Source: an uncultured Barnesiella sp.
Lineage (GTDB): Bacteria; Bacteroidota; Bacteroidia; Bacteroidales; Muribaculaceae
Reading direction: 5' to 3'
Assembly (NCBI GenBank): GCA_964544595.1
Contig: CAZJBM010000005.1
Coordinates: 1,324-65,323 of the forward strand
Length of the DNA stretch: 64,000 nucleotides
The stretch's first letter is position 1. Every line of letters begins with the position of its first letter. A model generated the notes under the pieces. That model was given only the letters and a program-made list of their open reading frames with translations. It did no database searches and was not told where the DNA came from. The translations under genes and the position numbers were made by a program. Shown one piece after another: positions 1 through 64,000 of the stretch.

Positions 1-771
1 CTCCCGATCATTTTCGAGGAACCGAAGATCCCTTACCGCGAAACCATAACTAAGGCAGCCCGCGCCGATTATCGCCACAAGAAGCAATCGGGCGGCGCAG
101 GCCAGTTTGGTGAAGTTCACTTAATTATCGAGCCTTATACCGAAGGAATGCCCGCACCCGACACCTATAAGTTCGGCAACCAGGAGTTCAAGATGAGCGT
201 CCGCGACACTCAGGAGATACCTCTGGCATGGGGCGGCAAGCTCGTTGTATGCAACTGTATCGTAGGCGGCGCTATCGATGCCCGATTCATCCCCGCTATC
301 GTGAAGGGATTGATGGACCGCATGGAGCAAGGCCCCCTCACAGGCTCTTACGCCCGCGACGTGCGCGTTTGCATTTACGACGGCAAAATGCACCCGGTTG
401 ACTCCAACGAAATCTCATTCCGCCTCGCCGGCCGTAACGCCTTCTCTGAAGCGTTCCGCAACGCCAACCCCAAAGTGCTTGAACCGATCTACGACGTTGA
501 GGTAATGGTGCCCGGCGACGTGATGGGCGACGTGATGAGCGACCTCCAGAGCCGCCGCGCGATCATTATGGGTATGTCGTCGGAGAACGGCTTCGAGAAA
601 CTCGTCGCAAAAGTGCCTCTCAAAGAGATGTCAAGCTACTCGACTGCCCTCAGCTCAATCACCGGCGGACGCTCATCGTTCACAATGAAGTTTGCGGGCT
701 ACGAACTCGTTCCCGGCGACGTTCAGGAGAAACTTCTCAAAGAATACGCCGAAAAGAATCAGGATGAGTAA
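1..771 (+). CDS. fusA: Elongation factor G C-terminal part (domains IV-V), 5'-partial; probably the second Bacteroidales EF-G paralog
   Basis: Frame 1 is open from base 1 (LPIIFEEPKIPYRETITK...HKKQSGGAGQFGEV), with DGKMHPVDSNEISFRLA, VLEPIYDVEV and ITGGRSSFTMKF motifs; not inside an rpsL-rpsG-fusA-tuf operon. Confidence 0.9.
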   Translation, partial: LPIIFEEPKIPYRETITKAARADYRHKKQSGGAGQFGEVHLIIEPYTEGMPAPDTYKFGNQEFKMSVRDTQEIPLAWGGKLVVCNCIVGGAIDARFIPAIVKGLMDRMEQGPLTGSYARDVRVCIYDGKMHPVDSNEISFRLAGRNAFSEAFRNANPKVLEPIYDVEVMVPGDVMGDVMSDLQSRRAIIMGMSSENGFEKLVAKVPLKEMSSYSTALSSITGGRSSFTMKFAGYELVPGDVQEKLLKEYAEKNQDE

Positions 772-877
772 TCTGCATGAACGGGACATGAGCCTATTCA
801 TAGATGAATACTTCACACTGAAAGCCCACATACATTACACACGCATAATCACCTGCGTGTCAACTGTCTGAACTCAA

Positions 878-913
878 TCAATCAGGAGTTCCCGCATGGG
901 AGCTTCTGATTGA
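878..913 (+). terminator. 16-bp hairpin downstream of EF-G, weak U-tract
   Basis: tcaatcaggagttccc-gcat-gggagcttctgattga; both mismatches are G-U pairs on the + strand. Confidence 0.55.
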
Positions 914-943
914 CTCTATAAGTAACTATATCGTTAACCCGCT

Positions 944-1561
944 ATGGCCATATGCAACATATTTGGTATTGACCGTCATCGACTCACTACCGATGGCGAT
1001 GGCGTAACAACTTTAGTGCTACTTCATAAGTGCCCGCTTAATTGCAAGTATTGTATCAATCCGCAATGTCAATTATCGGCCGATATCTTTCCAAGCTATA
1101 ATTCGGCGGAACTTTACGATATTGTAAAAATCGACAACATATATTTCGCAGCCACGGGAGGCGGGATAACATTCGGCGGGGGAGAGCCTGCCATGTATCC
1201 GGGCTTTATTACTGACTTATGGGCACTATGCGGCGACGTATGGAAACTCAATATTGAGACTTCGCTAAATGTTCCCGAAGAAAACATCCGACAGCTACTA
1301 CCTGTTATCAATCATTGGTATATCGACGTGAAAGATATGAACCCTCAAATCTACCGAAATTACACTGGTACCACCAACGACCGCGTGCTTCTCAATCTTG
1401 GGATTCTTAAGGAGGCAAAGGCACAATCTAAAGTTACGATTCGCCTACCGCTAATTCCCGATTTCAACTCCGAGGACGACATTATAAAAAGCAAACTACA
1501 ACTCAAGCAATTAGGATTCGACAACTTTGATATTTTTCAATACATAATACCTTCGATATGA
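944..1561 (+). CDS. Radical SAM protein, PflA / glycyl-radical-activase-like
   Basis: CPLNCKYC (CxxxCxxC), GGGITFGGGEP, IETS, IRLPLIPDFN; stop overlaps the next ATG (ATGA at 1558-1561). Confidence 0.85.
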   Translation: MAICNIFGIDRHRLTTDGDGVTTLVLLHKCPLNCKYCINPQCQLSADIFPSYNSAELYDIVKIDNIYFAATGGGITFGGGEPAMYPGFITDLWALCGDVWKLNIETSLNVPEENIRQLLPVINHWYIDVKDMNPQIYRNYTGTTNDRVLLNLGILKEAKAQSKVTIRLPLIPDFNSEDDIIKSKLQLKQLGFDNFDIFQYIIPSI

Positions 1562-2709
1562 CCAGAGGAAAGCGCACTTGCAAAATACTAAAGGATATAC
1601 GCCGGCAAATAGCTGAAGCAAACGATATACAACTAATCACCTCTGAGTGCACATACAAAGGTGACTGTCTCGGCACATGCCCGCGATGCGAAGCCGAGGT
1701 AGAATATCTTGAAAAGGAATTGGGCAAGCGACGCCGTAATGGCAAACTGGTAGCTTTGGCCGGAATCTCCATCGGCCTCCTCTCAACGAATGCCTTTGCT
1801 CAATCTTGCAATATCAACCCGGAACAGAATAAAGCGAATTTAACTACCGACTCTATAAAAAACGTATCGACCAACGTAGCTCGACAAGAAGTGATTTTTG
1901 AAGACAAGATATTCGGAGCTGACCCCTGTGTGATGCCAACTTTCCCCAATGGGGAGGCTGCACTACAGAAATTTATATCAGAAAACGGCATCTATCCTCC
2001 TGAAGCCGCTGTCGACAGCATTTCAGGACGCGTGGTTGTTCAGTTTGTCATCAAAAAGGATGGCTCAATCGGGGAAATAAAAATAGGTAGAGGTAAGCAT
2101 GATTTACTGAATAGAGAAGCCGTTAAAGTAGTGCGTAAACTACCAAACTTTAATCCCGGAAGAATTCATAGAGTTCCGCAAGACGTATGGTTTACAATGC
2201 CTATAAATTTCGGACTTGGTAATAAGGGGACAATTCATCCTGACTCAACCCTGGTTGCCGAATACTTATCAAGCCCCGAAGGGAAGAAACATATTGAGAG
2301 GAAACAAAATTCAGCAACCGGAAATGTAAGCAATGCGACCAACGAATATCCTGTTGAAAAGCCTAAATACCCAGGGGGAACAGACGCATTGATTAAAGAC
2401 TTAAAAAACAGCATTAAATACCCCGTCAAGGCCCTTAAAGATAAAATTGAGGGAAAGGTTGCAATTGTTTTTCTCGTGCTACTCGACGGCACAATCGATG
2501 ATATAAAAGTAGAGAATGACGCTAATCCCATGCTTGAAGAAGAGGTTGTGAAAGCGATTAAGACTTTAAAGACATTCAAGCCTGCCGAACTTTATGGGAT
2601 TGTCAACGAGTCTCATATAAAACTGTCGGTAAATTTCACAATTAACAAGAAAGCCTCCACCTATTCAAAGAAAGCAGGCATAATTGATATAAAAGTAATA
2701 GAGAATTAG
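1558..2709 (+). CDS. TonB C-terminal domain protein (two TonB-C domains) with N-terminal Cys-rich leader and signal/TM segment
   Basis: PTFPNGEAALQKFI..YPPEA..GRVVVQFVIKKDG and PKYPGG..YPVKA..GKVAIVFLVLLDG repeats; leader C8, C31, C37, C41, C44; KRRR plus hydrophobic stretch ending AFA-Q. Confidence 0.8.
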   Translation: MTRGKRTCKILKDIRRQIAEANDIQLITSECTYKGDCLGTCPRCEAEVEYLEKELGKRRRNGKLVALAGISIGLLSTNAFAQSCNINPEQNKANLTTDSIKNVSTNVARQEVIFEDKIFGADPCVMPTFPNGEAALQKFISENGIYPPEAAVDSISGRVVVQFVIKKDGSIGEIKIGRGKHDLLNREAVKVVRKLPNFNPGRIHRVPQDVWFTMPINFGLGNKGTIHPDSTLVAEYLSSPEGKKHIERKQNSATGNVSNATNEYPVEKPKYPGGTDALIKDLKNSIKYPVKALKDKIEGKVAIVFLVLLDGTIDDIKVENDANPMLEEEVVKAIKTLKTFKPAELYGIVNESHIKLSVNFTINKKASTYSKKAGIIDIKVIEN

Positions 2710-2720
2710 TAAGTATCGAA

Positions 2721-5033
2721 ATGAAAAAGTATATAATCGGATTAATCACTTTATCATCGGCAATATCTGGCTATGCCATTGACGCGCCGCAGAGTCAGTC
2801 CGACAAGCCGCGAATCATCATATCAACCGATATTGGTGGCACCGACCCCGACGATAATCAGTCGATGACTCATCTACTAATGTACAACAACCTCTTCGAC
2901 ATAGAGGGAATCGTTTCGTCGCCTTCTTTTGGCAACGGCAGCAAGGAGGAAATCATACGCATGATTGAGCTTTACGCCAAAGACTACCCCAAGCTTGCCT
3001 CGCGTCAGGAGGGATTTCTCTCTCCCGATTCCCTTATCGCAATCTGCAAGCAGGGTAACAAAACCGCCGCCCCCTTTGCGGGATACTCATTACTGACCGA
3101 AGGGTCGCGACATATATCGGAGTGCGCGCTCAGGGAATCTGACCGACCTCTATGGATACTTGTGTGGGGCACGCTCGACGACCTCGCGCAAGCGCTCCAC
3201 GACACCCCTGAGATAGCTTCGCGCATTCGCGTATATTACATCGGCGGCCCGAATAAGAAGTGGGGGGCCGACAGTTATGCCTATATCGCTAAAAATTTCC
3301 CCAATCTTTTCTTCATCGAGAACAACGCGTCTTATCGCGGCTTCCCATCAAGCCCCAACGCCGAGGGAATTTTCCAAAAAGACTACTACGAGACTTTTAT
3401 GCGTGGCGCGGGAGCTTTAGGCGCGGACTTCAAGAAATACTACGACGGGGTGGTAAAAATGGGGGATTCGCCGTCGCTTTTCTATCTCATGAAAGGAGAT
3501 CACGATAACCCGGAGGCTGACTCATGGGGAGGCAGATTTGAGCGCATCAGCCACTCTCCCCGCCACCAATTCAAAATCTCGGATGGGGCAAAGAATACGG
3601 CAACCACGTATTCGATCGTTGAATTCACTTTCAATGGCCCTTCAGTCAAAATTCCTACTGACTCAGCCTGCGTGACGCTCCATATCGACAAACAGGATTG
3701 GCCGGGCTATTATGCGGGAAAAGGTAAATATATAATCCGCTACAGCCCGAAGGCCCCCGGCAACCTTGAGTACACTATCACTTCACCTTTGAATGGTTTC
3801 AAGACCATCAAAGGTGAGCTTAGGGTCGAAGGCACCTTTCCAGGAGAGAGATCTAAAAACGACTACCGACTGGGCAAAAATTGGTACACCGACGTGAGCG
3901 ACCCCGCAATGGCGTCGGGCAAATGGCAGGGCGCGAAAACTATCGGCGCGCACCGAGAGGAGATTTTAAGCGACTGGGTAGAGCGACTTAACTGGATAAA
4001 GGACGACAGCATGGCCAACGCCGGAAAGAAGTCGATAAGAGTCGCCGACAGCGAGTTTTTCAAGACCGAGGAGGCGCGCCGAATCGGCAATCAGATAATT
4101 GCCTATCAACGCGCCACAGGCGGCTGGCCCAAGAACATCAATATGTCGATACCTTTCTCGGCGACCGAAGCTCAGAGCATTCTCGCCGATAAGGGTAGAA
4201 CAGATGACTCGACTACCGACAACACCGCCACAACCACACAAATATACTATCTCGCCCGGCTTTATAACGCAACAGGCGATGACGTTTACCGTAAGGGGGC
4301 TGAAGACGGGATACGCTTTCTGCTCGCCGGACAATATGATAACGGCGGCTGGCCCCAATTCTGGCCTAATCCCCACGGATACCAGATCCACATCACCTTC
4401 AACGACGACGCTATGACCAACACAATGGCACTGCTCAACCGCGTTTCGCACTCAATGGAGCCCTTCGACACCGACATTATCAGCGACGAGCTGCGACAAT
4501 CATCTAAAACGGCATTTGACAAAGGAGTGGAATGTATTCTAAAATGCCAGATTAAAGTTGACGGGAAGCCGACTGTTTGGTGCCAACAGCACGACAGAGA
4601 CACATACGCCCCTGCACCTGCAAGAGCGTTCGAGTTAGCGTCCTACTGCTCCTCGGAGAGCTCTGCTATCGTTTGGTTGCTGATGGATATACCCGACCCT
4701 TCGCAAGAAATAATCGATGCGATCGATGGCGCGATGAGATGGTTTGAAAAGTATAAGATCGAGGGAATAAGAATTGGATCAGATGGCGAAATCGACGGCA
4801 AGAAGAATCATATAGTGGTCAACGACGAGGCGGCTGAGCCTATATGGGCGCGTTTTTACGACTTGGTTGAGTGTGAGCCTATGTTTTGCGACCGCGACGG
4901 CATACCGCGCAAATCAATGGCAGAGATCGGTCCTGAACGCCGCAACGGATATTCATGGTATTCCTACGGACCGTCGTATCTCTATCCCCGATATAATGAA
5001 TGGAAATCAAAATTGACAACTAAAGCTAAATGA
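2721..5033 (+). CDS. pelA: Secreted fusion: DUF1593 (nucleoside-hydrolase-like) domain + family PL10 pectate lyase
   Basis: Signal peptide; RIIISTDIGGTDPDDNQS (DUF1593); C-half GGWPKN, TTDNTAT, DNGGWPQF, ITFNDDAM, WCQQHD, WARFY (PL10). Confidence 0.8.
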   Translation: MKKYIIGLITLSSAISGYAIDAPQSQSDKPRIIISTDIGGTDPDDNQSMTHLLMYNNLFDIEGIVSSPSFGNGSKEEIIRMIELYAKDYPKLASRQEGFLSPDSLIAICKQGNKTAAPFAGYSLLTEGSRHISECALRESDRPLWILVWGTLDDLAQALHDTPEIASRIRVYYIGGPNKKWGADSYAYIAKNFPNLFFIENNASYRGFPSSPNAEGIFQKDYYETFMRGAGALGADFKKYYDGVVKMGDSPSLFYLMKGDHDNPEADSWGGRFERISHSPRHQFKISDGAKNTATTYSIVEFTFNGPSVKIPTDSACVTLHIDKQDWPGYYAGKGKYIIRYSPKAPGNLEYTITSPLNGFKTIKGELRVEGTFPGERSKNDYRLGKNWYTDVSDPAMASGKWQGAKTIGAHREEILSDWVERLNWIKDDSMANAGKKSIRVADSEFFKTEEARRIGNQIIAYQRATGGWPKNINMSIPFSATEAQSILADKGRTDDSTTDNTATTTQIYYLARLYNATGDDVYRKGAEDGIRFLLAGQYDNGGWPQFWPNPHGYQIHITFNDDAMTNTMALLNRVSHSMEPFDTDIISDELRQSSKTAFDKGVECILKCQIKVDGKPTVWCQQHDRDTYAPAPARAFELASYCSSESSAIVWLLMDIPDPSQEIIDAIDGAMRWFEKYKIEGIRIGSDGEIDGKKNHIVVNDEAAEPIWARFYDLVECEPMFCDRDGIPRKSMAEIGPERRNGYSWYSYGPSYLYPRYNEWKSKLTTKAK

Positions 5034-5341
5034 AAAGAAATTCAATCTGGACTTTATGCTGGGTTCTCCTGCTGATTGGAGTGATGACATGGGTGATGTT
5101 CGGCGTGCTTGACTCCCCTTTAGCGCCGGGCATCGCATTGATAGCCGCTTGCGTGCTGGGCAATCTTTTAATTCAGCCTCGCTGGGAAAAATACAGTCGG
5201 GAGGTAAAAGCAGACTATAGCCTGTCGAAAAAAGAGCGTTTTTTTCGGCAAGTAATGGGCTATGTTGTCTCTATGATATTGACTCTCGCCATCTTCGCGG
5301 CCGCATATCTTATATTGTGGCTGTGCGGAGTGCCGTCATAG
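5030..5341 (+). CDS. Hypothetical membrane protein (about 3 TM)
   Basis: 103-aa ORF with hydrophobic segments; 4-nt overlap with upstream stop. Confidence 0.65.
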   Translation: MKRNSIWTLCWVLLLIGVMTWVMFGVLDSPLAPGIALIAACVLGNLLIQPRWEKYSREVKADYSLSKKERFFRQVMGYVVSMILTLAIFAAAYLILWLCGVPS

Positions 5342-5353
5342 GCGGAGTCACTA

Positions 5354-6154
5354 CTAAGAGCCTGTCCCCCCTTTGGGCTGATTAGGGTTGTTGGCCTGCG
5401 ACTTGATGTAGTTTTTAACCTGCTGGAAGAGATTTGTGGCGAATACAAAGTCGTTTAAGGCCTCGTTTGAGGTGTCGAAAATAAGCTTATTGTCGCCTTG
5501 CCAGTCGCAGTAACCCTTGTTAATGAAGATGATGTTCTCGCCTATACCGAGCACAGAGTTCATATCGTGGGTATTGATAATGGTAGTGATATTATATTCA
5601 TGAGTAATATCACTCAGGAGCTCGTCGATCACGATAGACGTGCGAGGATCGAGTCCTGAATTAGGCTCGTCGCAGAAAAGATATTTAGGATTCAACGCGA
5701 TGGCGCGGGCAATGGCCACGCGCTTCTGCATACCGCCCGATATTTCCGACGGATATTTGTTTTCAGCCCCTACAAGATTCACGCGCTCGATGCAGAATTG
5801 GGCTCGCTCGCGGATTTCCTCGCGGCTCATGTCGGTGAACATGGTGAGAGGGAACGACACATTGCCCATCACTGTCTCAGAATCAAAAAGTGCCGACCCC
5901 TGAAACAGCATACCGATTTCCTTACGTATTTCGCGCGTCTCGGTAGCGTTCATCTTCATTATATCGCGCCCATCATAAAGTATCTGACCCTGCTCTGGAC
6001 GTATAAGGCCGATGAGCGATTTCATCAACACTGTCTTACCCGAACCGCTCTGACCGATGATGAGGTTGGTTTTACCCGTATAAAATGTTGCGGTGACATC
6101 GTGGAGCACGGTCTTATCTTCAAACGATTTTGTCACATTTTTTACTTCGATCAT
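5354..6154 (-). CDS. mlaF: ABC transporter ATP-binding protein, MlaF/Mkl family
   Basis: GQSGSGKT Walker A, ISGGMQKRVAIARA signature, LFCDEP; coupled to mlaE. Confidence 0.9.
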   Translation of the reverse strand: MIEVKNVTKSFEDKTVLHDVTATFYTGKTNLIIGQSGSGKTVLMKSLIGLIRPEQGQILYDGRDIMKMNATETREIRKEIGMLFQGSALFDSETVMGNVSFPLTMFTDMSREEIRERAQFCIERVNLVGAENKYPSEISGGMQKRVAIARAIALNPKYLFCDEPNSGLDPRTSIVIDELLSDITHEYNITTIINTHDMNSVLGIGENIIFINKGYCDWQGDNKLIFDTSNEALNDFVFATNLFQQVKNYIKSQANNPNQPKGGTGS

Positions 6155-6900
6155 TGGAGCAGAACTTTAGTGAGTATGACATCGAAAAGAAGAATCATAA
6201 TTGAGCTGGTAACTACGGCGTTGGTGCTCGCTTTGCCTACTTCGAGCGAGCCACCTTTCACGTAGTAACCGCAGTAGGAGGCAACCGACGAGATGATGAA
6301 CGCGAAAACAACCGACTTGATTATGCCGTACCATACATACCACTCATTGAACTGAGTCTGGATACCGTAGGTGAATTTCTGCACTGAAATAATATCGGTA
6401 AATATGGCAATGCAATAGCCGCCGAGCATCGCGGTGCCCATACAGAACACAACGAGGATAGGCACAAAGAAGAGGAAGGCGATGATTTTGGGCAACACCA
6501 GGAAATTGGCAGAATTGACACCCATAATGTCGAGTGCGTCGATCTGCTCGGTCACTCTCATGGTGCCTATCTCTGACGCGATGTTGGATCCGACTTTGCC
6601 GGCAAGAATCAGGCAAAGGATAGAGTTGGAGAACTCAAGGAGGATAATCTCGCGGGTAGCCAGACCAACGGAGTAGGCCGGCATGAGCGGCGAGGAGGTG
6701 TTCAACTGCATCTGAATTGTACATACCGCGCCGATGAAGAGCGAAACGATAACAACCAGCGGAATAGAGTCGACACCGAGTTTAGAAATCTCCGTGACGG
6801 TGCGCTTTCCGAAAATGCGCCAACGGTCGGGTATCGAAAACACGCGGCATATAAAGAGGCAATATTTGCCGAAATTTGATAACGATTTAGTCAGTAACAT
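6151..6900 (-). CDS. mlaE: MlaE family lipid ABC permease (start moved to ATG 6900)
   Basis: AGKVGSNIASEIGTMRVTEQIDALDIMG motif; minus-strand TAAATTTG at 6926-6933 favours the 6900 start. Confidence 0.9.
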   Translation of the reverse strand: MLLTKSLSNFGKYCLFICRVFSIPDRWRIFGKRTVTEISKLGVDSIPLVVIVSLFIGAVCTIQMQLNTSSPLMPAYSVGLATREIILLEFSNSILCLILAGKVGSNIASEIGTMRVTEQIDALDIMGVNSANFLVLPKIIAFLFFVPILVVFCMGTAMLGGYCIAIFTDIISVQKFTYGIQTQFNEWYVWYGIIKSVVFAFIISSVASYCGYYVKGGSLEVGKASTNAVVTSSIMILLFDVILTKVLLQ

Positions 6901-7077
6901 AGAAATTTTACGGGTAAACAACGCGCAAATTTACTAAATTCTTCGCAATAATGCTGAAATTTCCAATATTTCGGCATTATTTGCCACAGTAAATAATATT
7001 TCGGGGCGCAAAAATTTCTTGTGGCCGAAAAATTTGCTTAATTTCGTGGCGAAAATTCACATCTAATCCCTACGTTC

Positions 7078-7695
7078 ATGCTTATCATCGGTATAGCAGG
7101 TGGCACCGGCTCGGGTAAAACCACCGTAGTAAACAAGATAATCGACAGCTTTCCGGCAGGCGAAGTAGCCGTATTGCCGCAGGATAACTACTATAAGGAC
7201 TCAAGCCACGTTCCGGTGGAGGAAAGAAGCAAAATAAACTTTGACGAGCCGGCGGCAATCGAATGGTCGCTCCTGGTTGAACATCTTATGCAGCTCAAAG
7301 AGGGCAAGAGCATCGAGATGCCCACATACTCTTATCTTACCTGCACGCGCGGGCCTGAGACAATAAGGGTAGAGCCTCGCGACGTGGTTATTGTCGAAGG
7401 CATCCTCGTGCTGACCGACCCCACGCTGCGAAAGCTTATGGATGTGAAATGTTTTGTGGATGCAGAGGCCGACGAGCGACTTATCCGCGTGATCTCGCGC
7501 GACTGCGTTGAGCGCGGGCGCACGCCCAAAATGGTGATCGACCGCTATCAGGAAATCCTCAAACCGATGCATTGCATGTATATTGAACCGACCAAGCGTT
7601 TCGCCGACCTGATAATTCCGCAAGGCGGCACTAACACTGTAGCGATAGGGCTTTTGACCGATTATATCGACGGACGCCTCAAACGATCTAAATAA
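7078..7695 (+). CDS. udk: Uridine kinase
   Basis: IGIAGGTGSGKTT, DNYYKD, NFDEP, VIVEGIL, RDCVERGR. Confidence 0.95.
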   Translation: MLIIGIAGGTGSGKTTVVNKIIDSFPAGEVAVLPQDNYYKDSSHVPVEERSKINFDEPAAIEWSLLVEHLMQLKEGKSIEMPTYSYLTCTRGPETIRVEPRDVVIVEGILVLTDPTLRKLMDVKCFVDAEADERLIRVISRDCVERGRTPKMVIDRYQEILKPMHCMYIEPTKRFADLIIPQGGTNTVAIGLLTDYIDGRLKRSK

Positions 7696-7700
7696 ACGTC

Positions 7701-8630
7701 ATGGCACTTTCATTCCCATTCAAGAACAGAGATAAGGAGGACGAGGACATCCCCAAAATAAAATTTGAGGAGGAGGTGCTTGCCCCCTACGGAGATATGC
7801 CCCCGGCCGATAGACCTCTCGAAGACGCATTAGCAGTAGCGGCAGATGCAATCGAGGCAGTTGAGAACGTGGAGGCTGAAAAGCCGGCCAAGATGGTGCT
7901 TCGCACCGATAACCTCGTGAAACGATATGGCAACCGCACGGTGGTAAATCATGTTTCAATCAACGTCACGCAAGGGGAGATCGTCGGCCTTTTAGGCCCC
8001 AACGGAGCCGGGAAAACCACCACATTCTACATGACAACCGGATTGGTGCAGCCCAATGAGGGACAGATTTTCCTCAACGACCTAAATATCACCAATTACC
8101 CCGTATATAAACGCGCGCAAAACGGCATAGGCTATCTCGCGCAAGAGCCTTCGGTGTTCCGAAAAATGTCGGTAGAGGATAATATTCGCTCGGTGCTTCA
8201 GATGACGAAGCTCTCTAAGGCAGAGCAAAAAGATAAACTTGAAGAACTTATCAAGGATTTCAATCTCGCCAAAGTACGCAAAAACCTCGGCGACCAGCTA
8301 TCGGGTGGTGAACGGCGCCGTACGGAGATAGCCCGCTGCTTGGCCATCAGCCCTCACTTTATTATGCTCGACGAGCCTTTCGCCGGAGTTGACCCTATAG
8401 CTGTGGAGGAGATTCAAAATGTCGTTTACAGTCTTAAGAAGCGTAATATCGGTATTCTCATTACCGACCACAACGCTCCTGAAACCCTTTCGATCACCGA
8501 CCGCGCTTACCTACTGACCGAGGGACAAATTCTCTTTCAGGGTACATCGGAAGAGCTTGCCGAAAACCCAATTGTAAGGGAGAAATATCTCGGACGAAAC
8601 TTCCAATTCCATCGCAAACATTTCGACTAA
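7701..8630 (+). CDS. lptB: LPS export ABC ATPase with acidic N-terminal extension
   Basis: GLLGPNGAGKTT, IGYLAQEPSVF, LSGGERRRTEIAR, GILITDHN. Confidence 0.9.
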   Translation: MALSFPFKNRDKEDEDIPKIKFEEEVLAPYGDMPPADRPLEDALAVAADAIEAVENVEAEKPAKMVLRTDNLVKRYGNRTVVNHVSINVTQGEIVGLLGPNGAGKTTTFYMTTGLVQPNEGQIFLNDLNITNYPVYKRAQNGIGYLAQEPSVFRKMSVEDNIRSVLQMTKLSKAEQKDKLEELIKDFNLAKVRKNLGDQLSGGERRRTEIARCLAISPHFIMLDEPFAGVDPIAVEEIQNVVYSLKKRNIGILITDHNAPETLSITDRAYLLTEGQILFQGTSEELAENPIVREKYLGRNFQFHRKHFD

Positions 8631-8651
8631 TTGGTCATAACCCACATACAT

Positions 8652-8691
8652 TAAGAAACGGCTGAAATTCAATCTTTTCAGCCGTTTCTTA
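8652..8691. terminator. Bidirectional intrinsic terminator between convergent lptB and GH28
   Basis: Perfect 16-bp inverted repeat taagaaacggctgaaa / tttcagccgtttctta. Confidence 0.8.
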
Positions 8692-8715
8692 TATGATAGA
8701 AATGATTAGCGGGTT

Positions 8716-10050
8716 TTATTTCTTGGTAACCGTAACGTTTTCCACCTTGCAGTTAGCTATGTTTGAAGTGTCGAATTCTCCTGTCGTGTCGAGAGCTGTG
8801 ACATTTTCAAATGTGAAGTTCTCAAGGTCGAAGTAATTGTCTTTAGCCTCGCGGTAGAAGTCGCGCCAGCAGTCGAGGTCGGCGTTGCGGAAAGTGATGT
8901 TTGCCACTTTGGAGCGGGGCATCGGGTCGCGATCGCCTTTGTCGTAGAACTGTGTCCACTTCTGCACCTCAACGCCATTTTTCACCTTACCTTTGGCGCC
9001 GTCAACGAGCACGTACATATATTTTTGGGGTGTGTCGGGGCGCATTTTGAAAAGCACCACGTGTGACGTTCCGTCATACTCACAGTTACGTAGTATCACG
9101 TTTTCCGCATCCCATGCCTCCGAGCCGAAGGTCACGCCGGCATTTGTTTTGCCAAATTTGCAATCCTCTACGAGAATACGGCGGCAGGGGCCGTTGCCGG
9201 GAATGGTGTCGACCCATGTGCCTTTACCACCTTTTACGCAAACCGCATCGTCGTTGACATTCATGTAGCAGCCTTTGACGAGCACGTCGGAACACACATC
9301 GAGATCGATAGCATCGGTTGAGGGGCCTTTGGGATAGCCGTCGGTTGGAGCGTAAATGAAGTTGTCGAGATATTTCACTCGATTGCAGTTATAAAGGTGG
9401 TTGGTCCAGAAGCCTGAGAATATTAGTTTCACCCCGCTAACGGTCACGTCGTCGGAATCGGCGATGTAGACAAGGCGAGGGCGAAGCGCTTCGAGATTGG
9501 TGCACTTCGGATTAACCTTGCGACGCAACCAAAATTCGTCGTAGAAGCGCAGACCGTTGCCGTCGATAGTGCCCGGGCCTGAAATAGTGAAGCCGTCGCA
9601 GTCGATAGCGTTAACGAGAGCGGCGAAATATTTTATCGTCTGGCCTTCGAGGCGAGTGTCGATAATCTCATAGTTGGTAATCGCATCTGAGCCTTTGAGT
9701 TTTCCCCCCTCGGCGATGTTGAGATGGGTTCCGGGCTTGAAGAAAAGCGAGCCTGAAAGGAATGTACCCTCAGGCACTACTATAACACCGCCGCCATTGG
9801 CAGCAGCCTTGTCAATCACAGCCTGGATGGCTTCTGTCTGAATAAGGGTTGAGTCATTGGCTGTAACTCCGTAATCGGTTATGACGTATTTCGGGCCCAA
9901 CTCGTCGACATTGACAGGAGCCGCATTGTAAAACCATTCGTCGATAACTGTGCCATCGGGCCACGTGGGCGCAACTTTAGGTGCTTTCTTTTTAGCAGCT
10001 ACGGCAAGTCCGGGAATAACCAAAGCAAGAAGCAGATACTTAAATTTCAT
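8716..10050 (-). CDS. Glycoside hydrolase family 28 (polygalacturonase-like), secreted
   Basis: Signal peptide; STDAID, DDAVCVK catalytic motifs; FKMRPD; beta-helix character. Confidence 0.88.
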   Translation of the reverse strand: MKFKYLLLALVIPGLAVAAKKKAPKVAPTWPDGTVIDEWFYNAAPVNVDELGPKYVITDYGVTANDSTLIQTEAIQAVIDKAAANGGGVIVVPEGTFLSGSLFFKPGTHLNIAEGGKLKGSDAITNYEIIDTRLEGQTIKYFAALVNAIDCDGFTISGPGTIDGNGLRFYDEFWLRRKVNPKCTNLEALRPRLVYIADSDDVTVSGVKLIFSGFWTNHLYNCNRVKYLDNFIYAPTDGYPKGPSTDAIDLDVCSDVLVKGCYMNVNDDAVCVKGGKGTWVDTIPGNGPCRRILVEDCKFGKTNAGVTFGSEAWDAENVILRNCEYDGTSHVVLFKMRPDTPQKYMYVLVDGAKGKVKNGVEVQKWTQFYDKGDRDPMPRSKVANITFRNADLDCWRDFYREAKDNYFDLENFTFENVTALDTTGEFDTSNIANCKVENVTVTKK

Positions 10051-10102
10051 GGTAATTAGTGGATAATGATATGCGGTAGTTGATTTTATTTAGGGATTAA
10101 AA

Positions 10103-10157
10103 AAGTAGGGTTTACAAAAATCTAAGATTAACACAAATCAATTTGTAAACCCTACTT
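10103..10157 (-). terminator. Hairpin downstream of pgk
   Basis: 16-bp inverted repeat aagtagggtttacaaa / tttgtaaaccctactt with 23-nt loop. Confidence 0.65.
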
Positions 10158-10210
10158 AACCAATTATCTAATCAGGAATTAGATATATCGTTTTGTTAAG
10201 AAACAGTCTA

Positions 10211-11458
10211 TTAGCCTTTGACAGCAGCCACGCCGGGGAGCACTTTGCCCTCGATGGCTTCGAGAAGAGCGCCGCCGCCGGTAGAAACGTAGCTTACCTG
10301 ATCGGCAAGACCGAACTTGTTTACGCAAGCAACCGAGTCGCCGCCACCGACGAGCGAGAAAGCGCCCTTGTCGGTAGCCTCAACGATTGCCTCAGCGATA
10401 GCGCGAGAGCCTGCAGCGAAGTTATCGAATTCAAACACGCCGGCGGGGCCATTCCAGAGGATAGTCTTCGCATCGACGATAGCGTCGCGGAAAGCTTTGC
10501 GAGCCTCGGGGCCTGCGTCAACGCCTTCCCAGCCGTCGGGAATATCCATAACTGAAACGATCTGAGTGTTAGCGTCGTTCTTGAAATCATCAGCAGCAAC
10601 GCAGTCGGTAGCAAGCACGAGGTTCACGCCTTTTTCTTTGGCTTTGGCAATGATGTCGAGGGCGAGCTGGAGTTTATCGTTCTCGCAGATAGAGTTACCC
10701 ACTTTGCCGCCCTGAGCCTTAGCGAAAGTGTAAGTCATGCCGCCGCAGAGGATAAGATTGTCGACCTTGTCCATGAGGTTCTCGATGATACCGATTTTGG
10801 TAGACACTTTCGAGCCACCCATTATAGCGGTGAACGGACGCTTGATATCGCTGAGGATATTGTCGACTGCCTTTACCTCTTTCTCCATGAGGTAGCCAAG
10901 CATCTTGTTGTCGGCATCGAAATAGTCGGCGATAACTGCAGTGGAAGCGTGTTTACGGTGAGCGGTGCCGAATGCGTCGTTAACATAAACGTCGGCGTAT
11001 GAAGCGAGTTTTTTAGCGAATTCTTTCTGACGGGCCTTCATTTCTTTCTTGGCGTCGTCGTATGCGGGATCTTCTTTATCGATACCTACGGGCTTGCCCT
11101 CCTCTTCGGGGTAGAAGCGGAGATTTTCGAGAAGGAGCACTTCGCCGGGCTTGAGACCAGCAGCGAGCTCGGAAGCGTTGGCGCAGTCGGGAGCGAACTT
11201 CACGTCGCGGCCGAGAGCCTTAACCACAGCGTCTTTGATTTGAGCGAGCGACATTTTGGGGTTAACTTTGCCTTTGGGCTTACCCATGTGGCTCATGATA
11301 ATAAGCGAGCCGCCCTTTTCGAGGATAGCTTTAAGAGTGGGGAGCGCGCCGCGGATACGGGTGTCGTCGGTGATGTTACCGTTTTCGTCCAATGGCACGT
11401 TGAAGTCAACGCGGACGATGGCTTTTTTGCCTTCGAAATTGTAGTTGTCGATATTCAT
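10211..11458 (-). CDS. pgk: Phosphoglycerate kinase
   Basis: [50 protein letters not shown]. Confidence 0.98.
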
Positions 11459-11565
11459 TGTTCCTAAAAAAATTAAGAAATAATTGTTGTTGGGGTTGAG
11501 ATTTTCTTATTGGTCACAAATTTACAATAAAAAATGGGTTTAACGCGCACTTGAAGCGTTAAAAA

Positions 11566-12381
11566 TTACTTCATGAGCGCGGCCATCTGATCGGCGAGTT
11601 TCTTAGCCTCGCGGGCAGCCGCTTCGGCGAAGTCTTCGCCCGACGAGGCGTATATGACTCCGCGCGACGAGTTGACGAGCAACCCGCAATCGTCAATAAG
11701 CCCGCGCTTAGCCACCTCTTCCAGGCTTCCGCCCTGAGCGCCCACACCCGGCACGAGGAGAAACGAGCGGGGAGTGATACGCCTGATCTCATCAAACATC
11801 TCGGCCTGGGTGGCTCCGCACACAAACATCAGCTCATCGGGCGACGCCCAAGTCTGAGCCTTAGTCATGACGGACTCAAAGAGGGGAGTGCCCTCCTCGT
11901 TTTTGATGTGCTGAAAGTCGAGACTGCCTTTATTGGAAGTGAGGGCGAGAAGGATGACCCATTTGCCCTCATAGCCGAGAAATGGAGTCACGCTATCCTC
12001 TCCCATGTAGGGAGCGACAGTGACGGCATCAACTCCGAGGCCCTCGAACAGCGCTTTGGCATACATTTTCGAGGTATTGCCGATGTCACCTCGCTTAGCG
12101 TCGGCGATAATGAATTGGTCGGGATAGTTTTCACGGAGATATTTAACGGTTTTCTCGAGCGCTATCCAACCATCAACGCCGTAGGTTTCGTAAAAAGCGA
12201 GGTTGGGTTTATAGGCCACGCAATAGGGCGCGGTGGCGTCGATGATAGCTTTATTGAATTTAAAGATTGCATCCTCGTCGCCTTTAAGATGCTCCGGGAT
12301 TTTATTCAGGTCAACATCGAGACCGACGCAAAGAAACGATCCCTTGCGGCGTATGTTGTCAACTAATTGTTTGCGGTTCAT
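11566..12381 (-). CDS. pyrF: Orotidine-5'-phosphate decarboxylase
   Basis: [42 protein letters not shown]. Confidence 0.96.
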
Positions 12382-12396
12382 ATTGTGAAATGTGTT

Positions 12397-13506
12397 TTAG
12401 AGTTCTGACTCTTTAAGTTTTTCGGCATTCTCGGCTATAATCAGCTGGTCGATCACATCCTGAATATCGCCTCCCATAAAGCCTTGAAGATTATATATGG
12501 TATAGTTAATACGATGATCGGTGATACGTCCTTGCGGGTAATTGTAGGTGCGGATTTTAGCGGATCGGTCGCCGGTAGAAACCATCGTTTTGCGTCGCGA
12601 GGCAATATCGTCGATATACTTCTGATGCTCCTTATCGTAGATAAAAGTACGCAATCGGCTGAGAGCGCGCTCTTTGTTCTTAGGCTGGTCGCGGGTCTCG
12701 GTGCACTCGATCAGTATTTCCTCTGTTTCGCCGGTGTTAGGGTTCTTCCACATATAGCGAAGACGCACACCCGACTCTACCTTATTGACGTTCTGACCAC
12801 CAGCGCCGCCCGATCGGAATGTGTCCCACTTGATTTCGCCCTCGTTGATTTCAACATCGAAGGCCTCGGCCTCGGGGAGTACCGCGACAGTCGCGGCCGA
12901 TGTGTGCACTCGGCCCTGAGTTTCAGTAGCCGGCACGCGCTGCACGCGATGAACGCCGCTCTCATATTTAAGAGTGCCATAGACGTTGTCGCCGGTAACA
13001 GCGAAAACTATTTCCTTATATCCTCCGGCAGCTCCCTCAGAGAAGCTCGATATGGCAACGTTCCATCCCTTCGATTCGCAGTATTTGACATACATCTTGA
13101 AAAGGTCGCCGGCAAAAATCGCCGCTTCGTCGCCGCCGGTGCCGCCTCTGATTTCCACAATAGCGTTTTTGCTATCCTCGGGATCGGCCGGAATGAGCAG
13201 CAGCTTGATTTCTTCCTCCACGCGGGGAATTTCCTCAGTGGCCGAGTCGAGCTGCTCCTTTGCCATAGCTTTCATATCGGGGTCAGACTCGTTGGCAATC
13301 AAATCTTTGGCTTCGGCAACATTGGCGAGCAACTCACGATAATGATTGGTGGTCTGAGTGAGTTTTTCGAGGTCTTTATATTCTTTTGTAAGCTTGACAT
13401 ATCGCTTCATATCGGCTATCACCGAAGGGTCGGTAATCAAGGTGCTAACCTCAGCGAAGCGCGCGTCGATGCCATCAAGCCTTGATAATAATGAATTTTC
13501 CGTCAT
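12397..13506 (-). CDS. prfA: Peptide chain release factor 1 (start at ATG 13506)
   Basis: YESGVHRVQRVPATE (PxT = RF1), RSGGAGGQNVNK, RTYNYPQGRITDHR. Confidence 0.96.
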   Translation of the reverse strand: MTENSLLSRLDGIDARFAEVSTLITDPSVIADMKRYVKLTKEYKDLEKLTQTTNHYRELLANVAEAKDLIANESDPDMKAMAKEQLDSATEEIPRVEEEIKLLLIPADPEDSKNAIVEIRGGTGGDEAAIFAGDLFKMYVKYCESKGWNVAISSFSEGAAGGYKEIVFAVTGDNVYGTLKYESGVHRVQRVPATETQGRVHTSAATVAVLPEAEAFDVEINEGEIKWDTFRSGGAGGQNVNKVESGVRLRYMWKNPNTGETEEILIECTETRDQPKNKERALSRLRTFIYDKEHQKYIDDIASRRKTMVSTGDRSAKIRTYNYPQGRITDHRINYTIYNLQGFMGGDIQDVIDQLIIAENAEKLKESEL

Positions 13507-13568
13507 ATAACAGGGTTTCGATTTCAGCGCGAATTTACCACATATTTCGGTAATTCGCAACAATTTGC

Positions 13569-13576
13569 TAACTTTG
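13569..13576 (+). promoter_or_regulatory. Bacteroidetes primary-sigma -7 element
   Basis: TAACTTTG matches TAnnTTTG, 17 nt before ATG 13593. Confidence 0.6.
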
Positions 13577-13592
13577 CGGCAAACGAATATCC

Positions 13593-14993
13593 ATGGAAAT
13601 TCTCAAGAAATTATATACCGAGCTTACAGGCTCTTTCCCCGCGACTATCGAGGCAATAACCGGATCGGGGTCAAACCGCAGATACTTCAAGCTCACGGGG
13701 CCGATTACGGTAATAGGGACCATAGGGGAGGACACCCGCGAAAACCATACGTTTATCAACCTCGCCCGCCATTTTCGCGAAAGGGGGATAAACGTGCCTG
13801 AAGTGCTTGCCGTAGCAGATGACTATACGGCATATCTGCAAGAATATGTCAGTGACACGCAGCTGCTTGATGTGATAAAATCAGAAAATCCGCTCACAGA
13901 AGAATTGGTTGAAAAGACGATCAGGACACTTCCGAAAATTCAATACGCGGGAGCCGACGGGCTTGATTTTGACAAATGCTGCCATGAATCGGCGTTCGAT
14001 GCCCGACTTGTCAACTGGGATCTCAATTATTTCAAATACTGCCTTCTCAAAATCAGCGGCGTGAAATTTGATGAGGCTCTACTGCAAAACGATTTCGACA
14101 GACTCGCTGAGAATTTGCTTTACGACGATTTCTCCACCTTCATGTATCGCGATTTCCAGTCGCGCAACGTGATGCTCAAAAACGGCACAGAGCCATACTT
14201 CATTGATTTTCAAGGAGGTCGGAAAGGGCCTGCGGAGTACGACGTGGCCTCATTTCTTTGGCAGGCAAAAGCTGGCTTCTCGCCTGAATTCCGCACTCGC
14301 ATGATTGACGCATATCTCGACGCCGCCTCTGAATTCGCGACAATCGACAGCGATGAGTTCCATTCTCGAATAAAGACTTTCGCTCTCTTCAGGATGCTTC
14401 AAGTGCTTGGCGCATACGGATTCCGAGGATTGCACGAACGTAAACAGCATTTTATCGAAAGTATTCCCGCGGCACTGAAAAATGCCGCAGAGCTAATCGA
14501 GGCCAACGATTATCCTGAATTGGCAAAAGTGATTTCGGCTCTCTGCGAGAAATATCCATGCGCGCAGAGCAAGCGCAACCGACTGCTTGTGACCGTTGGC
14601 AGTTTCTCCTATAAAAAGGGGATACCGCAAGACGACAGCGGCAATGGGGGGGGATTTGTTTTTGATTGCCGCGGTATGCACAACCCTGGCCGATATGAGC
14701 AATATAAACGACTGACCGGCCGCGACCTACCCGTAATCGAATTTCTTGAGGAAAGGGGGGAGGTTCAACCGTTTTTGGATGCTTGCCACAAACTTGTCGA
14801 TCATTCGGTCGAGACATATTTGCGACGCGGTTTCACAAGCCTTACGTGTTGGTTTGGCTGCACTGGCGGCCAACACCGATCGGTGTACTGCGCTGAGCAT
14901 CTTGCCGCACACATAGCCGAAAAGTTCCCCGCCGCCGACATCCTACTTCACCACCGCGAGCAGTCAATCACCGAGCACCTCAATCACCGCTAA
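13593..14993 (+). CDS. APH-family phosphotransferase (AmgK-like sugar kinase) fused to RapZ C-terminal domain
   Basis: GSGSNRRYF, YRDFQSRN, IDFQG, YDVASFL; C-terminal SFSYKKGIP..FDCR..NPG..FGCTGGQHRSVY (RapZ-C). Confidence 0.82.
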   Translation: MEILKKLYTELTGSFPATIEAITGSGSNRRYFKLTGPITVIGTIGEDTRENHTFINLARHFRERGINVPEVLAVADDYTAYLQEYVSDTQLLDVIKSENPLTEELVEKTIRTLPKIQYAGADGLDFDKCCHESAFDARLVNWDLNYFKYCLLKISGVKFDEALLQNDFDRLAENLLYDDFSTFMYRDFQSRNVMLKNGTEPYFIDFQGGRKGPAEYDVASFLWQAKAGFSPEFRTRMIDAYLDAASEFATIDSDEFHSRIKTFALFRMLQVLGAYGFRGLHERKQHFIESIPAALKNAAELIEANDYPELAKVISALCEKYPCAQSKRNRLLVTVGSFSYKKGIPQDDSGNGGGFVFDCRGMHNPGRYEQYKRLTGRDLPVIEFLEERGEVQPFLDACHKLVDHSVETYLRRGFTSLTCWFGCTGGQHRSVYCAEHLAAHIAEKFPAADILLHHREQSITEHLNHR

Positions 14994-15105
14994 ACTATAA
15001 TCAACTACGAGCCTGTCAAAAAATTAATGTTAAGATAGGCACTGATATACAGCAACATCGGCAACTTGTTGCGGATAGATTGTTGCAAATTGGATTTTTA
15101 ATTAG

Positions 15106-15113
15106 TAATTTTG
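15106..15113 (+). promoter_or_regulatory. -7 promoter element for the 15534-18704 operon
   Basis: TAATTTTG followed by ca, about 420 nt upstream of the first ATG. Confidence 0.5.
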
Positions 15114-15533
15114 CAGTCACAGACCGCTTTGCAGAGACCCGGTCACGGGACGCTGCGGGCGGGCATGAAATAATATAAGAAATGCGTTTACTTGACGCTC
15201 CTTCTTGACAATTGGAAACTTCGCAACTTTCTCAGGTTAGTCAAGAGTGAAGCAAACGGTAGATGCCTTTTGTGGATATGTATATCTATTCCTAATCCTA
15301 TGCGCGAGCATGGGGTTAGGGTATGTTACATATTCTGCGTGAGGTCTCTGCGTTTGCTCGTTCAACTAACCGGGCATTGCGAAGGCCTCCAATTGTGGAA
15401 CGAGTAAACAGTTATGGCTCTCACGCATTTTTTATACCTAACTAATACATAGATAAACTGAGCCGAACCACAATAATTAATCAGCTCCCTGCAGACTGAT
15501 ATGGGAATAATCTAACCAATCAATATATATCGA

Positions 15534-16793
15534 ATGAAACAATCGGCCAATCACTACCTATCAAACCCATTTTTATATAGGCTCGTAAGTTCAATCTTGA
15601 TTTTATCGGTATTATGTAAACTATTGCATACTATAAGATTAAGTACGTCGTCAGGCGCATTGTCGACTTATGAGTTCTCCGAATTTCTGATTAACTTTCA
15701 AGGCGGTTTCGTAAGAAGAGGATTGTTAGGGGAAATACTATTTTGGTTTACCTCAACAACAGGTATCAATCCACAAATCACGATAAGCATTATATGCGCG
15801 CTTTTTTACATTGGCGTGACATGGTTTTTCTTTGTGAAGTTCAAAGAAAGAGGGTACAGGTGGTGGCTATTGTTGTCTCCCTTCATGTGCGGTTTTGTCG
15901 TGTATGTAATTCGCAAAGACTTCATCCTGTATGCAGTTGTCATTGGAATGATGTACTTGATAAGGGATGGTAGCCCGGCGTTATGGAAACGTATTGTCGC
16001 TTTATTTCTTGCGGCATTGGGGTTAATGCTTCACGAGGCATTTATGTTTTGGGGAATCCCGATATTCGCTTTGGTTTTACTTACTGACCGAGAGCATTTA
16101 ACCACAAATGTCATTTTCATACTCCTGCTCGTTGGAATATTCGGAGCGGAATGTATTTTCAAGGGAAACATAGACACGGCCAATGCCATCAACGAATCAT
16201 GGAATTCTGTAAGTAACAGCAATTTGCATTTAGTGCATCACAACAGTATCGGAGCCTTAACATGGGGAACGCTTGAAACATTCATTTTCCATATAAAAAA
16301 TAATCTCGGGGCGCAGTTGCAAGGGATCATGTATTGGCCGTTACTGACAGTTTTAATATACTACCTCATTTCTTTCTTCTTCACATCATTTCCTCCTATT
16401 AAAGGCAGCTATGACAAGGATGAGCAATCACGCCTATCATGCATAATGATAATATTACTGATATGTCTGCTGCCGATGTTCACGTTGCTAAGTTGCGACT
16501 ATGGGCGACTGTTTCAATATGTCGTTATAACCGCGTTTGCGGCGATTATCATATTAGACGTAAAGACTATCGACCGAATTATTCCCGACAAGATAAACAA
16601 ATCAGTCGCAAGCTTTAACCTTAGCTTGAGCAATTATTTACCACCGAGCAAATTAATCATTATAATCTTGTTGCTGACAATCGGGGTGAGTCCGTTTCAC
16701 TTCAACCCGACCTCATCGTTAATTCAGAGTCCGTTAGGCTCGATACTCTATTTTTGCAGCCAAGTTGTCGATAAATTATTCCCTACATTATGA
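15534..16793 (+). CDS. Polytopic membrane protein, putative GT-C-fold glycosyltransferase
   Basis: About 10 hydrophobic segments; YEFSEFLINFQGGFVRRGL first loop, HEAFMFW, SCDYGR; AT-rich; ATGA-coupled to ubiA-like gene. Confidence 0.6.
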   Translation: MKQSANHYLSNPFLYRLVSSILILSVLCKLLHTIRLSTSSGALSTYEFSEFLINFQGGFVRRGLLGEILFWFTSTTGINPQITISIICALFYIGVTWFFFVKFKERGYRWWLLLSPFMCGFVVYVIRKDFILYAVVIGMMYLIRDGSPALWKRIVALFLAALGLMLHEAFMFWGIPIFALVLLTDREHLTTNVIFILLLVGIFGAECIFKGNIDTANAINESWNSVSNSNLHLVHHNSIGALTWGTLETFIFHIKNNLGAQLQGIMYWPLLTVLIYYLISFFFTSFPPIKGSYDKDEQSRLSCIMIILLICLLPMFTLLSCDYGRLFQYVVITAFAAIIILDVKTIDRIIPDKINKSVASFNLSLSNYLPPSKLIIIILLLTIGVSPFHFNPTSSLIQSPLGSILYFCSQVVDKLFPTL

Positions 16794-17674
16794 AGATAGC
16801 CTCATTATTTAAATTGATACGTCCGCAGCAGTGGGCTAAAAACGTTTTTGTGGCGCTACCCTTGTTTTTTAGCGGTTCAATGCTCGATTTATGGTGTTGG
16901 AAGCAGGTAGCAATCGTGTTTTTTTCCTTTTCTTTTATAGCGAGCTCAATATATTGCTTTAATGATATAATGGATGCGGAAGTTGACAGGCAACATCCGA
17001 AGAAACGACTCAGACCTATCGCGAGCGGTGAAATATCAGAAGGAGTAGCATATACGATAATGACTATTCTCGTGATTATATCTTTTGCGTTATGTTGGAT
17101 GCTCGGGAGGAATCAAAGACTGTTAGTAGCCTGTATAATCGGATTATACTTTATATTGAATTTAGCATATTGCCTGCGTTTGAAGCACTATGCAATAATT
17201 GATGTTTTTATAATCTCACTGGGGTTTGTGCTGCGACTTTGTGCAGGAGGCCAGGCTTGCAATATTTGGTTATCGCCGTGGATTGTGTCGATGACATTTC
17301 TTATAGCATTGTTTTTAGCTTTTGCTAAAAGACGCGACGACGTAGTGATCAGGGAAACTACGGGCCAGGTTACGCGCGACAATACCGTGAGGTATAATCT
17401 GGAGTTTATGAATCAGACTCTTGGCCTTATAGGAGCAATCACAATCGTGTGCTACATCATTTACACGGTTTCGCCGGATGTTGTGGAAAGAATGGGTAGC
17501 GGATACGTCTACATTACCTCTATCTTTGTTTTGGCCGGAATACTACGCTATCTACAGGTAGCCATTGTCGACGCCGGAAGCGGTAGCCCAACCAAAATAT
17601 TATTAAGCGACCGATTTATTCAAGCCTGTGTGTTAATGTGGATTTTGGTCTTTGTCACAATAATATATCTATGA
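16790..17674 (+). CDS. UbiA-family polyprenyl-phosphate phosphoribosyltransferase (DPPR-synthase-like)
   Basis: RPQQWAKN, YCFNDIMDAEVDRQHPKKRLRPIASG, LKHYAIIDVFIISLGFVLR, AKRRDD. Confidence 0.88.
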   Translation: MKIASLFKLIRPQQWAKNVFVALPLFFSGSMLDLWCWKQVAIVFFSFSFIASSIYCFNDIMDAEVDRQHPKKRLRPIASGEISEGVAYTIMTILVIISFALCWMLGRNQRLLVACIIGLYFILNLAYCLRLKHYAIIDVFIISLGFVLRLCAGGQACNIWLSPWIVSMTFLIALFLAFAKRRDDVVIRETTGQVTRDNTVRYNLEFMNQTLGLIGAITIVCYIIYTVSPDVVERMGSGYVYITSIFVLAGILRYLQVAIVDAGSGSPTKILLSDRFIQACVLMWILVFVTIIYL

Positions 17675-18291
17675 TACAGGAAAATGCATCAACCAAAACA
17701 GCAAATGCTATCGCGTTTTTTGATTTTGACGGTACTATTACCAAGCACGACACGCTTATTAGATTCGGCAGATTCGCCTTGGGGCGCATGAGATTAGCAT
17801 ACAGCATAATGGCATCCTCGCCATGGCTATTCTTGTGGAAAATTGGCCTCATCAGCAACTCCACCGCTAAGCAGAAGCTTTTCTCCAAAATGTTCAAAGG
17901 CATGGGGAAATCGGAATTTTCAAGTTTAGGGGAATCGTTTGTTCCTCTTATTGATTCAGATTTACGACAGTCAACAATAGATTTAATAAACAAGCATAAG
18001 AGTAGCGGGCATACGATTGTTATTGTTTCGGCAAGCATTGCGGATTGGATTCGACCATGGGCAGAAAAGCAAGGATTTGATGCGGTAATAGCGACGGAAG
18101 CAGAGACCGACCTACAAGACCGACTGACCGGGCGGTTTTCAACCCCTAATTGCCACGGAAAGGAGAAAGTAAACAGAATTAAGGAACGATTTCGCGATCT
18201 CTCTCAAATTGAGACGTTCGCCTACGGCGACTCTCACGGAGATGACGAAATGCTGGCTTTCGCCTGTCATGCTCAAAAGATATGCAAATGA
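17671..18291 (+). CDS. HAD-IB family phosphatase (start at ATG 17671)
   Basis: FFDFDGT, IVSAS, NCHGKEK, AYGDSHGD; ATGA overlap with upstream stop. Confidence 0.88.
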   Translation: MIQENASTKTANAIAFFDFDGTITKHDTLIRFGRFALGRMRLAYSIMASSPWLFLWKIGLISNSTAKQKLFSKMFKGMGKSEFSSLGESFVPLIDSDLRQSTIDLINKHKSSGHTIVIVSASIADWIRPWAEKQGFDAVIATEAETDLQDRLTGRFSTPNCHGKEKVNRIKERFRDLSQIETFAYGDSHGDDEMLAFACHAQKICK

Positions 18292-18704
18292 ATATTTCGA
18301 AAAACAGTTTGAAATCAGATGATAAACGAGTGCAACTCTTAAGGTTTATCATTGTCGGCGGCATAGCTTCGGCCATTCAATATAGTTGCTATTGGGCATT
18401 AATACATTTTTTCTCGATAAATGCCGTCATTGCATCAGTCGCAAGCTACCTTATAAGTTTCGTTTTCAACTTCATTATGTCGAATATATTCACATTTCAT
18501 ACCACTCCCAACAAACTTAAAGCCATCTCATTCGGGGTAAGCCATGTTATTAATTTCATTCTACAAACAGCTCTTGTGGCCGTATTCGCATTGGTTGTTC
18601 CTGCCGAATGGGCTTTGCTCCCAGCAATGGCGATATGCGTACCTATAAACTTTTTACTCGTACGCTTTTCACTGACATCCCAATTATTCGCGGATAGGCG
18701 ATAA
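18288..18704 (+). CDS. GtrA-family flippase-like protein
   Basis: QLLRFIIVGG, SYLISFVFNFIMSNIFTF, 4 TM; ATGA overlap at 18288-18291. Confidence 0.85.
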   Translation: MNISKNSLKSDDKRVQLLRFIIVGGIASAIQYSCYWALIHFFSINAVIASVASYLISFVFNFIMSNIFTFHTTPNKLKAISFGVSHVINFILQTALVAVFALVVPAEWALLPAMAICVPINFLLVRFSLTSQLFADRR

Positions 18705-18721
18705 GTGAGCATGGATAAAAA

Positions 18722-18765
18722 ACAAGTTTCGCCTACGCGGGAAATCTTGCGTGAGCGAAACTTGT
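18722..18765. terminator. Bidirectional terminator-like hairpin
   Basis: acaagtttcgc / gcgaaacttgt plus inner stem, between convergent genes. Confidence 0.7.
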
Positions 18766-18788
18766 GAACGGTTATTCGGTCGGGCGGA

Positions 18789-20558
18789 TTATCGCTTGAC
18801 GGAGATTAGGGCATTGCCGTTGGCAGCGGGGTTCCAGCCGTCGGCGCCGCTCAGCACTTCTTCAGGTGAATAGCCCTTAGCTGATTTGAGCTGCTTGGAG
18901 AATTTCGCTCTCTGAGCGGGGGCTGCGCCTTCACCCTTGCTTCCATACTCCATGTAGCGCGCAGTCTTTTCGTTGGACTTCTTGCCCCAGTTATGCCATC
19001 CCTCAGGTACGATATGTCGACCCATATCGCAATTGATATACACGGCCTTGGCGTAGGGTCGCCATGGGCGCGAGAGATACACCTTGTCCACGCCTGGATC
19101 GGCGGTCAGATTGCAGTCGATGAATGTGTAGCCATATTCCTGCTCCTGGTCGGTAGAGGGCGCGGTAACGTAACCGTTACCTTTGCTGTGAAGCTGACAG
19201 CGGTTGAATAGGGCGTTTGACCATCCGAATATAAAGTCAACCGTGCCCTCAATGTAGCAGTCTTCGTAATATTGACGGTCGCCTTTGCTGTAGGTGTAGA
19301 GCGTGTCCTGATTGCCGAGGAAGCGGCAGTTCTTGAAATAGTCGCGGTCGCCGCTAACGAAACAAGCCACAGCCTGACCTACCTGTCCGGCAGTATTCTC
19401 AAAGGTAATGTTCTCGGCGTAGAAATCAGGGGCATAGATATAGGCAGTTGACGAGCCGGAAGTCGACATCTCTGAGCCGAGAGAATTGAGTTTTGAAGCA
19501 TAGCCGTCGTTAGTTATCACCGCTCCGGTCTGGCCAAGAAGCGAGACGTTGATTTTCGACGGAGCGACGATAAGTTTCTCCTTATATTCACCGGGGCGCA
19601 CGAGGATAGTGGTGCGCACGTTTTTACGAAAATCGGGCACCGCATCGATAGCGTCCTGCACCGTGAAGAAATCGCCGCTGCCATCCTTAGCCACAACGAA
19701 ATCGTAATGACGTATATAGGGTTTCAGTTCGGGAACAGCCTCGCCGATAGCATCGACGGTAAGATTGGTAATCACGCGGCCACCATGGATATTGAGGTGA
19801 GTGTTATCCTCGCGTCCTTTGGGAATCGCAGCCACCGTGTTAGGCTCCACCCATACGAACAGGCTTTTGGAAGCTTCGGGACCCATCCCCTCGATAAGGT
19901 CGCGCGTTATGGCGTTCATATCCACAAATGCGACACCCATTTCGCGGGCCACGTTGCGGGGAGAGTCGAGATAAGCTCCGTGGGTGTCGATAAGTTTCGC
20001 GCCGGCGGCCACAACCTCGGGAGCGCCGTTTGGCTCGCGCTTCGCATCGGGGTTGATATAAAACGCATCGTCTTGATTGATGGCGTTGGCCAATGCGGCA
20101 GTATCGGCAGCGGCTGTGCCGAAGTTGCGACGGACAATAGAGTTGAAAAGCACAGGGATACCACCCTTTGCGCGGGTCTCGTTAACGAATTTACGCAGAT
20201 TGTCGTCGAATGTCGTGCCTGGATCGGTATGGCGGTCGGCCTTCGGCTTCTCGTCGTTGTGGCCAAACTGGATGAAGACGTAGTCGCCGGGCTGAATTTT
20301 CTCAACAACAGCATCCCAACGCCCCTCGTCGATGAAGCTTTTCGACGATCGGCCATTAACGGCATGGTTATCAACGGTAATCTCTTCGGAAAGGAATCCG
20401 GGGAGCATCTGACCCCAGCCACGCTCGGGATTGTCGCCGTCGAGTTTCTTATTGGCCATTGTCGAGTCGCCTATCATAAAGATGGTTTTAGCCTCGGCAT
20501 TGAAAATAGCGGCCAATGATAGCAATGCAGCCGCTAAAAAGGTAATTCTTTTTCTCAT
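18789..20558 (-). CDS. Fusion: SGNH/GDSL pectin acetylesterase (CE12-like) + pectin methylesterase (CE8)
   Basis: IGDSTM, GRSSKSF, QFGHND, DNTH (SGNH); VAKDGSG, GQAVA, QDTLY, GTVDFIFG, LSRPW (CE8). Confidence 0.9.
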   Translation of the reverse strand: MRKRITFLAAALLSLAAIFNAEAKTIFMIGDSTMANKKLDGDNPERGWGQMLPGFLSEEITVDNHAVNGRSSKSFIDEGRWDAVVEKIQPGDYVFIQFGHNDEKPKADRHTDPGTTFDDNLRKFVNETRAKGGIPVLFNSIVRRNFGTAAADTAALANAINQDDAFYINPDAKREPNGAPEVVAAGAKLIDTHGAYLDSPRNVAREMGVAFVDMNAITRDLIEGMGPEASKSLFVWVEPNTVAAIPKGREDNTHLNIHGGRVITNLTVDAIGEAVPELKPYIRHYDFVVAKDGSGDFFTVQDAIDAVPDFRKNVRTTILVRPGEYKEKLIVAPSKINVSLLGQTGAVITNDGYASKLNSLGSEMSTSGSSTAYIYAPDFYAENITFENTAGQVGQAVACFVSGDRDYFKNCRFLGNQDTLYTYSKGDRQYYEDCYIEGTVDFIFGWSNALFNRCQLHSKGNGYVTAPSTDQEQEYGYTFIDCNLTADPGVDKVYLSRPWRPYAKAVYINCDMGRHIVPEGWHNWGKKSNEKTARYMEYGSKGEGAAPAQRAKFSKQLKSAKGYSPEEVLSGADGWNPAANGNALISVKR

Positions 20559-20642
20559 GGTAAGATAATATATGATTTTGACGCGAAGTTACGCAATTGT
20601 CGGGAGTTATTCGTAAATTCGCGTCACAAAAATCTCACGTCA

Positions 20643-21386
20643 ATGATAGGAATGATATTCGCCGCAGGGCTCGGCACCCGACTTAAGCCATTCACTCTGA
20701 GTAATCCGAAGGCACTCGTGCCAGTAGGTGGCCGACCGATGCTTCAACGGGTAATCGAGCGCATGAAAGAAGCCGGAATATCATATATTGTAATCAATGT
20801 GCATCACTTTGCGGAAAAAGTCATCGACTTCCTGAAGGAAAACGACAACTTCGGCATTGAAATCAGGGTAAGCGACGAAAGCGATCTGCTGCTCGACACC
20901 GGCGGCGGGATAGCCCACGCCGTTCCGCTGCTTGAAGCGGGAGAGCCGATTCTCGTTCATAACGCCGACATATTGACTGACTTCTCTATCAAGGAAATGG
21001 CTGAAGCGCACGAACTGAGCGGTGCCGACGCGACTTTGCTTTGCGCGGAGCGTCAGTCGTCAAGGATGCTTTATTTCGACGAAAACGACAATCTGGTCGG
21101 CTGGCAGAATCTAAACACAGGCGAGACCCGGCCCGCAGGTTTCACGCCCGACCGAAGCATGAGACCGCTTGCATTTGGTGGGGTACATATCATTTCACCA
21201 AATTTACTGCAGGATTTTGCAGCAGAGAGCGAGCGAAATGGACGAGTGTTTTCGATCATACCTTTCTACCTCAACATTATTAACCGACACGAAATAAAAG
21301 CATGGACACCGAGCAAAGGCTTTAACTGGTATGACGTAGGCAAACCGGAAACCCTCGCCGCCGCCGAAAAATATCTAAGCGACTAA
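20643..21386 (+). CDS. Sugar-phosphate nucleotidyltransferase (MurU-like)
   Basis: [38 protein letters not shown]. Confidence 0.85.
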
Positions 21387-21435
21387 AAAAACGCTATAAA
21401 AGGGTAAGAAATTTTGGTAATTCGCGGAAAATCAC

Positions 21436-21443
21436 TACCTTTG
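21436..21443 (+). promoter_or_regulatory. -7 promoter element of rpsP
   Basis: TACCTTTG followed by cg. Confidence 0.65.
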
Positions 21444-21520
21444 CGGCGCTTCAAAACAATACAAAACCGAAGCGGCATCGGGTATGTCGCACTAACAATC
21501 TACAAAACAACAACTTATCA

Positions 21521-22060
21521 ATGGCAACTAAAATCAGATTACAACGTCATGGTCGCAAAAACTATGCGTTCTATCCTATTGTGATCGCCGATAGCAGAGC
21601 ACCACGCGATGGTAAATTTATTGAAAGGATCGGTTCATATAATCCTAACACTAATCCTGCTACAATAACATTGAACTTCGAACGGGCTTTGTATTGGGTA
21701 AACACAGGCGCACAGCCCACCGACACCGTGCGCAACATCCTTTCTCGCGAAGGCGTCATGCTCATGAAGCACCTTCAGGGCGGCGTCAAGAAAGGCGCGT
21801 TTGACGAAGCTGAAGCTCAGCGTCGTTTCGATGCATGGAAAGCTAAGAAAACCGCTTCACTCCAGGCAGTCGTTGCTTCAGTAAACAATCAGAAAGAAGC
21901 AAACGCCAAGAAAGCCCTCGAAGCCGAGCAGGCTAAGAATCAGGCTAAGGCTGAAGCCGTTGCTAAAAAGAAAGCTGAAGCTATCGCCGCTCAGGAAGCA
22001 GCCGCAGCTGAGGCAGCCGCTCCCGCCGAAGGCGAAACCGAAGCTGCTCCCGCCGAATAA
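21521..22060 (+). CDS. rpsP: 30S ribosomal protein S16 with Bacteroidetes-type Ala/Glu/Lys-rich tail
   Basis: [34 protein letters not shown]. Confidence 0.97.
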
Positions 22061-22090
22061 TTCGACGATAAGAGCAGTTATCAACCTCAT

Positions 22091-22125
22091 AGCCGCCATT
22101 ATTCAGAATATGCTTAATGGCGGCT
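22091..22125 (+). terminator. rpsP terminator
   Basis: agccgccatta / taatggcggct 11-bp stem. Confidence 0.7.
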
Positions 22126-22224
22126 TCTGTTGTATCTACTCGCGGCAATTGACGGATAATATTTTCCTATCGTCAACTACCTACGATAAGAAGTGTCTAT
22201 GCAAACTCTATCAATGCTGACTAA

Positions 22225-22751
22225 GAGCCTGTCACATAAAATCTGTTAACGCTGAGGCGGTCAGCCATTGAGCAGAGTTGTTCAGGTGATGAGGGAGTGT
22301 ACTTGACGTACACGACCGAAGAGCACGGACGAATATGCCAATGGCTGACCGAGGCGACGGTCGCTCCCATCGCCTGCGGAGCTTCTATGTGAACATGTTG
22401 AAACGATACGGCTTGCGGCAGCTAAATATGCTTGAGCGGAATCATCATGAAGGCTATCTTCGTCATCGCCGCGGCCGTGGTGAGCAGCTGCTCGCAGCCA
22501 CGGCACAGTCTGCGGAAACGATCGAGCCATGCGATGGTGCGCTCGACCACCCAGCGGCCCTACAAGTGAATTGTAACGTTTCACATATCATTAACGCGCT
22601 GAAGGAGCGAATATTACCTCCGGCTCGCATCTCTTGGGCGCTTTCGAATCCGTCGCTTGGTCACAATGCGACAGCATTGCTGCCTCCCGCCGCCTCCAAA
22701 ATCACTACAAGATATGCGACCTCAGCCTAACATATTTTATGGGACAGGCTC
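22225..22751. mobile_element. IS5-family-derived non-autonomous element (MITE-like, 527 bp)
   Basis: 18-bp terminal inverted repeats with 1 mismatch (gagcctgtcacataaaat / attttatgggacaggctc), extendable to about 33 bp; flanks taa/tga; internal transposase fragment. Confidence 0.8.
22422..22556 (-). pseudogene. IS5-family transposase C-terminal fragment (not in ORF track)
   Basis: Manual translation [44 protein letters not shown]; in-frame stop two codons upstream. Confidence 0.85.
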
Positions 22752-22981
22752 TGAGTGTCGGCATTGAAGACATTTTAATTAAGAGTTGGAATGAAATAGG
22801 AGTAAAAAACAACTAAGTGACATCATAGGTTAGGGACCTCAAAAATGAATCTTTATGCAAAGGTAAAGAATTTAGGCAATATTTACCCCCCCCCATGTTA
22901 AAATTTGTTAAAGAATCATTTTTACATCGGGAGGGGAACACTTTGCGGTTCCTAAAAAACAGAGTCGGGGGAGAACGGAAA

Positions 22982-23857
22982 TCAGTCGAGATAGCGGCTT
23001 GTAAGACCACCATAGGCATCGATGCGGCGGTCGCGAAGGAACGGCCACCAACGGCGCACCTGTTCAGATCGGCGCAGGTCGACATCCACAATCGCTTCGA
23101 CCTCTTCATCGGCAGGCGCCTGGAACAGGAATTCTCCCTGCGGACCCGCCACAAAAGAGCTACCCCAAAAGGTGATTCCTCGGGTCATGCCTGAGGGATC
23201 GGGTTCGTGGCCGACTCGATTTACCGACACGACAGGAAGTCCGTTGGCGACGGCATGACCCCGCTGCACAGTAATCCACGCTTCGCGCTGGCGAGCCTGC
23301 TCCTCAACCGTGTCGGACGACTCGAAGCCTATGGCTGTAGGGTAGATAAGCAACTGAGCACCCCGGAGCGCCATCAGACGCGCAGCCTCGGGATACCATT
23401 GATCCCAGCAGACGAGCACACCAAGACGACCCACTGAGGTATCGATAGGCTCAAACCCGAGATCGCCGGGTGTGAAATAAAATTTTTCGTAGTAGGCGGG
23501 GTCGTCAGGAATATGCATTTTGCGATATTTTCCGGCCACAGTTCCGTCTTTTTCAAAGACAATCGCAGTGTTGTGATACAGACCCGGAGCACGCCGCTCG
23601 TAGATAGAGGTCACGATGACAACGGCGAGCTCTCCGGCAAGCTCGCCGTATTGACGCAAAAGGTCGGACTGGAGCGAAATAGCTAGATCGCAGTTGTCGA
23701 CATTTTCAACCTGACAAAAGTACAAAGAATCGTGAAGCTCTTGATTAACAATCAATTCCGCACCTGAGGCGGCAAGCTTACGCATCTTCTCTATCAGGCG
23801 ATCGCGGTTGTCGACAATAGATTGGACGTTATGTTGCTGGATTATACCGATTTTCAT
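22982..23857 (-). CDS. aguB: Carbon-nitrogen hydrolase, N-carbamoylputrescine amidase
   Basis: QEL, YRKMHIPDDP.YYEKFYF, LVCWDQWYPE; adjacent to agmatine deiminase. Confidence 0.88.
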   Translation of the reverse strand: MKIGIIQQHNVQSIVDNRDRLIEKMRKLAASGAELIVNQELHDSLYFCQVENVDNCDLAISLQSDLLRQYGELAGELAVVIVTSIYERRAPGLYHNTAIVFEKDGTVAGKYRKMHIPDDPAYYEKFYFTPGDLGFEPIDTSVGRLGVLVCWDQWYPEAARLMALRGAQLLIYPTAIGFESSDTVEEQARQREAWITVQRGHAVANGLPVVSVNRVGHEPDPSGMTRGITFWGSSFVAGPQGEFLFQAPADEEVEAIVDVDLRRSEQVRRWWPFLRDRRIDAYGGLTSRYLD

Positions 23858-23882
23858 CTATACTGAAGGAATGTAATTGTAA

Positions 23883-24941
23883 TTAAAGTTGATTGAGCTG
23901 CGGAATCTGCATAGTCACGCAATGAAGCGACCCATGCTGGCGAATCAGCGGGCGGCAATCGACGGTTTTTATTTCTCGATCGGGGAAAGCCGCCTGAAGC
24001 GTCATTTGGGCGAGGCGGTCGTTGGCGGGCTGACCGTAGACGGGGAGAAGAATTGAGCGGGGAGTGATGAGGAAGTTGGCGTAGGTAGCGGGCAAGCGCT
24101 CGCCATCCTCGTCGTAGATAGGGTCGGGGAGAGGGAGCGAGAGCAGATTATAGGGTTGGCCTGATAACGTGCGCAGCGATTTCAATTGTCGCTCCATGGC
24201 ATCGAGTGCTGAAAAATGCTCGTCGGACTCGTCGTTGCATTTCACATAGAGAATCAAGTCGTCGGGACAAAGCCGGGCGAGGGTGTCGATATGGGAATCG
24301 GTGTCGTCACCGGCCAGATAGCCGTGGTCGAGCCATAAAACACGCTTGGCTCCTAACGCATCGCAGAGATAGCGCTCTATTTGGTCGCGCGAGAGGTTGC
24401 CGTTGCGGTTAGGCGAAAGAAGGCACTCGGAGGTGGTCAGGACTGTGCCTCGGCCGTCGCTCTCGATAGAGCCTCCTTCGAGCACAATGCCGAGTCGATT
24501 TTCCAATCTACCGGGAAATAGCCCGGCACGGAAAAGCTTGGAAGTGATCAGATTATCTCGGTCGGCGGGAAATTTGAGTCCCCAGCCATTGAACTTGAAA
24601 TCAAGGGTAATGAGCGAGCCGTCGGTCGTATCGACGCAAGTGATAGGGCCAAAGTCGCGGGCCCAGGTATCATTGGTGGCCACTTGGCAGAAAAGGAGTC
24701 GGCGTCGCTGATGCTCCGGCAGATGCGAGAGATGGTGTCGGGGTATGGCAGTGTCGGGAGCAACTATGACGGCAGTCATTTCCTGCGTTATTTTGTCGAC
24801 AATGTCGATGAACACGCGAGTAACCTCCGGAAGCATATATGACCAGTCGGTATGCTCATGGGGCCATGCAAGCAGAATAGCCGAGGCCGACTCCCATTCA
24901 GCCGGCAATCGGCGCGGAGAAGAAGATTGGGTATTTACCAT
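23883..24941 (-). CDS. aguA: Agmatine deiminase
   Basis: RLPAEWE, DTWARD, FNGWG, LEGGS, DTDSHID, ATYANF, HGSLHCVTMQ. Confidence 0.93.
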   Translation of the reverse strand: MVNTQSSSPRRLPAEWESASAILLAWPHEHTDWSYMLPEVTRVFIDIVDKITQEMTAVIVAPDTAIPRHHLSHLPEHQRRRLLFCQVATNDTWARDFGPITCVDTTDGSLITLDFKFNGWGLKFPADRDNLITSKLFRAGLFPGRLENRLGIVLEGGSIESDGRGTVLTTSECLLSPNRNGNLSRDQIERYLCDALGAKRVLWLDHGYLAGDDTDSHIDTLARLCPDDLILYVKCNDESDEHFSALDAMERQLKSLRTLSGQPYNLLSLPLPDPIYDEDGERLPATYANFLITPRSILLPVYGQPANDRLAQMTLQAAFPDREIKTVDCRPLIRQHGSLHCVTMQIPQLNQL

Positions 24942-25174
24942 TCGTCGTAATCTGAAAGCGAATTCATTGCTGAATTACTGTTGTCGTGATACTCCTCGCA
25001 AAAGTTCTTGAAGCCGTTGCGAAGAGAATAGCCGTTTTCCTCACACCATTCGGCATACTGCTGTTGGAGATCTCGATCTTCGTCGGTCATCTTCTCAAAT
25101 TCAGACTGGGCTATGTCGTAGCTACCTGTCTGCCGGATAATCTGAAGGAAAAGCTCGGTAATATCTTCAAACAT
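24935..25174 (-). CDS. Small acidic hypothetical protein
   Basis: 79 aa, Asp/Glu-rich; its stop overlaps the aguA start. Confidence 0.7.
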   Translation of the reverse strand: MFEDITELFLQIIRQTGSYDIAQSEFEKMTDEDRDLQQQYAEWCEENGYSLRNGFKNFCEEYHDNSNSAMNSLSDYDEW

Positions 25175-25440
25175 TAGAAAAAAGTGGTTTCGATTATTCG
25201 ATGTACTGGGTTAAGGTTGGCGGTTTATGGCAACGAAATTAAGAATTATTGGCGATACGTCAAAATTTATGCTGTTAATATTTCGGAAATAGGGCGCGAA
25301 GTGACAATATTTTCAAGCAAACACTGAAATTTAACATTGGCGGGCAAACTTATTGCCCGCGTGAGGCGTTATCTTTGCAGAGTCGTCAAGGGAATGACCC
25401 CGGCGAGCAACTGAATCTCAATCCTAAAAACAACAAAGCC

Positions 25441-25650
25441 ATGAATCAGTCAATAATCATTACGTCTCACGTGCTCAACACGATCAACTCACTTCCCGCA
25501 GAGGAACGCGTAGCCATTGCCAGCGCAGTGGCAGGAGAAATGATACTCGGCCAGCGACTCGACGACTCCGACCTCACCCCGCTCCAGTCGATGATTTATC
25601 AAATGATTCGCGACTATATACGCCGCGACTCGTACAAACTCGCTCAATAA
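25441..25650 (+). CDS. Small helical protein resembling DUF6291 (start at ATG 25441)
   Basis: SIIIT..V.NTI..LP.EER..IA.A....M..G......LTP....IY.MIRD.I.RD pattern; own promoter TATCTTTG at 25370-25377 and downstream hairpin. Confidence 0.65.
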   Translation: MNQSIIITSHVLNTINSLPAEERVAIASAVAGEMILGQRLDDSDLTPLQSMIYQMIRDYIRRDSYKLAQ

Positions 25651-25726
25651 GACTCACAACGCATAACGTTTTTTTTGCGATCACAAGAGGATTTAAGTGG
25701 CTTTAATTACCGAAAAAACCGGATTT

Positions 25727-25755
25727 TCCCGCATTTACACATCGTAAGTGCGGGA
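25727..25755 (+). terminator. Hairpin after the small gene
   Basis: tcccgcatttac / gtaagtgcggga followed by ttttt. Confidence 0.6.
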
Positions 25756-25825
25756 TTTTTCATATCTTTGCGGGTAAAATCACACGCCGGTAGATTCACA
25801 CCGGTCAAGACAATCATAACCAACA

Positions 25826-27508
25826 ATGAGCAATACACAATCACTCGCGCCTAAGACGGTGCTTCGCAGTGGACACCAGGAATATATTATCGAGCGCGTG
25901 CTCGGAGCCGGAAGTTTCGGCATCACCTATCTGGCAAGCTCGTCGATCAGGCTTGGAAACGTCAGCATGACGGTGCATTTCGCCATAAAAGAGCATTTTA
26001 TGGATACTTGCTACCGACTTGAGGACGGGATGACCGTAAACTGCACGCCCGCGACCCGAAAGCAAACCGAAACCTCGCGCGCCGACTTCCTCACCGAAGC
26101 GAAACGTCTTCAAAAAATATGCCTCAAGGCTCCCGGCATCGTTAAGGTGAACGAGACATTTGAGGCGAACGGCACAGCTTATTACGTGATGGAGTATCTA
26201 GACGGGGGAAATCCAGAACCCATGAAGGAGCGCGACGCACTGAAGCTCATGATTCAGGTTGCCGACGCCGTTGCCGCGATCCACAGGGAGCGTATGCTTC
26301 ACCTCGATATAAAGCCCGGAAATATCGTGATGAAAACCACCGAAGAGGGAAACCACATACCCGTGCTCATCGACTTCGGCATATCGAAGCATTTCGACAG
26401 CAAAGGTCACCCGACAAGCCGCATCAAGGCAAAGGGGGTATCGGTAGGCTACGCGCCACAGGAGCAGTACTCCGAAATCAATGAATTTTCGCCCAAATAT
26501 GACGTATATGCCCTCGGAGGGGTGCTTTTCTATCTGCTGACGGGGAAAAACCCGCCGGCTGCCTTCGACATCGCGCCGAATATGGCGCAAATCGCAGAGA
26601 AGCTCCCAGCAGATGTGTCGGAAGCCACCCGCAAGGTGGTGCTCGACGCAATGCAGCCTCAAGCGTTCAACCGCACTCCCTCGGCTGAAGCCATGATAGG
26701 CCAACTCCAGCAAGCACTCATGCTTCTCGACGCGCCCAATCAACCCGCTATGCCGATACCGGCAATGCCACAACCCGCGGTTGCGAACCCCGCACCCGCA
26801 GCGATACCCAAGCCGCAGCCCAAAAGGGCTCAAGGGGGCGACAACGTGGTGGTAGCGGAAGCTGTCAGCGTAGCTCCCAAGCCCAAGGCGCAACCTAAGG
26901 CACAGGCTAAACCTAAACCTCAGCCCAAACCGCAGCCGCAGCGGGTAGCCACCGAACCGCTTACACGGGCAACCAATCGAAAAGAGAAACCCAATCAGCC
27001 GTACGGAGCGAAGCGCAAAGGAAGCAAGCTACCGCTTATAATCGGGGTATCGGTCGGAGTGGTAGTGGCGATTATCGCCGCGATAGCGTTGTCGTCGGAA
27101 AAGAAAAGTCGCCCTGTAAGCCCTGATGTGACATACACTGATAGCACGGTTGTCAACACTTCCGCACACTTCGTCTCGGAGAAAGTATTCTCTTGCCCCA
27201 ACGATTCGGGAACATTTGTCTACACCGGCCCCGTAAACTCGCAAGGACTCCCCGAAGGCAAGGGAAAAGGCGTATATGAGCTCGGCACATACGAAGGATA
27301 TTACAAAAACGGCGTTCGCGAGGGGGAAGCGATATATCGCACAAGAGATGGCTCAAACGTGTTTGAAGGCACGTACCACAACGACATGTATGACCACGGC
27401 AAACTTTATTTCCCGCTGAATGACAACATGTATTACGAAGGAACGTTCAAAAACAACGGTTTCGACGTCGGGCACACGTATAGCAGCGACGGCACCCGTA
27501 TTGATTAG
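25826..27508 (+). CDS. Hanks-type Ser/Thr protein kinase with Pro/Gln linker, TM helix and MORN-like periplasmic repeats
   Basis: LGAGSFGITY, AIKE, HLDIKPGN, DFG, YAPQE, DVYALG; C-terminal YTG..N..G.PEGKG, YEG.Y.NG.REG repeats; TATCTTTG at 25763-25770. Confidence 0.9.
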   Translation: MSNTQSLAPKTVLRSGHQEYIIERVLGAGSFGITYLASSSIRLGNVSMTVHFAIKEHFMDTCYRLEDGMTVNCTPATRKQTETSRADFLTEAKRLQKICLKAPGIVKVNETFEANGTAYYVMEYLDGGNPEPMKERDALKLMIQVADAVAAIHRERMLHLDIKPGNIVMKTTEEGNHIPVLIDFGISKHFDSKGHPTSRIKAKGVSVGYAPQEQYSEINEFSPKYDVYALGGVLFYLLTGKNPPAAFDIAPNMAQIAEKLPADVSEATRKVVLDAMQPQAFNRTPSAEAMIGQLQQALMLLDAPNQPAMPIPAMPQPAVANPAPAAIPKPQPKRAQGGDNVVVAEAVSVAPKPKAQPKAQAKPKPQPKPQPQRVATEPLTRATNRKEKPNQPYGAKRKGSKLPLIIGVSVGVVVAIIAAIALSSEKKSRPVSPDVTYTDSTVVNTSAHFVSEKVFSCPNDSGTFVYTGPVNSQGLPEGKGKGVYELGTYEGYYKNGVREGEAIYRTRDGSNVFEGTYHNDMYDHGKLYFPLNDNMYYEGTFKNNGFDVGHTYSSDGTRID

Positions 27509-27550
27509 CCAAGAGCCTGTCGGACAATAAGTCCATACATACAAAATAAA

Positions 27551-27585
27551 AATGAGCCCAAGTTCTTAAAAAACCTGGGCTCATT
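27551..27585. terminator. Bidirectional terminator between kinase and htpG
   Basis: aatgagccca / tgggctcatt, A/T-rich flanks. Confidence 0.65.
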
Positions 27586-27608
27586 ATTTGTACGGTAAAT
27601 ATTAGCGA

Positions 27609-29636
27609 TTAAAGCAGATTGACCGAGCGGCGGATGAAGTCGGAGAGCGACTGACCGCGAAGGAGACCGTTGCCGAGGAGAGCGAGGTCGATCACCTGCT
27701 TAACGAGAGGCTGAGCCGCGGCATAGTCGGCCACGGTCTTGTCCATACGCGAGCGAGTGTCGGCCACTTCTTTTTCGAGGGTCTCCGACTTCTTCTCAGG
27801 GTCGGCATCCTTGTCGGCACGCAATTTTGTGATTTCGCTATTCTTGGCGTCGATTTCATCGAGCATAGGCTGGACGGTAGCATCGAGAGCCGAGTCGGCA
27901 TCGGCAAGAATCTTCTTAATTACAGGCTGCTCGACATTGACGATAAGGTTGTAGCTGTCGGGAAGCTCAGCGTAGAAGCTCATGCCGGGCTGCAGAGAAG
28001 CCATCTCTTTCATACGGCGCATATACTCATTCTGAGCAATGACGACAGGGAGATCGTCGGCTGAAAGCGACTCGAACGTAACCACGAAATTAGCCTTGTC
28101 GACCGCTGGGGTCTGCGAGGAAAACACGGTAGAGAGGATGCTGCGCTGAAGCGGGGTGAGATTAGCCTCGCGGCGGTCGGTCTTGCGGATAAGGTTATCC
28201 ACGATGTCGGCGTCGACGCGGGTGAAGTGGCTCTTCTCAATCTTCTGCTCAAGCAACCCTACGAAGTGGTTATCGAGCTGACCGTCCATAAGCAGAACCG
28301 AATAGCCCTTATCGGTAGCCGACTTGATAGCGTTGTACTGCGCATCGGTGTCGGTAGCATAGAGATATACGACGGTGCCGTCTTTGTCGGTCTGCTCTGG
28401 CTCGATAAGTTTGCGATACTCCTCGAGAGTGAAATACTTGCCTTCGGTAGTCTTCACGAGGCAGAATTTCATAGCCGCGTCGCAGAATTTGGGGTCGGTA
28501 AGCATACCATACTCGATGAAGAGCTTGATGTCGTCCCACTTCTGCTCAAATTCAGAGCGGTTTTCCTTAAAGATTTCCTCAAGGCGCGAAGACACCTTCT
28601 TGGTGATGTAAGTAGAGATTTTCTTCACGGCAGAGTCGCTCTGAAGATAAGAACGGCTTACGTTAAGAGGAATGTCGGGGGAATCGATGACACCCTGAAG
28701 GAGCATCATGAATTCGGGAACGACGCCCTCAACCGAGTCGGTCACGTAAACCTGATTAGAGTAGAGCTGGATGCGATTTTTCTGCACCTCGATGTTATTC
28801 TTGATTTTCGGGAAATAAAGAATACCTGTAAGAGTGAAGGGGTAATCCACGTTGAGGTGAATCCAGAAGAGGGGGTCGTCCTGACCGGGATAGAGGGCAT
28901 GGTAGAATTTGAGGTAATCGTCGTCGGTGAGGTCGGTAGGTTTCTTAAGCCATGCCGGCTCAAGGGCATTGACGACGTTGTCTTCATCGGTATCGACGTA
29001 TTTGCCGTCTTTCCATTCCTGCTTCTTGCCGAAAACCACAGGCACGGGAAGGAAGCGGCAATATTTCTTCAATAAGCCCTCGATAGTGGAGCGTTCGAGA
29101 TACTGCTTGTTGTCGTCGTCGATATAAAGGATCACGTCGGTGCCGCGGGTTGTCTTGTCGCACTCGGTCATCTCATACTCAGGCGAGCCGTCGCAGGTCC
29201 ATTCAACCGCCTTGGCGCCCTCCTTGTAAGAGAGCGATTTGATAACGACTTTCTTAGCCACCATGAAGGCGGAGTAGAAACCGAGGCCGAAATGGCCGAT
29301 AATGGCGTTGACGTTGTCTTTATATTTCTTGAGAAACTCCTCAGCGCCTGAGAAGGCAATCTGGTTGATGTACTTGTCGATGTCGGCGGCATCCATGCCC
29401 ACGCCGTGGTCGCTCACGGTAAGCGTGCCGGCTTCGGGATCGATGCTGACGTAAACGCGCGCGTCGCCGATTTCGCCCTTGAACTCGCCGAAAGCTGAAA
29501 GCGTGCGGAGTTTCTGGGTGGCGTCGACGGCGTTGGATACAAGCTCGCGGAGGAATATTTCGTGATCGCTATAGAGAAACTTTTTGATGACGGGGAAGAT
29601 GTTCTCGGTCGTAACCCCGATTGAACCTTTTTGCAT
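27609..29636 (-). CDS. htpG: Molecular chaperone Hsp90
   Basis: YSDHEIFLRELVSNAVDA, IGHFGLGFYSAF, QLYSNQV, IPLNVSRSYLQ. Confidence 0.96.
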   Translation of the reverse strand: MQKGSIGVTTENIFPVIKKFLYSDHEIFLRELVSNAVDATQKLRTLSAFGEFKGEIGDARVYVSIDPEAGTLTVSDHGVGMDAADIDKYINQIAFSGAEEFLKKYKDNVNAIIGHFGLGFYSAFMVAKKVVIKSLSYKEGAKAVEWTCDGSPEYEMTECDKTTRGTDVILYIDDDNKQYLERSTIEGLLKKYCRFLPVPVVFGKKQEWKDGKYVDTDEDNVVNALEPAWLKKPTDLTDDDYLKFYHALYPGQDDPLFWIHLNVDYPFTLTGILYFPKIKNNIEVQKNRIQLYSNQVYVTDSVEGVVPEFMMLLQGVIDSPDIPLNVSRSYLQSDSAVKKISTYITKKVSSRLEEIFKENRSEFEQKWDDIKLFIEYGMLTDPKFCDAAMKFCLVKTTEGKYFTLEEYRKLIEPEQTDKDGTVVYLYATDTDAQYNAIKSATDKGYSVLLMDGQLDNHFVGLLEQKIEKSHFTRVDADIVDNLIRKTDRREANLTPLQRSILSTVFSSQTPAVDKANFVVTFESLSADDLPVVIAQNEYMRRMKEMASLQPGMSFYAELPDSYNLIVNVEQPVIKKILADADSALDATVQPMLDEIDAKNSEITKLRADKDADPEKKSETLEKEVADTRSRMDKTVADYAAAQPLVKQVIDLALLGNGLLRGQSLSDFIRRSVNLL

Positions 29637-29689
29637 AAGATTATATTGTTATTTAGTTTCTTTTTTTCAAATTCTATATAAATAACAAT

Positions 29690-29705
29690 TACAAAAAAAA
29701 TGCCA
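29690..29705 (-). promoter_or_regulatory. sigma54-like -24/-12 element upstream of htpG (TTGT variant)
   Basis: Minus strand TGGCATTTTTTTTGTA = GG-N10-GT. Confidence 0.4.
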
Positions 29706-29783
29706 CACCGATAAGCGTGACATTTTTCCTTAAATTATGTTAACGAATCTGACAAAAGGGCAGACCGTCGTCGCGGGCGGGGA

Positions 29784-31022
29784 TTAGTATTTCTCAAGCT
29801 GTTCGATGCGCTTGAGGTTAGAATCATCCTTCAGGTTATAGTAGATATTGCGCAGAAGGGGGAGGGTCTTAGAGGCCATGTTGTCCTCATCGAGCTGATA
29901 GGCTTTCTCGAGATAGCCCGCAGCTTCGCGGAATATGGGATAAACCTGCTCGTCGAGAGCTTTGTTGTACTCGGCAGTGGGGAGATTTGAGATCTCGTCG
30001 GAGTCGGAAAGGATGATAGCCTTGTTGTAGATCGTGCGGCCATAGTTGAAGAGGGCGTTGGCATTTTCGGGGGCAAGGTCGAGCGACTTCTTGTAGTCGG
30101 CCATAGCTTTCTCGGGCTCGTCCTTGGTGTCGTAAATGACGCCGCGCACATAGTAGAGCTGAGCGTTGTTGGGGTCGGCCTGGATATACTGTTCGAGCAT
30201 CGACATGGCTTCGTCGTACTGTTTGTTCTGGAGCTTGTCGTTGATCATGAAGCCGATATAGCGGTCATCCTCTTTGCCGAAGAGGGGGAAAGCCTGCGAG
30301 GCGTACTCGGCCATGCGGGCGTTGTCGCCTTTCTGGCTGGCGACGCTGATAGCGTAGTCGTAGACGGCTTTCTTGTCGTAGCCTTTGGCGATAGCCATGT
30401 CGAAGGCAGCGAGAGCGTCGTCGAGGCGCTCGGCCTGCCATGCGGCGAGACCCATGTTGAAGTTCATGTCGGCGATAGTGGAGTCGGCCGGAGCAGTGGG
30501 TGCGTTAGCGCCGAGGATAGGGTTGTGGGGAGCGTTGAGGTAGATATACCATGCGTCGTACGCGCCCTGATAGTCCTGCACGCCCCAGAGATATACGCCT
30601 GCGTTGGCGAAGTCCTGCGCCACATAGTGGTCTTTGATGAGCTTGATAGCGTTTTTTGAATATTTAGGCTTGATCTGGCCTTTCTCGTTGGGGAGAGAGT
30701 CCTTCTGCATAGCGGTCAAGAGGTTGTAGTAACCGTCGATCATAGCGTGGCCGGCAGCCTTGTCGTCGACCTGCTTGCCGATAGCGCGCTGGCCCTGGAG
30801 ATGATCAGAGAATTTGAACGCTGCTTCGCCGATCATGAAGTAAGGCTGAGCGAGGTCTTTGGTCTCGGGATTTTCGAAAGCGGGCTTGATAGCCGTAGCC
30901 TGGGCGGGATAATTCTCGATATTGGATTTAAGCTGACGCTCAACGTCCTTAACGAGGCTCGTTTGGGCCGACATACCGAGTACTGCGCCGCAGCAAAGGC
31001 TTAGGATAGCGATTTTTTTCAT
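29784..31022 (-). CDS. Secreted tetratricopeptide-repeat protein
   Basis: Signal peptide ending AQ; multiple TPR patterns (A..AF..AI, P.NA..YY.RG.IY, ALFNYG). Confidence 0.85.
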   Translation of the reverse strand: MKKIAILSLCCGAVLGMSAQTSLVKDVERQLKSNIENYPAQATAIKPAFENPETKDLAQPYFMIGEAAFKFSDHLQGQRAIGKQVDDKAAGHAMIDGYYNLLTAMQKDSLPNEKGQIKPKYSKNAIKLIKDHYVAQDFANAGVYLWGVQDYQGAYDAWYIYLNAPHNPILGANAPTAPADSTIADMNFNMGLAAWQAERLDDALAAFDMAIAKGYDKKAVYDYAISVASQKGDNARMAEYASQAFPLFGKEDDRYIGFMINDKLQNKQYDEAMSMLEQYIQADPNNAQLYYVRGVIYDTKDEPEKAMADYKKSLDLAPENANALFNYGRTIYNKAIILSDSDEISNLPTAEYNKALDEQVYPIFREAAGYLEKAYQLDEDNMASKTLPLLRNIYYNLKDDSNLKRIEQLEKY

Positions 31023-31199
31023 ATCTTTTGGTTTAAAGTAAGAATTCTGACTGATAGTAGGGTTTGAATACTGACTATTATAATAAATACTGACTATTAT
31101 AATATGTGTGGCAAACCGTGGTTGATGTTGAAAGTCCCCAAAGTTAAACCTTATATTTCAATAATCAAAATATATCGGTTGAATTGTAGGAAACGCGCG

Positions 31200-33812
31200 T
31201 CATTCGTTGGGTTCTTCCTCGCGGTGGGCCTCGGCGATGTCGTCGACAACGTTTTCGTTGGCCTCATCTACAGGGTTCTCCTCGATAGCGGGGAGCTCTT
31301 CGCCGCCCTGCTCTATAGCGTCGACTTCCTCTTCGGGGTCGGTCGCGACGCAGCAAACCGAAGCGATCTCGTCGTCGCGCTTGTCGAGGTTGATGATGCG
31401 CACGCCCTGAGTGGCACGACCCATTAGGCGGATGTCGGTGACGTGGAATCGGAGCGTGATGCCCGACTTGTTGATAATCACGAGGTCGTTGTCGTCGTTA
31501 ACGCTCTTGATAGCCACGAGAGTGCCTGTCTTGTCGGTGACGTTGATTGTCTTGACGCCTTTGCCGCCGCGGTTGGTGACGCGGTAAGCGTCGAGGTCGG
31601 TACGCTTGCCGTAGCCTTTCTCTGAGATCACCATGACGTTGTTGGGGGTGTTCTCCGACATGCATATCATGCCTACGACCTCATCGTCGGGGCCGTCGAG
31701 GGTCATGCCTCGCACGCCTGTCGACACGCGGCCCATCTGGCGCACTTTGGATTCGTGGAATCGGATGGCGCGTCCGTTGCGGTTGGCCATGAGTATCTCT
31801 GAATTGCCGTCGGTAAGGTCGACGTCGATTACCTGGTCGCCCTCGCGGATTACGATGGCCTTCTTGCCTTTGACGTTGATACGGGCGTACTCGGCGAGCG
31901 AAGTCTTCTTGATCACTCCGTTGCGGGTGGCGAAGACGAGGTTGTGGGAGTTGGTGTACTCAGGATCGGAGAGGTGCTTGCAGTGGATGAACGCGTTGAC
32001 CGAGTCGCCCGGCTCAATGTTGAGCAGATTCTGTATCGCGCGGCCCTTCATGCTCTTGCTGCCTTCGGGAAGCTCATAGACTTTGAGCTTGTAGACTAGG
32101 CCCTTGCGGGTGAAAAAGAGCATATCGGCGTGCATCGAGGCTGTATATATATACTCGATGAAATCCTCTTCGCGGGCCTTGGAGCCGCGGGAGCCGACAC
32201 CGCCGCGGTTCTGCGCGCGGAATTCGGAGAGGGGAGTGCGCTTGATATAGCCGAGATGAGAGATAGTGATGATCATGTCGTCGTCGGCATAGAAGTCCTC
32301 GGCGTTAAAGTCGCCGGCGGTATAGTCGATAGCGGTCATGCGCTTGTCGCCGTAAGTGTCGCGCACCTCGGCGAGCTCGTCCTTCATGAGCTGGCGGCAA
32401 ACGCCGTCGTCGTTGAGGATAAGCTCAAGGCGGGCAATAGTCTCCTCAAGCTCGCGGTAACGCTCGTTGAGCTTGTCCTGCTCAAGTCCGGTGAGCTGTT
32501 TGAGGCGCATATCGACGATAGCCTGGGTCTGCACGTCGTCGAGGCTGAAACGCTCGCCAAGACGCTGCTTGGCCTCGTCGGTCGAAGCCGAGGAGCGGAT
32601 TATGTGGATCACCTCGTCGATATTCTGGCTGGCGATGATAAGGCCCTCGATGATATGGGCCTGGCGCTGAGCCTCGGCGAGGTCGAATTTCGTGCGGCGG
32701 ATTACCACCTCATGGCGATGCTCGATGAAGGCCATCAGGAGGTCTTTGAGATTGAGCAGCTTGGGGCGGCCATGGACGAGGGCGACATTGTTGACCGAGA
32801 ACGACGCCTGGAGCTGCGACATCTTGTAGAGCTTGTTGAGGACGACGTTGGCGTTGGCGTCCTGCTTAAGGCGGATGACGATACGCATGCCCTCGATGTT
32901 GCTCTCGTCGGCGAGGTCGGCGATGCCCTCGATCTTCTTCTCGGTGACAAGCTCGGCGATGTATTTCACGAGCTCGGCTTTGTTGACACCGTAGGGGATT
33001 TCGGTCACGATAAGGGATTCGTGCTCTGCCTCCTGCTCGATCTCGACTTTGGAGCGTATCACGATACGCCCGCGGCCTGTCTCAAACGCCTCTTTGACTC
33101 CGTTGTAGCCGTAGATGATGCCTCCGGTAGGGAAGTCGGGAGCTACGATATGGTGCATCAGCTCGGGGATAGTCAGGTCGGGGTTGTCGATGAGGGCGAT
33201 CGAGGCGTTGATGGCCTCGGTCAGGTTATGAGGAGGCATATTAGTGGCCATGCCGACGGCGATACCTGCAGCGCCGTTGACCAGAAGGTTGGGGAAGAGG
33301 GTAGGGAGCACCACGGGCTCGCGCTTGGAGTTGTCGTAGTTGGGCTGGAAATCGACCGTGTCTTTATTGATGTCGGCGAGCATGTCCTCGCCTATCTTGC
33401 GCAGACGCACCTCGGTGTAACGCATAGCCGCGGGGGAGTCGCCGTCGACCGAGCCGAAGTTGCCCTGGCCGTCGACGAGGGTGTAGCGCATAGCCCATGG
33501 CTGCGCCATTCTCACTACGGTACCATAAATCGAGGAGTCGCCGTGGGGGTGGTATTTACCCATCACTTCTCCCACGCAGTTGGCTGATTTCTTATATGGG
33601 TGGTTGGAGGTGTTGCCCATCTCGTTCATGCCGAAGAGCACTCGGCGCTGCACAGGTTTGAGACCGTCGCGGGCATCGGGAAGCGCGCGGCTCACGATCA
33701 CCGACATGGAGTAGTCGATGTAAGCCGATTTCATCTCATTCTCGATGTTGATTTTGACGATACGGTCGTCAGCTTTTTCCATTTCTTCCATTTGCGAAAA
33801 TTTTATGGTCAT
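31200..33812 (-). CDS. gyrA: DNA gyrase subunit A (alternative start 33791)
   Basis: [32 protein letters not shown], GyrA-box QNRGGVG, acidic tail. Confidence 0.97.
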
Positions 33813-34004
33813 GGCAGCGGCTTGAGCCGCCGGGAGAGGCCATGATTTTCCACTTATATTTTAGTCTAAATATGTTTAAAAAATCGGTTAATGTATTATA
33901 TGATGTTAAATCAACATACAAAGGTAAGGATTTTTGCGGAATTTTTCGTAACTTTGAATTGCAGAAATGCAGACAACATATATAAATAACGTTAAAATGG
34001 AGTT

Positions 34005-34020
34005 TGGCACGGTTATTGCT
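34005..34020 (+). promoter_or_regulatory. sigma54 consensus -24/-12 element upstream of clpC
   Basis: TGGCACG-GTTA-TTGCT matches TGGCACG-N4-TTGCW; a primary-sigma TAACTTTG lies at 33949-33956. Confidence 0.6.
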
Positions 34021-34171
34021 GTGCCTCAAAACGGAGCGACGAGGCCCGCCAAGCCCCTCAACGCCGCCTCATAGGGGCGCGGGGGGCCGGAGCGAGAGCC
34101 TATGACAGCGGCCAACCGCAGCCGCCTTCGCCGCGCTCCATATATAAAAATGTAATCAGTAAAGCGTAAAT

Positions 34172-36730
34172 ATGGAAATAAATTTCTCTGACAAGCTCAA
34201 GACCGCGCTCGACAACAGCCGCCGCGAGGCCGCTCGCCACAACAACGCGACAGTCACCCCGGCCCACCTGCTTCTCGCGCTTATCGCCAACCCCGCCTCC
34301 CGCGCCGGGTCGATACTTGAGAAGATAGCCCGCGAAGTGTCGGTCTATCAGTTGCAACAGCAGCTCGACAGCAGCCTATTTGACTCGCAGCCCCATTCGT
34401 CGGCCGAAATCGCCATCAGCGACCTCGCCAACCGCCTTGTGCGCCTCTCGGTGTTAGAGTCGAGGATGATGCGCAGCGACGTTGTCGACGAGGAGCATCT
34501 CCTCATGGCGATATTCCACAACTCAGAGGTGCAGCAGATGGAGTTCATGAAGCCCTTCCGCGACGCCGGCATCACCTACGAGGCCATATACTACTCTCTG
34601 GCCAACAAGCCCGAGACCCCTTCGGCCGGAGCCGGATACAGCGAGGACGAGGAGGATGACGACGACGATATGCCCGGCGGGGGAGCGACCTCGTCGCAGA
34701 GCAAATACTCTTCGGGCAAAACGAAGTCGAACACCGGCGACACCCCGGCTCTCGACAAATTCGGCAACGACATGACCCGCCTCGCCGAGGAGGGGCGTCT
34801 CGACCCGGTCATAGGCCGCGACAACGAGATCGAGCGTCTCGCCCAGATACTCTCGCGCCGCAAGAAGAACAACCCGGTGCTTATCGGCGAGCCCGGCGTG
34901 GGCAAATCGGCCATCGTCGAGGGCCTGGCGCTCCGTATAGTCCAGCGCAAGGTTTCGCGCATACTCTTCGACAAGCGCGTGATCTCGCTCGACATGGCTT
35001 CGCTCGTGGCCGGAACGAAATACCGCGGCCAGTTTGAGGAGCGTCTAAAGTCGATACTCAACGAGCTTGCCAAGAACGACAACATAATCCTCTTCATCGA
35101 CGAGCTCCACACCATAGTCGGGGCGGGCAACGCAGCCGGGTCGATGGACGCGGCCAACCTTCTGAAGCCCGCTCTCGCCCGAGGCGAAATACAATGCATC
35201 GGCGCCACGACGCTCGACGAATACCGCAAGAACATCGAGAACGACGGCGCGCTCGAACGCCGCTTCCAGAAAGTGATGGTAGAGCCGACTTCGCCCGAAG
35301 AGACCCTTGAGATTCTCCGCAACGTTAAGGATAAATACGAGGCGCACCACAACGTCAACTACACCGACGAGGCCCTCAGAGCGTGCGTCAACCTTACCGA
35401 GCGCTACATCTCTGACCGCACCTTCCCCGACAAGGCCCTCGACGCCCTCGACGAAGCGGGGTCGAGAGTCCATGTCACCAACATACGGGTGCCTGAGGAA
35501 ATCGAAGCGCTTGAAAACCAGATCGTGACAGCCGGCGAATCGAAGCTCGCCGCGGTGAAAAACCAGAATTTCGAGCAGGCCGCATCGTTCCGCGACAAGG
35601 AGACGCAGCTCAAGAAGCAGCTCGAAGAGGCCAAGAAGCAATGGGAAGCGCGACTGGCCAACGAGCGCGAGACCGTCGACGACGAGAAGGTGGCCGAGGT
35701 GGTAGCGATGATGACGGGAGTGCCCGTGCAGCGCGTGGCGCAGGCCGAAGGCACCCGCCTCAAGGCGATGAACCCTCAGCTCAAATCGGCCATCATAGGC
35801 CAGGACGCGGCTATCGATAAGATCGTGAAGGCGATACAGCGCAACCGCGTAGGGCTTAAAGACCCCAATAAGCCGATAGGCACGTTCATGTTCCTCGGCC
35901 CGACCGGCGTCGGCAAGACCCACCTCGCCAAGATGCTCGCCGAATATCTCTTTGACTCGGCCGACACGCTTATACGCATCGACATGAGCGAGTACATGGA
36001 GAAATTCACCGTCAGCCGACTCGTGGGCGCGCCTCCGGGATACGTAGGCTACGAGGAGGGTGGACAGCTCACGGAGAAGGTGCGCCGACGCCCCTACTCG
36101 GTTGTGCTGCTCGACGAGATTGAGAAGGCCCACCCCGACGTGTTCAACCTCCTCCTCCAGGTGCTCGACGAGGGCCGTCTCACCGACTCGCTCGGCCGCA
36201 AGATCGACTTCAAGAACACGCTCATCATTATGACCTCCAACATCGGCACACGCCAGCTCAAGGATTTCGGCGCGGGCGTCGGCTTCAACACCCAGGGCAA
36301 GGTGAGCAAAGAGCAGAGCCACGGCGTGCTTCAAAAAGCGCTCAACAAGGCTTTCGCCCCCGAGTTCCTTAACCGTATCGACGACATAATCATGTTTGAC
36401 CCCCTCTCGAAGGAGGCTATCTACAAGATTATCGACATAGAGCTCGCGGGATTCTATAAGCGCATCGACCAGCTTGGCTACCGTCTCGACATCACCGAGC
36501 AGGCCAAGAGCTTCATCGCCGACAAGGGCTACGACCAGCAGTATGGCGCGCGCCCGCTGAAGAGAGCGATCCAAAAATATCTGGAGGACAACCTCGCCGA
36601 GATGATTATCGACGCCGACGTGAAGCCTGGCGACACTATCAGAGTGGAGCTCAACGAGGCCGGCGACGACGTGGTCTGCACCATAGTCCACCCCGAGCCT
36701 GAGCAGCAGCCTGAGCAGTCGGGCGAGTAG
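34172..36730 (+). CDS. clpC: ATP-dependent Clp protease ATP-binding subunit, ClpC type
   Basis: Clp-N repeats; [18 protein letters not shown]-like coiled coil, [28 protein letters not shown]. Confidence 0.93.
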
Positions 36731-36751
36731 CCGTAACGCTCCGCGACCGCA

Positions 36752-36832
36752 GAACACAAAGAAACAGCAACACACGCTATAACGCATTATGCATCAATGC
36801 ATTACGGCGTGTGTTGCTGTTTCTTCCGTTTC
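36752..36832. repeat. 81-bp palindromic element, copy 1
   Basis: Perfect 19-bp stem aagaaacagcaacacacgc / gcgtgtgttgctgtttctt; ends shared with copy 2. Confidence 0.8.
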
Positions 36833-38128
36833 TTAGGCTATACCGTTGATGATGCGAGAGACGGTAGTGCGGTTAGCCCCGATGCTGTCGGCGAATTTGC
36901 TGACGTTGCGGATAGGGTAGTGGCTATGAATGAGCTTAATGGCATCGCTCTTCGACAACTCCATCAGAGGAGCCTGCCTGGCCTTTATCACCGAGTAGAC
37001 TCTCATCGCGTTCCTCTCGAAGCAGAGCATAAGAGCGGCGGCGTCGGCCATAGTCTCGCCCGGAATGGTGAAAATCACGTCGAGATCAACCCCGTATGCC
37101 TCGTAGCCCCCTCCGGCGTAGCAGAGATTTGAGGCCACGTTGAATAGGTGGAGTATGCCGGCTATGCGCAGTATCTGTATCTGGCATTTCGAGTAGACCG
37201 AACGCTCGTAGTCGCATTTGGCCGCGTATTTCTTTACCTGGAGATCGTTATAGTATTCGATATAAACCTCTTTGGCTTCTTTGTCGGGAACGAGAGGGCG
37301 ATTAGTAGGGTTACTGAAGCGCGAAAACTCGCGGATATACGCCTCCCAGTGTTTTTGCAGCTCCTCGTTAGGCAAATCCTCGCTGTAAAGCCCATAACTC
37401 GGCGAGTCCTCGTAGTTGAAGAGAAACCTCTGGTTGAGGCCGTTGGCGAGAAACTTAGGGTCGCCAAACGCCTTGCTCAACAGAGCGGGCTGTATGTCGC
37501 CTATGATGTTCATAAACGGATTGCGTATATCCCAGGGATTATCGTCGCTCTTACGGTTGACGCTTATATCATCGCCGTCGTAGATACGGAGGAGCTTCGC
37601 GCTACCGTCAGATGCGCTATAACGGCTCATATCGTCGAAAAAGCCTTTTATCTCAGGGTAGTAACAGAGAATACCTTTAGGATTGTTGTGAATCACCTTA
37701 AGGCGGGCTTCCTCGGTAGAGTCACTGATAATAAGCTGATGACATACAGGTATAGGATCGTCAGGCCCTGCTTTTGCCTTCTCCATCTTGTATTGGTCGA
37801 TCATCTCTCGGTTTATATCAAACAGGGGAGCGAGCACCTTTCTTACGGGAGCCGTCTTGTTAGTGCCGCTCTTAGCCACGTTAACCATCCACAGCATCAA
37901 CGGATTATCATACTTGCCGTCATATACATGAACCTTGTTTCCTATCACCGACGATGCGGCTACCAACACAGCCGACGTCACGAAATCTCTCGGGCACTGA
38001 TACGTATAAGCAATATCGGCTATGAACTGACTTATCTTCCCCGGAAATACCTCTATAGGTAGCTCTTCAAGAAAACCGCCGCCGCAGGCAGTATCCACCT
38101 CATTAATCTTATCTTTCTCCATATTCAC
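36833..38128 (-). CDS. DUF3987 (YfjI-like) protein with C-terminal HTH, typical of integrative elements
   Basis: LPIEVFP, LWMVNVAKSGTNKT, ISDSTEEA, PKGIL, IIGDIQP, GLNQRFLF; C-terminal SKFADSIGANRTTVSRII. Confidence 0.75.
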   Translation of the reverse strand: MNMEKDKINEVDTACGGGFLEELPIEVFPGKISQFIADIAYTYQCPRDFVTSAVLVAASSVIGNKVHVYDGKYDNPLMLWMVNVAKSGTNKTAPVRKVLAPLFDINREMIDQYKMEKAKAGPDDPIPVCHQLIISDSTEEARLKVIHNNPKGILCYYPEIKGFFDDMSRYSASDGSAKLLRIYDGDDISVNRKSDDNPWDIRNPFMNIIGDIQPALLSKAFGDPKFLANGLNQRFLFNYEDSPSYGLYSEDLPNEELQKHWEAYIREFSRFSNPTNRPLVPDKEAKEVYIEYYNDLQVKKYAAKCDYERSVYSKCQIQILRIAGILHLFNVASNLCYAGGGYEAYGVDLDVIFTIPGETMADAAALMLCFERNAMRVYSVIKARQAPLMELSKSDAIKLIHSHYPIRNVSKFADSIGANRTTVSRIINGIA

Positions 38129-38274
38129 AACTTATTTTACATTATATGATTGCTTTATCAATCACACCACAAAGTTATGACCGCGGGGAGCGGAAAATGT
38201 GCGAAAAAGAAACTTTCGATTATCGGGCACACGCCAATGCGTCGGGCTTAGGCCGAGGCGAGGGCTTAACCCAT

Positions 38275-38355
38275 GAACGCAAAGAAACAGCACACATCAG
38301 TCTAAGCGACTATCAATCATCACGTTACACCGTATTGTGCTGTTTCTTTCGTTTC
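38275..38355. repeat. 81-bp palindromic element, copy 2
   Basis: 14-bp stem aaagaaacagcaca / tgtgctgtttcttt; aligns without gaps to copy 1. Confidence 0.8.
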
Positions 38356-38482
38356 CGGGGCAGAAATGTTTGGATAATTGGTTAATAATTAGTAACTTCG
38401 CGGTGCTTTTGAATAAAGCTCCCGTGTGATGGGAAATTAAGAACTACTTAATTTTGAGTAACACAATTAATCAAATTCAATC

Positions 38483-39136
38483 ATGAACACTTACAAACTC
38501 GCAGCCGAGCCCCGCACCGACCTCGGCAAGAAAGCAACCAAAGCTCTCCGCGCCGAAGGTAAAATCCCCGCAGTGATCAACGGCGGCGAAATCGTAGAAC
38601 TCCCCTTCAACGGCACTCTCGCCCCCGGCCAGAAACTCGTTGAAATCGAAGACGGCAAAGGTATCATCACTACCGACATCACCCTCACTCAGGAGGGCGT
38701 GCGCAAACTCATCTACACCCCCGACATCTACGCAGTGGAAATCGACATGAACGGCAACAAGAAAATGGCCGTGCTCAAAGAAGTGCAGTTCCACCCCGTG
38801 AAAGACACCGTGCTCCATATCGACTTCCTCGAAGTAGGCGACAAGAAGCCCGTTGTTGTTGAGGTTCCCGTTAAGCTCGAAGGCCACGCCGAAGGTGTTA
38901 AAGCCGGCGGTAAGCTCTCGCTCTCGATGAAGAAACTCAAAGTTCGCGCCATATATACCGAAATCCCCGAGCGCCTCATCATCAATGTCGACCACCTCGG
39001 TCTCGGCAAGAGCCTCGCGGTCGGCGACCTCCACTTCGAGGGTCTCGAACTCGTCAACGCTAAGAACGCAGTCGTTTGCGCCGTTCAGCTCACCCGCGCC
39101 GCCCGCGGTCAGCAGGCTGCCGCAGCCAACGCTTAA
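38483..39136 (+). CDS. rplY: 50S ribosomal protein L25 / Ctc
   Basis: GKKATKALRAEGKIPAV, KEVQFHPVKD..LHIDF, EGVKAGG; TAACTTCG at 38393-38400. Confidence 0.96.
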   Translation: MNTYKLAAEPRTDLGKKATKALRAEGKIPAVINGGEIVELPFNGTLAPGQKLVEIEDGKGIITTDITLTQEGVRKLIYTPDIYAVEIDMNGNKKMAVLKEVQFHPVKDTVLHIDFLEVGDKKPVVVEVPVKLEGHAEGVKAGGKLSLSMKKLKVRAIYTEIPERLIINVDHLGLGKSLAVGDLHFEGLELVNAKNAVVCAVQLTRAARGQQAAAANA

Positions 39137-39184
39137 TAAGCCCCGACGGCTCACGACTTATTTTACAACATCGTCTATAACATC

Positions 39185-39218
39185 AACCTCTTGCGGCCTC
39201 AGATGCTCGCAAGAGGTT
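39185..39218 (+). terminator. Hairpin after rplY
   Basis: aacctcttgcg / cgcaagaggtt followed by tgttgtt. Confidence 0.65.
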
Positions 39219-39240
39219 TGTTGTTAAGACCGAGCAACCA

Positions 39241-39253
39241 CCCCCCCCCCCCC
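39241..39253. repeat. Poly-C13 tract 2 nt upstream of DUF2752 start
   Basis: Direct count of 13 consecutive C. Confidence 0.9.
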
Positions 39254-39255
39254 TG

Positions 39256-39612
39256 ATGACCCTACTTAAGCGACACTCCCTCCCGGCCCTCATAGCCTTA
39301 GCGGCAGCCGCGGCAGCCATTATCGCCGCCGTTCCGTGCCCGATACGGTCGCTCACGGGCCTCAGCTGCCCCGGATGCGGCACGACCCGAGCCCTCGGCG
39401 ACCTGCTCGGCGGCCATGCGCTCGAAGCTTTAAGCCATAACTACTTCCTCGTTGTCTCCGCGCCTTATATCGCCCTGCTCGCGTACTCGGCAATCGCTGA
39501 CCGCGGTCCGGCGAAGAGTATCTACCGGCTATTGACTGCCCCCGCCGCCATAGGCGCGATGCTGTCGCTATCAGTCGCATGGTGGATCGCCCGCAACATC
39601 ATCAATCTTTAG
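39256..39612 (+). CDS. DUF2752 family membrane protein
   Basis: CPIRSLTG.SCPGCGTTRA..DLL.G....AL..N motif. Confidence 0.88.
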   Translation: MTLLKRHSLPALIALAAAAAAIIAAVPCPIRSLTGLSCPGCGTTRALGDLLGGHALEALSHNYFLVVSAPYIALLAYSAIADRGPAKSIYRLLTAPAAIGAMLSLSVAWWIARNIINL

Positions 39613-39659
39613 CCTCTCGCCACAAAGTCGACCATTTTTTCCCCTCACCGCACAATCCC

Positions 39660-40172
39660 ATGACTGAATACTACATCATATACAACGGCCAGCAGATAGG
39701 GCCGATGCCGAAGGAGCAGCTGCTCAACTACGGACTGACGCCCGACTCCAACGTGTGGGCGCAAGGTCTGCCAGGTTGGGTGCCCGCCTACACCGTTCCC
39801 GAATTAATGGAGATGTTGAGGCACCGCAAGCCCTCAACCCCGCCGCCGTTTAATCCCTCAGCCAACAACGGCTACAACAACGGCTACAACAACAGCCGTT
39901 ACCACCACTCTTACGACAACCCCGAAATCGCGACCACCGACAAGAGCAAAGTAGTCGCCGGGATTCTCGCGATACTCTTTTGCGGCTTAGGAGTGCAGTA
40001 TTTCTACTGCGGCAAGATTGCCGGGGGCTTTCTATCGATCCTCCTGTCGGTGGTCACCTGCGGTATATGGAGTATACTGATGTTCATCCAGGGCATCATG
40101 ATACTCTGCATGACCCAGCAGGAGTTTGAGGACAAATACGTGCTCTCCGACACGACTCTCCCTCTATTTTAA
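39660..40172 (+). CDS. GYF_2 domain + TM2 domain protein (start at ATG 39660)
   Basis: YYIIYNGQQIGP....L....LTPDS.VW..GL.GW (GYF_2); KSKVVAGILAILFCGLGVQYFY (TM2); NNGY repeat. Confidence 0.85.
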   Translation: MTEYYIIYNGQQIGPMPKEQLLNYGLTPDSNVWAQGLPGWVPAYTVPELMEMLRHRKPSTPPPFNPSANNGYNNGYNNSRYHHSYDNPEIATTDKSKVVAGILAILFCGLGVQYFYCGKIAGGFLSILLSVVTCGIWSILMFIQGIMILCMTQQEFEDKYVLSDTTLPLF

Positions 40173-40235
40173 CGCTTGGTGGCAATCAAGCCTCAGCCGC
40201 CGAAATATTCTATCAACGCTAATATCTACTAATTA

Positions 40236-40799
40236 ATGAAATATCTGATCGTAGGCCTCGGAAACATAGGCGACGAATACCGCTCGACACGCCATAATAT
40301 CGGCTTCATGATCGCCGACAAGCTCGTTGCCGACGCGGGCGCCTCGTTCTCGACCGAGCGCTACGGCGACATCTGCCGTATGCGCGTCAAAAACAAGCAG
40401 CTTGTGGTGCTCAAGCCCTCTACCTACATGAATCTATCGGGCAACGCCGTGCGCTACTGGATGGATAAGGAGAATATACCTCTCGACCACGTCCTGGTTA
40501 TCGTCGACGACATCGCGCTTCCGTTCGGCGCTATCCGCATCAAGCCCTCGGGCAGCGATGCGGGGCACAACGGTCTGAAAAACATCGCCCTGATGCTCCG
40601 CACTCAGGCTTACTGCCGGCTCCGCTTCGGCATAGGCGATAACTTTCCCCGCGGATGCCAAATCGACTACGTGCTCGGCTCTTTCACCCTCGACGAGCGC
40701 CAGAAACTCCCGACGCGCATCGACACGGCTGTCGAAGCCATCAAGGCATTCGTGCTGTCGGGGCTGCAGTTCGCCATGTGCAATTACAATAACAAGTAA
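40236..40799 (+). CDS. pth: Peptidyl-tRNA hydrolase
   Basis: [40 protein letters not shown]. Confidence 0.97.
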
Positions 40800-40825
40800 C
40801 TCCACCTCCGCCTGTTTTTTAAGCA

Positions 40826-41263
40826 ATGAAATCTGAAGTAAGAATCGACAAATGGTTATGGGCGATGCGCATATTCAAGACGCGCACCGTGGCCACCGAC
40901 TCGGTAAAGAAGGGTCGCGTAAGCGTTGGCCCCGATGCTGAGACAGCCCAGCTCGTCAAGCCCTCGCGAATGATCAAGGTAGGGGAAATAATCCATGTGC
41001 GCAAGCCGCCGGTGACCTACAGCTTCCGCGTGAAAGCGCTGACCGAAAACCGGCTTGGGGCCAAACTCGTTCCGGAATATATGGAAAACGTCACCCCGCA
41101 GTCGCAGTACGATCTGCTTGAAGTGGTGAAAATATCGGGCTTCGTCGACCGCCGTAAAGGTCTTGGGCGACCCACCAAGCGCGAAGGCCGCGAGCTAAGC
41201 AAGTTCACCTCCGAAGCCTACGACGACCTCGGCTGGGACTTCGACGAAGAGGATTTCGAGTAA
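40826..41263 (+). CDS. hslR: S4-domain heat shock protein Hsp15
   Basis: RIDKWLWAMRIFKTR, KPSR, GRPTKREGR. Confidence 0.9.
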   Translation: MKSEVRIDKWLWAMRIFKTRTVATDSVKKGRVSVGPDAETAQLVKPSRMIKVGEIIHVRKPPVTYSFRVKALTENRLGAKLVPEYMENVTPQSQYDLLEVVKISGFVDRRKGLGRPTKREGRELSKFTSEAYDDLGWDFDEEDFE

Positions 41264-41281
41264 ACGGGGGGGGGGGAGGAT

Positions 41282-41860
41282 TCAGCGCAGAGCGTCGAGA
41301 AACTCGCGACGCAGCGACGCGTCGCTTTCAAACACGCCGTTATATTCGGTAGTGACGGTTGATGAATGTTGCTTCTCAACTCCGCGCATCTTCATGCACA
41401 GGTGCTCTGCCTCGCAGCATACCATCACCCCTTTGGCGCCGAGTATCTTCAGCACCTCGGCGCAGACCTCGGCCGTCAGCCGCTCCTGCACCTGAAGGCG
41501 GCGGGCGTAGATGTTGACAAGGCGAGCCAACTTACTGAGCCCCACGATTTTGCCGTCGGGGATATATCCGATTGAAATTTTACCGAAGAAGGGGAGGATA
41601 TGGTGCTCGCAGAACGAGTAGAATTCAATATCCTTAACGATAATCATGCGCGAGCCTTCGTGGGAGAAGATAGCCCCGTTGACCACCTGGTCGACGTCGG
41701 CCTCGTAGCCCCGCGTGGCGAAATACATGGCTTTGGCAGCGCGCAGAGGGGTTTTTACGAGCCCTTCGCGCTCAGGGTCCTCGCCGATAAGGCGCAGTAT
41801 CGCCTCATAGTGCCGCGCCAATTCGCTGATTATCTCGTCTTTGCTTTTGTTCATCTTCAT
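41282..41860 (-). CDS. folE: GTP cyclohydrolase I (start probably 41860 or 41854)
   Basis: DPEREGLVKTP.R, YSFCEHHILPF, GLSKLAR, RLQVQERLT, HLCMKMRG. Confidence 0.96.
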   Translation of the reverse strand: MKMNKSKDEIISELARHYEAILRLIGEDPEREGLVKTPLRAAKAMYFATRGYEADVDQVVNGAIFSHEGSRMIIVKDIEFYSFCEHHILPFFGKISIGYIPDGKIVGLSKLARLVNIYARRLQVQERLTAEVCAEVLKILGAKGVMVCCEAEHLCMKMRGVEKQHSSTVTTEYNGVFESDASLRREFLDALR

Positions 41861-41870
41861 GTGTATCCAA

Positions 41871-42365
41871 TTATCTGATAACCACACGGTCGCGAATCAC
41901 TCTGACCTCCGAAGCGTAGGAAGGGAATTTGCGGCGCAGCAGCGTCGCGGCCTTCTCCGCGTCTTCGCGGGTGGTGAAGTCGCCTAATTTCATACGCCAG
42001 TAGGGCGACTCATAGACCACGTAGGTGCGCTGGCCGGGGACGGCTCCCGCTACTCGGCGGGCAACGGTGTTGGCGCGGTTCTTGGCCGTGCGGGCGTTGT
42101 TGTCGGCAAATACCAGCACGCGGTAACCGGGCTGAACGCCTTTCTTCTTAGGCTTGTTATCCTCCGCGGCTCCCTGTGTCGCGGCTGCCTCTTCGGCAGG
42201 CGACTGCAAGATTCTCTCCTGAAGTCCGGCGGGCTGCTCGATGACGATCACCTCAGAGGCGTTGATGCGGTCGACGATGTTGAGCGAGTCGGTCGGCGCC
42301 GCGGTCTGAGCCGTAGCCGTCAGCGCAGCCAGTATTACCGGGGCTATAAGATAGATACGTTTCAT
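41871..42365 (-). CDS. SPOR domain protein, secreted
   Basis: Signal peptide; GYRVLVF, Y.SPYWRMKLGDFTTREDAE. Confidence 0.85.
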   Translation of the reverse strand: MKRIYLIAPVILAALTATAQTAAPTDSLNIVDRINASEVIVIEQPAGLQERILQSPAEEAAATQGAAEDNKPKKKGVQPGYRVLVFADNNARTAKNRANTVARRVAGAVPGQRTYVVYESPYWRMKLGDFTTREDAEKAATLLRRKFPSYASEVRVIRDRVVIR

Positions 42366-42527
42366 TGATGAAATAATTGATTAGAATGTATCGCCCGCCG
42401 CGTGTGACGCGTGTCGCGGGGTATACAAGGAATCGGACAAAAGAGCCCTCACTATGATAGGCAAAGGCTCGTTTTGTCCATACACCTTTCGCGATGCGCT
42501 CAGGCATCGCGGGTGAGTCAGCGAATC

Positions 42528-43283
42528 TTAGAATGCGGTGACGATGCCCATGAACGACTCGGCTTCGAGCGATGCGCCGCCGATAAGACCGCCGTCAACG
42601 TCGGGCTTCGCGAAGAGCGCCTTAGCGTTTGAGGGCTTGCATGAGCCGCCATAGAGTATCGAAGTGTTGTCGGCTACCTCGGCGCCATATTTGTCGGCGA
42701 TGGTCTTGCGGATGAAGGCGTGCATCTCCTGGGCCTGGTCGTCGGTCGCGGTCTTGCCGGTGCCGATTGCCCATACAGGCTCGTAAGCGAGGATGAGTTT
42801 AGCGAAATCTTCTGCCGAGAGGTCGAAGAGAGCTTCCTCGATCTGCGATTTAACAACGTCGAAGTAGGTGCCGTTTTCGCGCTGCTCAAGCACTTCGCCG
42901 ATGCAGAAGATAGGGGTGAGGCCGCACTGGAGAGCGAGGTTCACTTTCTCTTTGAGTGTCTCTGAAGTCTCGCCGTAGTACTGACGACGTTCAGAGTGGC
43001 CGAGAATCACGTATTTGGCTCCGGTCGAAGCTACCATAGGAGCTGAAACCTCGCCTGTGTATGCGCCTTTGAGGTGGTCGGCGCAGTTCTCGGCGCCGAG
43101 ACCGAGCTTCGACTGGTCGATAACATCATTTACCGATGCGAGGTGAGTGAAGGGGACGCAGATAATCACGTCGCACTTTGCCTCTACACCCTTAAGGGCA
43201 TTGTTAACGTCTTTAGCAAGACCCACGCCTTCCTGAAGGGTGGTGTTCATTTTCCAGTTGCCTGCTACAATATTTTTTCTCAT
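42528..43283 (-). CDS. tpiA: Triosephosphate isomerase
   Basis: [43 protein letters not shown]. Confidence 0.98.
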
Positions 43284-43328
43284 CTTAGAATATGTATTTT
43301 GGTGTTGTGAGTTTTTGCGATTGCAAAG

Positions 43329-44702
43329 TTACTTCCTTTTTTTGATTTTTTGATAGATTTCGACAATGATTTCCTGAAAAAGAGCCAGAGCCGCCAAAAA
43401 AACGAATACCGCGATAGTGGCTCCCTGCAGAAGGCTGCGGTCTGACACCTTCACGTCGGCCACCTTCATTTCACCCTTTCCTATGCGGTCAACGGCGTCG
43501 AAGTCGAAGGCCGAGAGGCTGCGTTTCCATTGTATCACCCCGTCGCGGAGATATACAAGCGACATGGAGCCTCGCGAAAGCTGCTTGAGCGAGGTGTCGT
43601 CTACCGTGTAGTATGGATAGTCCGACATCGAAAGGTCGACCCACTCGGCGATTTTCTCGGCAGGGGCGGCGATCAGGCCGATCATCGACCCTCCGTCGCG
43701 CTGCATCGCCTTGTTGAATTCGTTGGCGTGGTAAGAGTAGGAGATGTCGGCGCGGTCTCCTTCGGGTATGACCAGCAGAAGCTGCTCGCCGTAGGGCGCG
43801 ACTACGTCCTGTGTAACCTCCTCGTCGCGGTCGTAGATAGCGAAACTTGCCCTCTCGCCGGCCGAAGCGGGGGCCGCGGTTATGACGTCGCCAACCACGC
43901 GGCGGTCAACGAACGTCCATGTAGAGTCGGGGAGATTGTCGATACCGAACGCCTGCTGCTGTCCGTTTTTCTCATAGATGAACTCCATCTCTACCTCCTC
44001 ATCAGGCTCGTCGCCCATAAGAGCCTCAGCCAGATTCATCCCCGCGGGGAAGGGGCGGAAATCGACCATAGGCTGAATGTTGTAGCCGTAAAGCCCGACG
44101 AACAGGCAATACGCCATCGCGACAACCACCACGAGCCATTGAACGCCCGGGGTGTAGATCGCCGATCGAGTGCGGCGGTTGTATACACATAAATATATAA
44201 GCGCGAGCGTGATCGCGACGTTTTTCCAGAATGTGGCGGCATTTGACAGCACTATCGCGTCGCCGAAACATCCGCAGTCGGCTACTGGATCGGCCACCCA
44301 CGTCCACAGCGTAAGCGGCAGCATTACCGCCATCATCATCGTCAGCAGCCATGGCGCCAGGCGCTTGAAGCACCCCGTGGCCAGCAGGAATCCAAATATC
44401 AGTTCAAACGACGCTATGCCTATCGACGCGACCATCGAGAGCGACCTCAGCGGCTCAAGCCCCATAGCGTTGAGATAATCCTCTATTTTGAATATGAATC
44501 CCCATGGGTCGACGATCTTGACAAAGCCCGAAACCACGAACACTGCTCCGACAACCACCCTGAGCGCCCATACGGCCACAGGGCTGTAGAGCGATCTGAT
44601 CTGATTTTCGGTCTTTGGCGGGCATTTTTTGTCTTCCTGACTCGGCTTGCTCTCAGCGTCGCTGACTTCCGCCGCTCTCTTTGGGGTGATTTCCTCGCTC
44701 AT
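43329..44702 (-). CDS. DoxX/MauE-family membrane protein (BT_3928-like)
   Basis: GAVFVVSGFVKIVDP, DCGCFGD, DFRPF. Confidence 0.8.
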   Translation of the reverse strand: MSEEITPKRAAEVSDAESKPSQEDKKCPPKTENQIRSLYSPVAVWALRVVVGAVFVVSGFVKIVDPWGFIFKIEDYLNAMGLEPLRSLSMVASIGIASFELIFGFLLATGCFKRLAPWLLTMMMAVMLPLTLWTWVADPVADCGCFGDAIVLSNAATFWKNVAITLALIYLCVYNRRTRSAIYTPGVQWLVVVVAMAYCLFVGLYGYNIQPMVDFRPFPAGMNLAEALMGDEPDEEVEMEFIYEKNGQQQAFGIDNLPDSTWTFVDRRVVGDVITAAPASAGERASFAIYDRDEEVTQDVVAPYGEQLLLVIPEGDRADISYSYHANEFNKAMQRDGGSMIGLIAAPAEKIAEWVDLSMSDYPYYTVDDTSLKQLSRGSMSLVYLRDGVIQWKRSLSAFDFDAVDRIGKGEMKVADVKVSDRSLLQGATIAVFVFLAALALFQEIIVEIYQKIKKRK

Positions 44703-45235
44703 TACTCGGTAAGTTTAATTATGGCGAATATGGCATAATTGATCATGTCCATGTAGTTGGCGTCGATGCCTTCCGACACAGCCGTCACTCCCTGGTGATC
44801 CTCGATCTCCTTTGTGCGCATCAGCTTGGTCAGGATGATGTCGGTGTACGACGACACCCTCATCTTGCGCCATATTTCGTCGTAATCATGGTTCTTGGCA
44901 AGCATAAGCGAGCGGGACTCGCCCATAAGCGCGTCATAAAGTTCTTCGGCCTCTTCGGGGGTCATATCCTTCGTGTCGCTGAATCCCTTCTGAAGCTGTA
45001 TCAAGCCTATGATGCCGTAGTTGACTATCGCAACAAATTCCGGCAATATCCCTTCGCCTACCATCGAAACGCCCTTAGTCTCCAGCGAGCGTATGCGGTT
45101 GGCCTTAATGAGTATCTGGTCGGTGATCGACGTGGGGCGCATTAAACGCCACGAAGCTCCGTAGTCGCGGAGCTTGTCGTGAAACACTTTGCGGCATCGT
45201 CCGATCGCCGCGTCAAATTGCTTTACTGTATCCAT
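44702..45235 (-). CDS. DUF1599 protein
   Basis: Duplicated K..DYG.SWR / KNHDY.E.WR motifs, NY.DMINYAIF. Confidence 0.85.
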   Translation of the reverse strand: MDTVKQFDAAIGRCRKVFHDKLRDYGASWRLMRPTSITDQILIKANRIRSLETKGVSMVGEGILPEFVAIVNYGIIGLIQLQKGFSDTKDMTPEEAEELYDALMGESRSLMLAKNHDYDEIWRKMRVSSYTDIILTKLMRTKEIEDHQGVTAVSEGIDANYMDMINYAIFAIIKLTE

Positions 45236-45274
45236 TTGTAATGGTTGCGGTTTACGTATTCTCAGAGCGGCGGC

Positions 45275-47281
45275 TTAGCGTGCCAAGATGAGGGCCGAAG
45301 TGGGGGCCACTGTCATTTCGCCCCCCTTTGCCGTGCGGAGTCCGTCGGCTTTGAGGCTTCCGTCCTCGGCAACGACGGTCCAGTTGCCTTTAGGTATTTT
45401 CACCTTCTTGGGCTTATCCGAGCCGTTAAACACAAGCTTGATTTCCTTCCACTCGTCGCCGTTGGCATTGTTCTTGATTGAGTAGCTGATTAGGTTATCC
45501 TCCTTGACGTTGTCGAAAACGATATTCTTGGCGATCTCCTCGGCGGTGGTCATGCGGAAGGCGGGATGAGCCTTGCGGAGCTTGATAAGCTCCTGGTAGT
45601 AGTTGAACTGGTCGGCGTTTTTGTTCTTAAGCGTCCAGTCGATGCCGTTGATCGAGTCGGGCGACTGGTAAGAGTTGTGCACCCCCTTCTTGTCGCGGAA
45701 CACCTCTTCGCCGGCAAACATGAAGGGCGTGCCCTGCGACGTGAACACTATCGTCTGCGCCAGTCGAGCGGCGCGTTGGCGCTCAGCCTCGGTAGAGCCG
45801 GGCATCGATTTCGCGAGCTTGTCGGTGAGCGTCAAGTCGTCGTGACACGATACATAGTTGATAATCTCGGTAGGAGCCTTCGCGTAGGCGAATTTTGAAT
45901 TGTTTCCTTTCGAGTAGTCGACCTGCGGATGCGCGGTTGCGGCCACAATGCCGATTTTCACCGTCTCCTCATTGCCGGGTTTCCCGGTAGCGAAGCCGCG
46001 GTCCTCGGCGTTGCTGTAATGTCCTTTGATAGCATCGCGGATGTCGTCGGAGAACACGGCTATGCCGTTCATCTTGCCGACGTTCTCCTTCAGCGCGCGC
46101 TGATCGACCGGGAGGGGAGAGTCGCCCGCGGTCCATCCCTCGCCGTAGACAAATATGTCGGGATTGATTTTCTTCAATTCCGCCGCCACCTCGTTCATCG
46201 TCTCCATGTCGTGGATAGCCATGAGGTCGAAACGGAAGCCGTCGATATGATATTCATCGGCCCAGTATTTCACCGAGTTGATTATGAAATCGCGCATCTG
46301 CTGGCGTTCAGAAGCTGTCTCGTTGCCGCATCCCGAAGCGTCGCTGTAAGTCCCGTCGGCGCGGTGGCGGTAGTAATAGCCGGGGGCCGTAAGCGAGAAG
46401 TTTGAATCGTCGTTATTGGCCGTATGGTTGTAAACCACGTCCATCACCACGCCTATGCCGGCGTCGTGGAGAGCCTTGACCATCTCCTTCATCTCGCGTA
46501 TACGCGCTTCGGGGTTGGCCGGATCGGTCGAGTAGCTGCCTTCCGGCGCATTGTAGTTATACGGGTCGTAGCCCCAGTTATACTTATTATTTTGGAGGTT
46601 AGCCTCGTCGACGCTGTTGTAGTCGTAAGAGGGGAGAATATGCACGTGTGTCACGCCTAATTCCTTCAAGTGGTCGATGCCGGTCTTATCGCCGAGCGGG
46701 GTAGTGGTGCCATCCTCAGTCAGAGCGAGGAATTTTCCCTTGTGCACTATGCCGCTCGATGGGTCGATTGAGAAGTCTCGGTGGTGCATCTCGTAAATCA
46801 CGGCGTCGGTGATATTCTTAAGCCGCGGCCCCTTGTCGTCGCTCCATCCGGCTGGATCGGTGCTGTCGAGATCCACTATCGCGGCGCGCTTGCCGTTAGT
46901 GCCCACGGCTTTAGCCCATACGCCGGGAGTCTCGTCGAGCCATTTCCCATCGTGCTTAACCTTGAACGTATAGAAGTTACCCACATTCTCCTTGCCTGCC
47001 GAGGCGCGCCACACGCCATTTTCGCCCAGGCGCATAGGTATCTCGGCGATTGCCGACGAATTGCGGTCGGTGGGATAAATGTAGAGAGTCACCGCCTCGG
47101 CCTTAGGCGACCACAGCGCGAAATCTACGCTCGCGGGCGCGATCACCATCTCGAGGTCTTGACCCGCATATGTGGGGTAGGATGCGTAGACGCTATCGTC
47201 TGCTGCCGCTACGCCGTAGCCGCTAAGCATCATGCTGAAAGCGAATGCTCCCGATGCCATATTCTTGAAGTTTATATTCAT
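45275..47281 (-). CDS. pulA: Type I pullulanase (GH13)
   Basis: YNWGYDP, MDVVYNH, GFRFDLM, YGEGW, YVSCHD; signal peptide. Confidence 0.92.
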   Translation of the reverse strand: MNINFKNMASGAFAFSMMLSGYGVAAADDSVYASYPTYAGQDLEMVIAPASVDFALWSPKAEAVTLYIYPTDRNSSAIAEIPMRLGENGVWRASAGKENVGNFYTFKVKHDGKWLDETPGVWAKAVGTNGKRAAIVDLDSTDPAGWSDDKGPRLKNITDAVIYEMHHRDFSIDPSSGIVHKGKFLALTEDGTTTPLGDKTGIDHLKELGVTHVHILPSYDYNSVDEANLQNNKYNWGYDPYNYNAPEGSYSTDPANPEARIREMKEMVKALHDAGIGVVMDVVYNHTANNDDSNFSLTAPGYYYRHRADGTYSDASGCGNETASERQQMRDFIINSVKYWADEYHIDGFRFDLMAIHDMETMNEVAAELKKINPDIFVYGEGWTAGDSPLPVDQRALKENVGKMNGIAVFSDDIRDAIKGHYSNAEDRGFATGKPGNEETVKIGIVAATAHPQVDYSKGNNSKFAYAKAPTEIINYVSCHDDLTLTDKLAKSMPGSTEAERQRAARLAQTIVFTSQGTPFMFAGEEVFRDKKGVHNSYQSPDSINGIDWTLKNKNADQFNYYQELIKLRKAHPAFRMTTAEEIAKNIVFDNVKEDNLISYSIKNNANGDEWKEIKLVFNGSDKPKKVKIPKGNWTVVAEDGSLKADGLRTAKGGEMTVAPTSALILAR

Positions 47282-47309
47282 CTGTTATATTGTTAATTAG
47301 GTGTCGATA

Positions 47310-47621
47310 CTATTTGAGCATGACGCGCTTCGTCCAGTTGTCGCACTTGACGATATAGAATCCCTTGGGCAGCTCCACCTTTACGGGCATCGCTTTAACT
47401 GTCAAAGTCTTAATAAGCTGGCCTGTAATGGAGAAAATCTGAAACTTCACCGCCTCCTGATTCGGGCTGCGAAGCTCTATCACGGTGCCGCTGACCTTTA
47501 CCAATGGCTGCTGCTCCTGAGCCCGCTCCTCAACCGGAGGCTTCTGCTCAGCCGCCACAACCGCCACAGGCATCGCCGCGACTGCCGACAACAAAATCAA
47601 ATATATTATAAGTCTTTTCAT
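47310..47621 (-). CDS. Small protein consisting of signal peptide + T9SS type-A C-terminal sorting domain
   Basis: IFSITGQLI..LPKGFYIVK...TKRVMLK CTD pattern; TACCTTTG at 47656-47663 (minus). Confidence 0.7.
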   Translation of the reverse strand: MKRLIIYLILLSAVAAMPVAVVAAEQKPPVEERAQEQQPLVKVSGTVIELRSPNQEAVKFQIFSITGQLIKTLTVKAMPVKVELPKGFYIVKCDNWTKRVMLK

Positions 47622-47953
47622 GAAAACGCTTGTCTCTTACGTGAGATTTCATCCACAAAGGTACGCATTATTCCCGACACACACAATAATTATTTATAAA
47701 AGTTGAATTCAACCACCCCGCTCAACCGATGGCAATCCTTCCCGCAGCCGATTCCGCCTCATGTTTACAAACCTTTTAAACACAAAATCTAAGTTAATCG
47801 CTCCTTAGCATTTGGCTGTTTGAAAAAAAAATCGTAGATTCGCGGCTGATTTTTTGGGTAAGTATACACTGACTGCCCGCTTTTCACGCAGCACGCTGCT
47901 CAGGCCTCTTTGCCGCGGAGCAACTGCTCACGATAAATTAGCTACTTACTTTT

Positions 47954-49618
47954 ATGCCAAAAAACACAAAAGAAGATGTTAAAGTAGACTTGCTTTTTGA
48001 AACAAGTTGGGAAGTTTGCAATAAAATAGGCGGTATTTACGCCGTGCTTTCCACTAAGGCAAAAACACTTCAGACATTATACAAAGACAAGGTTATCTTC
48101 ATCGGGCCCGACGTTTGGTCCAAAGAGACCCCTTCGCCTTATTTCATCGAATCGCCGCTGCTCATGAAAGCATGGCGCGAGAACACCGGTCTTCCCGAGG
48201 GGGTAACCGTCAGAGTGGGTCGCTGGGACGTGCCCGGAAGCCCTATCGCCATTCTCGTTAAGTTCGATGCCCTCTACGCTTCTAAAGATCAGTTTTACGG
48301 TGATATGTGGCGCCTCTACGGCGTGGATTCGCTCCATGCCTACGGCGACTACGACGAAGCTTGCGCCTTCTCGCGCGCCGCGGCCCTCGTCATCGAGAGC
48401 ATATGCCGCTTCAAGAATGCCGAGAGCAAACGCGTCATCGCCCACTTCGACGAGTGGACCACCGGTATGGGCCTCCTATACACCAAATGGAAGCTCCCCT
48501 ACGTTGCCACAATCTTCACCACCCATGCCACAAGCATTGGCCGAAGCATCTGCGGCAACAACAAGCCCCTCTACGACTATCTCCGGGGCTACAACGGCGA
48601 CCAAATGGCTGCCGAGCTCAATATGCAGTCAAAGCACTCCCTTGAGAAAGCAGCCGCTCATGCGGCCGACTGCTTCACCACCGTCAGCGACGTGACTGCC
48701 CGCGAGTGTGAGCAACTGCTCGAAATCAAGCCTTATGTCACACCCAACGGCTTTGAAATGAACTTCGTGCCTGAAAAGCCTGAGTATGACAAGGCCCGGG
48801 CTAAGGCGAGAAAACGCATTCTCGACGCCGCGGAGGCATTGACCGGCAAACGCTGGGGCGACGACACCTTCATCGTGGCCACCTCAGGCCGCTGCGAATA
48901 CCGCAACAAGGGCATCGACGTTTATCTCGACGCTCTCGCCACGCTGCGTGAACGCACTCAGAGCCACACTCTTGCGCTCGTTCTCGTGCCCGCTTGGGTC
49001 GACTCCCCGCGCGAAGACCTCCGAGCCGCCCTCGACAAGCGACAGGCCGGTCCGCTTCACGACCCGGTCATGACCCACACTCTCCACAACACCGACCAAG
49101 ACCCGATTTACAACCGCATACGTCAGCTCGGTTTCTCCAACCAGGAGTACGACGGCATGACGGTTATATATGTGCCCTGCTACCTCAACGGCAACGACGG
49201 CATTTTCAACATGGCTTACTACGACCTCCTGATCGGTCTCGACGCCACCGTGTTCCCGTCCTACTACGAGCCGTGGGGCTACACTCCGCTTGAAAGCGTT
49301 GCATTTGGCGTGCCTACCGTGACCACCTCACTTTCGGGATTCGGCCAATGGGTGCGCGCGTCGCTCACCGCCGGATTCGACGCTTCGGGCGTTAACGTGA
49401 TTAACCGCACTGATTCCAACTACCACGAAGTGGCTCATGCTATTGCCGATTCGCTTCAGCAACTCTTGTTAGCATCCCCAGCCAAACGCGCCGAAATCTC
49501 TCTCGCCGCTTGCGAAACCGCCGCTAAAGCAGCCTGGAGCTACTTCATCAAGCACTATATCGTCACTTTCAAGGTAGCGCTCGAAAAAGCGCACAATCGC
49601 CTTGAGGCTCATATATAA
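47954..49618 (+). CDS. Glycogen synthase, GT3-like
   Basis: LFETSWEVCNKIGGIY, FTTHAT..GR, E.RNKG.D, FPSYYEPWGYTPLES. Confidence 0.9.
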   Translation: MPKNTKEDVKVDLLFETSWEVCNKIGGIYAVLSTKAKTLQTLYKDKVIFIGPDVWSKETPSPYFIESPLLMKAWRENTGLPEGVTVRVGRWDVPGSPIAILVKFDALYASKDQFYGDMWRLYGVDSLHAYGDYDEACAFSRAAALVIESICRFKNAESKRVIAHFDEWTTGMGLLYTKWKLPYVATIFTTHATSIGRSICGNNKPLYDYLRGYNGDQMAAELNMQSKHSLEKAAAHAADCFTTVSDVTARECEQLLEIKPYVTPNGFEMNFVPEKPEYDKARAKARKRILDAAEALTGKRWGDDTFIVATSGRCEYRNKGIDVYLDALATLRERTQSHTLALVLVPAWVDSPREDLRAALDKRQAGPLHDPVMTHTLHNTDQDPIYNRIRQLGFSNQEYDGMTVIYVPCYLNGNDGIFNMAYYDLLIGLDATVFPSYYEPWGYTPLESVAFGVPTVTTSLSGFGQWVRASLTAGFDASGVNVINRTDSNYHEVAHAIADSLQQLLLASPAKRAEISLAACETAAKAAWSYFIKHYIVTFKVALEKAHNRLEAHI

Positions 49619-49670
49619 TCTCTCAACCCCTTAATAATCAAGTCAACAATACTTAATCAATCAATTTTAT

Positions 49671-52226
49671 ATGAAACTCCAAGTAAGCAACTCTAACGCT
49701 CCCGCATGGCGCAACGTTACCGTGAAGGCCGAGCTGCCTTCTAAGCTGAAACATCTCGAAAAACTCTCCAAAAACCTTTGGTGGGTTTGGAACAGCGAAG
49801 CTAAATCGCTCTTCCGCGACCTCAATCCCGACCTTTGGCGCTCTACCGGCGAAAACCCCGTAATGGTGCTCCAACTCCTTTCTTCTGAAAGAATTAAGGA
49901 AATTCTTGCCGACGAAGCCCTTCTCGCTCGTCTTGAAAAAGTCTACGCCGACTTCAAGGAATATATGGCTAAACCCATGCGTAAGGACATACCCTCTGTC
50001 TCTTACTTCTCTATGGAATACGGCCTCTGCAACTGCCTCAAAATCTATTCAGGCGGTCTCGGTGTCCTCGCTGGCGACTATATCAAAGAAGCTTCCGACT
50101 CTTGCGTCGATATGACCGCTGTCGGCTTCCTCTATCGCTACGGCTACTTCACTCAGACCCTCTCGGTCGACGGTCAGCAGATCGCCAACTACGAGCCCCA
50201 GAACTTCGACCAGCTCCCCATTGAGCAAGTTGTTGACAAAAACGGCGCTCCCGTTATCCTCGAAGTTCCCTTCCCCGGACGCACCATCTATTCTCACATC
50301 TGGAAAGTCGCTGTCGGCCGCATGAACCTCTACCTCATGGATACCGACTTCGACATGAACAGCGAGTTTGACCGCCAGATCACCCACCAGCTCTATGGCG
50401 GCGATTGGGAAAACCGTATCAAGCAGGAATACATGCTCGGTATCGGCGGTGTTCTAATGCTCCAGAAACTCGGCATCAACCACCAGCTCTATCACTGCAA
50501 CGAAGGCCACGCCGCGCTTCTCAACCTCCAGCGCCTTGTCGACTACGTTCACTCGGGCCTCGACTTCAACGTTGCCCTCGAAATGGTACGCGCCACTTCG
50601 CTCTACACTGTCCACACTCCCGTACCTGCGGGTCACGACTACTTCGACGAAGGTCTTTTCGGCAAATACATGGGCGAATTCCCCGCTAAACTCGGCATCT
50701 CTTGGAACGACCTCATGAACATGGGCCGTGAGAACCCCAACACCAATGAACGCTTCTCTATGAGCGTATTCGCCCTCAACACCTGCCAGGAAGCCAACGG
50801 TGTGAGCTGGCTCCACGGCGAAGTTTCTAAGAAAATGTTCGCTGGCATCTGGAAAGGTTACAACTGGGCTGAGAGCCACGTTGGCTACGTAACCAACGGC
50901 GTGCACATGCCTACCTGGGCAGCTTCAGAATGGAAAGAATTCTACGCTAAGCATCTTGGCGAGCAAGTGTTTGCCAACCAGAGCGACCCCGAGGCTTGGA
51001 AAGAAATCTTCAACGTGCCCGACGAGCTCATCTGGAATCAGCGCATGGTGCTCAAGAACAAATTCATCAACTTCGTTAAGCGCGATTTCAAGGCTAAATG
51101 GCTCGCAAACCAGGGCGATCCCGCCGCAGTGATGAAAATCCTCGACAAGATCAACCCCAATGCCCTCATCATTGGCTTCGCTCGCCGATTCGCCACTTAC
51201 AAGCGCGCCCACCTGCTCTTTACCGATCTCGACCGTCTCGCTAAGATCGTCAACAACGAGCAGTTCCCCGTGCAGTTCGTGTTCTCAGGCAAGGCTCACC
51301 CCGCCGACGGTGCAGGTCAGGGTCTGATCAAGCGCATCATGGAAATCTCGCGTATGCCTCAGTTCCTCGGCAAGATTATCTTCCTCGAAGACTACAACAT
51401 GGTTGTGGCTAAACGTCTCGTCACTGGTGTCGACATCTGGCTCAACACCCCGACCCGTCCTCTCGAAGCTTCAGGTACTTCAGGCGAAAAGGCTGAGATG
51501 AACGGTGTGCTCAACTTCTCAGTGCTCGACGGTTGGTGGTACGAAGGTTATCGCTTCGACGAGAAAGCCGGTTGGGCTCTTACCGACAAACGCACATTCC
51601 AGGATCAGTCTCAGCAGGATAAACTCGACGCCGCTACCATTTACTCGATGCTCGAAAACGAGATTATCCCCCTCTACTTCGCTAAAAACTCCAAGGGCTA
51701 CTCTCCCGAATGGGTTCAGTATATCAAGGGCTCTATCGGCCACATCGCTCCTCACTTCACTATGAAGCGCATGATCGACGATTATATCAGCCGCTTCTAT
51801 GAGAAGGAAAGCTCACGCGCCAAGAAGCTCGCCGCTCACGACTATGCCCTCGCTAAGGAGATCGTGGCATGGAAAGAGAAAGTGGCTCAGGCTTGGGATG
51901 GCATCAAGGTATTCGACGTGCAGACTCCCAACGACCTCGTAGGCAGCGTGACCGGCCGCAAATTTGATGCGAAAGCCATTATCGACACCAACGGTCTTGG
52001 CCGTGACCTCGGTCTTGAGCTCGTTGTTTACAAAGTTGAGAACGGCGAAGAGAAGTTCTGGAAAACAACCGAATTCAAGGTTGAGAAAGAGGAAGGCAAC
52101 GTGCTTACCTACGCCCTCTCGACCGTGATCAGCGATCCCGGCGTGTTCCGTATCGGCTATCGTCTCTTCCCCAAGAACCCCAAACTTCCTCATCGCATGG
52201 ACTTCGCTTACACCCGCTGGATCTAA
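49671..52226 (+). CDS. glgP: Alpha-glucan phosphorylase
   Basis: [51 protein letters not shown]. Confidence 0.96.
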
Positions 52227-52258
52227 TCATCGGCAAAGTAAGTTTACCATAACAATTA

Positions 52259-52289
52259 AATCGGCTTCACTCTCTAAGTGGAGCCGATT
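52259..52289. terminator. Terminator after glgP
   Basis: aatcggcttcact / agtggagccgatt followed by ttt. Confidence 0.75.
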
Positions 52290-52386
52290 TTTATATTGAG
52301 TATCAATCAGTTAACTGCCGAGAAACACCAATAAAGCGCCAAACAACCTATCGATCAGCTATTTACATCATTTTGTGCTGTATCTT

Positions 52387-53334
52387 TCACTTCCTCTCCT
52401 TTGATTTGTGCTTATATAGTTGATAGGAGTTGACCACATTGTGCCAAATACTGTAAAAGCCTCCCGCGACTGCAGTCACAGGAGAGAAGAAAGTGTAGCC
52501 GATCCATATCGCAAACACAGTGTTCTTCTGTCCTAACGCTTGCCCCGCGGTAATCTTATCGCGGTACTTTGCTCCGATTTTCCTCCCGAGCCAAAACTGC
52601 AGAACGCAACAGCCTAATGAAACGGCCACAAGACCTATCTGAGCCGAGATCGCTACTGTGGAGTGCACTATACTCCTTACAGTGACGGCTATTGCAAGCG
52701 TCAATGCCACCGTCCAAAGATAAAACGCGAGATCAGGCACTGCAATCATCTTCTTATGTAACTTTGGCGACAGCTTCTTAACCAGAACGGCAAGCACGAG
52801 CGGCAGCAATAGCAGAGGAAACACCTTGCCGAGTATCATTATCATAGAGTTGAGCACATGCGTGTCGGGCCGTGGATGCACAAAAGGCACCATCACCGGG
52901 ATAAGCACCGATGCCACTAAGTTTATCAGTATCGTGTACGTGGTGATATGCGCCATGCTTCCGCCAAGTTTGCGGGTAACGACAGCCGCAGCCGTGGCGG
53001 TAGGGCAGATGAGGCATATCATCGCTCCCTCCAATACTACCCTTAGACCGCTCCCCGGCAATGCCATCAACACGCAACCTATGCCGATGAAACACCCCGA
53101 CTGAATCAGCAGTAGCCACCCGTGCCACTTACATGGTCTTATCTCGCGCAAATCAATATGGCAGAACGTCAGAAACAACATCGCGAATATAAGCGCCGGC
53201 TGAAGTATGCCTACCAATCCCATCATTGCCTCATGGGTTGAATTAAGCCAGGGGATATTCACATACACAAAATAGCCAGCAATGCCCGCGAGTATGGCGA
53301 AAATAAGCATCCAGTCTCTTATAAATCTGATCAT
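52387..53334 (-). CDS. Bile acid:sodium symporter family transporter
   Basis: About 10 TM; ICPTATAAAVVTRKLGG, GQKNT motifs. Confidence 0.8.
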   Translation of the reverse strand: MIRFIRDWMLIFAILAGIAGYFVYVNIPWLNSTHEAMMGLVGILQPALIFAMLFLTFCHIDLREIRPCKWHGWLLLIQSGCFIGIGCVLMALPGSGLRVVLEGAMICLICPTATAAAVVTRKLGGSMAHITTYTILINLVASVLIPVMVPFVHPRPDTHVLNSMIMILGKVFPLLLLPLVLAVLVKKLSPKLHKKMIAVPDLAFYLWTVALTLAIAVTVRSIVHSTVAISAQIGLVAVSLGCCVLQFWLGRKIGAKYRDKITAGQALGQKNTVFAIWIGYTFFSPVTAVAGGFYSIWHNVVNSYQLYKHKSKERK

Positions 53335-53397
53335 CGTTACCTATTCTTGAAAATTTGCGCGAAATTACCTAATTTTGTGCAAACATTTCGTAGAATC

Positions 53398-54600
53398 ATG
53401 AAAAAACATCTTATATCACTCATTGCCCTCATCTCCTTTTTAACCACATTCGCGCAGGATTATTCAGGCCGTTATGCGCCTCATGGACTCGAACGCCAGA
53501 TGCCGGTGTTTCTCGACAGCATGAAGACCCGGCTCACTTATCCTATGGCATGGCGAAATGCCGCTATCGACGATTTCAGCCAGTGGCGCGACTCGGCCCG
53601 CTCAGTGCTTCGCACCGCCCTTATGACCGTTCCGCCCAAAGCGCCCGACTTCGCTGCCGAGACCATTTTTGAAGAGCAGCGCGACGGCTATAAAGCCCGT
53701 ATCGTGCAGCTCAACCTCTCGGCATGGACGCGTGTCAACGTCTATGTGCTTGTGCCTGACTCTGAGGGGCCTAAACCCGCAGTCCTTATGTTTCACGACC
53801 ATGGTGGCCATTTCCTTATCGGTAAGGAGAAAATGATTCGCCCTATCGCGCGCGGTGCGGTCACCGATAAGAGCAAAGGCAATATTCTGCCGGGGCTATC
53901 CGACACTCTTGTCATCAACGATGCCGACCGATGGGCCCGCCAATGCTACGGTGGCCAATATTTTGGCGACTACTTGGCAAAAAACGGCTATGTTGTCGTC
54001 TGCGGCGACGGCATATTCTGGGGAGAACGAGGCTGCAAAGAGGGTGTGCGCAAAGCCAAACTCAATGAGTTTGCCGGAAACCTTATGGGCATGGGCTACT
54101 GTCTGAGCGGCATCACTACGGCTGAGGACAGCTACCTTGCCGACTGGATTGCTTCGCTTCCCGAGGTAGATCCAAAGAGAATAGGATGCACAGGCTTCTC
54201 CATGGGCGCTTACCGTGCCTGGATGGTATCGGCCCTTACCGATGCAATCGGCCCTACGGCTGCGGTTTGCTGGATGACTACCACCGACAATCAGTTCTCT
54301 TGGGAATATGGCCGCGAAAACGGCGGATATGCCAACACCCTCCCTTCGTTGCGCCATTTTCTCGACCACCCCGATGTCGCCTCTATCGCTTGCCCCAAGC
54401 CGCTGTTTTTCATAAACGGCGAGACCGACAAGCTATTCAAGATACCCGGCGTGGAGTCGGCTTACGCCACAATTAAATCGGTATATGAAAGCCAGGGTAA
54501 AGCCGACAACTTTCAGTCGGCCATTCTACCGATGCCCCATTGGTGCGGCCCTGAAGTGCAGGAGCGCGTGCTCGCTTTCTTCGACAGCTATCTCAAATAG
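53398..54600 (+). CDS. Secreted alpha/beta hydrolase (dienelactone-hydrolase-like esterase; start at ATG 53398)
   Basis: Signal peptide ending FAQ; PAVLMFHDHGG, GFSMG nucleophile elbow, D.PD..S.ACP.P. Confidence 0.8.
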   Translation: MKKHLISLIALISFLTTFAQDYSGRYAPHGLERQMPVFLDSMKTRLTYPMAWRNAAIDDFSQWRDSARSVLRTALMTVPPKAPDFAAETIFEEQRDGYKARIVQLNLSAWTRVNVYVLVPDSEGPKPAVLMFHDHGGHFLIGKEKMIRPIARGAVTDKSKGNILPGLSDTLVINDADRWARQCYGGQYFGDYLAKNGYVVVCGDGIFWGERGCKEGVRKAKLNEFAGNLMGMGYCLSGITTAEDSYLADWIASLPEVDPKRIGCTGFSMGAYRAWMVSALTDAIGPTAAVCWMTTTDNQFSWEYGRENGGYANTLPSLRHFLDHPDVASIACPKPLFFINGETDKLFKIPGVESAYATIKSVYESQGKADNFQSAILPMPHWCGPEVQERVLAFFDSYLK

Positions 54601-54696
54601 GCTATCTTTTGCAGTTGAGCAACTTTTCATCTGACCGACGTACTAAGATGCGGTTTTTTACGTTATTTATTTTAACACCCGCATCACTCTAACGGA

Positions 54697-55716
54697 ATGA
54701 AGCCATATCAAATACTTACACTCTGCATAATCTTCTTTTCTGCCCTTTGGACAAAAGCGCAGGATGGCTCCTCTGCCTACAATTTTCTCAACATCTCCAA
54801 TTCTGCCCGCATCTATGGTCTTGGTGGAATCAATATCACCTCTATCGAGGACGACATTATGACTATCGACCAAAATCCCTCTTTGCTCGGATCGGAGATG
54901 GACAATCAGCTGGGCTTCAGCTATATGCGTTATCTTGGCGACTCTAATTTCGCAGGTGTCAGATACGGAAAGGCGATTGGCGATCACGGCGCGCTCGCTT
55001 TAGGGCTGCAATATTTCGGCTACGGCAGCATTAAGGGTGCCGACGAGAATGGAGTGCTGACAGGAGATTTCTCCCCCAAAGACATTTCTTTCAGCGCCGC
55101 TTATTCCTACGACCTTAACGAAAACGTGCGACTCGGCGCCAACCTCAAATTCCTTTCAAGCAGCTACGAGCAGTATTCTGCGTTCGCCATTGCTACCGAC
55201 CTCGGCGTCAACTATTTCAACCCCGATAAAGACTTGTCGCTCTCTGCCGTTGTTGCCAATCTCGGCGGCCAGATAAAGAAATTCAACGAGTCTTACGACC
55301 GTCTCCCGATCGATGTGCGACTCGGTATCACCAAAGGTCTCGGCTCTTCTCCTATACGCCTCTCCCTTACGGCATGGAATCTGACCAAATGGAGCTTGCC
55401 ATATTACGATGCGGGCGACGGCACTCAGTCCTCAGAGCCCGAAATCAAAGAGTCGTTCATGTCCAATCTCTTTCGCCACCTTATTTTCGCTGCCGACTGG
55501 GCCCCCAACGAGAAGTTTTACGCGACCATAGCCTATAACTACAAGACGCGTACCGATATGTCTACCTATCAGCGAAGCTTCCTCTCAGGCTTCTCTATCG
55601 GCGCCGGCCTCAACGCCAACAAATTCGGCCTTAGCCTTGCTTTCGCTCAACCTCATTCCGGAGCTACTACCTTCATGGTCAACATCCGCCTGAACATCAA
55701 CGACTTCATCAACTGA
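54697..55716 (+). CDS. porQ: Type IX secretion system protein PorQ (PorV-like barrel)
   Basis: AYNFL..S.SAR..GLGG.NIT..EDD....QNP.LL; beta-barrel alternation; upstream of cmk-ispH. Confidence 0.75.
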   Translation: MKPYQILTLCIIFFSALWTKAQDGSSAYNFLNISNSARIYGLGGINITSIEDDIMTIDQNPSLLGSEMDNQLGFSYMRYLGDSNFAGVRYGKAIGDHGALALGLQYFGYGSIKGADENGVLTGDFSPKDISFSAAYSYDLNENVRLGANLKFLSSSYEQYSAFAIATDLGVNYFNPDKDLSLSAVVANLGGQIKKFNESYDRLPIDVRLGITKGLGSSPIRLSLTAWNLTKWSLPYYDAGDGTQSSEPEIKESFMSNLFRHLIFAADWAPNEKFYATIAYNYKTRTDMSTYQRSFLSGFSIGAGLNANKFGLSLAFAQPHSGATTFMVNIRLNINDFIN

Positions 55717-55753
55717 GATATTGCTTTAAGGTAAGTTATATTCACTGTTCGAG

Positions 55754-56932
55754 ATGAATGATAAGAATAGACTCGGTAAGCACCCGCTTATAGCCAATCG
55801 CACAGCATTTTTGATAATAGGCTGCCTTGAGGCCGCATGGGCGCCTCTTGTGCCCTACGTTAAGAGCGCATTCTCTCTCGATGAGGAAACGCTCGGTTTG
55901 CTTATGCTCTGCTCGGGGCTTGGATCAATCATGTCTCTCCCGGTTTCAGGTTGGCTTTGCATGAGATTCGGGGCCAAGAGGGTAGTGTATTTTTCGGGAT
56001 TCATGATGGCGTTATCGCTTTTGGCCATTAGCCTTATGGTCAATGTATGGCTTACGGCTGTCATGCTTATGATATTTGGAGGTTGCACGATTTCGGTTGA
56101 TGTTGCCGCCAACGTCAATGGTGTGGCTATTGAGCATCAAACCGGGAAGCACCTGATGTCGGGGTTTCACGGAGGATATTCCCTCGGAACGCTTATCGGC
56201 GCCGGAGCTATGAGCGTGTTATTCTCGTTGGATATCGTTCCGGCATGGGCCGTCGTTATCTGCATCGCGCTTATTCTCATAACTATGATTTGGGGTTGTC
56301 GCGACCTCCTATCCAAGAAAGGGCTGAAAAATGCCAATCCCCCTTCAGCCTCCGCGCCGCGGGCAAAACAAAAATTCCGCGTTCCGCCTATGGTCATAGT
56401 CATAGGTTTGTTATGCTTCATCATGTATGCGTCGGAGGGTGCGGTCATGGGCTGGTCGGCGATATTTGTCAGCGAGGAAAGGGGTGTAGATATTTCAGCG
56501 GCCGGATTTTTCTATACCGCTTTCGCGGTTATGATGACAGCAATGCGCTTTATGGGCGATAAGATTGTCAGCCGATTCGGTCAGCGTCGAGTCGTGGTCT
56601 ACGGAGCTTTGTCGGTTGCTGCGGGCTTCGCTTTGGTGATTATTGTGCCTAATATCATATCTACCGCTATCGGTTTCGCCCTGATTGGCCTCGGTGCCAC
56701 CAATATCGTGCCGCAATTCATTTCCTTTGCGTCGGGCATTGAGGGAATGGCCGTTCAGAATATCATCAGCGTTATTAACGCCCTCGGCTACTCAGGCATA
56801 TTGCTCGGCCCTGTATTGATTGGCTTTGTGGCAAAACATTACGGCCTTCACGCTTCCTTTGCCGGAATCGCGGTCTTCACTTTGGTTGTGGCCGTAATCT
56901 CAGCCGCTGTTTTAAAAAAACGTGAGCGATAA
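55754..56932 (+). CDS. MFS transporter
   Basis: 12 TM pattern; DVAANV, MSGFHG.YS.G, EGA..GWS, R..GD.I..RFG. Confidence 0.88.
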   Translation: MNDKNRLGKHPLIANRTAFLIIGCLEAAWAPLVPYVKSAFSLDEETLGLLMLCSGLGSIMSLPVSGWLCMRFGAKRVVYFSGFMMALSLLAISLMVNVWLTAVMLMIFGGCTISVDVAANVNGVAIEHQTGKHLMSGFHGGYSLGTLIGAGAMSVLFSLDIVPAWAVVICIALILITMIWGCRDLLSKKGLKNANPPSASAPRAKQKFRVPPMVIVIGLLCFIMYASEGAVMGWSAIFVSEERGVDISAAGFFYTAFAVMMTAMRFMGDKIVSRFGQRRVVVYGALSVAAGFALVIIVPNIISTAIGFALIGLGATNIVPQFISFASGIEGMAVQNIISVINALGYSGILLGPVLIGFVAKHYGLHASFAGIAVFTLVVAVISAAVLKKRER

Positions 56933-57022
56933 ATCCCACTTGTTTGCAAATCTACAAATGGCGGGCATTCATAATCCCGATTTTTTTGTAATTTCGCGAT
57001 AGATTAAAAACCACGTGACATA

Positions 57023-57718
57023 ATGGGAAAAAAAATAATCGTAGCCATCGACGGCTTCTCTTCTTCAGGCAAAAGCACAATGGCCAAGCAATTGGCTCGC
57101 GAGATAGGTTATCGTTACATCGACTCCGGAGCCATGTACCGCGCCGTTACGCTATATGCGCTCGACCATGGAATGATTTCGCCCGACAATGTTGTCGACA
57201 CTTGTCGGCTCATCGAGTCGCTCCCCGACATTCATATCGACTTCAAGGCTCTCCCCTCAGGGCAGAGGACCCTACTCAATGGCCGCGACGTTGAGGATGA
57301 GATTCGCACCCTCCGCGTGTCCAATTCCGTATCGCCGGTAGCTGTTATCCCTCAGGTAAGAGAGGCGCTTGTGGCCATGCAGCAGCGATTCGGGCAGGAG
57401 AGAGGTATCGTCATGGACGGCCGCGACATAGGCACAACCGTATTCCCCGATGCCGAGCTCAAGATTTACCTCAACGCCTCCCCCGAAACTCGCGCCATGC
57501 GCCGCTGGAAAGAATTGCAGGAAAAGGGCGACGCCACCACTACCTACAAGCAGGTGCTCGACAACGTGATCACGCGCGATCATATCGACTCCACCCGCGA
57601 GGTGAGCCCTTTGCGCAGAGCTGATGACGCTATTGATCTCGACAACTCCGCAATGACTATAGCTGAGCAAAATCAATGGCTTATCCAACGCTTCAACGAA
57701 GCCGTCAACCAAGCCTGA
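57023..57718 (+). CDS. cmk: Cytidylate kinase
   Basis: AIDGFSSSGKST, DSGAMYRAV, VMDGRDIGT.VFPDA. Confidence 0.97.
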   Translation: MGKKIIVAIDGFSSSGKSTMAKQLAREIGYRYIDSGAMYRAVTLYALDHGMISPDNVVDTCRLIESLPDIHIDFKALPSGQRTLLNGRDVEDEIRTLRVSNSVSPVAVIPQVREALVAMQQRFGQERGIVMDGRDIGTTVFPDAELKIYLNASPETRAMRRWKELQEKGDATTTYKQVLDNVITRDHIDSTREVSPLRRADDAIDLDNSAMTIAEQNQWLIQRFNEAVNQA

Positions 57719-57734
57719 TAAATCTGCTTTTCCT

Positions 57735-58595
57735 ATGGAGATAGAGATTGATCCCGGTTCAGGTTTCTGCCATGGGGTAGTGGCGGCAATCCGTAAGGCA
57801 GAGGAGGCTCTCGCTTCCTCCGCGCCTCTTTATTGCCTCGGAGATATTGTCCACAACAACGAGGAGGTCAGCCGACTGGAAAACAAAGGCATGGTCACCA
57901 TAAGCCACGACGACATGTCGCGCCTCAGCAACGCCAAGGTGCTTCTCCGTGCCCACGGCGAGCCCCCTTTGACCTATCAGACCGCTGAAAAAAACGGCAT
58001 TGAAATTATCGATGCCACCTGCCCGGTTGTCCTAAAGTTGCAGAAACGCATAAAAACGAGCTACGCTGAGAGCCCTGGAGCCCGTCAGATCGTTATATAC
58101 GGCAAAATGGGCCATGCAGAGGTTAATGGGCTGGTAGGGCAGACCGAAGGCACCGCTATTGTGATACAAGGCGTCGAAGACCTTGAAAAAATTGATTTTG
58201 ACCGCGACATCGACCTCTATTCCCAGACCACGATGTCGGTATCCGGATTCAAGGAAATAATCGCCGAGATAGAGAAACGAAAAAATCCCGCGACACTATT
58301 CCGTAGCAGCGACACTATATGCCGTCAGGTTGCCAACCGCGTCGACGCTCTTAGGGATTTCGCTGCCAAGCACGATGTTGTGCTTTTCGTCAGCGGCGCG
58401 AAAAGCAGCAACGGTAAATTCCTGTTCACCGTATGCCGCGAAGCCAACCCGCGCACATATATGCTCTCTACCCCCGAAATCGATCCGGCATGGATTGAAT
58501 CTGCATCAACCATAGGCATTTGCGGCGCCACTTCTACTCCCCGCTGGCTTATGGAGCAGGTTAAAAACAAAGTCTCTAAAATGACCCTTCATTAA
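57735..58595 (+). CDS. ispH: 4-hydroxy-3-methylbut-2-enyl diphosphate reductase
   Basis: GFCHGV, IVHN, RAHG, DATCPVV, GHAEV, SQTT, TICRQV, SSN, GATSTP. Confidence 0.97.
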   Translation: MEIEIDPGSGFCHGVVAAIRKAEEALASSAPLYCLGDIVHNNEEVSRLENKGMVTISHDDMSRLSNAKVLLRAHGEPPLTYQTAEKNGIEIIDATCPVVLKLQKRIKTSYAESPGARQIVIYGKMGHAEVNGLVGQTEGTAIVIQGVEDLEKIDFDRDIDLYSQTTMSVSGFKEIIAEIEKRKNPATLFRSSDTICRQVANRVDALRDFAAKHDVVLFVSGAKSSNGKFLFTVCREANPRTYMLSTPEIDPAWIESASTIGICGATSTPRWLMEQVKNKVSKMTLH

Positions 58596-58613
58596 ACCAT
58601 AAAAGACCATAAA

Positions 58614-58662
58614 AACGCGCAAGAGGCAAAGATTTCCCTTAGTTCTTTGCCTCTTGTGCGTT
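58614..58662. terminator. Bidirectional terminator between ispH and rprY
   Basis: 19-bp stem aacgcgcaagaggcaaaga / tctttgcctcttgtgcgtt. Confidence 0.8.
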
Positions 58663-58714
58663 CTGTATATACGACATCGAAGATTGGAATGACCCGATTT
58701 TCGATGATACTTAC

Positions 58715-59428
58715 TTAATTATTCTCCTCCTCGGGTATAATCAGTTTATAGCCTTTACCGTGTATATTGATAATCTCCACGCGGGGATCCTCGGCCAGCT
58801 TTTTGCGCAGCTTGGTGATATACACGTCCATTGAGCGGGCGTTGAAATAGTTATCATCGATCCAAATTGTCTTCAACGCATAGTTGCGTTCAAGAATTTC
58901 ATTTGAATGGGCGCAAAGCAAGCTGAGAAGCTCCGATTCTTTCGTTGTAAGTTTGTCGGAGAATCCGTTGATGGTGAGGGTCTGCTTTTGAGTGTCGAAA
59001 GTATAATTACCGATTTTGTACATCGTCACCTCTTTACCCTTCTTTCCCTTCACGCGGCGGAGTATCGCCTCGATACGGAGCAAGAGAAGGTCCATAGAGA
59101 AAGGCTTGGTAATATAGTCGTCGGCGCCGATTTTGAAGCCTTCCACAATATCTTCCTTAAGCGATTTGGCTGTCAGAAATATGATAGGCACCTCGCTGTT
59201 CACCGTTCTGATTTCTTGTGCTAGCGCGAATCCGTCCTTTTTAGGCATCATGACGTCGAGCACGCATAAATCGTATTTGCCTTTGAGAAAGGCTTTATAT
59301 CCGGCCTCGCCGTCAGTGCACAAGTCGGCATTGAAACCCTTAGCCTGCAAATATTCTCGAAGGAGCATGCCGAGGTTTTCGTCATCCTCACATAATAATA
59401 TACGCATACGTTCTTCCATAATTTTCAA
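58715..59428 (-). CDS. rprY: OmpR-family response regulator
   Basis: ILLCEDDENLG, LDVMMP, GADDYITKPF, ARSMDVYITKLRK, HGKGY. Confidence 0.9.
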   Translation of the reverse strand: MKIMEERMRILLCEDDENLGMLLREYLQAKGFNADLCTDGEAGYKAFLKGKYDLCVLDVMMPKKDGFALAQEIRTVNSEVPIIFLTAKSLKEDIVEGFKIGADDYITKPFSMDLLLLRIEAILRRVKGKKGKEVTMYKIGNYTFDTQKQTLTINGFSDKLTTKESELLSLLCAHSNEILERNYALKTIWIDDNYFNARSMDVYITKLRKKLAEDPRVEIINIHGKGYKLIIPEEENN

Positions 59429-60960
59429 TTTTTTGATAGGGGTAATATGATTATAAATTTTGTTCCTTGATTTAATTCGCTGTCCACTTTGATGGTTCCG
59501 CCATGAAGCGTGACCATCTTGTAGACGTAGGCTAAGCCGAGGCCGAAGCCTTTCACGTCGTGCTGATTTCCGGTCGGCACTCGGTAGAATTTGTCGAATA
59601 TCTTCTTCAGATGCTCGCGCTTTATGCCGATACCGTTATCCTCGACGATGATTCTCAGCGACTCTTCGCCTATATCTGAGGTCGACACTTTAAGCTCAAG
59701 CGGCACATCCTCGCGGCGATATTTCACCGCATTGTCGAGAAGATTGTATATAACGTTGGTGAAGTGCATCTCATCGACGTTGACTATCGCGTCTTCCGCG
59801 TCGAGATCCGCTTCAAGATGACCGCCATAACGCTCCACTTTTATCTTAAACGTGTTCACGATCTGATAAATCGCCGCGTTGGCATCCACCTCTTTCAGTC
59901 GCAAAGTTGCCTTCTTGCGGTCGAACATCGACATTTGCAACACCTTCTCAACCTGGAAGCGCAGCCGCTTGGTCTCGTCGTTTATAACCTGCGAAATATG
60001 CTGGAGCATTGCCGGTGATTTCCTTACCGAAGCGTCGTTGAGCATCTGGGCGGCGAGCGAAATGGTTGATATCGGCGTCTTGAATTCATGCGTCATATTG
60101 TTGATGAAGTCGGTCTTCATCTCGTTGAGTTTCTTCTGGCGGAAAGCCACTATGATCGTGTACACAAACACTATCAGGAGCACTATCGTGAAAATAAACG
60201 CCGGTATCAGGAAGCCAAACGAGTCATATATGAAATTGTTCTTTCCCGGGAAATACACTTCAAGAAAGAGGCGTTTGTTCTCAGGGTCGTTGCGAAACAA
60301 CGGTATCTTAAAGAAGTTTGACGACTGCGTCCGTTCATCCTCCAGGCGAGGATAGTTTGCCGTGGTGTAAATCGGCATATTGCTTCGATTGACTATCGCG
60401 AACTCAAAGGGCATATCGTGGATTTTCATCTTTTCAAGCTCCTCCTTGATATACTTGCGGGTGGTTGCCGAGTCGATCCTCTCCATTACGGGGCGATTGC
60501 TCGCTTGGGCCGAAATCTTAAGAATCACCTCGTCGATAAGACCCTTTTGATACAAGTAACGATCTTGAAGCTCCTCGTCGATCTGCTGCATCGAGTTATA
60601 TCGGTTGATTATCGAATTATCGTCGCTTTGAAGATTCGTTATCTGGTCAGCCTTGCCGCGGATGGTGAGATTTCCCTCCATGCCGCTGGTGGTAGAGAAT
60701 GAGTAGCGTATGCCGCGCCCTTTCGCTCTCGAATAGAGTGTCGACGACTGTATCTCGTTAAGGTCATCCTCCAGATAGTACTTTGTCTCCTCCTCCTCGA
60801 GTCGCGCGCTTACCGAGAAAAGGCTGTGAATGACCCCTTCAGAGAATTGGTCATTACGCATGGTGATCATGTCGTCGACATATCTTATCTCGATGTAAAG
60901 CAACCCGCAGAAGGTGATCGACATCAATATTGTTAGTAACCAGATGGTAGATTTTTTCAT
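59425..60960 (-). CDS. rprX: Sensor histidine kinase
   Basis: 2 TM; FINNMTHEFKTP, NLLDNAVKY, DNGIGI, FDKFYRV, GFGLGL. Confidence 0.9.
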   Translation of the reverse strand: MKKSTIWLLTILMSITFCGLLYIEIRYVDDMITMRNDQFSEGVIHSLFSVSARLEEEETKYYLEDDLNEIQSSTLYSRAKGRGIRYSFSTTSGMEGNLTIRGKADQITNLQSDDNSIINRYNSMQQIDEELQDRYLYQKGLIDEVILKISAQASNRPVMERIDSATTRKYIKEELEKMKIHDMPFEFAIVNRSNMPIYTTANYPRLEDERTQSSNFFKIPLFRNDPENKRLFLEVYFPGKNNFIYDSFGFLIPAFIFTIVLLIVFVYTIIVAFRQKKLNEMKTDFINNMTHEFKTPISTISLAAQMLNDASVRKSPAMLQHISQVINDETKRLRFQVEKVLQMSMFDRKKATLRLKEVDANAAIYQIVNTFKIKVERYGGHLEADLDAEDAIVNVDEMHFTNVIYNLLDNAVKYRREDVPLELKVSTSDIGEESLRIIVEDNGIGIKREHLKKIFDKFYRVPTGNQHDVKGFGLGLAYVYKMVTLHGGTIKVDSELNQGTKFIIILPLSKN

Positions 60961-61084
60961 CGCGGTTGGGTATTTACAATATTAACAATTTTAAATAGTG
61001 TATGTTTAAAAAAACTGAAAAAAACTGAATTCCGCCTTTAACACTCAACGGCAAATTTAACATAAAATTGTGAAAACAGCAAAG

Positions 61085-61119
61085 AAACGGCTCCCGAACG
61101 AAACATCCGGAAGCCGTTT
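61085..61119. terminator. Hairpin downstream of LRR gene
   Basis: aaacggctcccg / cggaagccgttt. Confidence 0.6.
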
Positions 61120-61240
61120 TCGATTGATGAGAAATCTAAAGGCTTAGATTCTTGTGCGGGAGCGTAAGGCTGTTTTCTTGCGCTACCAGCGATATGTGGG
61201 TACTTTTAATCCGATAGATTCATCTTGGAGTATGGTCTGA

Positions 61241-62299
61241 TTAGTAATTCCACTGGCAAGCAACCATGCGGAGCTGATCGCAGCCTTGAGTGCGGAGATC
61301 GTTAATCATATTGTAGCGGCAGTTAATATAAACCAGTTGCGGGTCAAACGAAACGTCGAGCATCGAAAGCTGGTTATTGTTGCAAATCACGCGCTGGAGG
61401 AAAGTCTGGTTAGAGAGGGTAAGCGTAGTCAGGTCGTTGTATGAGCAGTCAACGTACTCAAGCTGAGTGCAATTTTCAACATTAAGAGTAGTCAGGTCGT
61501 TGTAAGAGCAAACGAGATCAAGAAGATGAGAGCAGTTGTTCAGAGAAAGACCGGTCATGTTGTTGTCAGAGCAGATAAATGAGCTGAGCGACTCGAGGTT
61601 TTGAATGGCAAGATTCTGGATCTCATTGTCGTCGATATTGAGGTTGGTAAGATTGTCAACACCAGTAAGAAGGAGTGAAGTCAACTTGTTATAACCGCAA
61701 TAGAGATTTTTAAGGTTCGAGCAGCCCGTGATCACGAGTTTCTCAAGACGGCAACCCTGGCAGTTAAGAGTCTTCAACGAGGTCGAGTTGGCGAGATTGA
61801 GCTCAACGAAGCTGTTGTTTGAGCAGTTGAGATCCTCGATGTTGGGAGTCCCGGTGAGAGTAAGGTCGTTAAGACGGTTTTTGTAGACCTTAACGCTTGT
61901 AAGAGAGGGGAGGTTGGCAAGTGTGAGAGTCGTAAGCTTGTTGCGCGAAGCGTCAAGCTTGGCGAGGACACCGTCGCCGGTAACGTTGAGAGTGGCGATT
62001 TCGTTGCGCGAAACGTTTACTTCAGTAAGCGCGCTGAAGTTAGAAAGGTCGAGATTGCCTGCGATTTTCTTGTCGCTCCAGTCAATTTTGGTTACATGAC
62101 CGTTTTCGATAGTCACGCCTTCCCAGGTAGAGGGTGCGGAAATATCGACAATCTTAAGGGCTAACTGATTAGTGGCCGCTTCGGCAGCGGGTTGGGTTAA
62201 AAAGTTTTGGAGTTGTTTCAACTCGCTTTTGTTCATTTTTTGGGCGAAAGCAGTGGCACATCCCAGAGCCAAGGCCATCAATAAAACAGCTTTTTTCAT
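61241..62299 (-). CDS. Secreted leucine-rich-repeat protein
   Basis: Signal peptide ending FAQ; about 13 repeats of about 21 aa, LxxLxCxxNxLxxLxL. Confidence 0.85.
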   Translation of the reverse strand: MKKAVLLMALALGCATAFAQKMNKSELKQLQNFLTQPAAEAATNQLALKIVDISAPSTWEGVTIENGHVTKIDWSDKKIAGNLDLSNFSALTEVNVSRNEIATLNVTGDGVLAKLDASRNKLTTLTLANLPSLTSVKVYKNRLNDLTLTGTPNIEDLNCSNNSFVELNLANSTSLKTLNCQGCRLEKLVITGCSNLKNLYCGYNKLTSLLLTGVDNLTNLNIDDNEIQNLAIQNLESLSSFICSDNNMTGLSLNNCSHLLDLVCSYNDLTTLNVENCTQLEYVDCSYNDLTTLTLSNQTFLQRVICNNNQLSMLDVSFDPQLVYINCRYNMINDLRTQGCDQLRMVACQWNY

Positions 62300-62759
62300 A
62301 ATTTTGTAAGTGATTAAAAGTTTTTATACGAATAACAATATTTTTTCACGATTGGTTTACGATTCAAGAATGTTTTTTTATGTTTTTTCACCAATTTTCA
62401 ACCTTTCAAATTCTTATTACTGCTTTTCGAGAGTCACAACCCTTTGACAATCTACCCGTTTTTTTGTGACAAATATTGAGCGGGGGAGTTCCTCCTATGG
62501 CGATTCTCTGATGTTGTTTGCTGATGTGACCTAAGCCAGAGAGCGATTCGGCATGAGATATTTTTGAAGTATATGGCAGAAATTAGATTTATAGGTATAA
62601 TGGTTGGTATTAACACAGCCCGCTATAACGGCTGCCTGAAGAGATTCGAGCAATGCCGTGCGTCGGGCGTTGCGACAAAGTTAATCAATTCATTCCGATT
62701 ATGCAAGTGATATGCGCCGTTATGATGAATATTATTGGGCTGAATATGCGGCTTGGCGG

Positions 62760-64000
62760 TTAAAATGGGGCTGCCGAGTCGGTAGGCGAGGCCGAAATGT
62801 CGGCTGTGCCCCCCGTGAAGGGATCTCCCCCTGCAATGGGGGCTCCGAGCGGGTCGTCATTGATTTTCGACCCTACCGTCGTTTCGCCGAATGAGCTCTC
62901 CTGGTCATCCCAGTTCTCGAACCGCGTATATTTACCTTTAAATTTGAGTTTCACATCGCATACCTGGCCGTTACGATGCTTCGCTATGATGAAATAGGCA
63001 AGATTGCGTATATCGTTCCCTTCGGCGTCGGTGTCCGACTTCGTGTAATATTCAGGTCGATGGATGAAGCATACTATATCCGCATCCTGCTCTATAGCGC
63101 CCGACTCGCGAAGGTCGCTCAGCTGCGGGCGTTTTCCGTCTCTGCCATCACCGCGCGACTCTACCGAGCGGTTAAGCTGCGACAGTGCCACGATCGGTAT
63201 ATTCAGCTCCTTCGCCAGCTGCTTGAGAGAGCGCGAAATCATCGACACCTCCTGCTCGCGCGAGCCAAACTTCATGCCCGAGGCGTTCATCAGCTGCAAG
63301 TAGTCGATGATGATGAACTTCACTCCATGCTCGCGGACAAGTCGGCGCGCTTTCGTGCGCAGCTCAAATATCGAGAGCGAGGCCGTGTCATCTATATATA
63401 GTGGCGCGCTGTAGAGATGCTTTATACGCGACATCAGCTGATCCCACTCGCGGTCCTGCAGTCGTCCGCTCTTTATCTTATCTGACTCCAGCTCGCATTG
63501 ATTGCAAATCAAGCGGTTGACGAGCTGAATATTCGACATTTCGAGCGAAAACACCGCTATCGGAGTGTTGTAGTTGACCGCCATGTTCTTTGCCATCGAA
63601 AGCACGAGAGCGGTTTTACCCATTGCCGGACGGGCCGCGATAATGATGAGGTCGGAATTTTGCCATCCCGAAGTGATTTTATCTAGGTCATGGAAACCCG
63701 ACTCCAAGCCGCTCAGTCCAGTCGCGCGGTTGGCTGCCGCCTGTATCTGATCTATAGCCTGCTTGATTACAGGGTCGATCTGCGTGAAGTCCTTTTTTAC
63801 GTTTCGCTGCGATATTTCAAAAAGCTTGCCTTCAGCCTCCTGCATCAGGTCGTCGACGTCGTTGCTCTCGTCATAGGCTTTGGCTTCGATATTGGTCGCG
63901 AAGGAAATAAGCTCGCGGGCAAGATATTTCTGAGCGACGATGCGGGCGTGATACTCTACGTTGGCAGCCGACGCGACCCGCGCGGTCAGCTCTGAGATGA
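62760..64000 (-). CDS. dnaB: Replicative DNA helicase, 5'-partial
   Basis: Frame open to window end (ISELTARVASAANVEYHARIV...); AARPAMGKT, FSLEM, IIDYLQL, LSQLNR, LRESGAIEQDAD, AKHRNG. Confidence 0.97.
   Translation of the reverse strand, partial: ISELTARVASAANVEYHARIVAQKYLARELISFATNIEAKAYDESNDVDDLMQEAEGKLFEISQRNVKKDFTQIDPVIKQAIDQIQAAANRATGLSGLESGFHDLDKITSGWQNSDLIIIAARPAMGKTALVLSMAKNMAVNYNTPIAVFSLEMSNIQLVNRLICNQCELESDKIKSGRLQDREWDQLMSRIKHLYSAPLYIDDTASLSIFELRTKARRLVREHGVKFIIIDYLQLMNASGMKFGSREQEVSMISRSLKQLAKELNIPIVALSQLNRSVESRGDGRDGKRPQLSDLRESGAIEQDADIVCFIHRPEYYTKSDTDAEGNDIRNLAYFIIAKHRNGQVCDVKLKFKGKYTRFENWDDQESSFGETTVGSKINDDPLGAPIAGGDPFTGGTADISASPTDSAAPF

Follow-up and report, generated by a model that had tools for sequence, protein, structure and literature searches.

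Results

A radical SAM gene overlaps a gene for a cysteine-rich pre-protein

The window analyzed here is a stretch of 64,000 nucleotides from an uncultured Barnesiella sp. (contig CAZJBM010000005.1). Close to its start, as stated in the initial annotation, a gene for an activase-type radical SAM (rSAM) enzyme of 205 aa overlaps by ATGA with a gene for a protein of 383 aa. The features of the rSAM gene and of the overlap are as follows:

944..1561, + strand: gene for a minimal PflA-type rSAM enzyme, 205 aa (ORF list, Pfam and NCBIfam)
989..1012, + strand: TDGDGVTT loop, aa 16-23, aligned with the DGPGIR loop of PflA
1031..1054, + strand: CPLNCKYC, the CX3CX2C radical SAM [4Fe-4S] motif, aa 30-37 (sequence)
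1157..1186, + strand: GGGITFGGGE, the region of the SAM-binding GGE motif, aa 72-81 (family and PflA alignment)
1558..1561, + strand: translational coupling by ATGA, in which the stop codon of the rSAM gene overlaps the start codon of the pre-protein gene (...tcg ata TGA / ATG acc aga)

The rSAM protein matches Pfam Radical_SAM (7e-16) and Fer4_12. Its top NCBIfam match is TIGR02494, the glycyl-radical-enzyme activase subfamily, with 137.4 bits against a cut-off of 174.35, and TIGR02493 (PflA) gives 82.5 bits against 231.75; it stays below every curated activase cut-off in NCBIfam, with the substrate-specific equivalogs all far under. Some database sources name its relatives "pyruvate formate lyase activating enzyme". 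A profile of the rSAM family aligns over aa 16-184 with aa 14-182 of E. coli PflA (3C8F, E=9e-23), and the CX3CX2C motif, GGGE, the DGxG loop and a D-x-K-D-M-N stretch are retained in this alignment. C30, C34 and C37 are invariant in the family, as are the GGE motif and D17, G18 and G20 of the loop. From the structure literature, the N-terminal DGxGxR is the glycine-loop-binding motif of PflA; here D-G-x-G is invariant and a Thr stands where PflA has the Arg (TDGDGVTT versus DGPGIR). Compared with the syntenic orthologue in the L090 genome, the dN/dS of the rSAM gene is 0.14.

The enzyme is like PflA (3C8F/3CB8) and the TIGR02493 and TIGR02494 activases in fold class and in sharing CX3CX2C, GGGE, the DGxG loop and D-x-K-x-M-N, but unlike PflA it is some 40 residues shorter at the C-terminus and has exchanged the Arg of DGxGxR. 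It also differs from the wider activases, not only in falling below the family cut-offs but in missing the ferredoxin insert of most non-PflA activases, around the position of which its NCBIfam matches break into two stretches. No SPASM/twitch auxiliary Fe-S domain or RRE was found in the 205 aa with Pfam and NCBIfam, where only Radical_SAM and Fer4_12 match; SPASM-type families align weakly and within the N-terminal core, with E of 5e-4 or worse. Among the PADLOC defence-system models, the rSAM core has only a generic weak similarity to pVip (E=4.5e-6, N-terminal 60 residues), and the proteins encoded by the partner genes have no match.

The second gene encodes a conserved head in front of a predicted signal peptide

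The architecture first proposed for the 383-aa protein, namely, a Cys-rich leader, a basic cluster, a hydrophobic segment and two TonB_C domains, is present in full:

1558..2709, + strand: gene for the pre-protein, 383 aa, with Cys head, signal peptide, linker and two TonB_C domains (ORF list and Pfam)
1558..1731, + strand: five-Cys head, aa 1-58 (family alignment, AF2)
1666..1689, + strand: Cys knuckle C37-L-G39-T-C41-P-R-C44, with CX3CX2C spacing and an invariant Gly (family alignment)
1723..1746, + strand: basic n-region GKRRRNGK, aa 56-63 (sequence)
1747..1782, + strand: h-region LVALAGISIGLL, aa 64-75, 12 residues only (sequence)
1783..1803, + strand: c-region STNAFA and predicted signal peptidase I site between A81 and Q82 (nt 1800/1801; pattern-based)
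1906..1926, + strand: KIFGADP, near-variant of a post-cleavage motif (sequence compared with the family motif)
1933..2223, + strand: TonB_C domain 1, approximately aa 126-222 (Pfam stretch 146-220; AF2 pLDDT >90)
2353..2643, + strand: TonB_C domain 2, approximately aa 266-362, with a YPGG motif at aa 271-274 (Pfam/NCBIfam, AF2)

In the AF2 model of the pre-protein (mean pLDDT 80), the head consists of a helix (2-21), a Cys/Gly loop (22-41) and a second helix (42-60). Its Cys residues lie at positions 8, 31, 37, 41 and 44, and across 148 representatives of clusters at <=50% identity C8, C31, C37, G39, C41, P42 and C44 are invariant. The head is a hairpin of helices whose loop, with five Cys and two Gly, is probably metal-bound. 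There is a faint Zn-ribbon match at its CPxC (E=0.024), and the knuckle C37-C44 is one candidate target or metal site. Compared with the L090 orthologue, the head has a dN/dS of 0.063 and 86% identity, whereas the TonB_C domains are merely 41-47% identical: purifying selection is stronger on the head than on its cargo.

The head belongs to no curated family in Pfam, NCBIfam or PADLOC, and PDB relatives were found neither by sequence (best E=1) nor by fold (best Foldseek E=5.6). A zinc-binding anti-sigma factor (ZAS, HxxxCxxC) was rejected, as the head has no invariant His and no Pfam match, and an ECF sigma gene lies near only 7 of 83 loci.

The head gene is the constant partner of the rSAM gene

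The refuting condition set by the initial annotation, an rSAM mostly found without the head gene or beside glycyl-radical enzymes, was checked, and the reverse was found, with the head gene as constant partner in both test directions. Among 91 rSAM genes, the head gene is directly downstream of 64, directly upstream of 9 and elsewhere in the locus for 10; the others lie at a contig end (3) or have no head gene (5), which gives 83 of the 88 informative loci. When metagenomic loci were selected by the head instead (n=80), the rSAM was present in 65, absent from 7, and 8 were uninformative, so that it occurs at 65 of 72 informative loci, at a median distance of 12 nt. The head gene starts within a few nucleotides of the rSAM stop, most commonly with a 4-nt overlap or a 2-nt gap, and one to five head genes accompany each rSAM. 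Only the head family recurs, at 69 of 83 non-redundant loci, and any other gene family reaches at most 9; no flanking family is recurrent across the 83 loci. Given this linkage, the lack of any other recurrent family, the multiple heads per rSAM and the constraint on the head, the pairing is not due to chance.

The linkage holds at about 90% both ways across families of Bacteroidales and into Firmicutes, where three loci (L178, L181 and L182) hold the pair and the rSAM reaches 241 bits against the family profile. The cassette occurs often in gut Bacteroidales of mice and humans and also in some Firmicutes, and the species-representative genome collection contains at least 568 stretches that match. 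The domain diversity of the head proteins was followed with an exhaustive profile search; at 50% identity, these proteins form 2,899 clusters. Exceptions occur on both sides: about 5% of the rSAM genes have no nearby head gene, as in B. cellulosilyticus (L068), and about 10% of the head genes have no rSAM within reach, yet are intact; we looked for decay in the latter and saw none.

In the window, the pair has a GC content of 0.424 and is, as initially remarked, more AT-rich than its neighbours (EF-G2, 0.556; pectate-lyase gene, 0.509; whole window, 0.511). A recent insertion was rejected because the pair is syntenic in the L090 genome, with a 76%-identical rSAM, and it is the pectate-lyase gene that differs there. 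A cassette within a larger defined system, such as an rAID-type immunity island or a mobile element, fits a subset of the loci only: at least three co-directional genes follow downstream at 18 of 54 loci, and none or one at 32 of 54. Moreover, a XerD recombinase is the defining feature of rAID-1, whose description makes no mention of an rSAM/head module.

PflA-type rSAM activases are the textbook partners of glycyl-radical enzymes. The earlier statement that the window holds no such enzyme was borne out: the fingerprint R[VIL]xG[YFW] is absent from all retained window ORFs of at least 120 aa, and Pfam recognizes no glycyl-radical enzyme among the ten largest other ORFs, so a hidden one was rejected. 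A cognate family of this kind is also not recurrent in the 83 loci and is missing from the Pfam-annotated neighbourhoods. It is thus very improbable that the rSAM is a spare activase for pyruvate formate-lyase, NrdD or another glycyl-radical enzyme encoded elsewhere, with the adjacent TonB_C gene being incidental. The top family matches to glycyl-radical-enzyme activases and PflA, as well as the database name of its relatives, would suit such a role, but the scores are all far below the equivalog cut-offs, the head linkage extends from Bacteroidales families into Firmicutes, and neither the window nor the annotated neighbourhoods offer a substrate enzyme.

Alternatively, the head may be no substrate at all but a metal or Fe-S accessory and tether that brings the rSAM to the membrane or the Sec translocon, or controls it there, while the enzyme acts on something else, be it a small molecule, a lipid or a different protein; or the head may act as an export gate for the cargo. 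In favour of this, four Cys with CX3CX2C spacing and a CPxC knuckle point to a metal or cluster site, the rSAM is without the ferredoxin insert, and intact orphan head genes exist. However, up to five head proteins per rSAM fit substrates rather than a subunit, and there is no third conserved gene to be the true substrate or pathway partner; we consider this explanation unlikely.

The hydrophobic segment resembles a cleavable signal peptide

Cleavage sites were judged by sequence patterns. By pattern, the head proteins show the parts expected of a Sec signal peptide (a basic n-region, an h-region of 10-16 residues and a c-region with small-x-small or a lipobox Cys), and the median net charge of the n-region is +2 in the family. 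Of 234 head proteins, 119 have a lipobox and 58 have small-x-small/Q (the slash marks the predicted cut), located 16 and 22 residues past the last basic residue, respectively; roughly estimated, chance alone would give a lipobox in about 1-2% of such tails. The NAFA/QS of the window is replaced by SVSA/QS in the L090 orthologue. As the segment ends in a lipobox or small-x-small/Q, the head and the segment together resemble a Sec signal peptide that has been extended and can be cleaved, rather than a membrane anchor, and since about half of the proteins have the former and many others the latter, signal peptidase probably separates head from cargo. The mature TonB_C protein would then be a lipoprotein or soluble, and not an ExbBD-energised TonB.

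A second conserved motif, hydrophobic-x-G-[E/D]-[P/I/V], lies just after the predicted cleavage site. Its strict form is present in 57 of 106 non-redundant tails, about half of them, compared with 4.0 +/- 1.9 in shuffles. The window has only a near-variant, KIFGADP, whose L090 counterpart is NVFGAAP.

The same head is shared among different cargoes. The window pre-protein contains two TonB_C stretches (98.8 bits, 2.5e-28, Pfam), modelled by AF2 as confident domains. The initial annotation also placed the leader on other periplasmic domains, and this is the case, with CarbopepD_reg_2 found in 33 of 99 and 34 of 148 head proteins in two protein sets. The Firmicutes head proteins are short (137-160 aa) and still have a signal peptide and a short acidic tail, but no TonB_C and no folded cargo. 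Because of these CarbopepD_reg_2 and cargo-free versions, TonB_C is an exchangeable and dispensable cargo. Its further statement, that the leader occurs as a stand-alone peptide, found no support in Bacteroidales: the three short proteins checked (P0145, P0147 and P0173) are split genes, with the missing domain in the next ORF.

These observations bear on the original proposal, in which a single polypeptide spans the envelope and connects a cytoplasmic Cys domain with TonB-dependent uptake. In that proposal, the segment is a permanent membrane anchor, and a Cys domain modified or loaded by the rSAM couples redox or iron state to uptake through a TonB-like transducer. A cytoplasmic head, a hydrophobic segment and periplasmic TonB_C domains do resemble anti-sigma or TonB topology, an ECF sigma gene is found near the cassette in those 7 of 83 loci, and the h-region is unusually conserved, with G69 and S71 kept in at least 90% of the members and G69-x3-G73 present in the window. 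TonB_C and CarbopepD_reg_2 cargo is also found in Bacteroides TonB paralogues (PMC10350073). Nevertheless, at least 177 of 234 members have a lipobox or small-x-small/Q at signal-peptide distance, and the 12-residue h-region of the window followed by NAFA/QS does not look like the uncleaved helix with which a TonB transducer pairs with ExbB/ExbD. In addition, exbB/exbD are not recurrent near the cassette in the 83 loci, and TonB_C is exchangeable and wholly missing from the Firmicutes versions. The cleavage-site patterns and the dispensable TonB_C oppose this reading, which appears improbable.

Discussion

The rSAM and its Cys-head partner form a self-contained two-gene cassette that matches no curated family or published description found, including in full-text literature searches for the pairing. 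The substrate of the rSAM, like that of the PflA activases, can be expected to be a protein. Where those have a glycyl-radical enzyme as partner, however, the present enzyme has an extension at the N-terminus of the signal peptide of a secreted protein.

Several known systems share part of this organization. In SCIFF/ranthipeptide and sactipeptide systems, the rSAM gene is likewise accompanied by the genes of its small Cys-rich targets, one or more in number, in which a recognition part is conserved and the rest varies. However, the maturases of those systems have auxiliary-cluster domains of the SPASM or twitch type, in many cases together with an RRE, neither of which is found in the 205-aa enzyme. 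Nor are their precursors Sec pre-proteins with a lipobox or a signal peptidase I site; they are short peptides of the cytoplasm that leave it through dedicated transporters. The ESPR of autotransporters and the enterococcal pheromones cut from lipoprotein signal peptides are examples of extended or functional signal peptides and resemble the head in being conserved extra modules, before or within a Sec signal peptide, with a function of their own. To our knowledge, neither of them contains a folded, Cys-rich head or is accompanied by a radical SAM enzyme.

The cargo types and combinations are those of Bacteroides TonB paralogues, which have two to three TonB_C domains or TonB_C with a CarbopepD-like domain; in B. 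thetaiotaomicron, TonB7, 9, 10 and 11 have two TonB_C domains or CarbopepD_reg_2 (PMC10350073). A Cys head and an rSAM neighbour are not described for them (PMC10350073). In contrast to these paralogues, the N-terminus of the head proteins looks, from its sequence, like a cleavable signal peptide and not like a TonB membrane helix that pairs with ExbBD.

We propose, with a probability of about one in two, that the rSAM acts on the co-encoded pre-proteins in the cytoplasm before their export, with the head as docking or target domain. The head would dock the not-yet-exported pre-protein onto the rSAM, which would cleave SAM and, as the glycyl-radical-enzyme activases do, abstract the C-alpha hydrogen of a conserved glycine in the pre-protein backbone. 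Two glycines are candidates for this attack, Gly39 within the knuckle C37-x-G-x-C41-P-x-C44 and the one in the hydrophobic-x-G-[E/D]-[P/I/V] motif. The cargo would then be exported by Sec, and signal peptidase I or II would cut past the h-region, so that a periplasmic protein, soluble or lipid-anchored, is set free (with two TonB_C domains in the case of the window) and a head-plus-helix peptide of about 80 residues stays in the inner membrane. What speaks for the proposal is the two-way gene linkage and its persistence in Firmicutes without folded cargo, the single head type on different cargoes, the PflA-like motifs of the rSAM, the cleavage-site patterns, the Gly motif behind them and the strong constraint on the head. 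The presence of up to five head proteins per rSAM is the pattern expected for a maturase with several substrates. On the other hand, the Arg of the PflA DGxGxR loop is missing, all activase cut-offs are missed, and a loop with four metal-bound Cys could be a poor substrate. The intact head genes without an rSAM, the rSAM genes without a head gene, and the strict Gly motif in only about half of the tails, with a near-variant in the window, likewise weigh against it. It also counts against the proposal that the known Cys-crosslinking rSAM enzymes carry auxiliary clusters, which this enzyme lacks. The more specific claim, that a PflA-like rSAM recognises a five-Cys head before the signal peptide of a Sec pre-protein and modifies this pre-protein or introduces a radical into it, is put forward more tentatively. 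As the cassette is small, with two genes, it is directly testable by co-expression.

From a biological perspective, a large and conserved branch of PflA-type enzymes has an unexpected partner other than a glycyl-radical enzyme. The "energy transducer TonB" annotations of head proteins are probably wrong, since these look like secreted or lipid-anchored TonB_C proteins, and action of the enzyme on a pre-protein before export, if real, would account for them. If the proposal is true, the cassette would represent a previously unrecognised class of rSAM substrates and a new kind of functional signal-peptide extension, present in hundreds of gut Bacteroidales species and some Firmicutes, and modification would yield either a head peptide that is retained in the membrane or an exported lipoprotein whose N-terminus is glycine-modified.

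Results

The initial annotation had described a PflA-like radical SAM enzyme (rSAM) gene coupled to a gene for an envelope protein, and this arrangement was borne out in the window.

944-1561, + strand: rSAM, 205 aa
1558-2709, + strand: pre-protein, 383 aa

The end of the rSAM gene (...tcg ata TGA) overlaps the start of its partner (ATG acc aga), and the pre-protein has the Cys, basic, hydrophobic and TonB_C layout described. The GC content of the pair is 0.424, versus 0.556 and 0.509 for the neighbours and 0.511 for the window, and no glycyl-radical enzyme was found within the 64 kb. No sigma-70-like promoter was found 5' of the window rSAM gene. A long imperfect inverted repeat (TCAATCAGGAG...CTTCTGATTGA, 872-915) lies between this gene and EF-G2 and may be the EF-G2 terminator.

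The rSAM gene and the gene for the head, the five-Cys N-terminal ~58 residues of the pre-protein, are a conserved unit. A head profile was built and run over the 91 rSAM genes in the fetched loci: the head gene lay directly downstream in 64, directly upstream in 9 and elsewhere in the locus, mostly one gene off, in 10; three rSAM genes were at contig ends and uninformative, and for five no head gene was found in the locus. Conversely, 65 of 80 metagenomic loci picked by the head alone contained an rSAM gene (median distance 12 nt; absent in 7, uninformative in 8). When the flanking genes of 83 non-redundant loci were clustered, the head was the sole recurrent family (69 loci), every other occurring in at most 9. 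The number of head genes per rSAM in a locus ranges from one to five. As the proposed pairing implied, the head gene accompanies most rSAM genes, and the subfamily is not one found mostly without it or beside glycyl-radical enzymes.

The window rSAM matches Radical_SAM (7e-16) and Fer4_12 in Pfam and lacks the ferredoxin insert. In NCBIfam it scores best against glycyl-radical-enzyme activases (TIGR02494, 137 bits, followed by substrate-specific activases and PflA), in each case under the curated cut-off. In an alignment by the family profile, residues 16-184 match residues 14-182 of E. coli PflA (PDB 3C8F; E=9e-23), with the DGxG loop, CX3CX2C, GGGE and D-x-K-x-M-N motifs in the aligned part. 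The window enzyme is ~40 residues shorter than PflA. The family is large (7,791 matches among 8,000 candidates scored), with members of ~206 aa. In the species-representative genome collection it occurs in at least 568 stretches, and its carriers are Muribaculaceae, Bacteroides, Phocaeicola, Prevotella/Segatella, Barnesiella, Odoribacter, Paludibacteraceae and others. Such matches could also come from a spare activase serving a distant glycyl-radical enzyme; given the sub-threshold scores and the constant head neighbour, we find this hardly credible.

The head Cys residues of the window pre-protein are at positions 8, 31, 37, 41 and 44. In an exhaustive profile search (E<=0.001), 2,899 protein clusters at 50% identity contained the head. 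In the 150 matches listed, proteins of 87-473 aa, it starts at or near residue 1 in nearly all, with one exception at residue 96. Across 148 representatives C8, L11, I14, I18, A19, N22, I24, C31, C37, G39, C41, P42, C44, E47 and L51 are invariant, and G4, K5, R15, E30, G35, D36 and T40 are at least 90% conserved. The AlphaFold2 model of the head is a helical hairpin in which a Cys/Gly loop of 20 residues joins helices 2-21 and 42-60 (pLDDT ~71-90). No Pfam or NCBIfam model matched it, and neither sequence relatives nor fold matches were found in the PDB (best Foldseek E=5.6). The sole hint of relationship is a faint zinc-ribbon match of the CPxC knuckle (E=0.024); the C37-x3-C41-x2-C44 spacing equals that of the radical SAM cluster motif. 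These features would suit a domain that serves the enzyme as a metal or Fe-S accessory or as a tether, the real substrate being something else. We consider this reading rather unlikely.

Behind the head, the window pre-protein has a basic cluster (56-63) and a 12-residue hydrophobic stretch (64-75). A lipobox follows the hydrophobic segment in 119 of 234 family members (e.g. AGISAGMILMSG|CSGTSS), at a median of 16 residues past the last basic residue, and a small-x-small|Q site in 58 (e.g. MPMTSEA|QTP), at a median of 22; the rest are mostly near-variants of the two. The cleavage region reads LVALAGISIGLL-STNAFA|QS in the window and ...STSVSA|QS in the orthologue from L090, a related, syntenic Muribaculaceae genome. 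Gln at +1 is typical for signal peptidase I substrates of Bacteroidota. By these sequence patterns, the region from the head through the basic cluster and h-region to the c-region resembles a Sec signal peptide extended N-terminally by 58 residues, in which the hydrophobic segment would be a part of the signal peptide and not an anchor. The initial annotation had instead read the hydrophobic segment and TonB_C domains as an uncleaved trans-envelope TonB-like transducer, which the predicted cleavage sites make improbable.

In L090, EF-G, rSAM, a gene for a 376-aa protein that has two TonB_C domains, and ABC/MlaE/uridine-kinase genes follow one another as in the window; here, then, the pair is an old chromosomal one. 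The difference is a 770-aa fusion gene (Sde182 nucleoside-hydrolase-like, DUF5060 and pectate lyase; window 2721-5033) that starts 11 nt past the pair and, being absent at the syntenic L090 position, appears to be an insertion specific to this lineage. A pectinesterase/GDSL gene is present at window 18789-20558.

Divergence between the window and L090 (dN/dS; amino-acid identity)
rSAM: 0.14; 76%
Head (aa 1-58): 0.063; 86%
TonB_C domains: 0.25 for domain 1, dS saturated for domain 2; 41-47%

The head region is under far tighter constraint than the mature protein, the reverse of the usual signal-peptide pattern, and this argues for an independent function of the head.

The cargo, that is, the domains behind the signal peptide, is exchangeable. 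The window pre-protein carries two TonB_C domains, each modelled by AlphaFold2 with high confidence. TonB_C and CarbopepD_reg_2 occur in 52 and 33 of 99 head proteins from genome loci and in 74 and 34 of the 148 representatives; some proteins have three TonB_C domains, or TonB_C with a CarbopepD-like domain. TonB paralogues of Bacteroides have the same domain types, with no mention of a Cys head or rSAM neighbour (PMC10350073). For P0173 (L096/L097, 4001-4944), two ORFs that overlap by 4 nt take the place of a single head gene, one of 80 aa for the head and one of 234 aa for CarbopepD_reg_2; since at least 17 contigs show this split, it is a genuine, widespread allele and not an assembly error.

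The cassette is also found in Firmicutes: L181, a 58-kb contig with the order phoH, 7TMR-HD, ybeY/cdd, era, then HU and mazG, and L178 and L182, from MAGs labelled Clostridia. There, the partner gene abuts the rSAM gene (241 bits against the family profile) and encodes a head, a lipobox and an acidic tail of 65-80 residues, without any folded domain. Thus, rSAM, head and signal peptide are the constant parts, and TonB_C is not among them. Four other carrier MAGs (L013, L032, L039, L070) bear the labels Staphylococcus, Bacillota or Eubacteriales. Of these, L013, L032 and L070 have rSAM (52-57% identical) and head proteins of Bacteroidales type, L070 not clustering with the cargo regions of the family; in L039 the survey covered the rSAM and an adjoining 272-aa head gene. 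Unlike the contexts of L178, L181 and L182, these labels are probably binning or naming errors.

A hydrophobic-x-G-[E/D]-[P/I/V] motif recurs in a disordered acidic stretch 10-40 residues past the predicted cleavage site: the lipobox/TonB_C class has TLQGEP, for example, the CarbopepD class (L/M)KGS(I/V)P, and the Firmicutes proteins LMGDIP and LDGEV. The strict motif was present in 57 of 106 lipobox-class tails (filtered at <50% identity) versus 4.0 +/- 1.9 in 500 shuffles (maximum 12), and a looser form in 138 of 234 proteins of all classes versus 30 +/- 5. The window pre-protein has only a near-variant, KIFGADP. The hydrophobic-x-Gly resembles the RVxG[FWY] site of glycyl-radical enzymes.

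At many Bacteroides and Muribaculaceae loci, the cassette is beside mobilisation genes, at the front of a run of small, co-directional genes that includes the polymorphic-toxin immunity-type families Imm44, Imm32, CdiI_3, DUF2750, DUF1877, DMP19, DKNYY and ankyrin. This setting covers about a third of loci and does not include the window. The runs are similar to those of orphan-immunity islands but are without the XerD recombinase. In L001 (3826-12477), L004-L009, L010, L014 and L063, a divergent 516-aa relaxase-like gene (faint MobA/VirD2) precedes the cassette and long low-GC co-directional small-gene runs with immunity-type domains follow it. On a Segatella copri plasmid, the cassette adjoins relaxase, MobC and integrase genes and is annotated as "energy transducer TonB" (two genes) and "radical SAM protein", nothing more. 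In some Bacteroides (L059, L067, L095), it lies between two very large AddAB-like helicase/nuclease genes (UvrD-helicase and PD-(D/E)XK). Sometimes an extra gene separates the rSAM from the first head gene (L026, L041, L047 and L053, about 10600-11607; L064 and L080); its product is either a multi-pass membrane protein of 333-335 aa that has a DMP19-like domain or a DKNYY-family lipoprotein of 377-388 aa. The window itself has a DUF3987 protein and an adjoining small gene (36833-38128 and 38477-39154) amid housekeeping genes (ClpB, GyrA); DUF3987 is typical of mobile-element primase/helicase-like genes, and the two may be what is left of an integrated element. At 25826-27508 is a gene for a 560-aa protein that contains a eukaryotic-type Ser/Thr protein kinase domain.

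Discussion

We propose, with a probability of roughly one in two, that the rSAM acts in the cytoplasm on its co-encoded pre-protein or pre-proteins. It would recognise the head before export and carry out its chemistry, after which Sec export and then signal-peptidase cleavage would follow. As the enzyme resembles PflA, the most economical chemistry would be C-alpha hydrogen abstraction from a glycine, the candidates being Gly39 of the Cys knuckle and the motif glycine past the cleavage site. The reaction could yield a protein radical, form a thioether to a nearby Cys or cleave the backbone. One possibility, by analogy with RiPP leaders, is that the motif glycine is attacked and the head serves as docking domain. 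Alternatively, the motif could be a periplasmic sorting or binding signal with no rSAM connection.

Pfam, NCBIfam and PADLOC hold no curated family for the head or this rSAM branch, and we found no published description of the pairing in open-access full text, although an earlier account is possible. rSAM enzymes with a dedicated protein partner are already known; what appears new from the sequences is a partner that is an N-terminal extension of a signal peptide. If this signal peptide is cut as proposed for the pre-protein, the mature TonB_C protein would likely be soluble in the window and lipid-anchored in most relatives, rather than a membrane-helix TonB driven by ExbBD, and a head-plus-helix peptide of ~80 residues would likely be left in the inner membrane.

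Follow-up and report, generated by a model that had tools for sequence, protein, structure and literature searches.

A cysteine-rich N-terminal leader domain paired with a small radical-SAM enzyme gene

A five-cysteine domain of about 60 residues, placed in front of a predicted signal peptide, was identified at the N terminus of a TonB-like protein encoded in a 64,000-nucleotide stretch of DNA from an uncultured Barnesiella sp. (GCA_964544595.1, contig CAZJBM010000005.1, positions 1,324 to 65,323; hereafter, the window). A profile search with the domain recovered a family of 2,860 clusters at 50% identity. The same small radical-SAM enzyme was encoded beside the domain in 67 of 79 Bacteroidales loci and in 72 of 80 loci of a second scan, mostly Clostridia. 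This pairing points to an undescribed system for processing proteins before export.

The observation made in the preliminary description, namely, that a five-Cys leader with its own CxxxCxxC precedes a cleavable-looking signal peptide, was confirmed. Translation of the ORF at 1558..2709 (+; 383 aa) gives MTRGKRTC8...EC31TYKGDC37LGTC41PRC44EAEVEYLEKELGKRRRNGK-LVALAGISIGLLSTNAFA|QSC, and every residue number given earlier is correct (A81 ends at nt 1800, and Q82 is 1801-1803). The five Cys codons lie within 1579..1689 (+), at 1579-1581 (C8), 1648-1650 (C31), 1666-1668 (C37), 1678-1680 (C41), and 1687-1689 (C44). A lack of Cys conservation among homologs had been named in advance as a reason to abandon the observation; instead, the pattern C-x20-24-C-x5-C-x3-C-x2-C was present in 118 of 120 homologs, with the other two called from an internal Met, and all five Cys were invariant in alignments of 10, 51, 142, and 69 sequences. 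A true start further downstream, a second reason named beforehand, was also examined. The start at 1558 was supported in three ways: all homologs start with M-x(1-3)-G-K a few residues before the first Cys, independent gene calls on four other contigs use the same start, and the ATG overlaps the stop codon of the upstream gene (ATGA). A possible in-frame internal start, the TTG codon of L55 at 1720..1722 (+), is followed by GKRRRNGK and the hydrophobic region and would give a canonical 27-aa signal peptide, with the preceding 54 codons being a separate or only occasionally fused element. Start sites were not mapped, and 200 of 244 homologs have some in-frame ATG, GTG, or TTG between the last Cys and the hydrophobic region. 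However, the L55 codon is TTG in only 69 of 244 homologs, and 44 of 244 have no possible start there. The domain is always in frame with, and contiguous to, the signal peptide in hundreds of genes, and it has no stop of its own except in a few short, seemingly truncated copies (80 and 98 aa). We therefore regard predominant internal initiation as very unlikely.

The conserved Cys5 domain (1558..1743 [+], aa 1 to 62) was modeled by AF2 (pLDDT, about 80) as a two-helix hairpin, with a basic helix at aa 3 to 21 (containing C8), a 20-residue loop at aa 22 to 41 (C31, G35, C37, G39, and C41), and an acidic helix from aa 42 to 62 (P42 and C44). Cys-Cys distances in the model were not measured. In addition to the five Cys, G35, G39, T40, and P42 were invariant. 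The domain was located at residues 1 to 80 in nearly all of the 150 profile matches listed. Pfam and NCBIfam scans of aa 1 to 81 gave only Zn_Ribbon_YjdM at an E value of 0.033, far below its cutoff. A PDB sequence profile search gave nothing below an E value of 0.3, and Foldseek searches of two AF2 models against PDB gave nothing below an E value of 1, the weak hits being generic helix hairpins such as Tim9/Tim10. PADLOC and PHROGs returned nothing for the domain, and no second copy of it was found in the window. The earlier interpretation of the domain was only partly supported. Its comparison of the CxxxCxxC spacing with a radical-SAM cluster does not make the domain a radical-SAM enzyme: only the spacing fits, Arg rather than an aromatic residue precedes C44, there are no GGE motif, no barrel, and no Radical_SAM Pfam hit for aa 1 to 81, and the real cluster motif is in the upstream gene. 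The suggested resemblance to zinc anti-sigma (ZAS) factors was effectively refuted, although a cytoplasmic C-x3-C-x2-C is followed by a membrane segment. No zf-HC2 or other anti-sigma Pfam hit was obtained at an E value of ≤0.1, there is no H-x3-C-x2-C (the motif has no His, and two further Cys are invariant), and a cleavage site follows the membrane segment. The neighboring genes encode an EF-G-like protein, the radical-SAM enzyme, and a pectate lyase, and no sigma factor gene was found beside the ORF or as a conserved neighbor in 159 loci.

Comparison of homologs indicated that the hydrophobic stretch behaves as a cleavable Sec-type signal peptide (1726..1800 [+]), as the preliminary description had proposed. 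It comprises an n-region at K57-K63 (1726-1746; KRRRNGK), an h-region at L64-L75 (1747-1782; LVALAGISIGLL), and a c-region at S76-A81 (1783-1800; STNAFA), with a predicted SPase I cut after A81 and Q82 at +1. Of 133 homologs, 80 had a lipobox ([LVI][ASTVI][GAS]C) whose Cys lies 35 to 36 residues after the last Cys of the domain, and of the 51 without one, 42 had small-x-small|Q, in agreement with the Bacteroidetes rule of Gln at +1 (PMC5837995). The window protein itself has AFA|Q. Actual cleavage and pyroglutamate formation were not measured, and no signal peptide predictor was applied. Unlike a standard signal peptide, this one is not at the extreme N terminus but is preceded by a conserved domain of about 56 aa. 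The comparison therefore places the Cys-rich domain on the cytoplasmic side, removed from the exported part, although a folded domain ahead of a signal peptide might instead make it an uncleaved signal anchor. A Tat signal was rejected because RR is not conserved (relatives have RARS or KRQR).

The predicted mature N terminus and linker (1801..1992 [+], aa 82 to 145) contain TDSI, which matches the Bacteroidetes O-glycosylation sequon D-[ST]-[AILVMT], and KIFGADP, a degenerate copy of a Gly-acidic linker motif of the family. The linker is followed by two TonB_C domains, at 1993..2217 (+; aa 146 to 220; Pfam PF03544, 2.5e-28, two stretches) and 2359..2607 (+; about aa 268 to 350). The latter corresponds to a second Pfam/NCBIfam stretch (aa 253 to 349 in several models) and a PHROG hit at aa 283 to 350. 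Relatives are publicly annotated as "energy transducer TonB," and double TonB_C proteins are known in Bacteroides (bioRxiv 10.1101/2023.07.07.548152). The protein could thus be an ordinary TonB with an uncleaved anchor, a structural zinc finger, and a radical-SAM neighbor that is functionally unrelated or merely coregulated. We consider this unlikely. The 18-residue stretch has no S-x3-H motif of the ExbBD-interacting anchor and is followed by a cleavage site, there is no Pro-rich spacer, no exbBD genes are adjacent, and NCBIfam TonB equivalogs scored 16 to 36 bits against cutoffs of 265 to 448. In addition, many relatives are from monoderm Clostridia or carry non-TonB passengers, and the linkage to the enzyme survives a gene order inversion across phyla.

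The upstream gene, which was not mentioned in the preliminary description, lies at 944..1561 (+) and encodes a 205-aa PFL-activase-like radical-SAM enzyme with C30-x3-C34-x2-C37, a GGGEP motif, and a DGDGVTT loop. Pfam scans detected Radical_SAM (PF04055; 7e-16) and Fer4_12. The curated cutoffs for glycyl-radical-enzyme activases were not reached (TIGR02494, matched in two stretches, 137 bits against 174; TIGR02493, 82.5 bits against 232), and the best PDB sequence match was PflA (8fo0/3c8f; E value, 3e-12). PADLOC and PHROGs gave only generic radical-SAM similarity (viperin, QueE, and NrdG). The enzymes are 202 to 219 aa long and have only the PFL-AE core (CxxxCxxC, GGGEP, and DG.G loop), without an RRE, SPASM, or ferredoxin insert, and in 68 family members only the three cluster Cys are conserved as a set. 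The possibility that the enzyme activates a nearby glycyl-radical enzyme was rejected, because no RVxG[YFW] signature was found in a six-frame translation of the window and no such enzyme was a conserved neighbor in the 159 loci. The enzyme thus needs another substrate and another docking device.

The stop codon of the enzyme gene overlaps the start of the Cys-rich ORF (ATGA, 1558..1561 [+]), from which translational coupling is inferred. The same 4-nt overlap was present on other contigs, and an overlap also occurs in Clostridia, where the gene order is reversed. The radical-SAM gene was on the same strand in 67 of the 79 Bacteroidales loci (64 upstream; commonest gap between the matched segments, 15 nt) and in 72 of the 80 loci of the second scan, in 61 of which it lies downstream. 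Linkage that survives a change of gene order argues for function. Several loci without the gene are on cut-off contigs, but about 10% of loci with enough flanking sequence showed no adjacent enzyme; genome-wide profiles of the two families were not compared. The domain is more conserved than the enzyme: Bacteroidales and Clostridia domains are 59 to 78% identical to that of the window, against 36 to 61% for the enzyme in the loci of the second scan. In 37 of 79 loci, one enzyme gene is followed by 2 to 6 tandem genes that share the N-domain but carry different passengers (TonB_C in 47, CarbopepD_reg_2 in 23, and no Pfam hit in most of the rest of 142). This is the pattern of one maturase with many leader-tagged substrates, and, together with the conserved neighbor, it lends real support to the earlier suggestion of a RiPP-like precursor. 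No protease, transporter, regulator, or other third gene was conserved in the 159 loci, which fits the use of housekeeping Sec and signal peptidase.

On the basis of these results, we propose, with moderate confidence, that the first 62 residues form a cytoplasmic, probably metal-binding hairpin that is the dedicated partner or recognition domain for the enzyme. In this model, the enzyme, which has no peptide recognition domain of its own, would dock on the hairpin and perform a radical modification of unknown nature, either on the hairpin itself or on the adjacent linker of the passenger. The passenger would then be exported by Sec, and signal peptidase (SPase I at AFA|Q in this protein, and Lsp at a lipobox in most relatives) would remove hairpin and signal peptide in one cut, thereby acting as the leader protease. 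The mature product here would be a soluble periplasmic protein with two TonB_C domains rather than an inner membrane energy transducer. Our comparisons establish the conservation of the domain, the signal peptide features, and the linkage to the enzyme, whereas physical docking, metal binding, the timing relative to export, and the chemistry are inferred. There is no direct evidence that the enzyme touches this protein, the modified residue is unknown, no modification was assayed, and the complex was not modeled. Passenger domains such as TonB_C function without modification elsewhere. A candidate target is the Gly-acidic linker motif (G-[DE]-hydrophobic or G-x-hydrophobic-P), which was found in 206 of 235 nonredundant lipobox-type passengers, against 78 ± 6 in shuffles, and is shared across phyla. 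It is not universal, however, given the degenerate copy in the window protein and its absence from most SPase-I/CarboxypepD_reg-type members. Five invariant Cys are also more than a mere docking tag would need, which favors the domain itself being the substrate or cofactor carrier.

A possible but less favored alternative, close to the membrane-tethered peptide envisaged in the preliminary description, is that the domain plus signal peptide is itself the product. After cleavage, a radical-SAM-modified, Cys-rich peptide of about 80 aa would stay tethered to the cytoplasmic face of the membrane, or might be released by a site-2 protease, as enterococcal pheromones derive from lipoprotein signal peptides; the passenger would be incidental. 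Consistent with this view, the domain is the only universally conserved part, its conservation across phyla is very high, and passengers are unrelated. The loop Y33-K-G35-D-C37 resembles the Gly-acidic motif and the hydrophobic-x-Gly context of glycyl-radical sites, although this is a resemblance only. PFL-AE and NrdG act on folded domains, and NrdD has a Zn(Cys)4 site beside its radical glycine. However, this view does not make clear why 2 to 6 near-identical copies would each be fused to a different large exported protein, no conserved site-2 protease or receptor lies nearby, and signal peptide remnants are normally degraded. A redox, oxygen, or iron gate, which corresponds to the export-coupled redox sensor suggested earlier, seems unlikely. 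In this reading, the Cys cluster would bind an Fe-S center whose state controls whether the preprotein is exported or degraded, and the radical-SAM protein would be a partner or electron relay rather than a modifying enzyme. C-x5-C-x3-C-P-x-C, with a Cys-Pro as in ferredoxin CP motifs, is compatible with Fe-S ligation, and the family was found almost only in genomes and metagenome-assembled genomes (MAGs) from gut and rumen samples. Because the enzyme lacks the ferredoxin insert of its closest NCBIfam relatives, an in-trans cluster domain is conceivable. Nevertheless, CPxC knuckles fit Zn equally well, neither metal binding nor redox sensing was examined, a sensor would not need a full SAM-binding radical enzyme with intact GGGEP and cluster motifs, and tandem arrays are not explained.

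Among known systems, RiPP systems with long, protein-like leaders (NHLP/Nif11-type precursors) similarly combine a conserved N-terminal region of 60 to 80 aa, hypervariable C-terminal parts, several tandem precursor genes per modifying enzyme, and leader removal on export. Here, the leader is a Cys5, probably metal-binding hairpin, its removal would be by general signal peptidase after Sec export rather than by a GG-specific PCAT, passengers are often whole folded proteins of 200 to 450 aa, and the enzyme is a minimal PFL-AE-like protein without an RRE or SPASM domain. Glycyl-radical-enzyme activases (PflA-PflB/GrcA and NrdG-NrdD) are the closest characterized relatives of the enzyme by sequence and are likewise small, single-cluster enzymes recognizing a protein rather than a small molecule, but the partner here is an exported or lipoprotein precursor without a glycyl-radical signature. 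SCIFF/ranthipeptide and sactipeptide systems of anaerobes also encode a highly conserved Cys-rich segment beside a radical-SAM enzyme. Those maturases have SPASM auxiliary clusters, their Cys-rich part is the C-terminal core rather than a domain ahead of a signal peptide, and no sequence similarity was detected by NCBIfam. Extended signal peptides (ESPR of autotransporters/TPS proteins) and enterococcal pheromones share a conserved N-terminal extension before an otherwise normal signal peptide and a remnant that could have its own function. However, ESPR is about 25 aa long, with no Cys cluster or dedicated enzyme, and the pheromones are 7- to 8-aa fragments of ordinary signal peptides.

If the pairing is functional, it defines a large family, found almost entirely in Bacteroidales, Clostridia, and a few Chloroflexota MAGs, that would link radical-SAM chemistry to Sec and lipoprotein export. 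We found no description of this connection, domain, or pairing in literature searches or in a preprint on B. thetaiotaomicron TonB homologs. It would also provide a new substrate class for the smallest PFL-activase-like enzymes and correct a widespread annotation, as these "energy transducer TonB" proteins probably lose their membrane segment and so cannot work as TonB. More speculatively, and with less support than the model above, the module may represent an unrecognized maturation pathway of strict anaerobes, in which a folded metal-cluster leader domain placed ahead of a Sec or lipoprotein signal peptide recruits a minimal glycyl-radical-activase-like enzyme to perform radical chemistry on secretory preproteins before export, possibly at Gly-acidic motifs, marking whole families of cell surface lipoproteins and TonB_C proteins in gut Bacteroidales and Clostridia. 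Cultured species that carry the module, and thus offer a tractable test system, include Bacteroides xylanisolvens, B. cellulosilyticus, B. faecis, B. caccae, and Phocaeicola plebeius.

No RNA or DNA runs could be listed for the window itself, and no Bacteroidetes -7 promoter motif (TAnnTTTG) was found between 771 and 944, upstream of the enzyme gene. The locus lies on RNA-seq-derived contigs in four studies of a cultured Bacteroides, which is weak evidence in favor of the proposed model; these are assembled contigs that could include DNA. An antisense ORF cluster seen in 45 loci is just the reverse strand of the conserved N-domain.

The ORF at 1558..2709 (+) encodes a 383-aa protein whose N-terminus reads MTRGKRTC8-KILKDIRRQIAEANDIQLITSEC31-TYKGDC37-LGTC41-PRC44, followed by EAEVEYLEKELGKRRRNGK and LVALAGISIGLLSTNAFA and then, beyond the predicted cleavage point, by QSC. 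The residue positions in the preliminary description were all correct, A81 ends at nucleotide 1800, and the observation that a five-Cys leader precedes a signal peptide-like stretch was confirmed. Pfam and NCBIfam searches recognized only two TonB_C domains further downstream (aa 146 to 220 and about 268 to 350) and found nothing significant in the first 81 residues.

The Cys-rich part belongs to a real and very large domain family. A search with aa 1 to 90 returned 144 proteins at 58 to 78% identity, from Prevotella, Bacteroidales, and Clostridia assemblies. Lack of conservation of the cysteines in homologs had been put forward beforehand as grounds for rejecting the observation; however, the five-Cys pattern was present in 118 of the 120 proteins listed, and the other two were called from an internal Met. 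In alignments of 10, 51, 142, and 69 sequences, C8, C31, C37, C41, and C44 were invariant. G39, T40, and P42 were also kept in all four alignments, and G4, K5, and G35 were invariant in the three alignments that end before the signal peptide or shortly after it. A profile search of 1.84 billion representatives found 2,860 clusters at an E value of ≤1e-3 and 2,291 at ≤1e-10. In the 150 clusters listed, the domain lies at residues 1 to 80 in nearly all, offset by at most about 20 residues. Two scans of one genome per species yielded at least 588 and at least 575 confirmed stretches. The taxa include Bacteroidales (Bacteroides xylanisolvens, B. cellulosilyticus, B. faecis, B. stercorirosoris, Palleniella, Muribaculaceae, and Prevotella), Clostridia (Lachnospiraceae, Oscillospiraceae, Acutalibacteraceae, and Ruminococcus), and a few Chloroflexota metagenome-assembled genomes. 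Most of the samples named in the records are from gut or rumen, and the public names of the proteins are only "energy transducer TonB" or "hypothetical protein."

AlphaFold2 models of the N-domain predict a basic helix (aa 3 to 21, carrying C8), a 20-residue loop holding C31, G35, C37, G39, and C41, and an acidic helix that starts from P42/C44 and runs toward the membrane segment, with a pLDDT of about 80. Neither of the two models had a significant Foldseek match in PDB, and a sequence profile search of PDB also found nothing. The C41-P-x-C44 sequence at a helix start looks like a rubredoxin or zinc-ribbon knuckle, and Cys-Pro also occurs in ferredoxins. Metal binding is therefore plausible, but the metal is undetermined, Cys-Cys distances were not read from the model, and neither metal binding nor the redox sensor role suggested in the preliminary description was put to a test. 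The readings that the domain carries a radical-SAM cluster of its own, or that it is related to ZAS proteins, were not supported.

Comparison among homologs indicated that the hydrophobic stretch is a signal peptide. Of 133 distinct family ORFs taken from genome loci, 80 have a lipobox at the end of the stretch, with its Cys at a nearly fixed distance of 35 to 36 residues after the last N-domain Cys. Of the 51 ORFs without a lipobox, 42 have small-x-small followed by Gln, which is the Bacteroidetes Q-rule for SPase I substrates (PMC5837995). Clostridial members nearly all have a lipobox. The same position thus carries one or the other cleavage signal in two phyla, which is strong comparative evidence for cleavage and evidence against an uncleaved TonB-type anchor. 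For the protein encoded in the window, the predicted cut lies between AFA and Q82. The linker of this protein contains TDSI (aa 96 to 99; 1843..1854), which fits the Bacteroidetes general O-glycosylation sequon D-[ST]-[AILVMT] and is consistent with periplasmic exposure. The linkers of Bacteroidales relatives are likewise rich in this sequon, which suggests that the exported linkers are glycosylated. A start codon lying further downstream was another possibility raised in advance against the observation. An in-frame TTG at L55 could indeed give an ordinary 27-aa signal peptide; however, that codon is TTG in only 69 of 244 homologs.

The gene immediately upstream (944..1561), which the preliminary description did not mention, encodes a 205-aa radical-SAM protein (Pfam Radical_SAM, 7e-16), and its stop codon overlaps the start of the Cys-rich ORF (ATGA). 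Its best NCBIfam matches are glycyl-radical-enzyme activases, all of which score below their cutoffs (137 against 174 for TIGR02494 and 82.5 against 232 for PflA TIGR02493), and its best solved relative is Escherichia coli PflA (E value of 3e-12). Across 68 family members, the motifs RHRL..DG.GVTTL, C..L.C..CLN, T.GG.TFGGGEP, and DIKD..IY are conserved, whereas no second set of cluster Cys, no SPASM or RRE domain, and no ferredoxin insert is present. A search with this protein gave 7,791 hits at an E value of ≤1e-5; among those listed, the few that carry a name are called only "radical SAM protein" or "pyruvate formate lyase activating enzyme." No glycyl-radical signature occurs anywhere in the window.

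The pairing of the two genes is conserved. Of 79 Bacteroidales loci, 67 carry the enzyme on the same strand and 64 carry it upstream, the commonest gap between the matched segments being 15 nt; 5 of the 12 loci without it lack enough upstream sequence. Of 80 loci ranked by a clostridial query, 72 carry the enzyme, which in 61 lies directly downstream of the Cys-rich gene, and several of the 8 exceptions are cut-off contigs. In 37 of the 79 Bacteroidales loci, one enzyme is followed by two to six tandem genes that all start with the N-domain. Some tandem copies are very short (80 to 102 aa) and end within or soon after the signal peptide (4767..5009 in locus L079, 4919..5215 in locus L010, locus L070, and family members P0076 and P0077); these look like decaying paralogs in the arrays. 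The passengers of the N-domain differ. Among 142 representatives, 47 have TonB_C, 23 have CarbopepD_reg_2, and most of the rest have no Pfam domain. Longer clostridial passengers (members P0135, P0152, P0164, P0169, P0178, P0221 to P0227, P0240, and P0251) share, once or twice, a small domain of about 70 aa (...E(I/V)xxxWG...Y...I.V.YDE...V..I.I) that is not recognized by Pfam and that by eye resembles BamE/SmpA-like lipoprotein domains. Clustering of all ORFs in the 159 loci revealed only the enzyme and the N-domain protein as conserved components, the third cluster being the reverse strand of the N-domain.

A short Gly-acidic motif provided a candidate target for the enzyme. In the first 60 residues of the mature part of 235 nonredundant lipobox-type members, G-[DE]-hydrophobic or G-x-hydrophobic-P occurs in 206, whereas composition-preserving shuffles give 78 ± 6. 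Because the sequences are related, this statistic overstates their independence, but the sharing of the motif (L/M-x-G-D/E-V/I-P type) between Clostridia and Bacteroidales, phyla whose tails do not otherwise align, is still worthy of note. In clostridial members, it is repeated many times in the acidic tails, often at the very C-terminus (...LMGEPxx). The motif recurs in the linkers of family members. Its function is unknown, and the protein encoded in the window has only a degenerate copy (KIFGADP). The invariant loop Y-K-G35-D-C37 of the N-domain resembles the same motif. Whether either is the site of the enzyme is a matter of inference.

The best-supported reading of these data is a two-gene module, in which the Cys5 hairpin is the cytoplasmic partner or recognition domain for a minimal PFL-activase-like radical-SAM enzyme and is fused in front of a real signal peptide, so that general signal peptidase removes it on export. 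The conservation of the domain, the signal peptide features, and the linkage to the enzyme were demonstrated by the analysis, whereas physical docking, metal binding, timing, and chemistry are inferences, and we regard this general model as about as likely as not. The modified site may be in the passenger linker (leader guided, as with NHLP/Nif11 leaders) or in the hairpin itself. The interpretation in the preliminary description was supported only in part: a cytoplasmic domain, a cleavable signal peptide, and a RiPP-like precursor are backed by the comparative data. A radical-SAM enzyme with a cognate leader-tagged substrate is a known arrangement. However, no Pfam, NCBIfam, PADLOC, or PHROG model, no solved structure, and no paper found in our literature searches describes the domain or its pairing, and a folded Cys-cluster leader ahead of a Sec or lipoprotein signal peptide, served by a minimal activase-like enzyme, appears to be new.

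No sequencing runs were listed for the window, but for the locus of B. xylanisolvens XB1A (L016), RNA-seq-derived contigs of 6 to 9 kb from four studies span the enzyme gene and the Cys-rich gene. These are assembled contigs and could include DNA, and they therefore provide only weak support for transcription. Between the EF-G-like gene (148..771, +) and the radical-SAM gene, an imperfect inverted repeat (aatcaatcaggagttcc ... ggagcttctgattga) at 868..925 may be a terminator or regulatory hairpin, and no Bacteroidetes -7 promoter motif was found between 771 and 944. The window starts inside the EF-G-like gene, which on a longer contig (L168, 2584..4740) is a full EF-G-family GTPase of 718 aa. 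The ORF at 2721..5033 (+), which starts 12 nt after the Cys-rich ORF, encodes a 770-aa signal peptide-bearing protein that fuses an Sde182 nucleoside-hydrolase-like domain, DUF5060, and a pectate lyase domain. The same neighbor follows on four other contigs and may be cotranscribed, but it is not conserved in the loci of other species. In one Prevotella-type contig (L006, 333..1457 and 7389..9038), the module lies near a phage-type integrase and a DnaB helicase, and a second N-domain gene (397 aa, TonB_C plus CarboxypepD_reg) lies 1.2 kb downstream. Together with the high cross-phylum identity, this hints that the module moves horizontally.

Follow-up and report, generated by a model that had tools for sequence, protein, structure and literature searches.

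To our knowledge, the Bacteroidota have no sigma-32, and in the Bacteroidales, which are dominant gut bacteria, heat-shock control has so far had no genetic test. In the 64-kb stretch of DNA analysed here (the window), the chaperone genes clpC and htpG were each preceded by a sequence resembling a -24/-12 promoter (Table 1), raising the question of whether they are transcribed by the sigma-54 (RpoN) holoenzyme, as proposed in the original prediction made from the DNA letters alone. The 852-aa product of clpC scored below the NCBIfam equivalog cut-offs for ClpB and ClpA, and its homologs were named ClpC in their sources; HtpG was recognized by an NCBIfam equivalog at 621.8 bits (cut-off 371). 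Between the two genes lay gyrA and a TPR-repeat gene, a pair also found in relatives, which formed an upstream unit terminated by a hairpin. A search of the whole window against Rfam at gathering thresholds gave no match.

Table 1. Coordinates of genes and signals in the clpC and htpG regions of the window
Feature	Position	Strand	Basis
htpG's own intrinsic terminator	27551..27585	-	Terminator scan
htpG (Hsp90), 675 aa	27609..29636	-	Pfam HSP90, HATPase_c
Sigma-54-type -24/-12 promoter of htpG, TGGCATTTTTTTTGTA	29690..29705	-	Same element in 52/57 htpG upstream regions
Intrinsic terminator, closing the gyrA-TPR transcription unit	29693..29730	-	Terminator scan, fold, covariation, RNA-seq of a relative
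CTG-N9-CAG palindrome-like motif, CTGCCCTTTTGTCAG	29749..29763	-	~45 nt upstream of the htpG -24 box
TPR-repeat gene	29784..31022	-	
gyrA	31200..33812	-	
Primary-sigma -7 box TACCTTTG, facing gyrA	33919..33926	-	Pattern scan and footprint alignment
Primary-sigma (Bacteroidota sigma-A) -7 box TAACTTTG, upstream member of the clpC tandem pair	33949..33956	+	Pattern scan, conserved
Sigma-54-type -24/-12 promoter of clpC, TGGCACGGTTATTGCT	34005..34020	+	Exact consensus, unique in the window
GC-rich stretch (~130 nt) between the sigma-54 box and the clpC start	34021..34150	+	
clpC-like class-I Clp/Hsp100 ATPase gene, 852 aa	34172..36730	+	Pfam Clp_N, AAA, AAA_lid_9, UVR, AAA_2, ClpB_D2-small

The clpC box (GG at 34006-7, GC at 34018-9) lay 152 nt 5' of the ATG, with a predicted +1 near 34031, and fitted all 12 specified positions of the sigma-54 promoter consensus TGGCAC-N5-TTGCW, GG and GC being exactly 10 nt apart. 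Both the exact TGGCACG-N4-TTGCT and the primary-sigma box that had been predicted at clpC were located. TGGCACG-N4-TTGCW with zero mismatches had a single match in the window, the clpC site, while a first-order Markov simulation gave an expectation of 0.027 per 64 kb on both strands. The looser pattern TGGCAY-N5-TTGY matched exactly twice, at the clpC and htpG sites, each in the sense orientation 5' of its chaperone gene. The upstream primary-sigma box of clpC was kept as TAAyTTTG in relatives with gyrA as the divergent neighbor. Since the GC-rich stretch was absent from all relatives, it was regarded as an insertion in the clpC leader; the leaders of relatives were AT-rich and 22-146 nt long. 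Tested as a repeat or mobile element, it had no second copy in the window and none in the fetched loci; in a test for structured RNA its fold energy was only modestly better than that of shuffles (z = -1.8).

The clpC box was found in all seven fetched close relatives as TTTGGCAC-N5-TTGC, regardless of which gene lay upstream and at what spacing, and stayed with clpC behind a metal ATPase gene (L087) or a sulfatase gene (L089). When five related gyrA-clpC intergenic regions were aligned, it formed the invariant island TTTGGCACrrTTATTGCw, its distance to the primary-sigma box varying from 12 to ~125 nt. It also occurred in Phocaeicola, Bacteroidaceae, Prevotella and other Bacteroidales. A broad ClpC scan of Bacteroidota detected the box in Bacteroidales families only, with none in Odoribacter, Paludibacteraceae, Sphingobacteriia, Chitinophagia or Cytophagia, and possible AGGTAY-N5-TTGCC variants at clpC in two Flavobacteriaceae. 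At htpG, 57 distinct upstream regions taken from Bacteroidales metagenomes were compared, and 52 had TGGCAY-N5-TTGY on the sense strand; the remainder of these loci gave a background of 0.004 per 150 nt. The fetched loci, ~1.5 Mb in all, contained 29 unique strict intergenic sites, every one of them before clpC or htpG. Where the two genes were divergent (L120 and L141) there were two divergent boxes, and where htpG abutted clpC across a 15-nt gap (L085, L086) there was no separate htpG box. Thus the sites had the sense orientation, intergenic position and conservation before orthologs looked for in sigma-54 promoters, and because they were conserved upstream of both clpC and htpG orthologs, the sigma-54 proposal withstood the test of non-conservation set for it.

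The htpG site, predicted as TGGCA-T8-GTA, was confirmed on the minus strand: TGGCA (29705-29701), T8 (29700-29693) and GTA (29692-29690) gave GG-N10-GT (GG 29704-3, GT 29692-1), 54 nt before htpG and with a predicted +1 near 29679. It reads TGGCAT-N5-TTGTA, in which GT replaces the near-invariant GC at -12; this variant was common to the four closest HtpG relatives (L091-L094) and was also found at clpC in Phocaeicola and Bacteroidaceae. No canonical TAnnTTTG occurred between 28406 and 31139, as had been noticed, the closest thing to it near htpG being TAGAATTTG, one base too long.

The 11-10-11 inverted repeat at 29696-29727, which the original prediction left unexplained, was real: 10 of 11 positions were complementary, the odd one being a U.G pair in the htpG-sense RNA. 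This repeat is an RNA hairpin with a U8 tract, an intrinsic terminator whose 3' arm and U-tract are also part of the htpG promoter. Its 9-bp stem (29722-29714 with 29709-29701) enclosed a loop at 29713-29710, was preceded by an A-tract (29727-29723) and directly adjoined the U8 tract (29700-29693) on the transcribed strand, as in intrinsic terminators; with the A/U extension the RNA folded at -18.6 kcal/mol (z = -6.65). The -24 TGGCA is made up of the final five bases of the 3' arm, and the U8 tract provides both the spacer and the TT of the -12 TTGY. Among 20 homologous elements, 96.7% of cells were paired, and 4 pairs and 26 cells were changed on both sides, the compensatory base-pair changes expected of a terminator stem; none of 500 shuffles reached the observed values, and slid controls paired at 30-50%. 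The U.G pair was present in 12 of the 20 sequences, indicating that pairing takes place in the sense RNA. In 36 unique contexts the T-run after TGGCA was always exactly 8 nt, never longer, and was followed by G. The hairpin was present only at promoters with a T-run spacer, and in hairpin-less lineages its place was taken by a plain TTGGCACG-N4-TTGC. Lying between clpC and htpG in most relatives, the module was kept in several Bacteroidales families, where it was constrained in two ways: by covariation of the stem, and by the fixed 8-nt T-run with its G[C/T]. The terminator-embedded sigma-54 promoter is the sole new feature found here, and no such description was found in the literature searched.

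Public sequencing runs yielded no match to the window region, and Nanopore RNA runs none to the L136 region. Transcript evidence came from relatives at 61-66% protein identity, namely stranded RNA-seq of L136 (X22, X23 and X24) and L012-like contigs. In L136, depth over clpC fell ~50-fold before the hairpin, from ~765 to ~14, and climbed again from 2445-2458. Given the -12 C at 2435, +1 was expected near 2447. The 5' ends, taken from random-primed rather than 5'-end libraries, were at 2448 (X23), 2453 (X22) and 2457-2464 (X24), i.e. +13, +18 and +22 to +29 from the -12 C, the last of these not 12. No TAnnTTTG primary-sigma box was found at this htpG restart. Read-through past the hairpin was only ~2%, yet htpG depth equaled or exceeded clpC depth (htpG:clpC ratio of 1.0 to 4.5 between runs). 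Piled 3' ends (2373, 2388) were 14-29 nt upstream of the stem and not in the U-tract, which differs from the textbook terminator picture and may reflect random-priming bias. L012-like contigs from a gut metatranscriptome stopped 4-36 nt before the stem; in L012-like Phocaeicola, clpC transcripts in such contigs began at the primary-sigma box, and the sigma-54 start was left uncovered by them.

ORFs throughout the 64-kb window contained neither RpoN nor sigma-54 activator signature motifs (GAFTGA-type), and both kinds of signature were likewise missing from ORFs of the fetched loci and their flanks, apart from an NtrC-type regulator in L171. As no rpoN or activator gene lay in the 64 kb, the sigma-54 machinery was assumed from knowledge of the order; rpoN is reported to be present in Bacteroidia (PMC12316311). 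The NtrC-type regulator beside htpG (L081/L171) was considered as a heat-shock activator and rejected: it sat with a histidine kinase and a divergent MacB-type ABC transporter, with which the L171 regulator probably belongs, and its adjacency to htpG was treated as coincidental because this transporter class has already been reported to be sigma-54-regulated in Bacteroidia. K-mer enrichment and motif marking revealed no upstream activator site shared by the clpC and htpG promoters. The CTG-N9-CAG motif kept its relative position in many htpG upstream regions of the Muribaculaceae type (e.g. CTGACAATTCGTCAG in L103 and CTGACGTTTAGTCAG in L112) and could be an activator binding site or a small hairpin; in motif marking it was absent from clpC promoters. 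By k-mer enrichment, CTGACA was ~5-fold enriched upstream of the boxes, but CTGACA/TGTCAG enrichment was confined to Muribaculaceae-type htpG regions and came partly from the hairpin arm and the ClpC C-terminal codons.

We consider it quite probable that the clpC and htpG sites are genuine sigma-54 promoters in a Bacteroidota protein-quality-control regulon, the htpG promoter being merged with a terminator. The clpC gene would then have tandem promoters, the upstream primary-sigma box providing basal expression and the downstream -24/-12 promoter adding activator-dependent expression, presumably triggered by stress. Having no canonical primary-sigma box, htpG would be driven by the -24/-12 promoter embedded in the terminator of the preceding unit. 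Because that unit is clpC in most Bacteroidales, the ancestral layout may be taken as clpC, terminator/promoter, htpG; the htpG of this genome, like that of L081, would have come to stand behind the gyrA-TPR unit with the whole module retained. The conserved boxes and the restart in L136 support the proposed sigma-54 drive of chaperone genes in Bacteroidales; that both genes depend on RpoN and an ATPase activator and are induced by stress is our inference.

Could the promoters be ancestral ones that have decayed or fallen silent in this genome, leaving clpC to its sigma-A promoter? The GT at -12 of htpG would fit such decay, as would the GC-rich insertion, which no relative has and which might hamper clpC expression; moreover, the L012-like metatranscriptomes show use of the sigma-A start, and the transcript data come from relatives, not from this organism. 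We nevertheless hold decay to be unlikely, because the clpC box fits the consensus perfectly, the hairpin has kept a fully complementary 5' arm, and a GT shared by the closest HtpG relatives and by clpC boxes of other families looks like a clade variant. Somewhat less likely again is that the htpG element is a Rho-independent terminator only, its likeness to a promoter being incidental and htpG being expressed by read-through or from an unrecognized primary-sigma or ECF promoter. The canonical hairpin and U8 with their strong covariation, the near-canonical sigma box 20 nt downstream of the element in the window, and a -12 element of GT rather than GC are all compatible with this. But terminators do not conserve TGGCA at the stem foot, an exact 8-nt T-run and then G[C/T] across lineages whose inner stems have changed, and lineages lacking the hairpin keep the plain box in its place. 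In L136, the low read-through would not account for htpG depth at or above that of clpC, and transcription restarts ~13-20 nt after the GC; the near-canonical TAnnnTTTG is not conserved, being missing from L081 and L136.

The TGTCA...TGGCA repeat might instead be the operator of a dimeric regulator analogous to HrcA/CIRCE or CtsR, neither an RNA structure nor a sigma-54 site. Its outer half-sites are conserved in sequence, and RprY of P. gingivalis binds the groES, dnaK and clpB promoters, though it did not bind the htpG promoter (PMC3646045). This reading is very improbable. With stems of 8-10 bp and loops of 3-6 nt, the half-sites do not keep a constant distance; covariation is free at the inner positions of the stem; the conserved U.G, which the other strand would show as a C.A mismatch, is meaningless for a DNA palindrome; and clpC boxes have no such repeat. 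Searches of the window for CIRCE (TTAGCACTC-N9-GAGTGCTAA) and the CtsR box gave zero matches at up to 3 mismatches, in agreement with the prediction. As for chance in AT-rich intergenic DNA, GG-N10-GC alone did occur ~600 times in the window, which is the chance level; the small expectation for the exact consensus, the ~200-fold enrichment at orthologous positions and the restriction of the unique strict sites to clpC and htpG leave this explanation practically no credit, and conservation has already refuted it.

Stress genes under sigma-54 and other controls elsewhere offer comparisons. E. coli has -24/-12 promoters with an AAA+ activator at pspA (via PspF), ibpB and rpoH P6, and ibpB has a promoter for the heat-shock sigma as well as one for sigma-54, a pairing of two promoter types as at clpC; its core heat-shock regulon is driven by sigma-32, sigma-54 being peripheral. 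In Myxococcus xanthus, of an unrelated phylum, the two-component system HsfA/HsfB is a sigma-54 activator of the heat-shock protease gene lonD; an activator is thus identified there, whereas none was found in the window. HrcA-CIRCE and CtsR exert repressor/operator control over the same functional class of targets (dnaK, groE and clp), but their operator boxes are absent from the window. Closest to the present case is Flavobacterium psychrophilum, where TSS-mapped sigma-54 promoters (motif SM4) precede groES-groEL, dnaK, grpE-dnaJ, htpG, clpB, lon and skp (Guerin et al. 2021, PMC9723704). It belongs to the same phylum and likewise has -24/-12 promoters before chaperone genes including htpG, but it is a member of the Flavobacteriia, not the Bacteroidia, and ClpB rather than ClpC is listed; the text on this regulon describes no terminator overlap, unlike htpG here, gives blood agar, osmotic stress and plasma rather than heat itself as the inducing conditions, and assigns none of three PF00158 proteins as the regulon's activator (PMC9723704). 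A comparative PSSM survey of sigma-54 regulons (PLoS One 2025, PMC12316311) reported that sigma-54 promoters are enriched at chaperone COGs in Bacteroidota. Of the two gene families at this locus, HSP90 (COG0326) showed the enrichment in Bacteroidia, and the Clp ATPases (COG0542) showed it in both Flavobacteriia and Bacteroidia; for grpE and groES of B. thetaiotaomicron being sigma-54-dependent, the survey cites its reference 80. That survey is statistical and at the COG level, and does not give promoter anatomy, a sigma-A/sigma-54 tandem, terminator overlap or clpC-htpG linkage.

The sigma-54 chaperone regulon inferred in the original prediction is therefore already in the literature (PMC9723704, PMC12316311), and nothing is overturned here. 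What the locus and its relatives add to the published statistical association is anatomy, with precise bases for mutation: sigma-A and sigma-54 promoters in tandem before clpC, a clpC-htpG unit that is conserved, use of TTGY at -12 throughout the order, an htpG promoter formed by the 3' half of a terminator, and direct RNA-seq support in L136 for a restart at this terminator-embedded promoter. Only tentatively do we suggest that the merger is functional and not merely compact. Bound stably to TGGCA-T8-GY as a closed complex, the sigma-54 holoenzyme would occupy the very point at which upstream transcripts are released; this complex could act as a roadblock that strengthens termination or, conversely, could be cleared by read-through polymerases. 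If true, roadblock or clearing would couple transcription of clpC (or of gyrA-TPR) to the inducibility of htpG.

As listed in the Table, the sigma-54 and primary-sigma boxes claimed upstream of clpC by the original prediction, and the TGGCA-T8-GTA element claimed inside an inverted repeat upstream of htpG, were all present. The exact sigma-54 consensus was expected by chance 0.027 times per window, and the looser TGGCAY-N5-TTGY had exactly two matches in the window, namely the clpC and htpG sites.

Table. Genes, promoter elements and hairpins around clpC and htpG in the window
Feature	Position	Strand	Remarks
htpG	27609-29636	-	chaperone gene, on one strand with the TPR-repeat gene and gyrA
TGGCA-T8-GTA	29705-29690	-	within inverted repeat 29696-29727
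CTGCCCTTTTGTCAG (palindrome-like motif CTG-N9-CAG)	29749-29763	-	~45 nt before the htpG -24 box
TPR-repeat gene	29784-31022	-	
gyrA	31200-33812	-	
Primary-sigma box TAACTTTG	33949-33956	+	upstream of clpC
Sigma-54 box TGGCACGGTTATTGCT	34005-34020	+	upstream of clpC
clpC-like class-I Clp/Hsp100 ATPase gene	34172-36730	+	divergent from gyrA
Long perfect hairpin	36759-36826		3′ of clpC, differs from the htpG-promoter hairpin
DUF3987 gene	36833-38128	opposite to clpC	after the clpC hairpin

Conservation of the sites upstream of chaperone orthologs was found at both genes. The nearest ClpC homologs (73-89% identity) were from gut metagenomes and MAGs labelled Muribaculaceae, Muribaculum or Barnesiella, and the loci of seven distinct close relatives were fetched via their proteins (L-numbers denote fetched loci, in their own coordinates). 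TTTGGCAC-N5-TTGC was present on the sense strand in 7/7 of them (TTGT in one), starting 38 to 167 nt 5′ of the clpC start codon; L087 and L089 kept the box although their upstream gene was a metal ATPase or sulfatase, not gyrA. When the gyrA-clpC intergenic regions were aligned, the box stood out as an invariant island, 12 to ~125 nt from a conserved primary-sigma box. It was also detected in one MAG each of Phocaeicola, Bacteroidaceae, Prevotella, another Muribaculaceae and an unclassified Bacteroidales, several of which had TTGT at -12, and was not found upstream of clpC in Odoribacter, Paludibacteraceae and most other Bacteroidota classes. Two Flavobacteriaceae (L019 and L036) had AGGTAY-N5-TTGCC in common ~61-62 nt before clpC, possibly a variant of the -24 box specific to their class.

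Two other sequences were seen in the clpC upstream region of the window. A block, AAATAA(A/C)(T/G)TTAA(A/T) (33984-33997), lay between the two boxes and was conserved in 4/5 relatives, at the same relative place in L082, L083 and L085. A GC-rich stretch of ~130 nt (34021-34150, ~70% G+C) between the sigma-54 box and the start codon was absent from the relatives, was not repeated elsewhere in the window or in any fetched locus, and had only a modest predicted structure (z = -1.8); a comparable stretch occurred upstream of htpG in L116.

A scan of metagenome contigs for HtpG gave 80 loci (60-79% identity). TGGCAY-N5-TTGY was found on the sense strand, at most 150 nt upstream, in 52 of 57 distinct htpG upstream regions, against a background of 0.004 per 150 nt elsewhere in these loci, and three of the remaining five regions carried a TTGA variant. 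The GT at -12 of the window htpG was common to its four closest HtpG relatives, indicating a clade variant rather than decay. Across all fetched loci (~1.5 Mb), the unique strict intergenic sites with a downstream ORF all preceded clpC or htpG (29/29). A -24/-12-like sequence with TTGA at -12, TGGCACGGATTTTGA, was observed ~95 nt before the start codon of groES in a Bacteroidales MAG (L053, 4806-4820); htpG of L022, L117 and L141 shows this TTGA variant too.

The htpG promoters had two forms. The plain form, TTGGCACG-N4-TTGC, had no hairpin, and the other, with a T-run spacer (TGGCA-T8-GY), always came with a hairpin of 8-10 bp whose 3′ arm ended in TGGCA. In an alignment of 20 T-run-spacer elements, the stem was paired in 96.7% of cells and four stem pairs showed changes on both sides; none of 500 shuffled controls attained the observed stem values, and slid controls gave 30-50% pairing. 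One pair was U.G in 12 of the 20 sequences and C.G in the other 8, indicating that pairing occurs in RNA of the htpG sense strand. The window hairpin (fold -18.6 kcal/mol, z = -6.65) was also picked out by a terminator scan. In 36/36 unique contexts the T-run after TGGCA was exactly 8 nt and was followed by G, a fixed length explained by the GG-N10-GY spacing and not one that a terminator alone would impose. Judged from these sequences, the inverted repeat is probably an intrinsic terminator fused to the htpG sigma-54 promoter, and the fusion is under a double selection visible across several Bacteroidales families.

The layout of window 27609-34172 was compared with L082, L085, L089 and L091-L170. 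In most Bacteroidales loci clpC was on the same strand as htpG and directly 5′ of it, and thus the hairpin is the terminator of clpC there. The two genes almost abutted in L085, L086 and L034, with no separate box, and were divergent in L120 and L141, with two divergent boxes. In the window and L081, htpG was relocated to the other strand, where it follows the gyrA-TPR unit, with its ~150-nt upstream module retained whole. A gene for a 560-aa Ser/Thr protein kinase (25826-27508, +) converged on htpG in the window, where L081 had a two-component pair. The hairpin 3′ of clpC and the DUF3987 gene look like an inserted mobile-element remnant; L081, without this gene, had clpC followed by rplY (L25), pth etc., and the remaining downstream part of the window was syntenic with it.

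None of the public sequencing runs contained the window region. Transcripts were followed at a relative's locus, L136, in four raw-read RNA-seq runs of pure cultures from two studies, which agreed in their overall pattern. In run X24 sense depth at the 3′ end of clpC dropped ~50-fold (~765 to ~14) just before the hairpin (2402-2425), and at this locus depth was low through the T-run (2426-2433) and GC (2434-2435) and recovered from 2445-2458, downstream of the GC. The sigma-54 start was predicted near 2447, and 5′ ends were piled at 2448 (X23), 2453 (X22) and 2457-2464 (X24), the last being 10-17 nt downstream of the expected start; TAnnTTTG was absent from the restart stretch. The htpG to clpC depth ratio varied from 1.0 to 4.5 between runs, indicating that htpG has its own promoter. 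In four runs the clpC depth fell at 14-29 nt before the terminator stem, and in three runs 3′ ends were piled at 2373 and 2388, upstream of the stem and not in the U-tract. The shifted 5′ ends of X24 and the upstream 3′ ends match the predicted pattern poorly; both could be effects of random-primed libraries, and the 3′-end pile could also come from processing, from biased priming or from a different mode of termination.

At clpC of L012, the sigma-54 box (6887-6901) is followed by a primary-sigma box (6946-6953). L012-like Phocaeicola metatranscriptome contigs started at 6957-6962, just after the primary-sigma box, so the clpC sigma-54 promoter looks silent in those gut samples, although contigs cannot prove absence. 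These starts fit a basal-plus-inducible tandem arrangement.

Neither a sigma-54 gene nor an activator with the GAFTGA signature was encoded in the 64-kb window, and a search of the window for CIRCE and the CtsR box found neither, in agreement with the original prediction. In L171 (1-3717), the genes directly downstream of htpG encoded an NtrC-type sigma-54 response regulator (2389-3717) together with a histidine kinase (1091-2374); in L081 and L171 this pair adjoined a divergent MacB-type ABC transporter. Because the regulator has its own kinase and faces the transporter, it was dropped as a candidate heat-shock activator, and the pair and the transporter are probably a separate sigma-54 module. 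The CTG-N9-CAG motif recurred ~45 nt upstream of htpG boxes in many Muribaculaceae-type loci, was absent from clpC promoters, and might serve as an activator site or form a small hairpin.

Transcription start sites have been mapped in Flavobacterium psychrophilum (Guerin et al. 2021, PMC9723704); that study reports a -24/-12 motif before groES-groEL, lon, dnaK, grpE-dnaJ, htpG, skp and clpB, and three candidate activators, none of them assigned. A 2025 comparative study (PMC12316311) found sigma-54 promoters enriched at chaperone COGs in Bacteroidota; this applied to HSP90 (COG0326) in Bacteroidia and to Clp ATPases (COG0542) in both Bacteroidia and Flavobacteriia. In P. gingivalis the promoters of groES, dnaK and clpB are bound by RprY and that of htpG is not, and no CIRCE was found in this species (PMC3646045). 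Our literature search found no rpoN genetics of Bacteroidales heat shock and no description of a sigma-54 promoter embedded in a terminator. The sequence observation at clpC and htpG was thus confirmed and its reading as sigma-54-driven chaperone genes in Bacteroidales is supported, while the regulon that the original prediction proposed had already been published. That the htpG promoter is fused to an intrinsic terminator is the sole feature that we did not find described, and the two promoters are a well-conserved addition to the published sigma-54 chaperone regulon.

Follow-up and report, generated by a model that had tools for sequence, protein, structure and literature searches.

A lone DUF3987 helicase gene flanked by two 81-bp palindromic units in an uncultured Barnesiella sp.: a candidate stripped replication module

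Results

Genetic organization of the locus between clpC and rplY

The window analyzed here, a stretch of 64,000 nucleotides (64 kb) from an uncultured Barnesiella sp., carries a lone DUF3987 gene between clpC and rplY with one palindromic unit on either side of it. The locus comprises the following features:

34172..36730, plus strand: clpC, convergent with the DUF3987 gene
36752..36832, no strand assigned: Unit D (copy 1), an 81-bp palindrome adjoining the DUF3987 stop codon without a gap; short repeats GAAC (36752-55), GAAAC (36761-65), GTTTC (36819-23) and GTTTC (36828-32)
36833..38122, minus strand: DUF3987 gene, intact open reading frame of 429 aa; Pfam DUF3987 (PF13148), E 2e-50, above the curated cut-off
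38123..38274, minus strand: upstream region of the DUF3987 gene, 152 nt from Unit U to the start codon
38177-38170, minus strand: Bacteroidota -7-like box TAACTTTG within this upstream region
38206-38213: solitary AAAGAAAC repeat near the -33 region of the putative promoter
38275..38355, no strand assigned: Unit U (copy 2), an 81-bp palindrome upstream of the DUF3987 gene; short repeats GAAC (38275-78), GAAAC (38284-88), GTTTC (38342-46) and GTTTC (38351-55)
38361..39136, plus strand: rplY with conserved promoter and leader, rplY start at 38483

A preliminary description of this DNA had located the gene at a site between clpC and rplY, without an integrase or relaxase, and had noted that the gene's stop codon adjoins copy 1; both statements are upheld by the present analysis, with clpC ending at 36730, the DUF3987 stop codon at 36833-35 and rplY starting at 38483. 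No integrase, relaxase or transposase was detected across the whole 64 kb, and all genes checked were housekeeping genes. Ten other contigs carry the locus, nine of which are identical to the window, and in the tenth (L009) the only differences are 19 mismatches that cluster in the rplY leader and start, where the contig ends, both the elements and the DUF3987 gene being unchanged. Similarity of the region upstream of rplY to 80 relatives ends at 38361-38387, immediately outside Unit U. The preliminary description had looked to an empty clpC-rplY site for comparison; no relative has clpC beside rplY (0/80 and 0/80), hence the relatives offer no empty site. Only the right-hand boundary of the segment could be placed. 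The clpC-rplY junction was unique among 160 related loci, and the flanks of copies 1 and 2 share no target-site duplication. The GC content of the gene is 0.50 and lies below that of its two flanking genes; since this value equals the window mean of 0.51, a foreign origin based on GC content was rejected. Within the upstream region, the box TAACTTTG suggests a putative promoter of the DUF3987 gene.

Properties of the DUF3987 protein

The window protein was matched to 'DNA helicase' in the PHROG database (E 8e-30), and searches against NCBIfam, PADLOC and the PDB sequences gave nothing informative for it. The top fold matches of its structural model (pLDDT 84) were MCM subunits (E 2e-5) with a modest TM score of 0.43, a weak match that hints at an MCM-like AAA+ fold for the core of the protein. 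The C-terminal HTH that had been noticed earlier is present in the model as three predicted helices at about residues 391-426. By contrast, the earlier reading of AKSGTNKT and PE as departures from Walker A and DE, respectively, has to be abandoned: the motifs are not degenerate, as VNVAxSGSNKT and YYPEIKGFFDD are almost invariant in the alignment of the DUF3987 subfamily and the window ORF retains the subfamily residues SG(S/T)NKT and PE..FFDD. A DUF3987 protein was characterized experimentally as a 5'-3' helicase that binds the BT4734-type primase-polymerase of a Bacteroidota mobile element (PMC11724360). A single-sequence search of genome representatives returned no close relatives of the window protein, and its homologous loci were obtained through a profile search.

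Anatomy of the palindromic units

Both elements are 81 bp long, have the same orientation and align without gaps (36752-36832 vs. 38275-38355), and they combine near-identical ends with diverged cores, all of which agrees with the preliminary description: the two copies are identical at 17/18 positions of the left end, 17/18 positions of the right end and 22/45 positions of the core, that is, at 94% of the positions in the ends as compared to 49% in the cores. The cores are homologous though far more diverged, because an identity of 22/45 is above chance (P about 0.001), and the difference between ends and cores is as expected if one protein reads the ends of both copies. Two short repeats, GAAC/GAAAC at a spacing of 9-10 nt, are present in every arm, and the arms of each unit are opposed across a variable core, which includes AATGCATTGA in Unit D and is weakly palindromic in Unit U. 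The repeat word of the window has just 4-5 nt and is thus too short for a statistical test by itself; the 11-mer AAGAAACAGCA occurs four times in the 64-kb window, solely in the four arms (expected 0.02). Each element forms its own hairpin, as had been described, copy 1 with arms of 30 nt that are 90% complementary and include a perfect stretch of 19 bp, and copy 2 with a perfect stem of 14 bp. With fold z-scores of -6 to -10, copies 1 and 2 are the longest two hairpins of the 64-kb window. Their cores are only moderately AT-rich, with a GC content of 0.42-0.44; the corresponding values are 0.51 (window) and 0.57-0.60 (flanking genes). In Rfam, the elements gave spurious miRNA-hairpin matches below threshold.

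Recurrence of the units around homologous genes

Among 33 homologous loci, which are not all independent and contain at least 10 different arm sequences, a palindrome of 60-90 nt beginning 0-30 nt past the DUF3987 stop codon was found in 25, as compared to 4% of background windows (binomial 9e-29), and a second unit with the same arms was found at +155 to +185 (about +170) in 14 (9e-12). This recurrence ties the elements to the DUF3987 gene and speaks against generic repeats, in line with what the preliminary description had assumed. In at least 26 homologous loci the element contains both units internally: they follow the helicase gene, precede the primase gene and keep a fixed geometry; counted from the stop codon, the repeats are positioned at about +14(+), +80(-), +145(-), +178(+) and +245(-). 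The units of the homologues align with the window copies over their full length, and tandem short repeats are present within their arms. These repeats are element-specific: the repeat word is GTTAAC, GTAAAC, GTCAAT, GTTGAC, GGTTGC or AGTCCTACTCG in the homologues and GAAAC in the window. At each of the 19 predicted pairs, both arms have changed and complementarity has nevertheless been preserved; for five arm columns, pairing holds in 16/16 sequences. The host elements of the homologues are integrative and carry tyrosine recombinases.

The bracket layout of the window, in which one unit precedes the start codon by about 120-160 nt and another comes just past the stop codon, was also observed at L217, L244 and L226, and such bracket-type loci are without an HTH_17 gene. 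The distance between unit and start codon is 152 nt in the window, 159 nt at L244, 146 nt at L217 and 117 nt at L226. At L244, the closest homologue, two 83-nt units precede the gene and one follows 5 nt past the stop codon, and L217 has one unit upstream and one past the stop codon with identical ends and diverged cores. At L226, which is a second lone DUF3987 gene and is located between a Sel1/SUKH gene and gmd, three units lie upstream of the gene together with an AT-rich stretch between them, and one unit lies downstream. A clear AT-rich stretch between repeat sets was found at L226 only.

Co-inheritance of repeat type and helicase C-terminal domain

A natural recombinant was identified in the comparison of L220 with L019. 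Nucleotide identity between the two loci is 81.5% over the HTH_17 gene together with helicase residues 1 to ~373 and 77% over the primase gene, but there is no similarity across the last ~50 codons of the helicase gene and both units. The C-terminal 45 aa of the L220 helicase (82% identical) and its repeat word match those of L026 and L221 instead. In this sequence comparison, the repeat type thus tracks the C-terminal HTH of the helicase; it does not track the core of the helicase, the neighbouring HTH_17 gene or the primase. The repeat type also tracks the C-terminal domain across locus groups. Since the C-terminal coding region adjoins the units, one recombination event would carry both whether they interact or not, and linkage alone could explain the co-inheritance.

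Discussion

We consider it probable that the locus represents a replication module in stripped form, i.e., a helicase gene with two cognate iteron- or origin-like palindromes, that stems from a Bacteroidales integrative mobile element. If so, the palindromes are most likely binding sites of the encoded mobile-element helicase, as opposed to termini of a mobile cassette. The module would consist of a DUF3987 helicase gene of the self-loading type, encoding an MCM-like AAA+ core and a C-terminal HTH, and of two palindromic iteron units. We propose that the helicase recognizes the repeats of the units through its C-terminal HTH, that helicase protomers assemble symmetrically on the palindrome and that, in the intact element, this assembly opens the duplex to a BT4734-type primase-polymerase as partner; the units would act as origin in the intact element, and probably as operator too. 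We infer binding, origin function and any present-day activity of the units from sequence comparison. As primase, HTH_17 gene and integrase are absent from the window, the module is not a complete replicon. A further probable role of copy 1 is the bidirectional termination of clpC and helicase transcripts.

The comparative evidence, namely the position of the palindromes, the repeat words and the L220 mosaic, favours the earlier suggestion that the units may be bound by the protein's own HTH. The preliminary description had also considered the elements as stripped ends of an integrative element, of which the stripping is retained here in the form of a stripped replication module, while the ends are not, given that the palindromes are internal sites in at least 26 loci and not att ends.

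The proposed arrangement resembles several known replication systems. The Rep helicases of SaPIs read iterons by a C-terminal winged helix, and these iterons follow rep directly, two or more on either side in opposite directions (PMC9371898). In the window, copy 1 is located directly downstream of the helicase ORF, and both copies contain two short repeats per side that point in opposite directions (GAAC/GAAAC on the left, GTTTC on the right). Further parallels to the SaPI modules (PMC9371898) would be the succession of a self-loading helicase gene and an origin, island-specific short iterons, their recognition by a C-terminal DNA-binding domain and an adjacent primase gene. However, SaPI Rep is of the DUF927 type and translocates 3'-5', whereas the window protein belongs to DUF3987, of which one assayed member is 5'-3', and SaPIs have a single origin with a central AT-rich region as compared to two separate palindromic units of ~75-81 bp here, one per side of the gene in the window. 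Replication of the Sulfolobus plasmid pRN1 depends on a stem-loop of 100 nt that lies downstream of its primase-helicase gene (PMC4234260). The pRN1 family (orf904) is similar to the present loci in its ~100-nt stem-loop 3' of the replication gene, with conserved structure and non-conserved sequence, but differs in being archaeal, in its fused primase and SF3 helicase and in having one stem-loop without defined short repeats. The AgaPP/AgaPH pair was proposed as the replication machinery of a Bacteroidota mobile element, and neither a replication origin nor iterons are mentioned in the text of that study (PMC11724360). As in the homologous loci, a DUF3987 helicase is combined with a BT4734-like primase in this pair; nevertheless, AgaPH has an N-terminal PriCT domain that the window protein lacks, the order is primase followed by helicase, and the window has no primase. 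In satellite phage P4, two iteron clusters (ori and crr) are bound by the C-terminal domain of the alpha primase-helicase, and both are required in cis. Unlike the units of the window, the P4 iterons are direct octamer repeats and not palindromic units, and the protein is of another family.

Alternatively, the units might be bound by the helicase HTH or by another protein of the module solely as operators or insulators for the helicase gene and its neighbours, without any origin. This would fit the solitary repeat near the -33 region of the putative DUF3987 promoter, the unit that precedes the start codon by about 120-160 nt in bracket-type loci lacking an HTH_17 gene, and the fact that, unlike at L226, no obvious AT-rich unwinding element was seen in the window. 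We regard it as unlikely, as the location of both units between helicase and primase with fixed geometry in at least 26 loci corresponds to the origin arrangement of SaPI and pRN1, and an AT-rich stretch is present between the units of L226. Somewhat less probable still is the view that the elements are ordinary terminators, copy 1 serving as a bidirectional one between clpC and the DUF3987 gene and copy 2, now stranded upstream of rplY, representing a duplicate of the clpC terminator or an earlier one. Copy 1 does sit between convergent genes, as do five further hairpins of the window; a strong A/T-flanked hairpin, unrelated to the window units, directly follows clpC in most of the 37 relatives examined, and A-rich left arms are combined with T-rich right arms, which gives U-rich tails on both strands. 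Copy 2, however, lies in a divergent promoter region with nothing to terminate, a consensus terminator scan called neither element, and the contrast between ends and cores is left unexplained. Nor would termination account for the second unit and solitary repeat of the homologues, the tandem repeats within the arms or the repeat words linked to the helicase C-terminus.

The preliminary description had further proposed an attC/REP-like cassette, and recombination sites of this sort (attC-like, REP/PATE-like or MITE ends), with an enzyme acting in trans on the unit-gene-unit segment, are very unlikely in the light of the present results. In favour of this reading, the units bound the foreign segment very tightly, at 21 nt from the clpC stop codon and at most 13 nt from the conserved rplY promoter, the clpC-rplY junction is unique as described above, and a second lone unit-flanked gene occurs in a different chromosomal context (L226). 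Like an integron attC site, each unit is an imperfect palindrome of similar size at a gene 3' end, with conserved ends and a variable centre. The consensus of the attC R''/R' boxes is RYYYAAC ... GTTRRRY. Against the reading, no such R boxes are present at the unit ends, which read ...GAAC and CGTTTC-TTA or CGTTTC-CGG without a purine run after GTT; the window holds no attI site or cassette array, and integron integrase, RAYT, HUH and other transposase are all absent from the 64 kb. The search for the end motif that had been suggested, carried out with the exact pattern in genomes (the source species not being represented), metagenomes and viral contigs, returned unrelated hairpins only, and there were no further copies in the window or in these collections. 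In most relatives, moreover, the gene has its two units on the same side, within a larger element. The residence of the homologues in integrative elements with tyrosine recombinases and the isolation of the window gene could also point to attL/attR ends left behind by a decayed integrative element, which seems least credible of all and would be highly surprising. Units are internal between helicase and primase in intact relatives and not terminal, each unit of the window is a full palindrome and not a hybrid of two different arms, and no integrase was found in the 64 kb. Cores of att sites are usually conserved in the middle; the window units show the opposite pattern with conservation at their ends.

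For the window, the exotic idea of a cassette would give way to a more ordinary stripped replication module at a synteny breakpoint. Beyond the window, the paired palindromes of 70-80 bp, with element-specific repeats and a specificity that would travel with the helicase C-terminal domain, represent a candidate origin for DUF3987/BT4734-type machinery. If true, this would aid the annotation of these very common gut-bacterial elements, would predict incompatibility or cross-activation between elements and might allow replicating vectors for Muribaculaceae and other Bacteroidales to be built.

Finally, unit, helicase gene and unit might together form a minimal working chromosomal device instead of debris, i.e., a helper-dependent mini-replicon, an incompatibility or decoy device, or a segment moving via its palindromes, which we consider rather unlikely. 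The unit-helicase-unit arrangement would then have arisen at least twice, in the window and at L226, and the set in the window, whose helicase is intact and whose repeat arms are conserved, would be cut back to no more than ~20 nt outside either palindrome. As a mini-replicon, it would fire when a related element provides the primase; as a decoy, it would titrate or mis-load the helicase of incoming related elements.

Two palindromic elements bracketing a DUF3987 gene

The DUF3987 gene lies between clpC and rplY and is flanked on both sides by a palindromic element, hereafter a unit, whose complementary ends are called arms and whose middle is called the core:

36752-36832, copy 1, 81 bp, in the same orientation as copy 2
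36833-38122, minus strand, DUF3987 gene, 429 aa, intact (Pfam DUF3987, E 2e-50)
38275-38355, copy 2, 81 bp, aligning without gaps to copy 1
clpC, ending 21 nt before copy 1
rplY, starting 127 nt after copy 2

The DUF3987 stop codon touches copy 1, and 152 nt separate copy 2 from the start codon. The left 18-nt ends of the two copies agree at 17/18 positions and the right 18-nt ends likewise at 17/18, whereas the 45-nt cores agree at 22/45, which is above chance (P ~0.001) but far more diverged than the ends; identities of 94% in the ends and 49% in the cores are the pattern expected if a single protein reads the ends. The 11-mer AAGAAACAGCA was found four times in the 64-kb window, always in one of the four arms (expected 0.02), and each arm carries GAAC/GAAAC twice with a spacing of 9-10 nt. 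Copy 1 forms a hairpin with 30-nt arms (90% complementary, 19 perfect) and copy 2 one with a 14-bp stem; they fold independently, with z-scores of -6 to -10, and are the longest two hairpins of the window. The preliminary description of this anatomy (equal length and orientation, gapless alignment, near-identical ends beside diverged cores, a hairpin in each copy) was thereby confirmed in every detail.

The nearest homologues of the DUF3987 protein are ~40% identical to it. In the alignment it keeps the near-invariant motifs of its subfamily, including VNVAxSGSNKT and YYPEIKGFFDD, so that the Walker-A-like and PE motifs previously regarded as odd are normal for these proteins. PHROGs matched the protein to a DNA helicase, and the closest fold to its confident structural model (pLDDT 84) was that of MCM AAA+ subunits (E 2e-5, TM 0.43). 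The model terminates in a three-helix helix-turn-helix (HTH), in agreement with the C-terminal HTH predicted earlier. An earlier prediction assigned the family a helicase role in mobile elements (PMC5862659), and one of its members, encoded by a Bacteroidota mobile element, has been shown to act as a 5'-3' helicase and to bind the adjacent BT4734-type primase-polymerase (PMC11724360).

Palindromes accompany DUF3987 homologues

The nearest homologues belong to a stereotyped three-gene module, in which a small HTH_17 gene is followed by the DUF3987 gene and a BT4734-like/PriCT_2 primase gene, within Bacteroidales integrative elements carrying integrases, ArdA and similar genes. Among 33 homologous loci the HTH_17 gene was present upstream in ~26 and the primase downstream in ~29; neither was found in the 64-kb window. 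In 25 of these 33 loci the DUF3987 stop is followed within 30 nt by the start of a 60-90-nt palindrome, as compared to 4% of same-sized windows elsewhere within the same loci (binomial 9e-29), and 14/33 have a second palindrome, sharing its arms, at +155 to +185 (9e-12); the 33 loci are not all independent and include at least 10 different arm sequences. Positions are fixed, but the sequence varies: repeats lie at about +14(+), +80(-), +145(-), +178(+) and +245(-) from the stop, and the repeat word, usually doubled in tandem in the gene-proximal arm, is GTTAAC, GTAAAC, GTCAAT, GTTGAC, GGTTGC or AGTCCTACTCG depending on the element. The GAAC/GAAAC arms of the window fit this pattern. Moreover, units of 14 other loci could be aligned along their entire length with both window copies. 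Each of the 19 arm pairs predicted retains complementarity despite changes on both sides, and five arm columns are paired in 16/16 aligned sequences. As judged from these comparisons, the palindromes belong to the DUF3987 gene family.

The core motif AATGCATTGA of copy 1 recurs in several of these aligned units. Additionally, the variable cores of first units share a motif of approximately CAATGCAYTGRAAAACAG (loci L214, L023, L026, L221 and L225; window 36786-36795) among elements with different arm repeats, which suggests a second conserved site inside the palindrome, for a host factor or priming.

In most homologous loci both units lie downstream of the gene. A second architecture, devoid of the HTH_17 gene, matches the unit-gene-unit bracket of the window. 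In a Sodaliphilus MAG (L217), one unit precedes the start codon by ~146 nt and another lies 3 nt past the stop; both have the same length, with identical ends of 16-18 nt and diverged cores, and thus repeat the arrangement first noticed in the window with another sequence. The closest homologue (L244) carries a pair of 83-nt units upstream, of which the nearer ends 159 nt from the start codon, and a unit 5 nt after the stop, followed by the primase gene. A second lone DUF3987 gene, lacking both HTH_17 and primase genes, was found in a horse-gut Muribaculaceae MAG (L226) between a Sel1/SUKH gene and a GDP-mannose dehydratase gene. Upstream of it (2408-2823) are three palindromes built on GGTTATA repeats, together with 50 nt of AT-only sequence, and the single downstream unit (4404-4478) is nearly identical to one of those upstream.

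The helicase C-terminus and the units are exchanged together in one mosaic locus

Across groups the repeat type tracks the C-terminal HTH of the helicase, for which shared descent could account. This confounding is broken by a mosaic locus, L220:

L220 4067-4460, recombination block swapped between elements otherwise 77-82% identical, made up of the helicase C-terminal domain and both units and nothing else (compared with L019 and L026)

L220 and L019 are 81.5% identical in DNA over the HTH_17 gene and helicase residues 1 to ~373 and again 77% identical from the primase gene onward, with no detectable similarity over the last ~50 helicase codons and both units. The C-terminal 45 aa of L220 are instead 82% identical to those of L026 and L221, the repeat word GTCAAT being common to all, while its helicase core, HTH_17 and primase are just 48-66% identical to theirs. 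The C-terminal domain and the units were thus exchanged as one block, independently of HTH_17, core and primase, and this block looks like a replication-specificity cassette within mobile elements. Since the domain and the units are adjacent in the DNA, linkage alone could have carried both together. The swap and the conserved ends favour the earlier suggestion that the gene's own HTH may bind the elements.

Proposed function and alternatives

The closest described systems are the SaPI Rep-ori and pRN1. SaPI Rep helicases are self-loading and recognize island-specific iterons through a C-terminal winged helix; these iterons lie immediately downstream of rep, at least two per side, in opposite directions (PMC9371898). 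Replication of pRN1-type plasmids depends on a 100-nt stem-loop that directly follows the primase-helicase gene and is conserved in structure and not in sequence (PMC4234260). By analogy, the favoured reading is a site of iteron type, origin or operator, that serves a self-loading helicase. The DUF3987 helicase would use its HTH to assemble on the 81-bp elements as its cognate iteron palindromes; in an intact element these would act as origin and probably also as operator, and the window would hold a stripped replication module retaining the helicase and two units alone. Copy 1, like five other hairpins of the window, lies between convergent genes and therefore probably has a further role as terminator of clpC and the helicase gene. 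We infer HTH binding, origin activity and any present-day activity. The biochemical study of the DUF3987 helicase mentions neither origin nor iterons, and such an origin or operator is not described there for the family (PMC11724360).

A solitary repeat near the putative promoter of the DUF3987 gene would suit an operator without origin function, which we regard as unlikely. That the units are plain terminators is less likely still, as this leaves unexplained the position of copy 2, the conserved ends beside diverged cores and the palindrome pattern among relatives. The preliminary description had proposed, besides binding by the HTH, a mobile cassette or the stripped ends of an integrative element, and these two proposals fared poorly. 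Cassette ends of the attC, REP or MITE type are improbable: the ends do not match attC boxes, the window contains neither a cognate enzyme nor a target duplication, no further copies were found in the window or in genome, metagenome and viral collections, and most relatives carry both units on one side of the gene. Remnants of att sites are the least probable, given that the units are internal in intact elements.

Genomic setting

As had been noted, the gene stands alone: all other window genes checked are housekeeping genes, and no recombinase, relaxase or transposase was found among the genes of the 64-kb window. The source is an uncultured Muribaculaceae species, and its nearest L25 and ClpC relatives are ~80% identical. 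None of 80 related rplY loci had clpC upstream in this orientation and none of 80 related clpC loci was followed by rplY or a DUF3987 gene, which places the DUF3987 gene at a lineage-specific synteny breakpoint; no empty clpC-rplY site was present among these loci. The locus was found on ten further contigs. Nine of them match the window exactly; the tenth, metagenome contig L009, departs from it solely at one end, where its 19 mismatches all fall within the first ~120 nt (window 38423-38515), in the conserved leader and start of rplY. The ten are therefore uninformative on variation in the locus, and the L009 mismatches probably stem from assembly, by joining to a different strain or species at conserved sequence. 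Low GC as a sign of foreign origin was rejected, as the GC of the DUF3987 gene (0.50) equals the window mean (0.51; clpC 0.60, rplY 0.57).

The rplY promoter and leader resemble those of relatives as far back as 38361-38387, a few bases outside copy 2. The foreign segment is trimmed to within 21 nt of the units on the clpC side and at most 13 nt on the rplY side. Such tight trimming is not obviously expected from random decay of a larger element. Possibly selection holds the helicase and its units together, the long palindromes are themselves rearrangement hot spots, or the whole unit-gene-unit segment is mobile; with L226 as a second lone case, the more interesting readings retain a low probability.

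The rplY leader itself (window 38385-38470) is near-invariant across Muribaculaceae (14 of loci L030-L109, aligned at about 5900-6000): GTGTGATGGGAAATTAAG is followed by a variable loop and CTTAATTTTGAGTAACACA, and the whole folds into a stem-loop whose apical loop varies. Rfam gave no match at E<=1, and the invariant stem sequence leaves no covariation. It may be an L25 autoregulatory leader.

A conserved hairpin of ~58 nt, AAAGAAACAGCAAAAGCCCCTGAAC...CCCATTTTGCTGTTTCTT, occurs in several Chitinophagaceae genomes (Agriterribacter, Terrimonas and others), and the arm word it has in common with the window elements is apparently due to chance:

L002 1843-1901
L003 1194-1252
L006 5057-5114
L008 7860-7918
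L208 1990-2046

Furthermore, an 18-nt inverted repeat (TTTTGACGCGAAGTTACG / CGTAAATTCGCGTCACAA) at window 20576-20629, in the divergent promoter region between genes 18789-20558(-) and 20643-21386(+), may be an operator unrelated to the palindromes.
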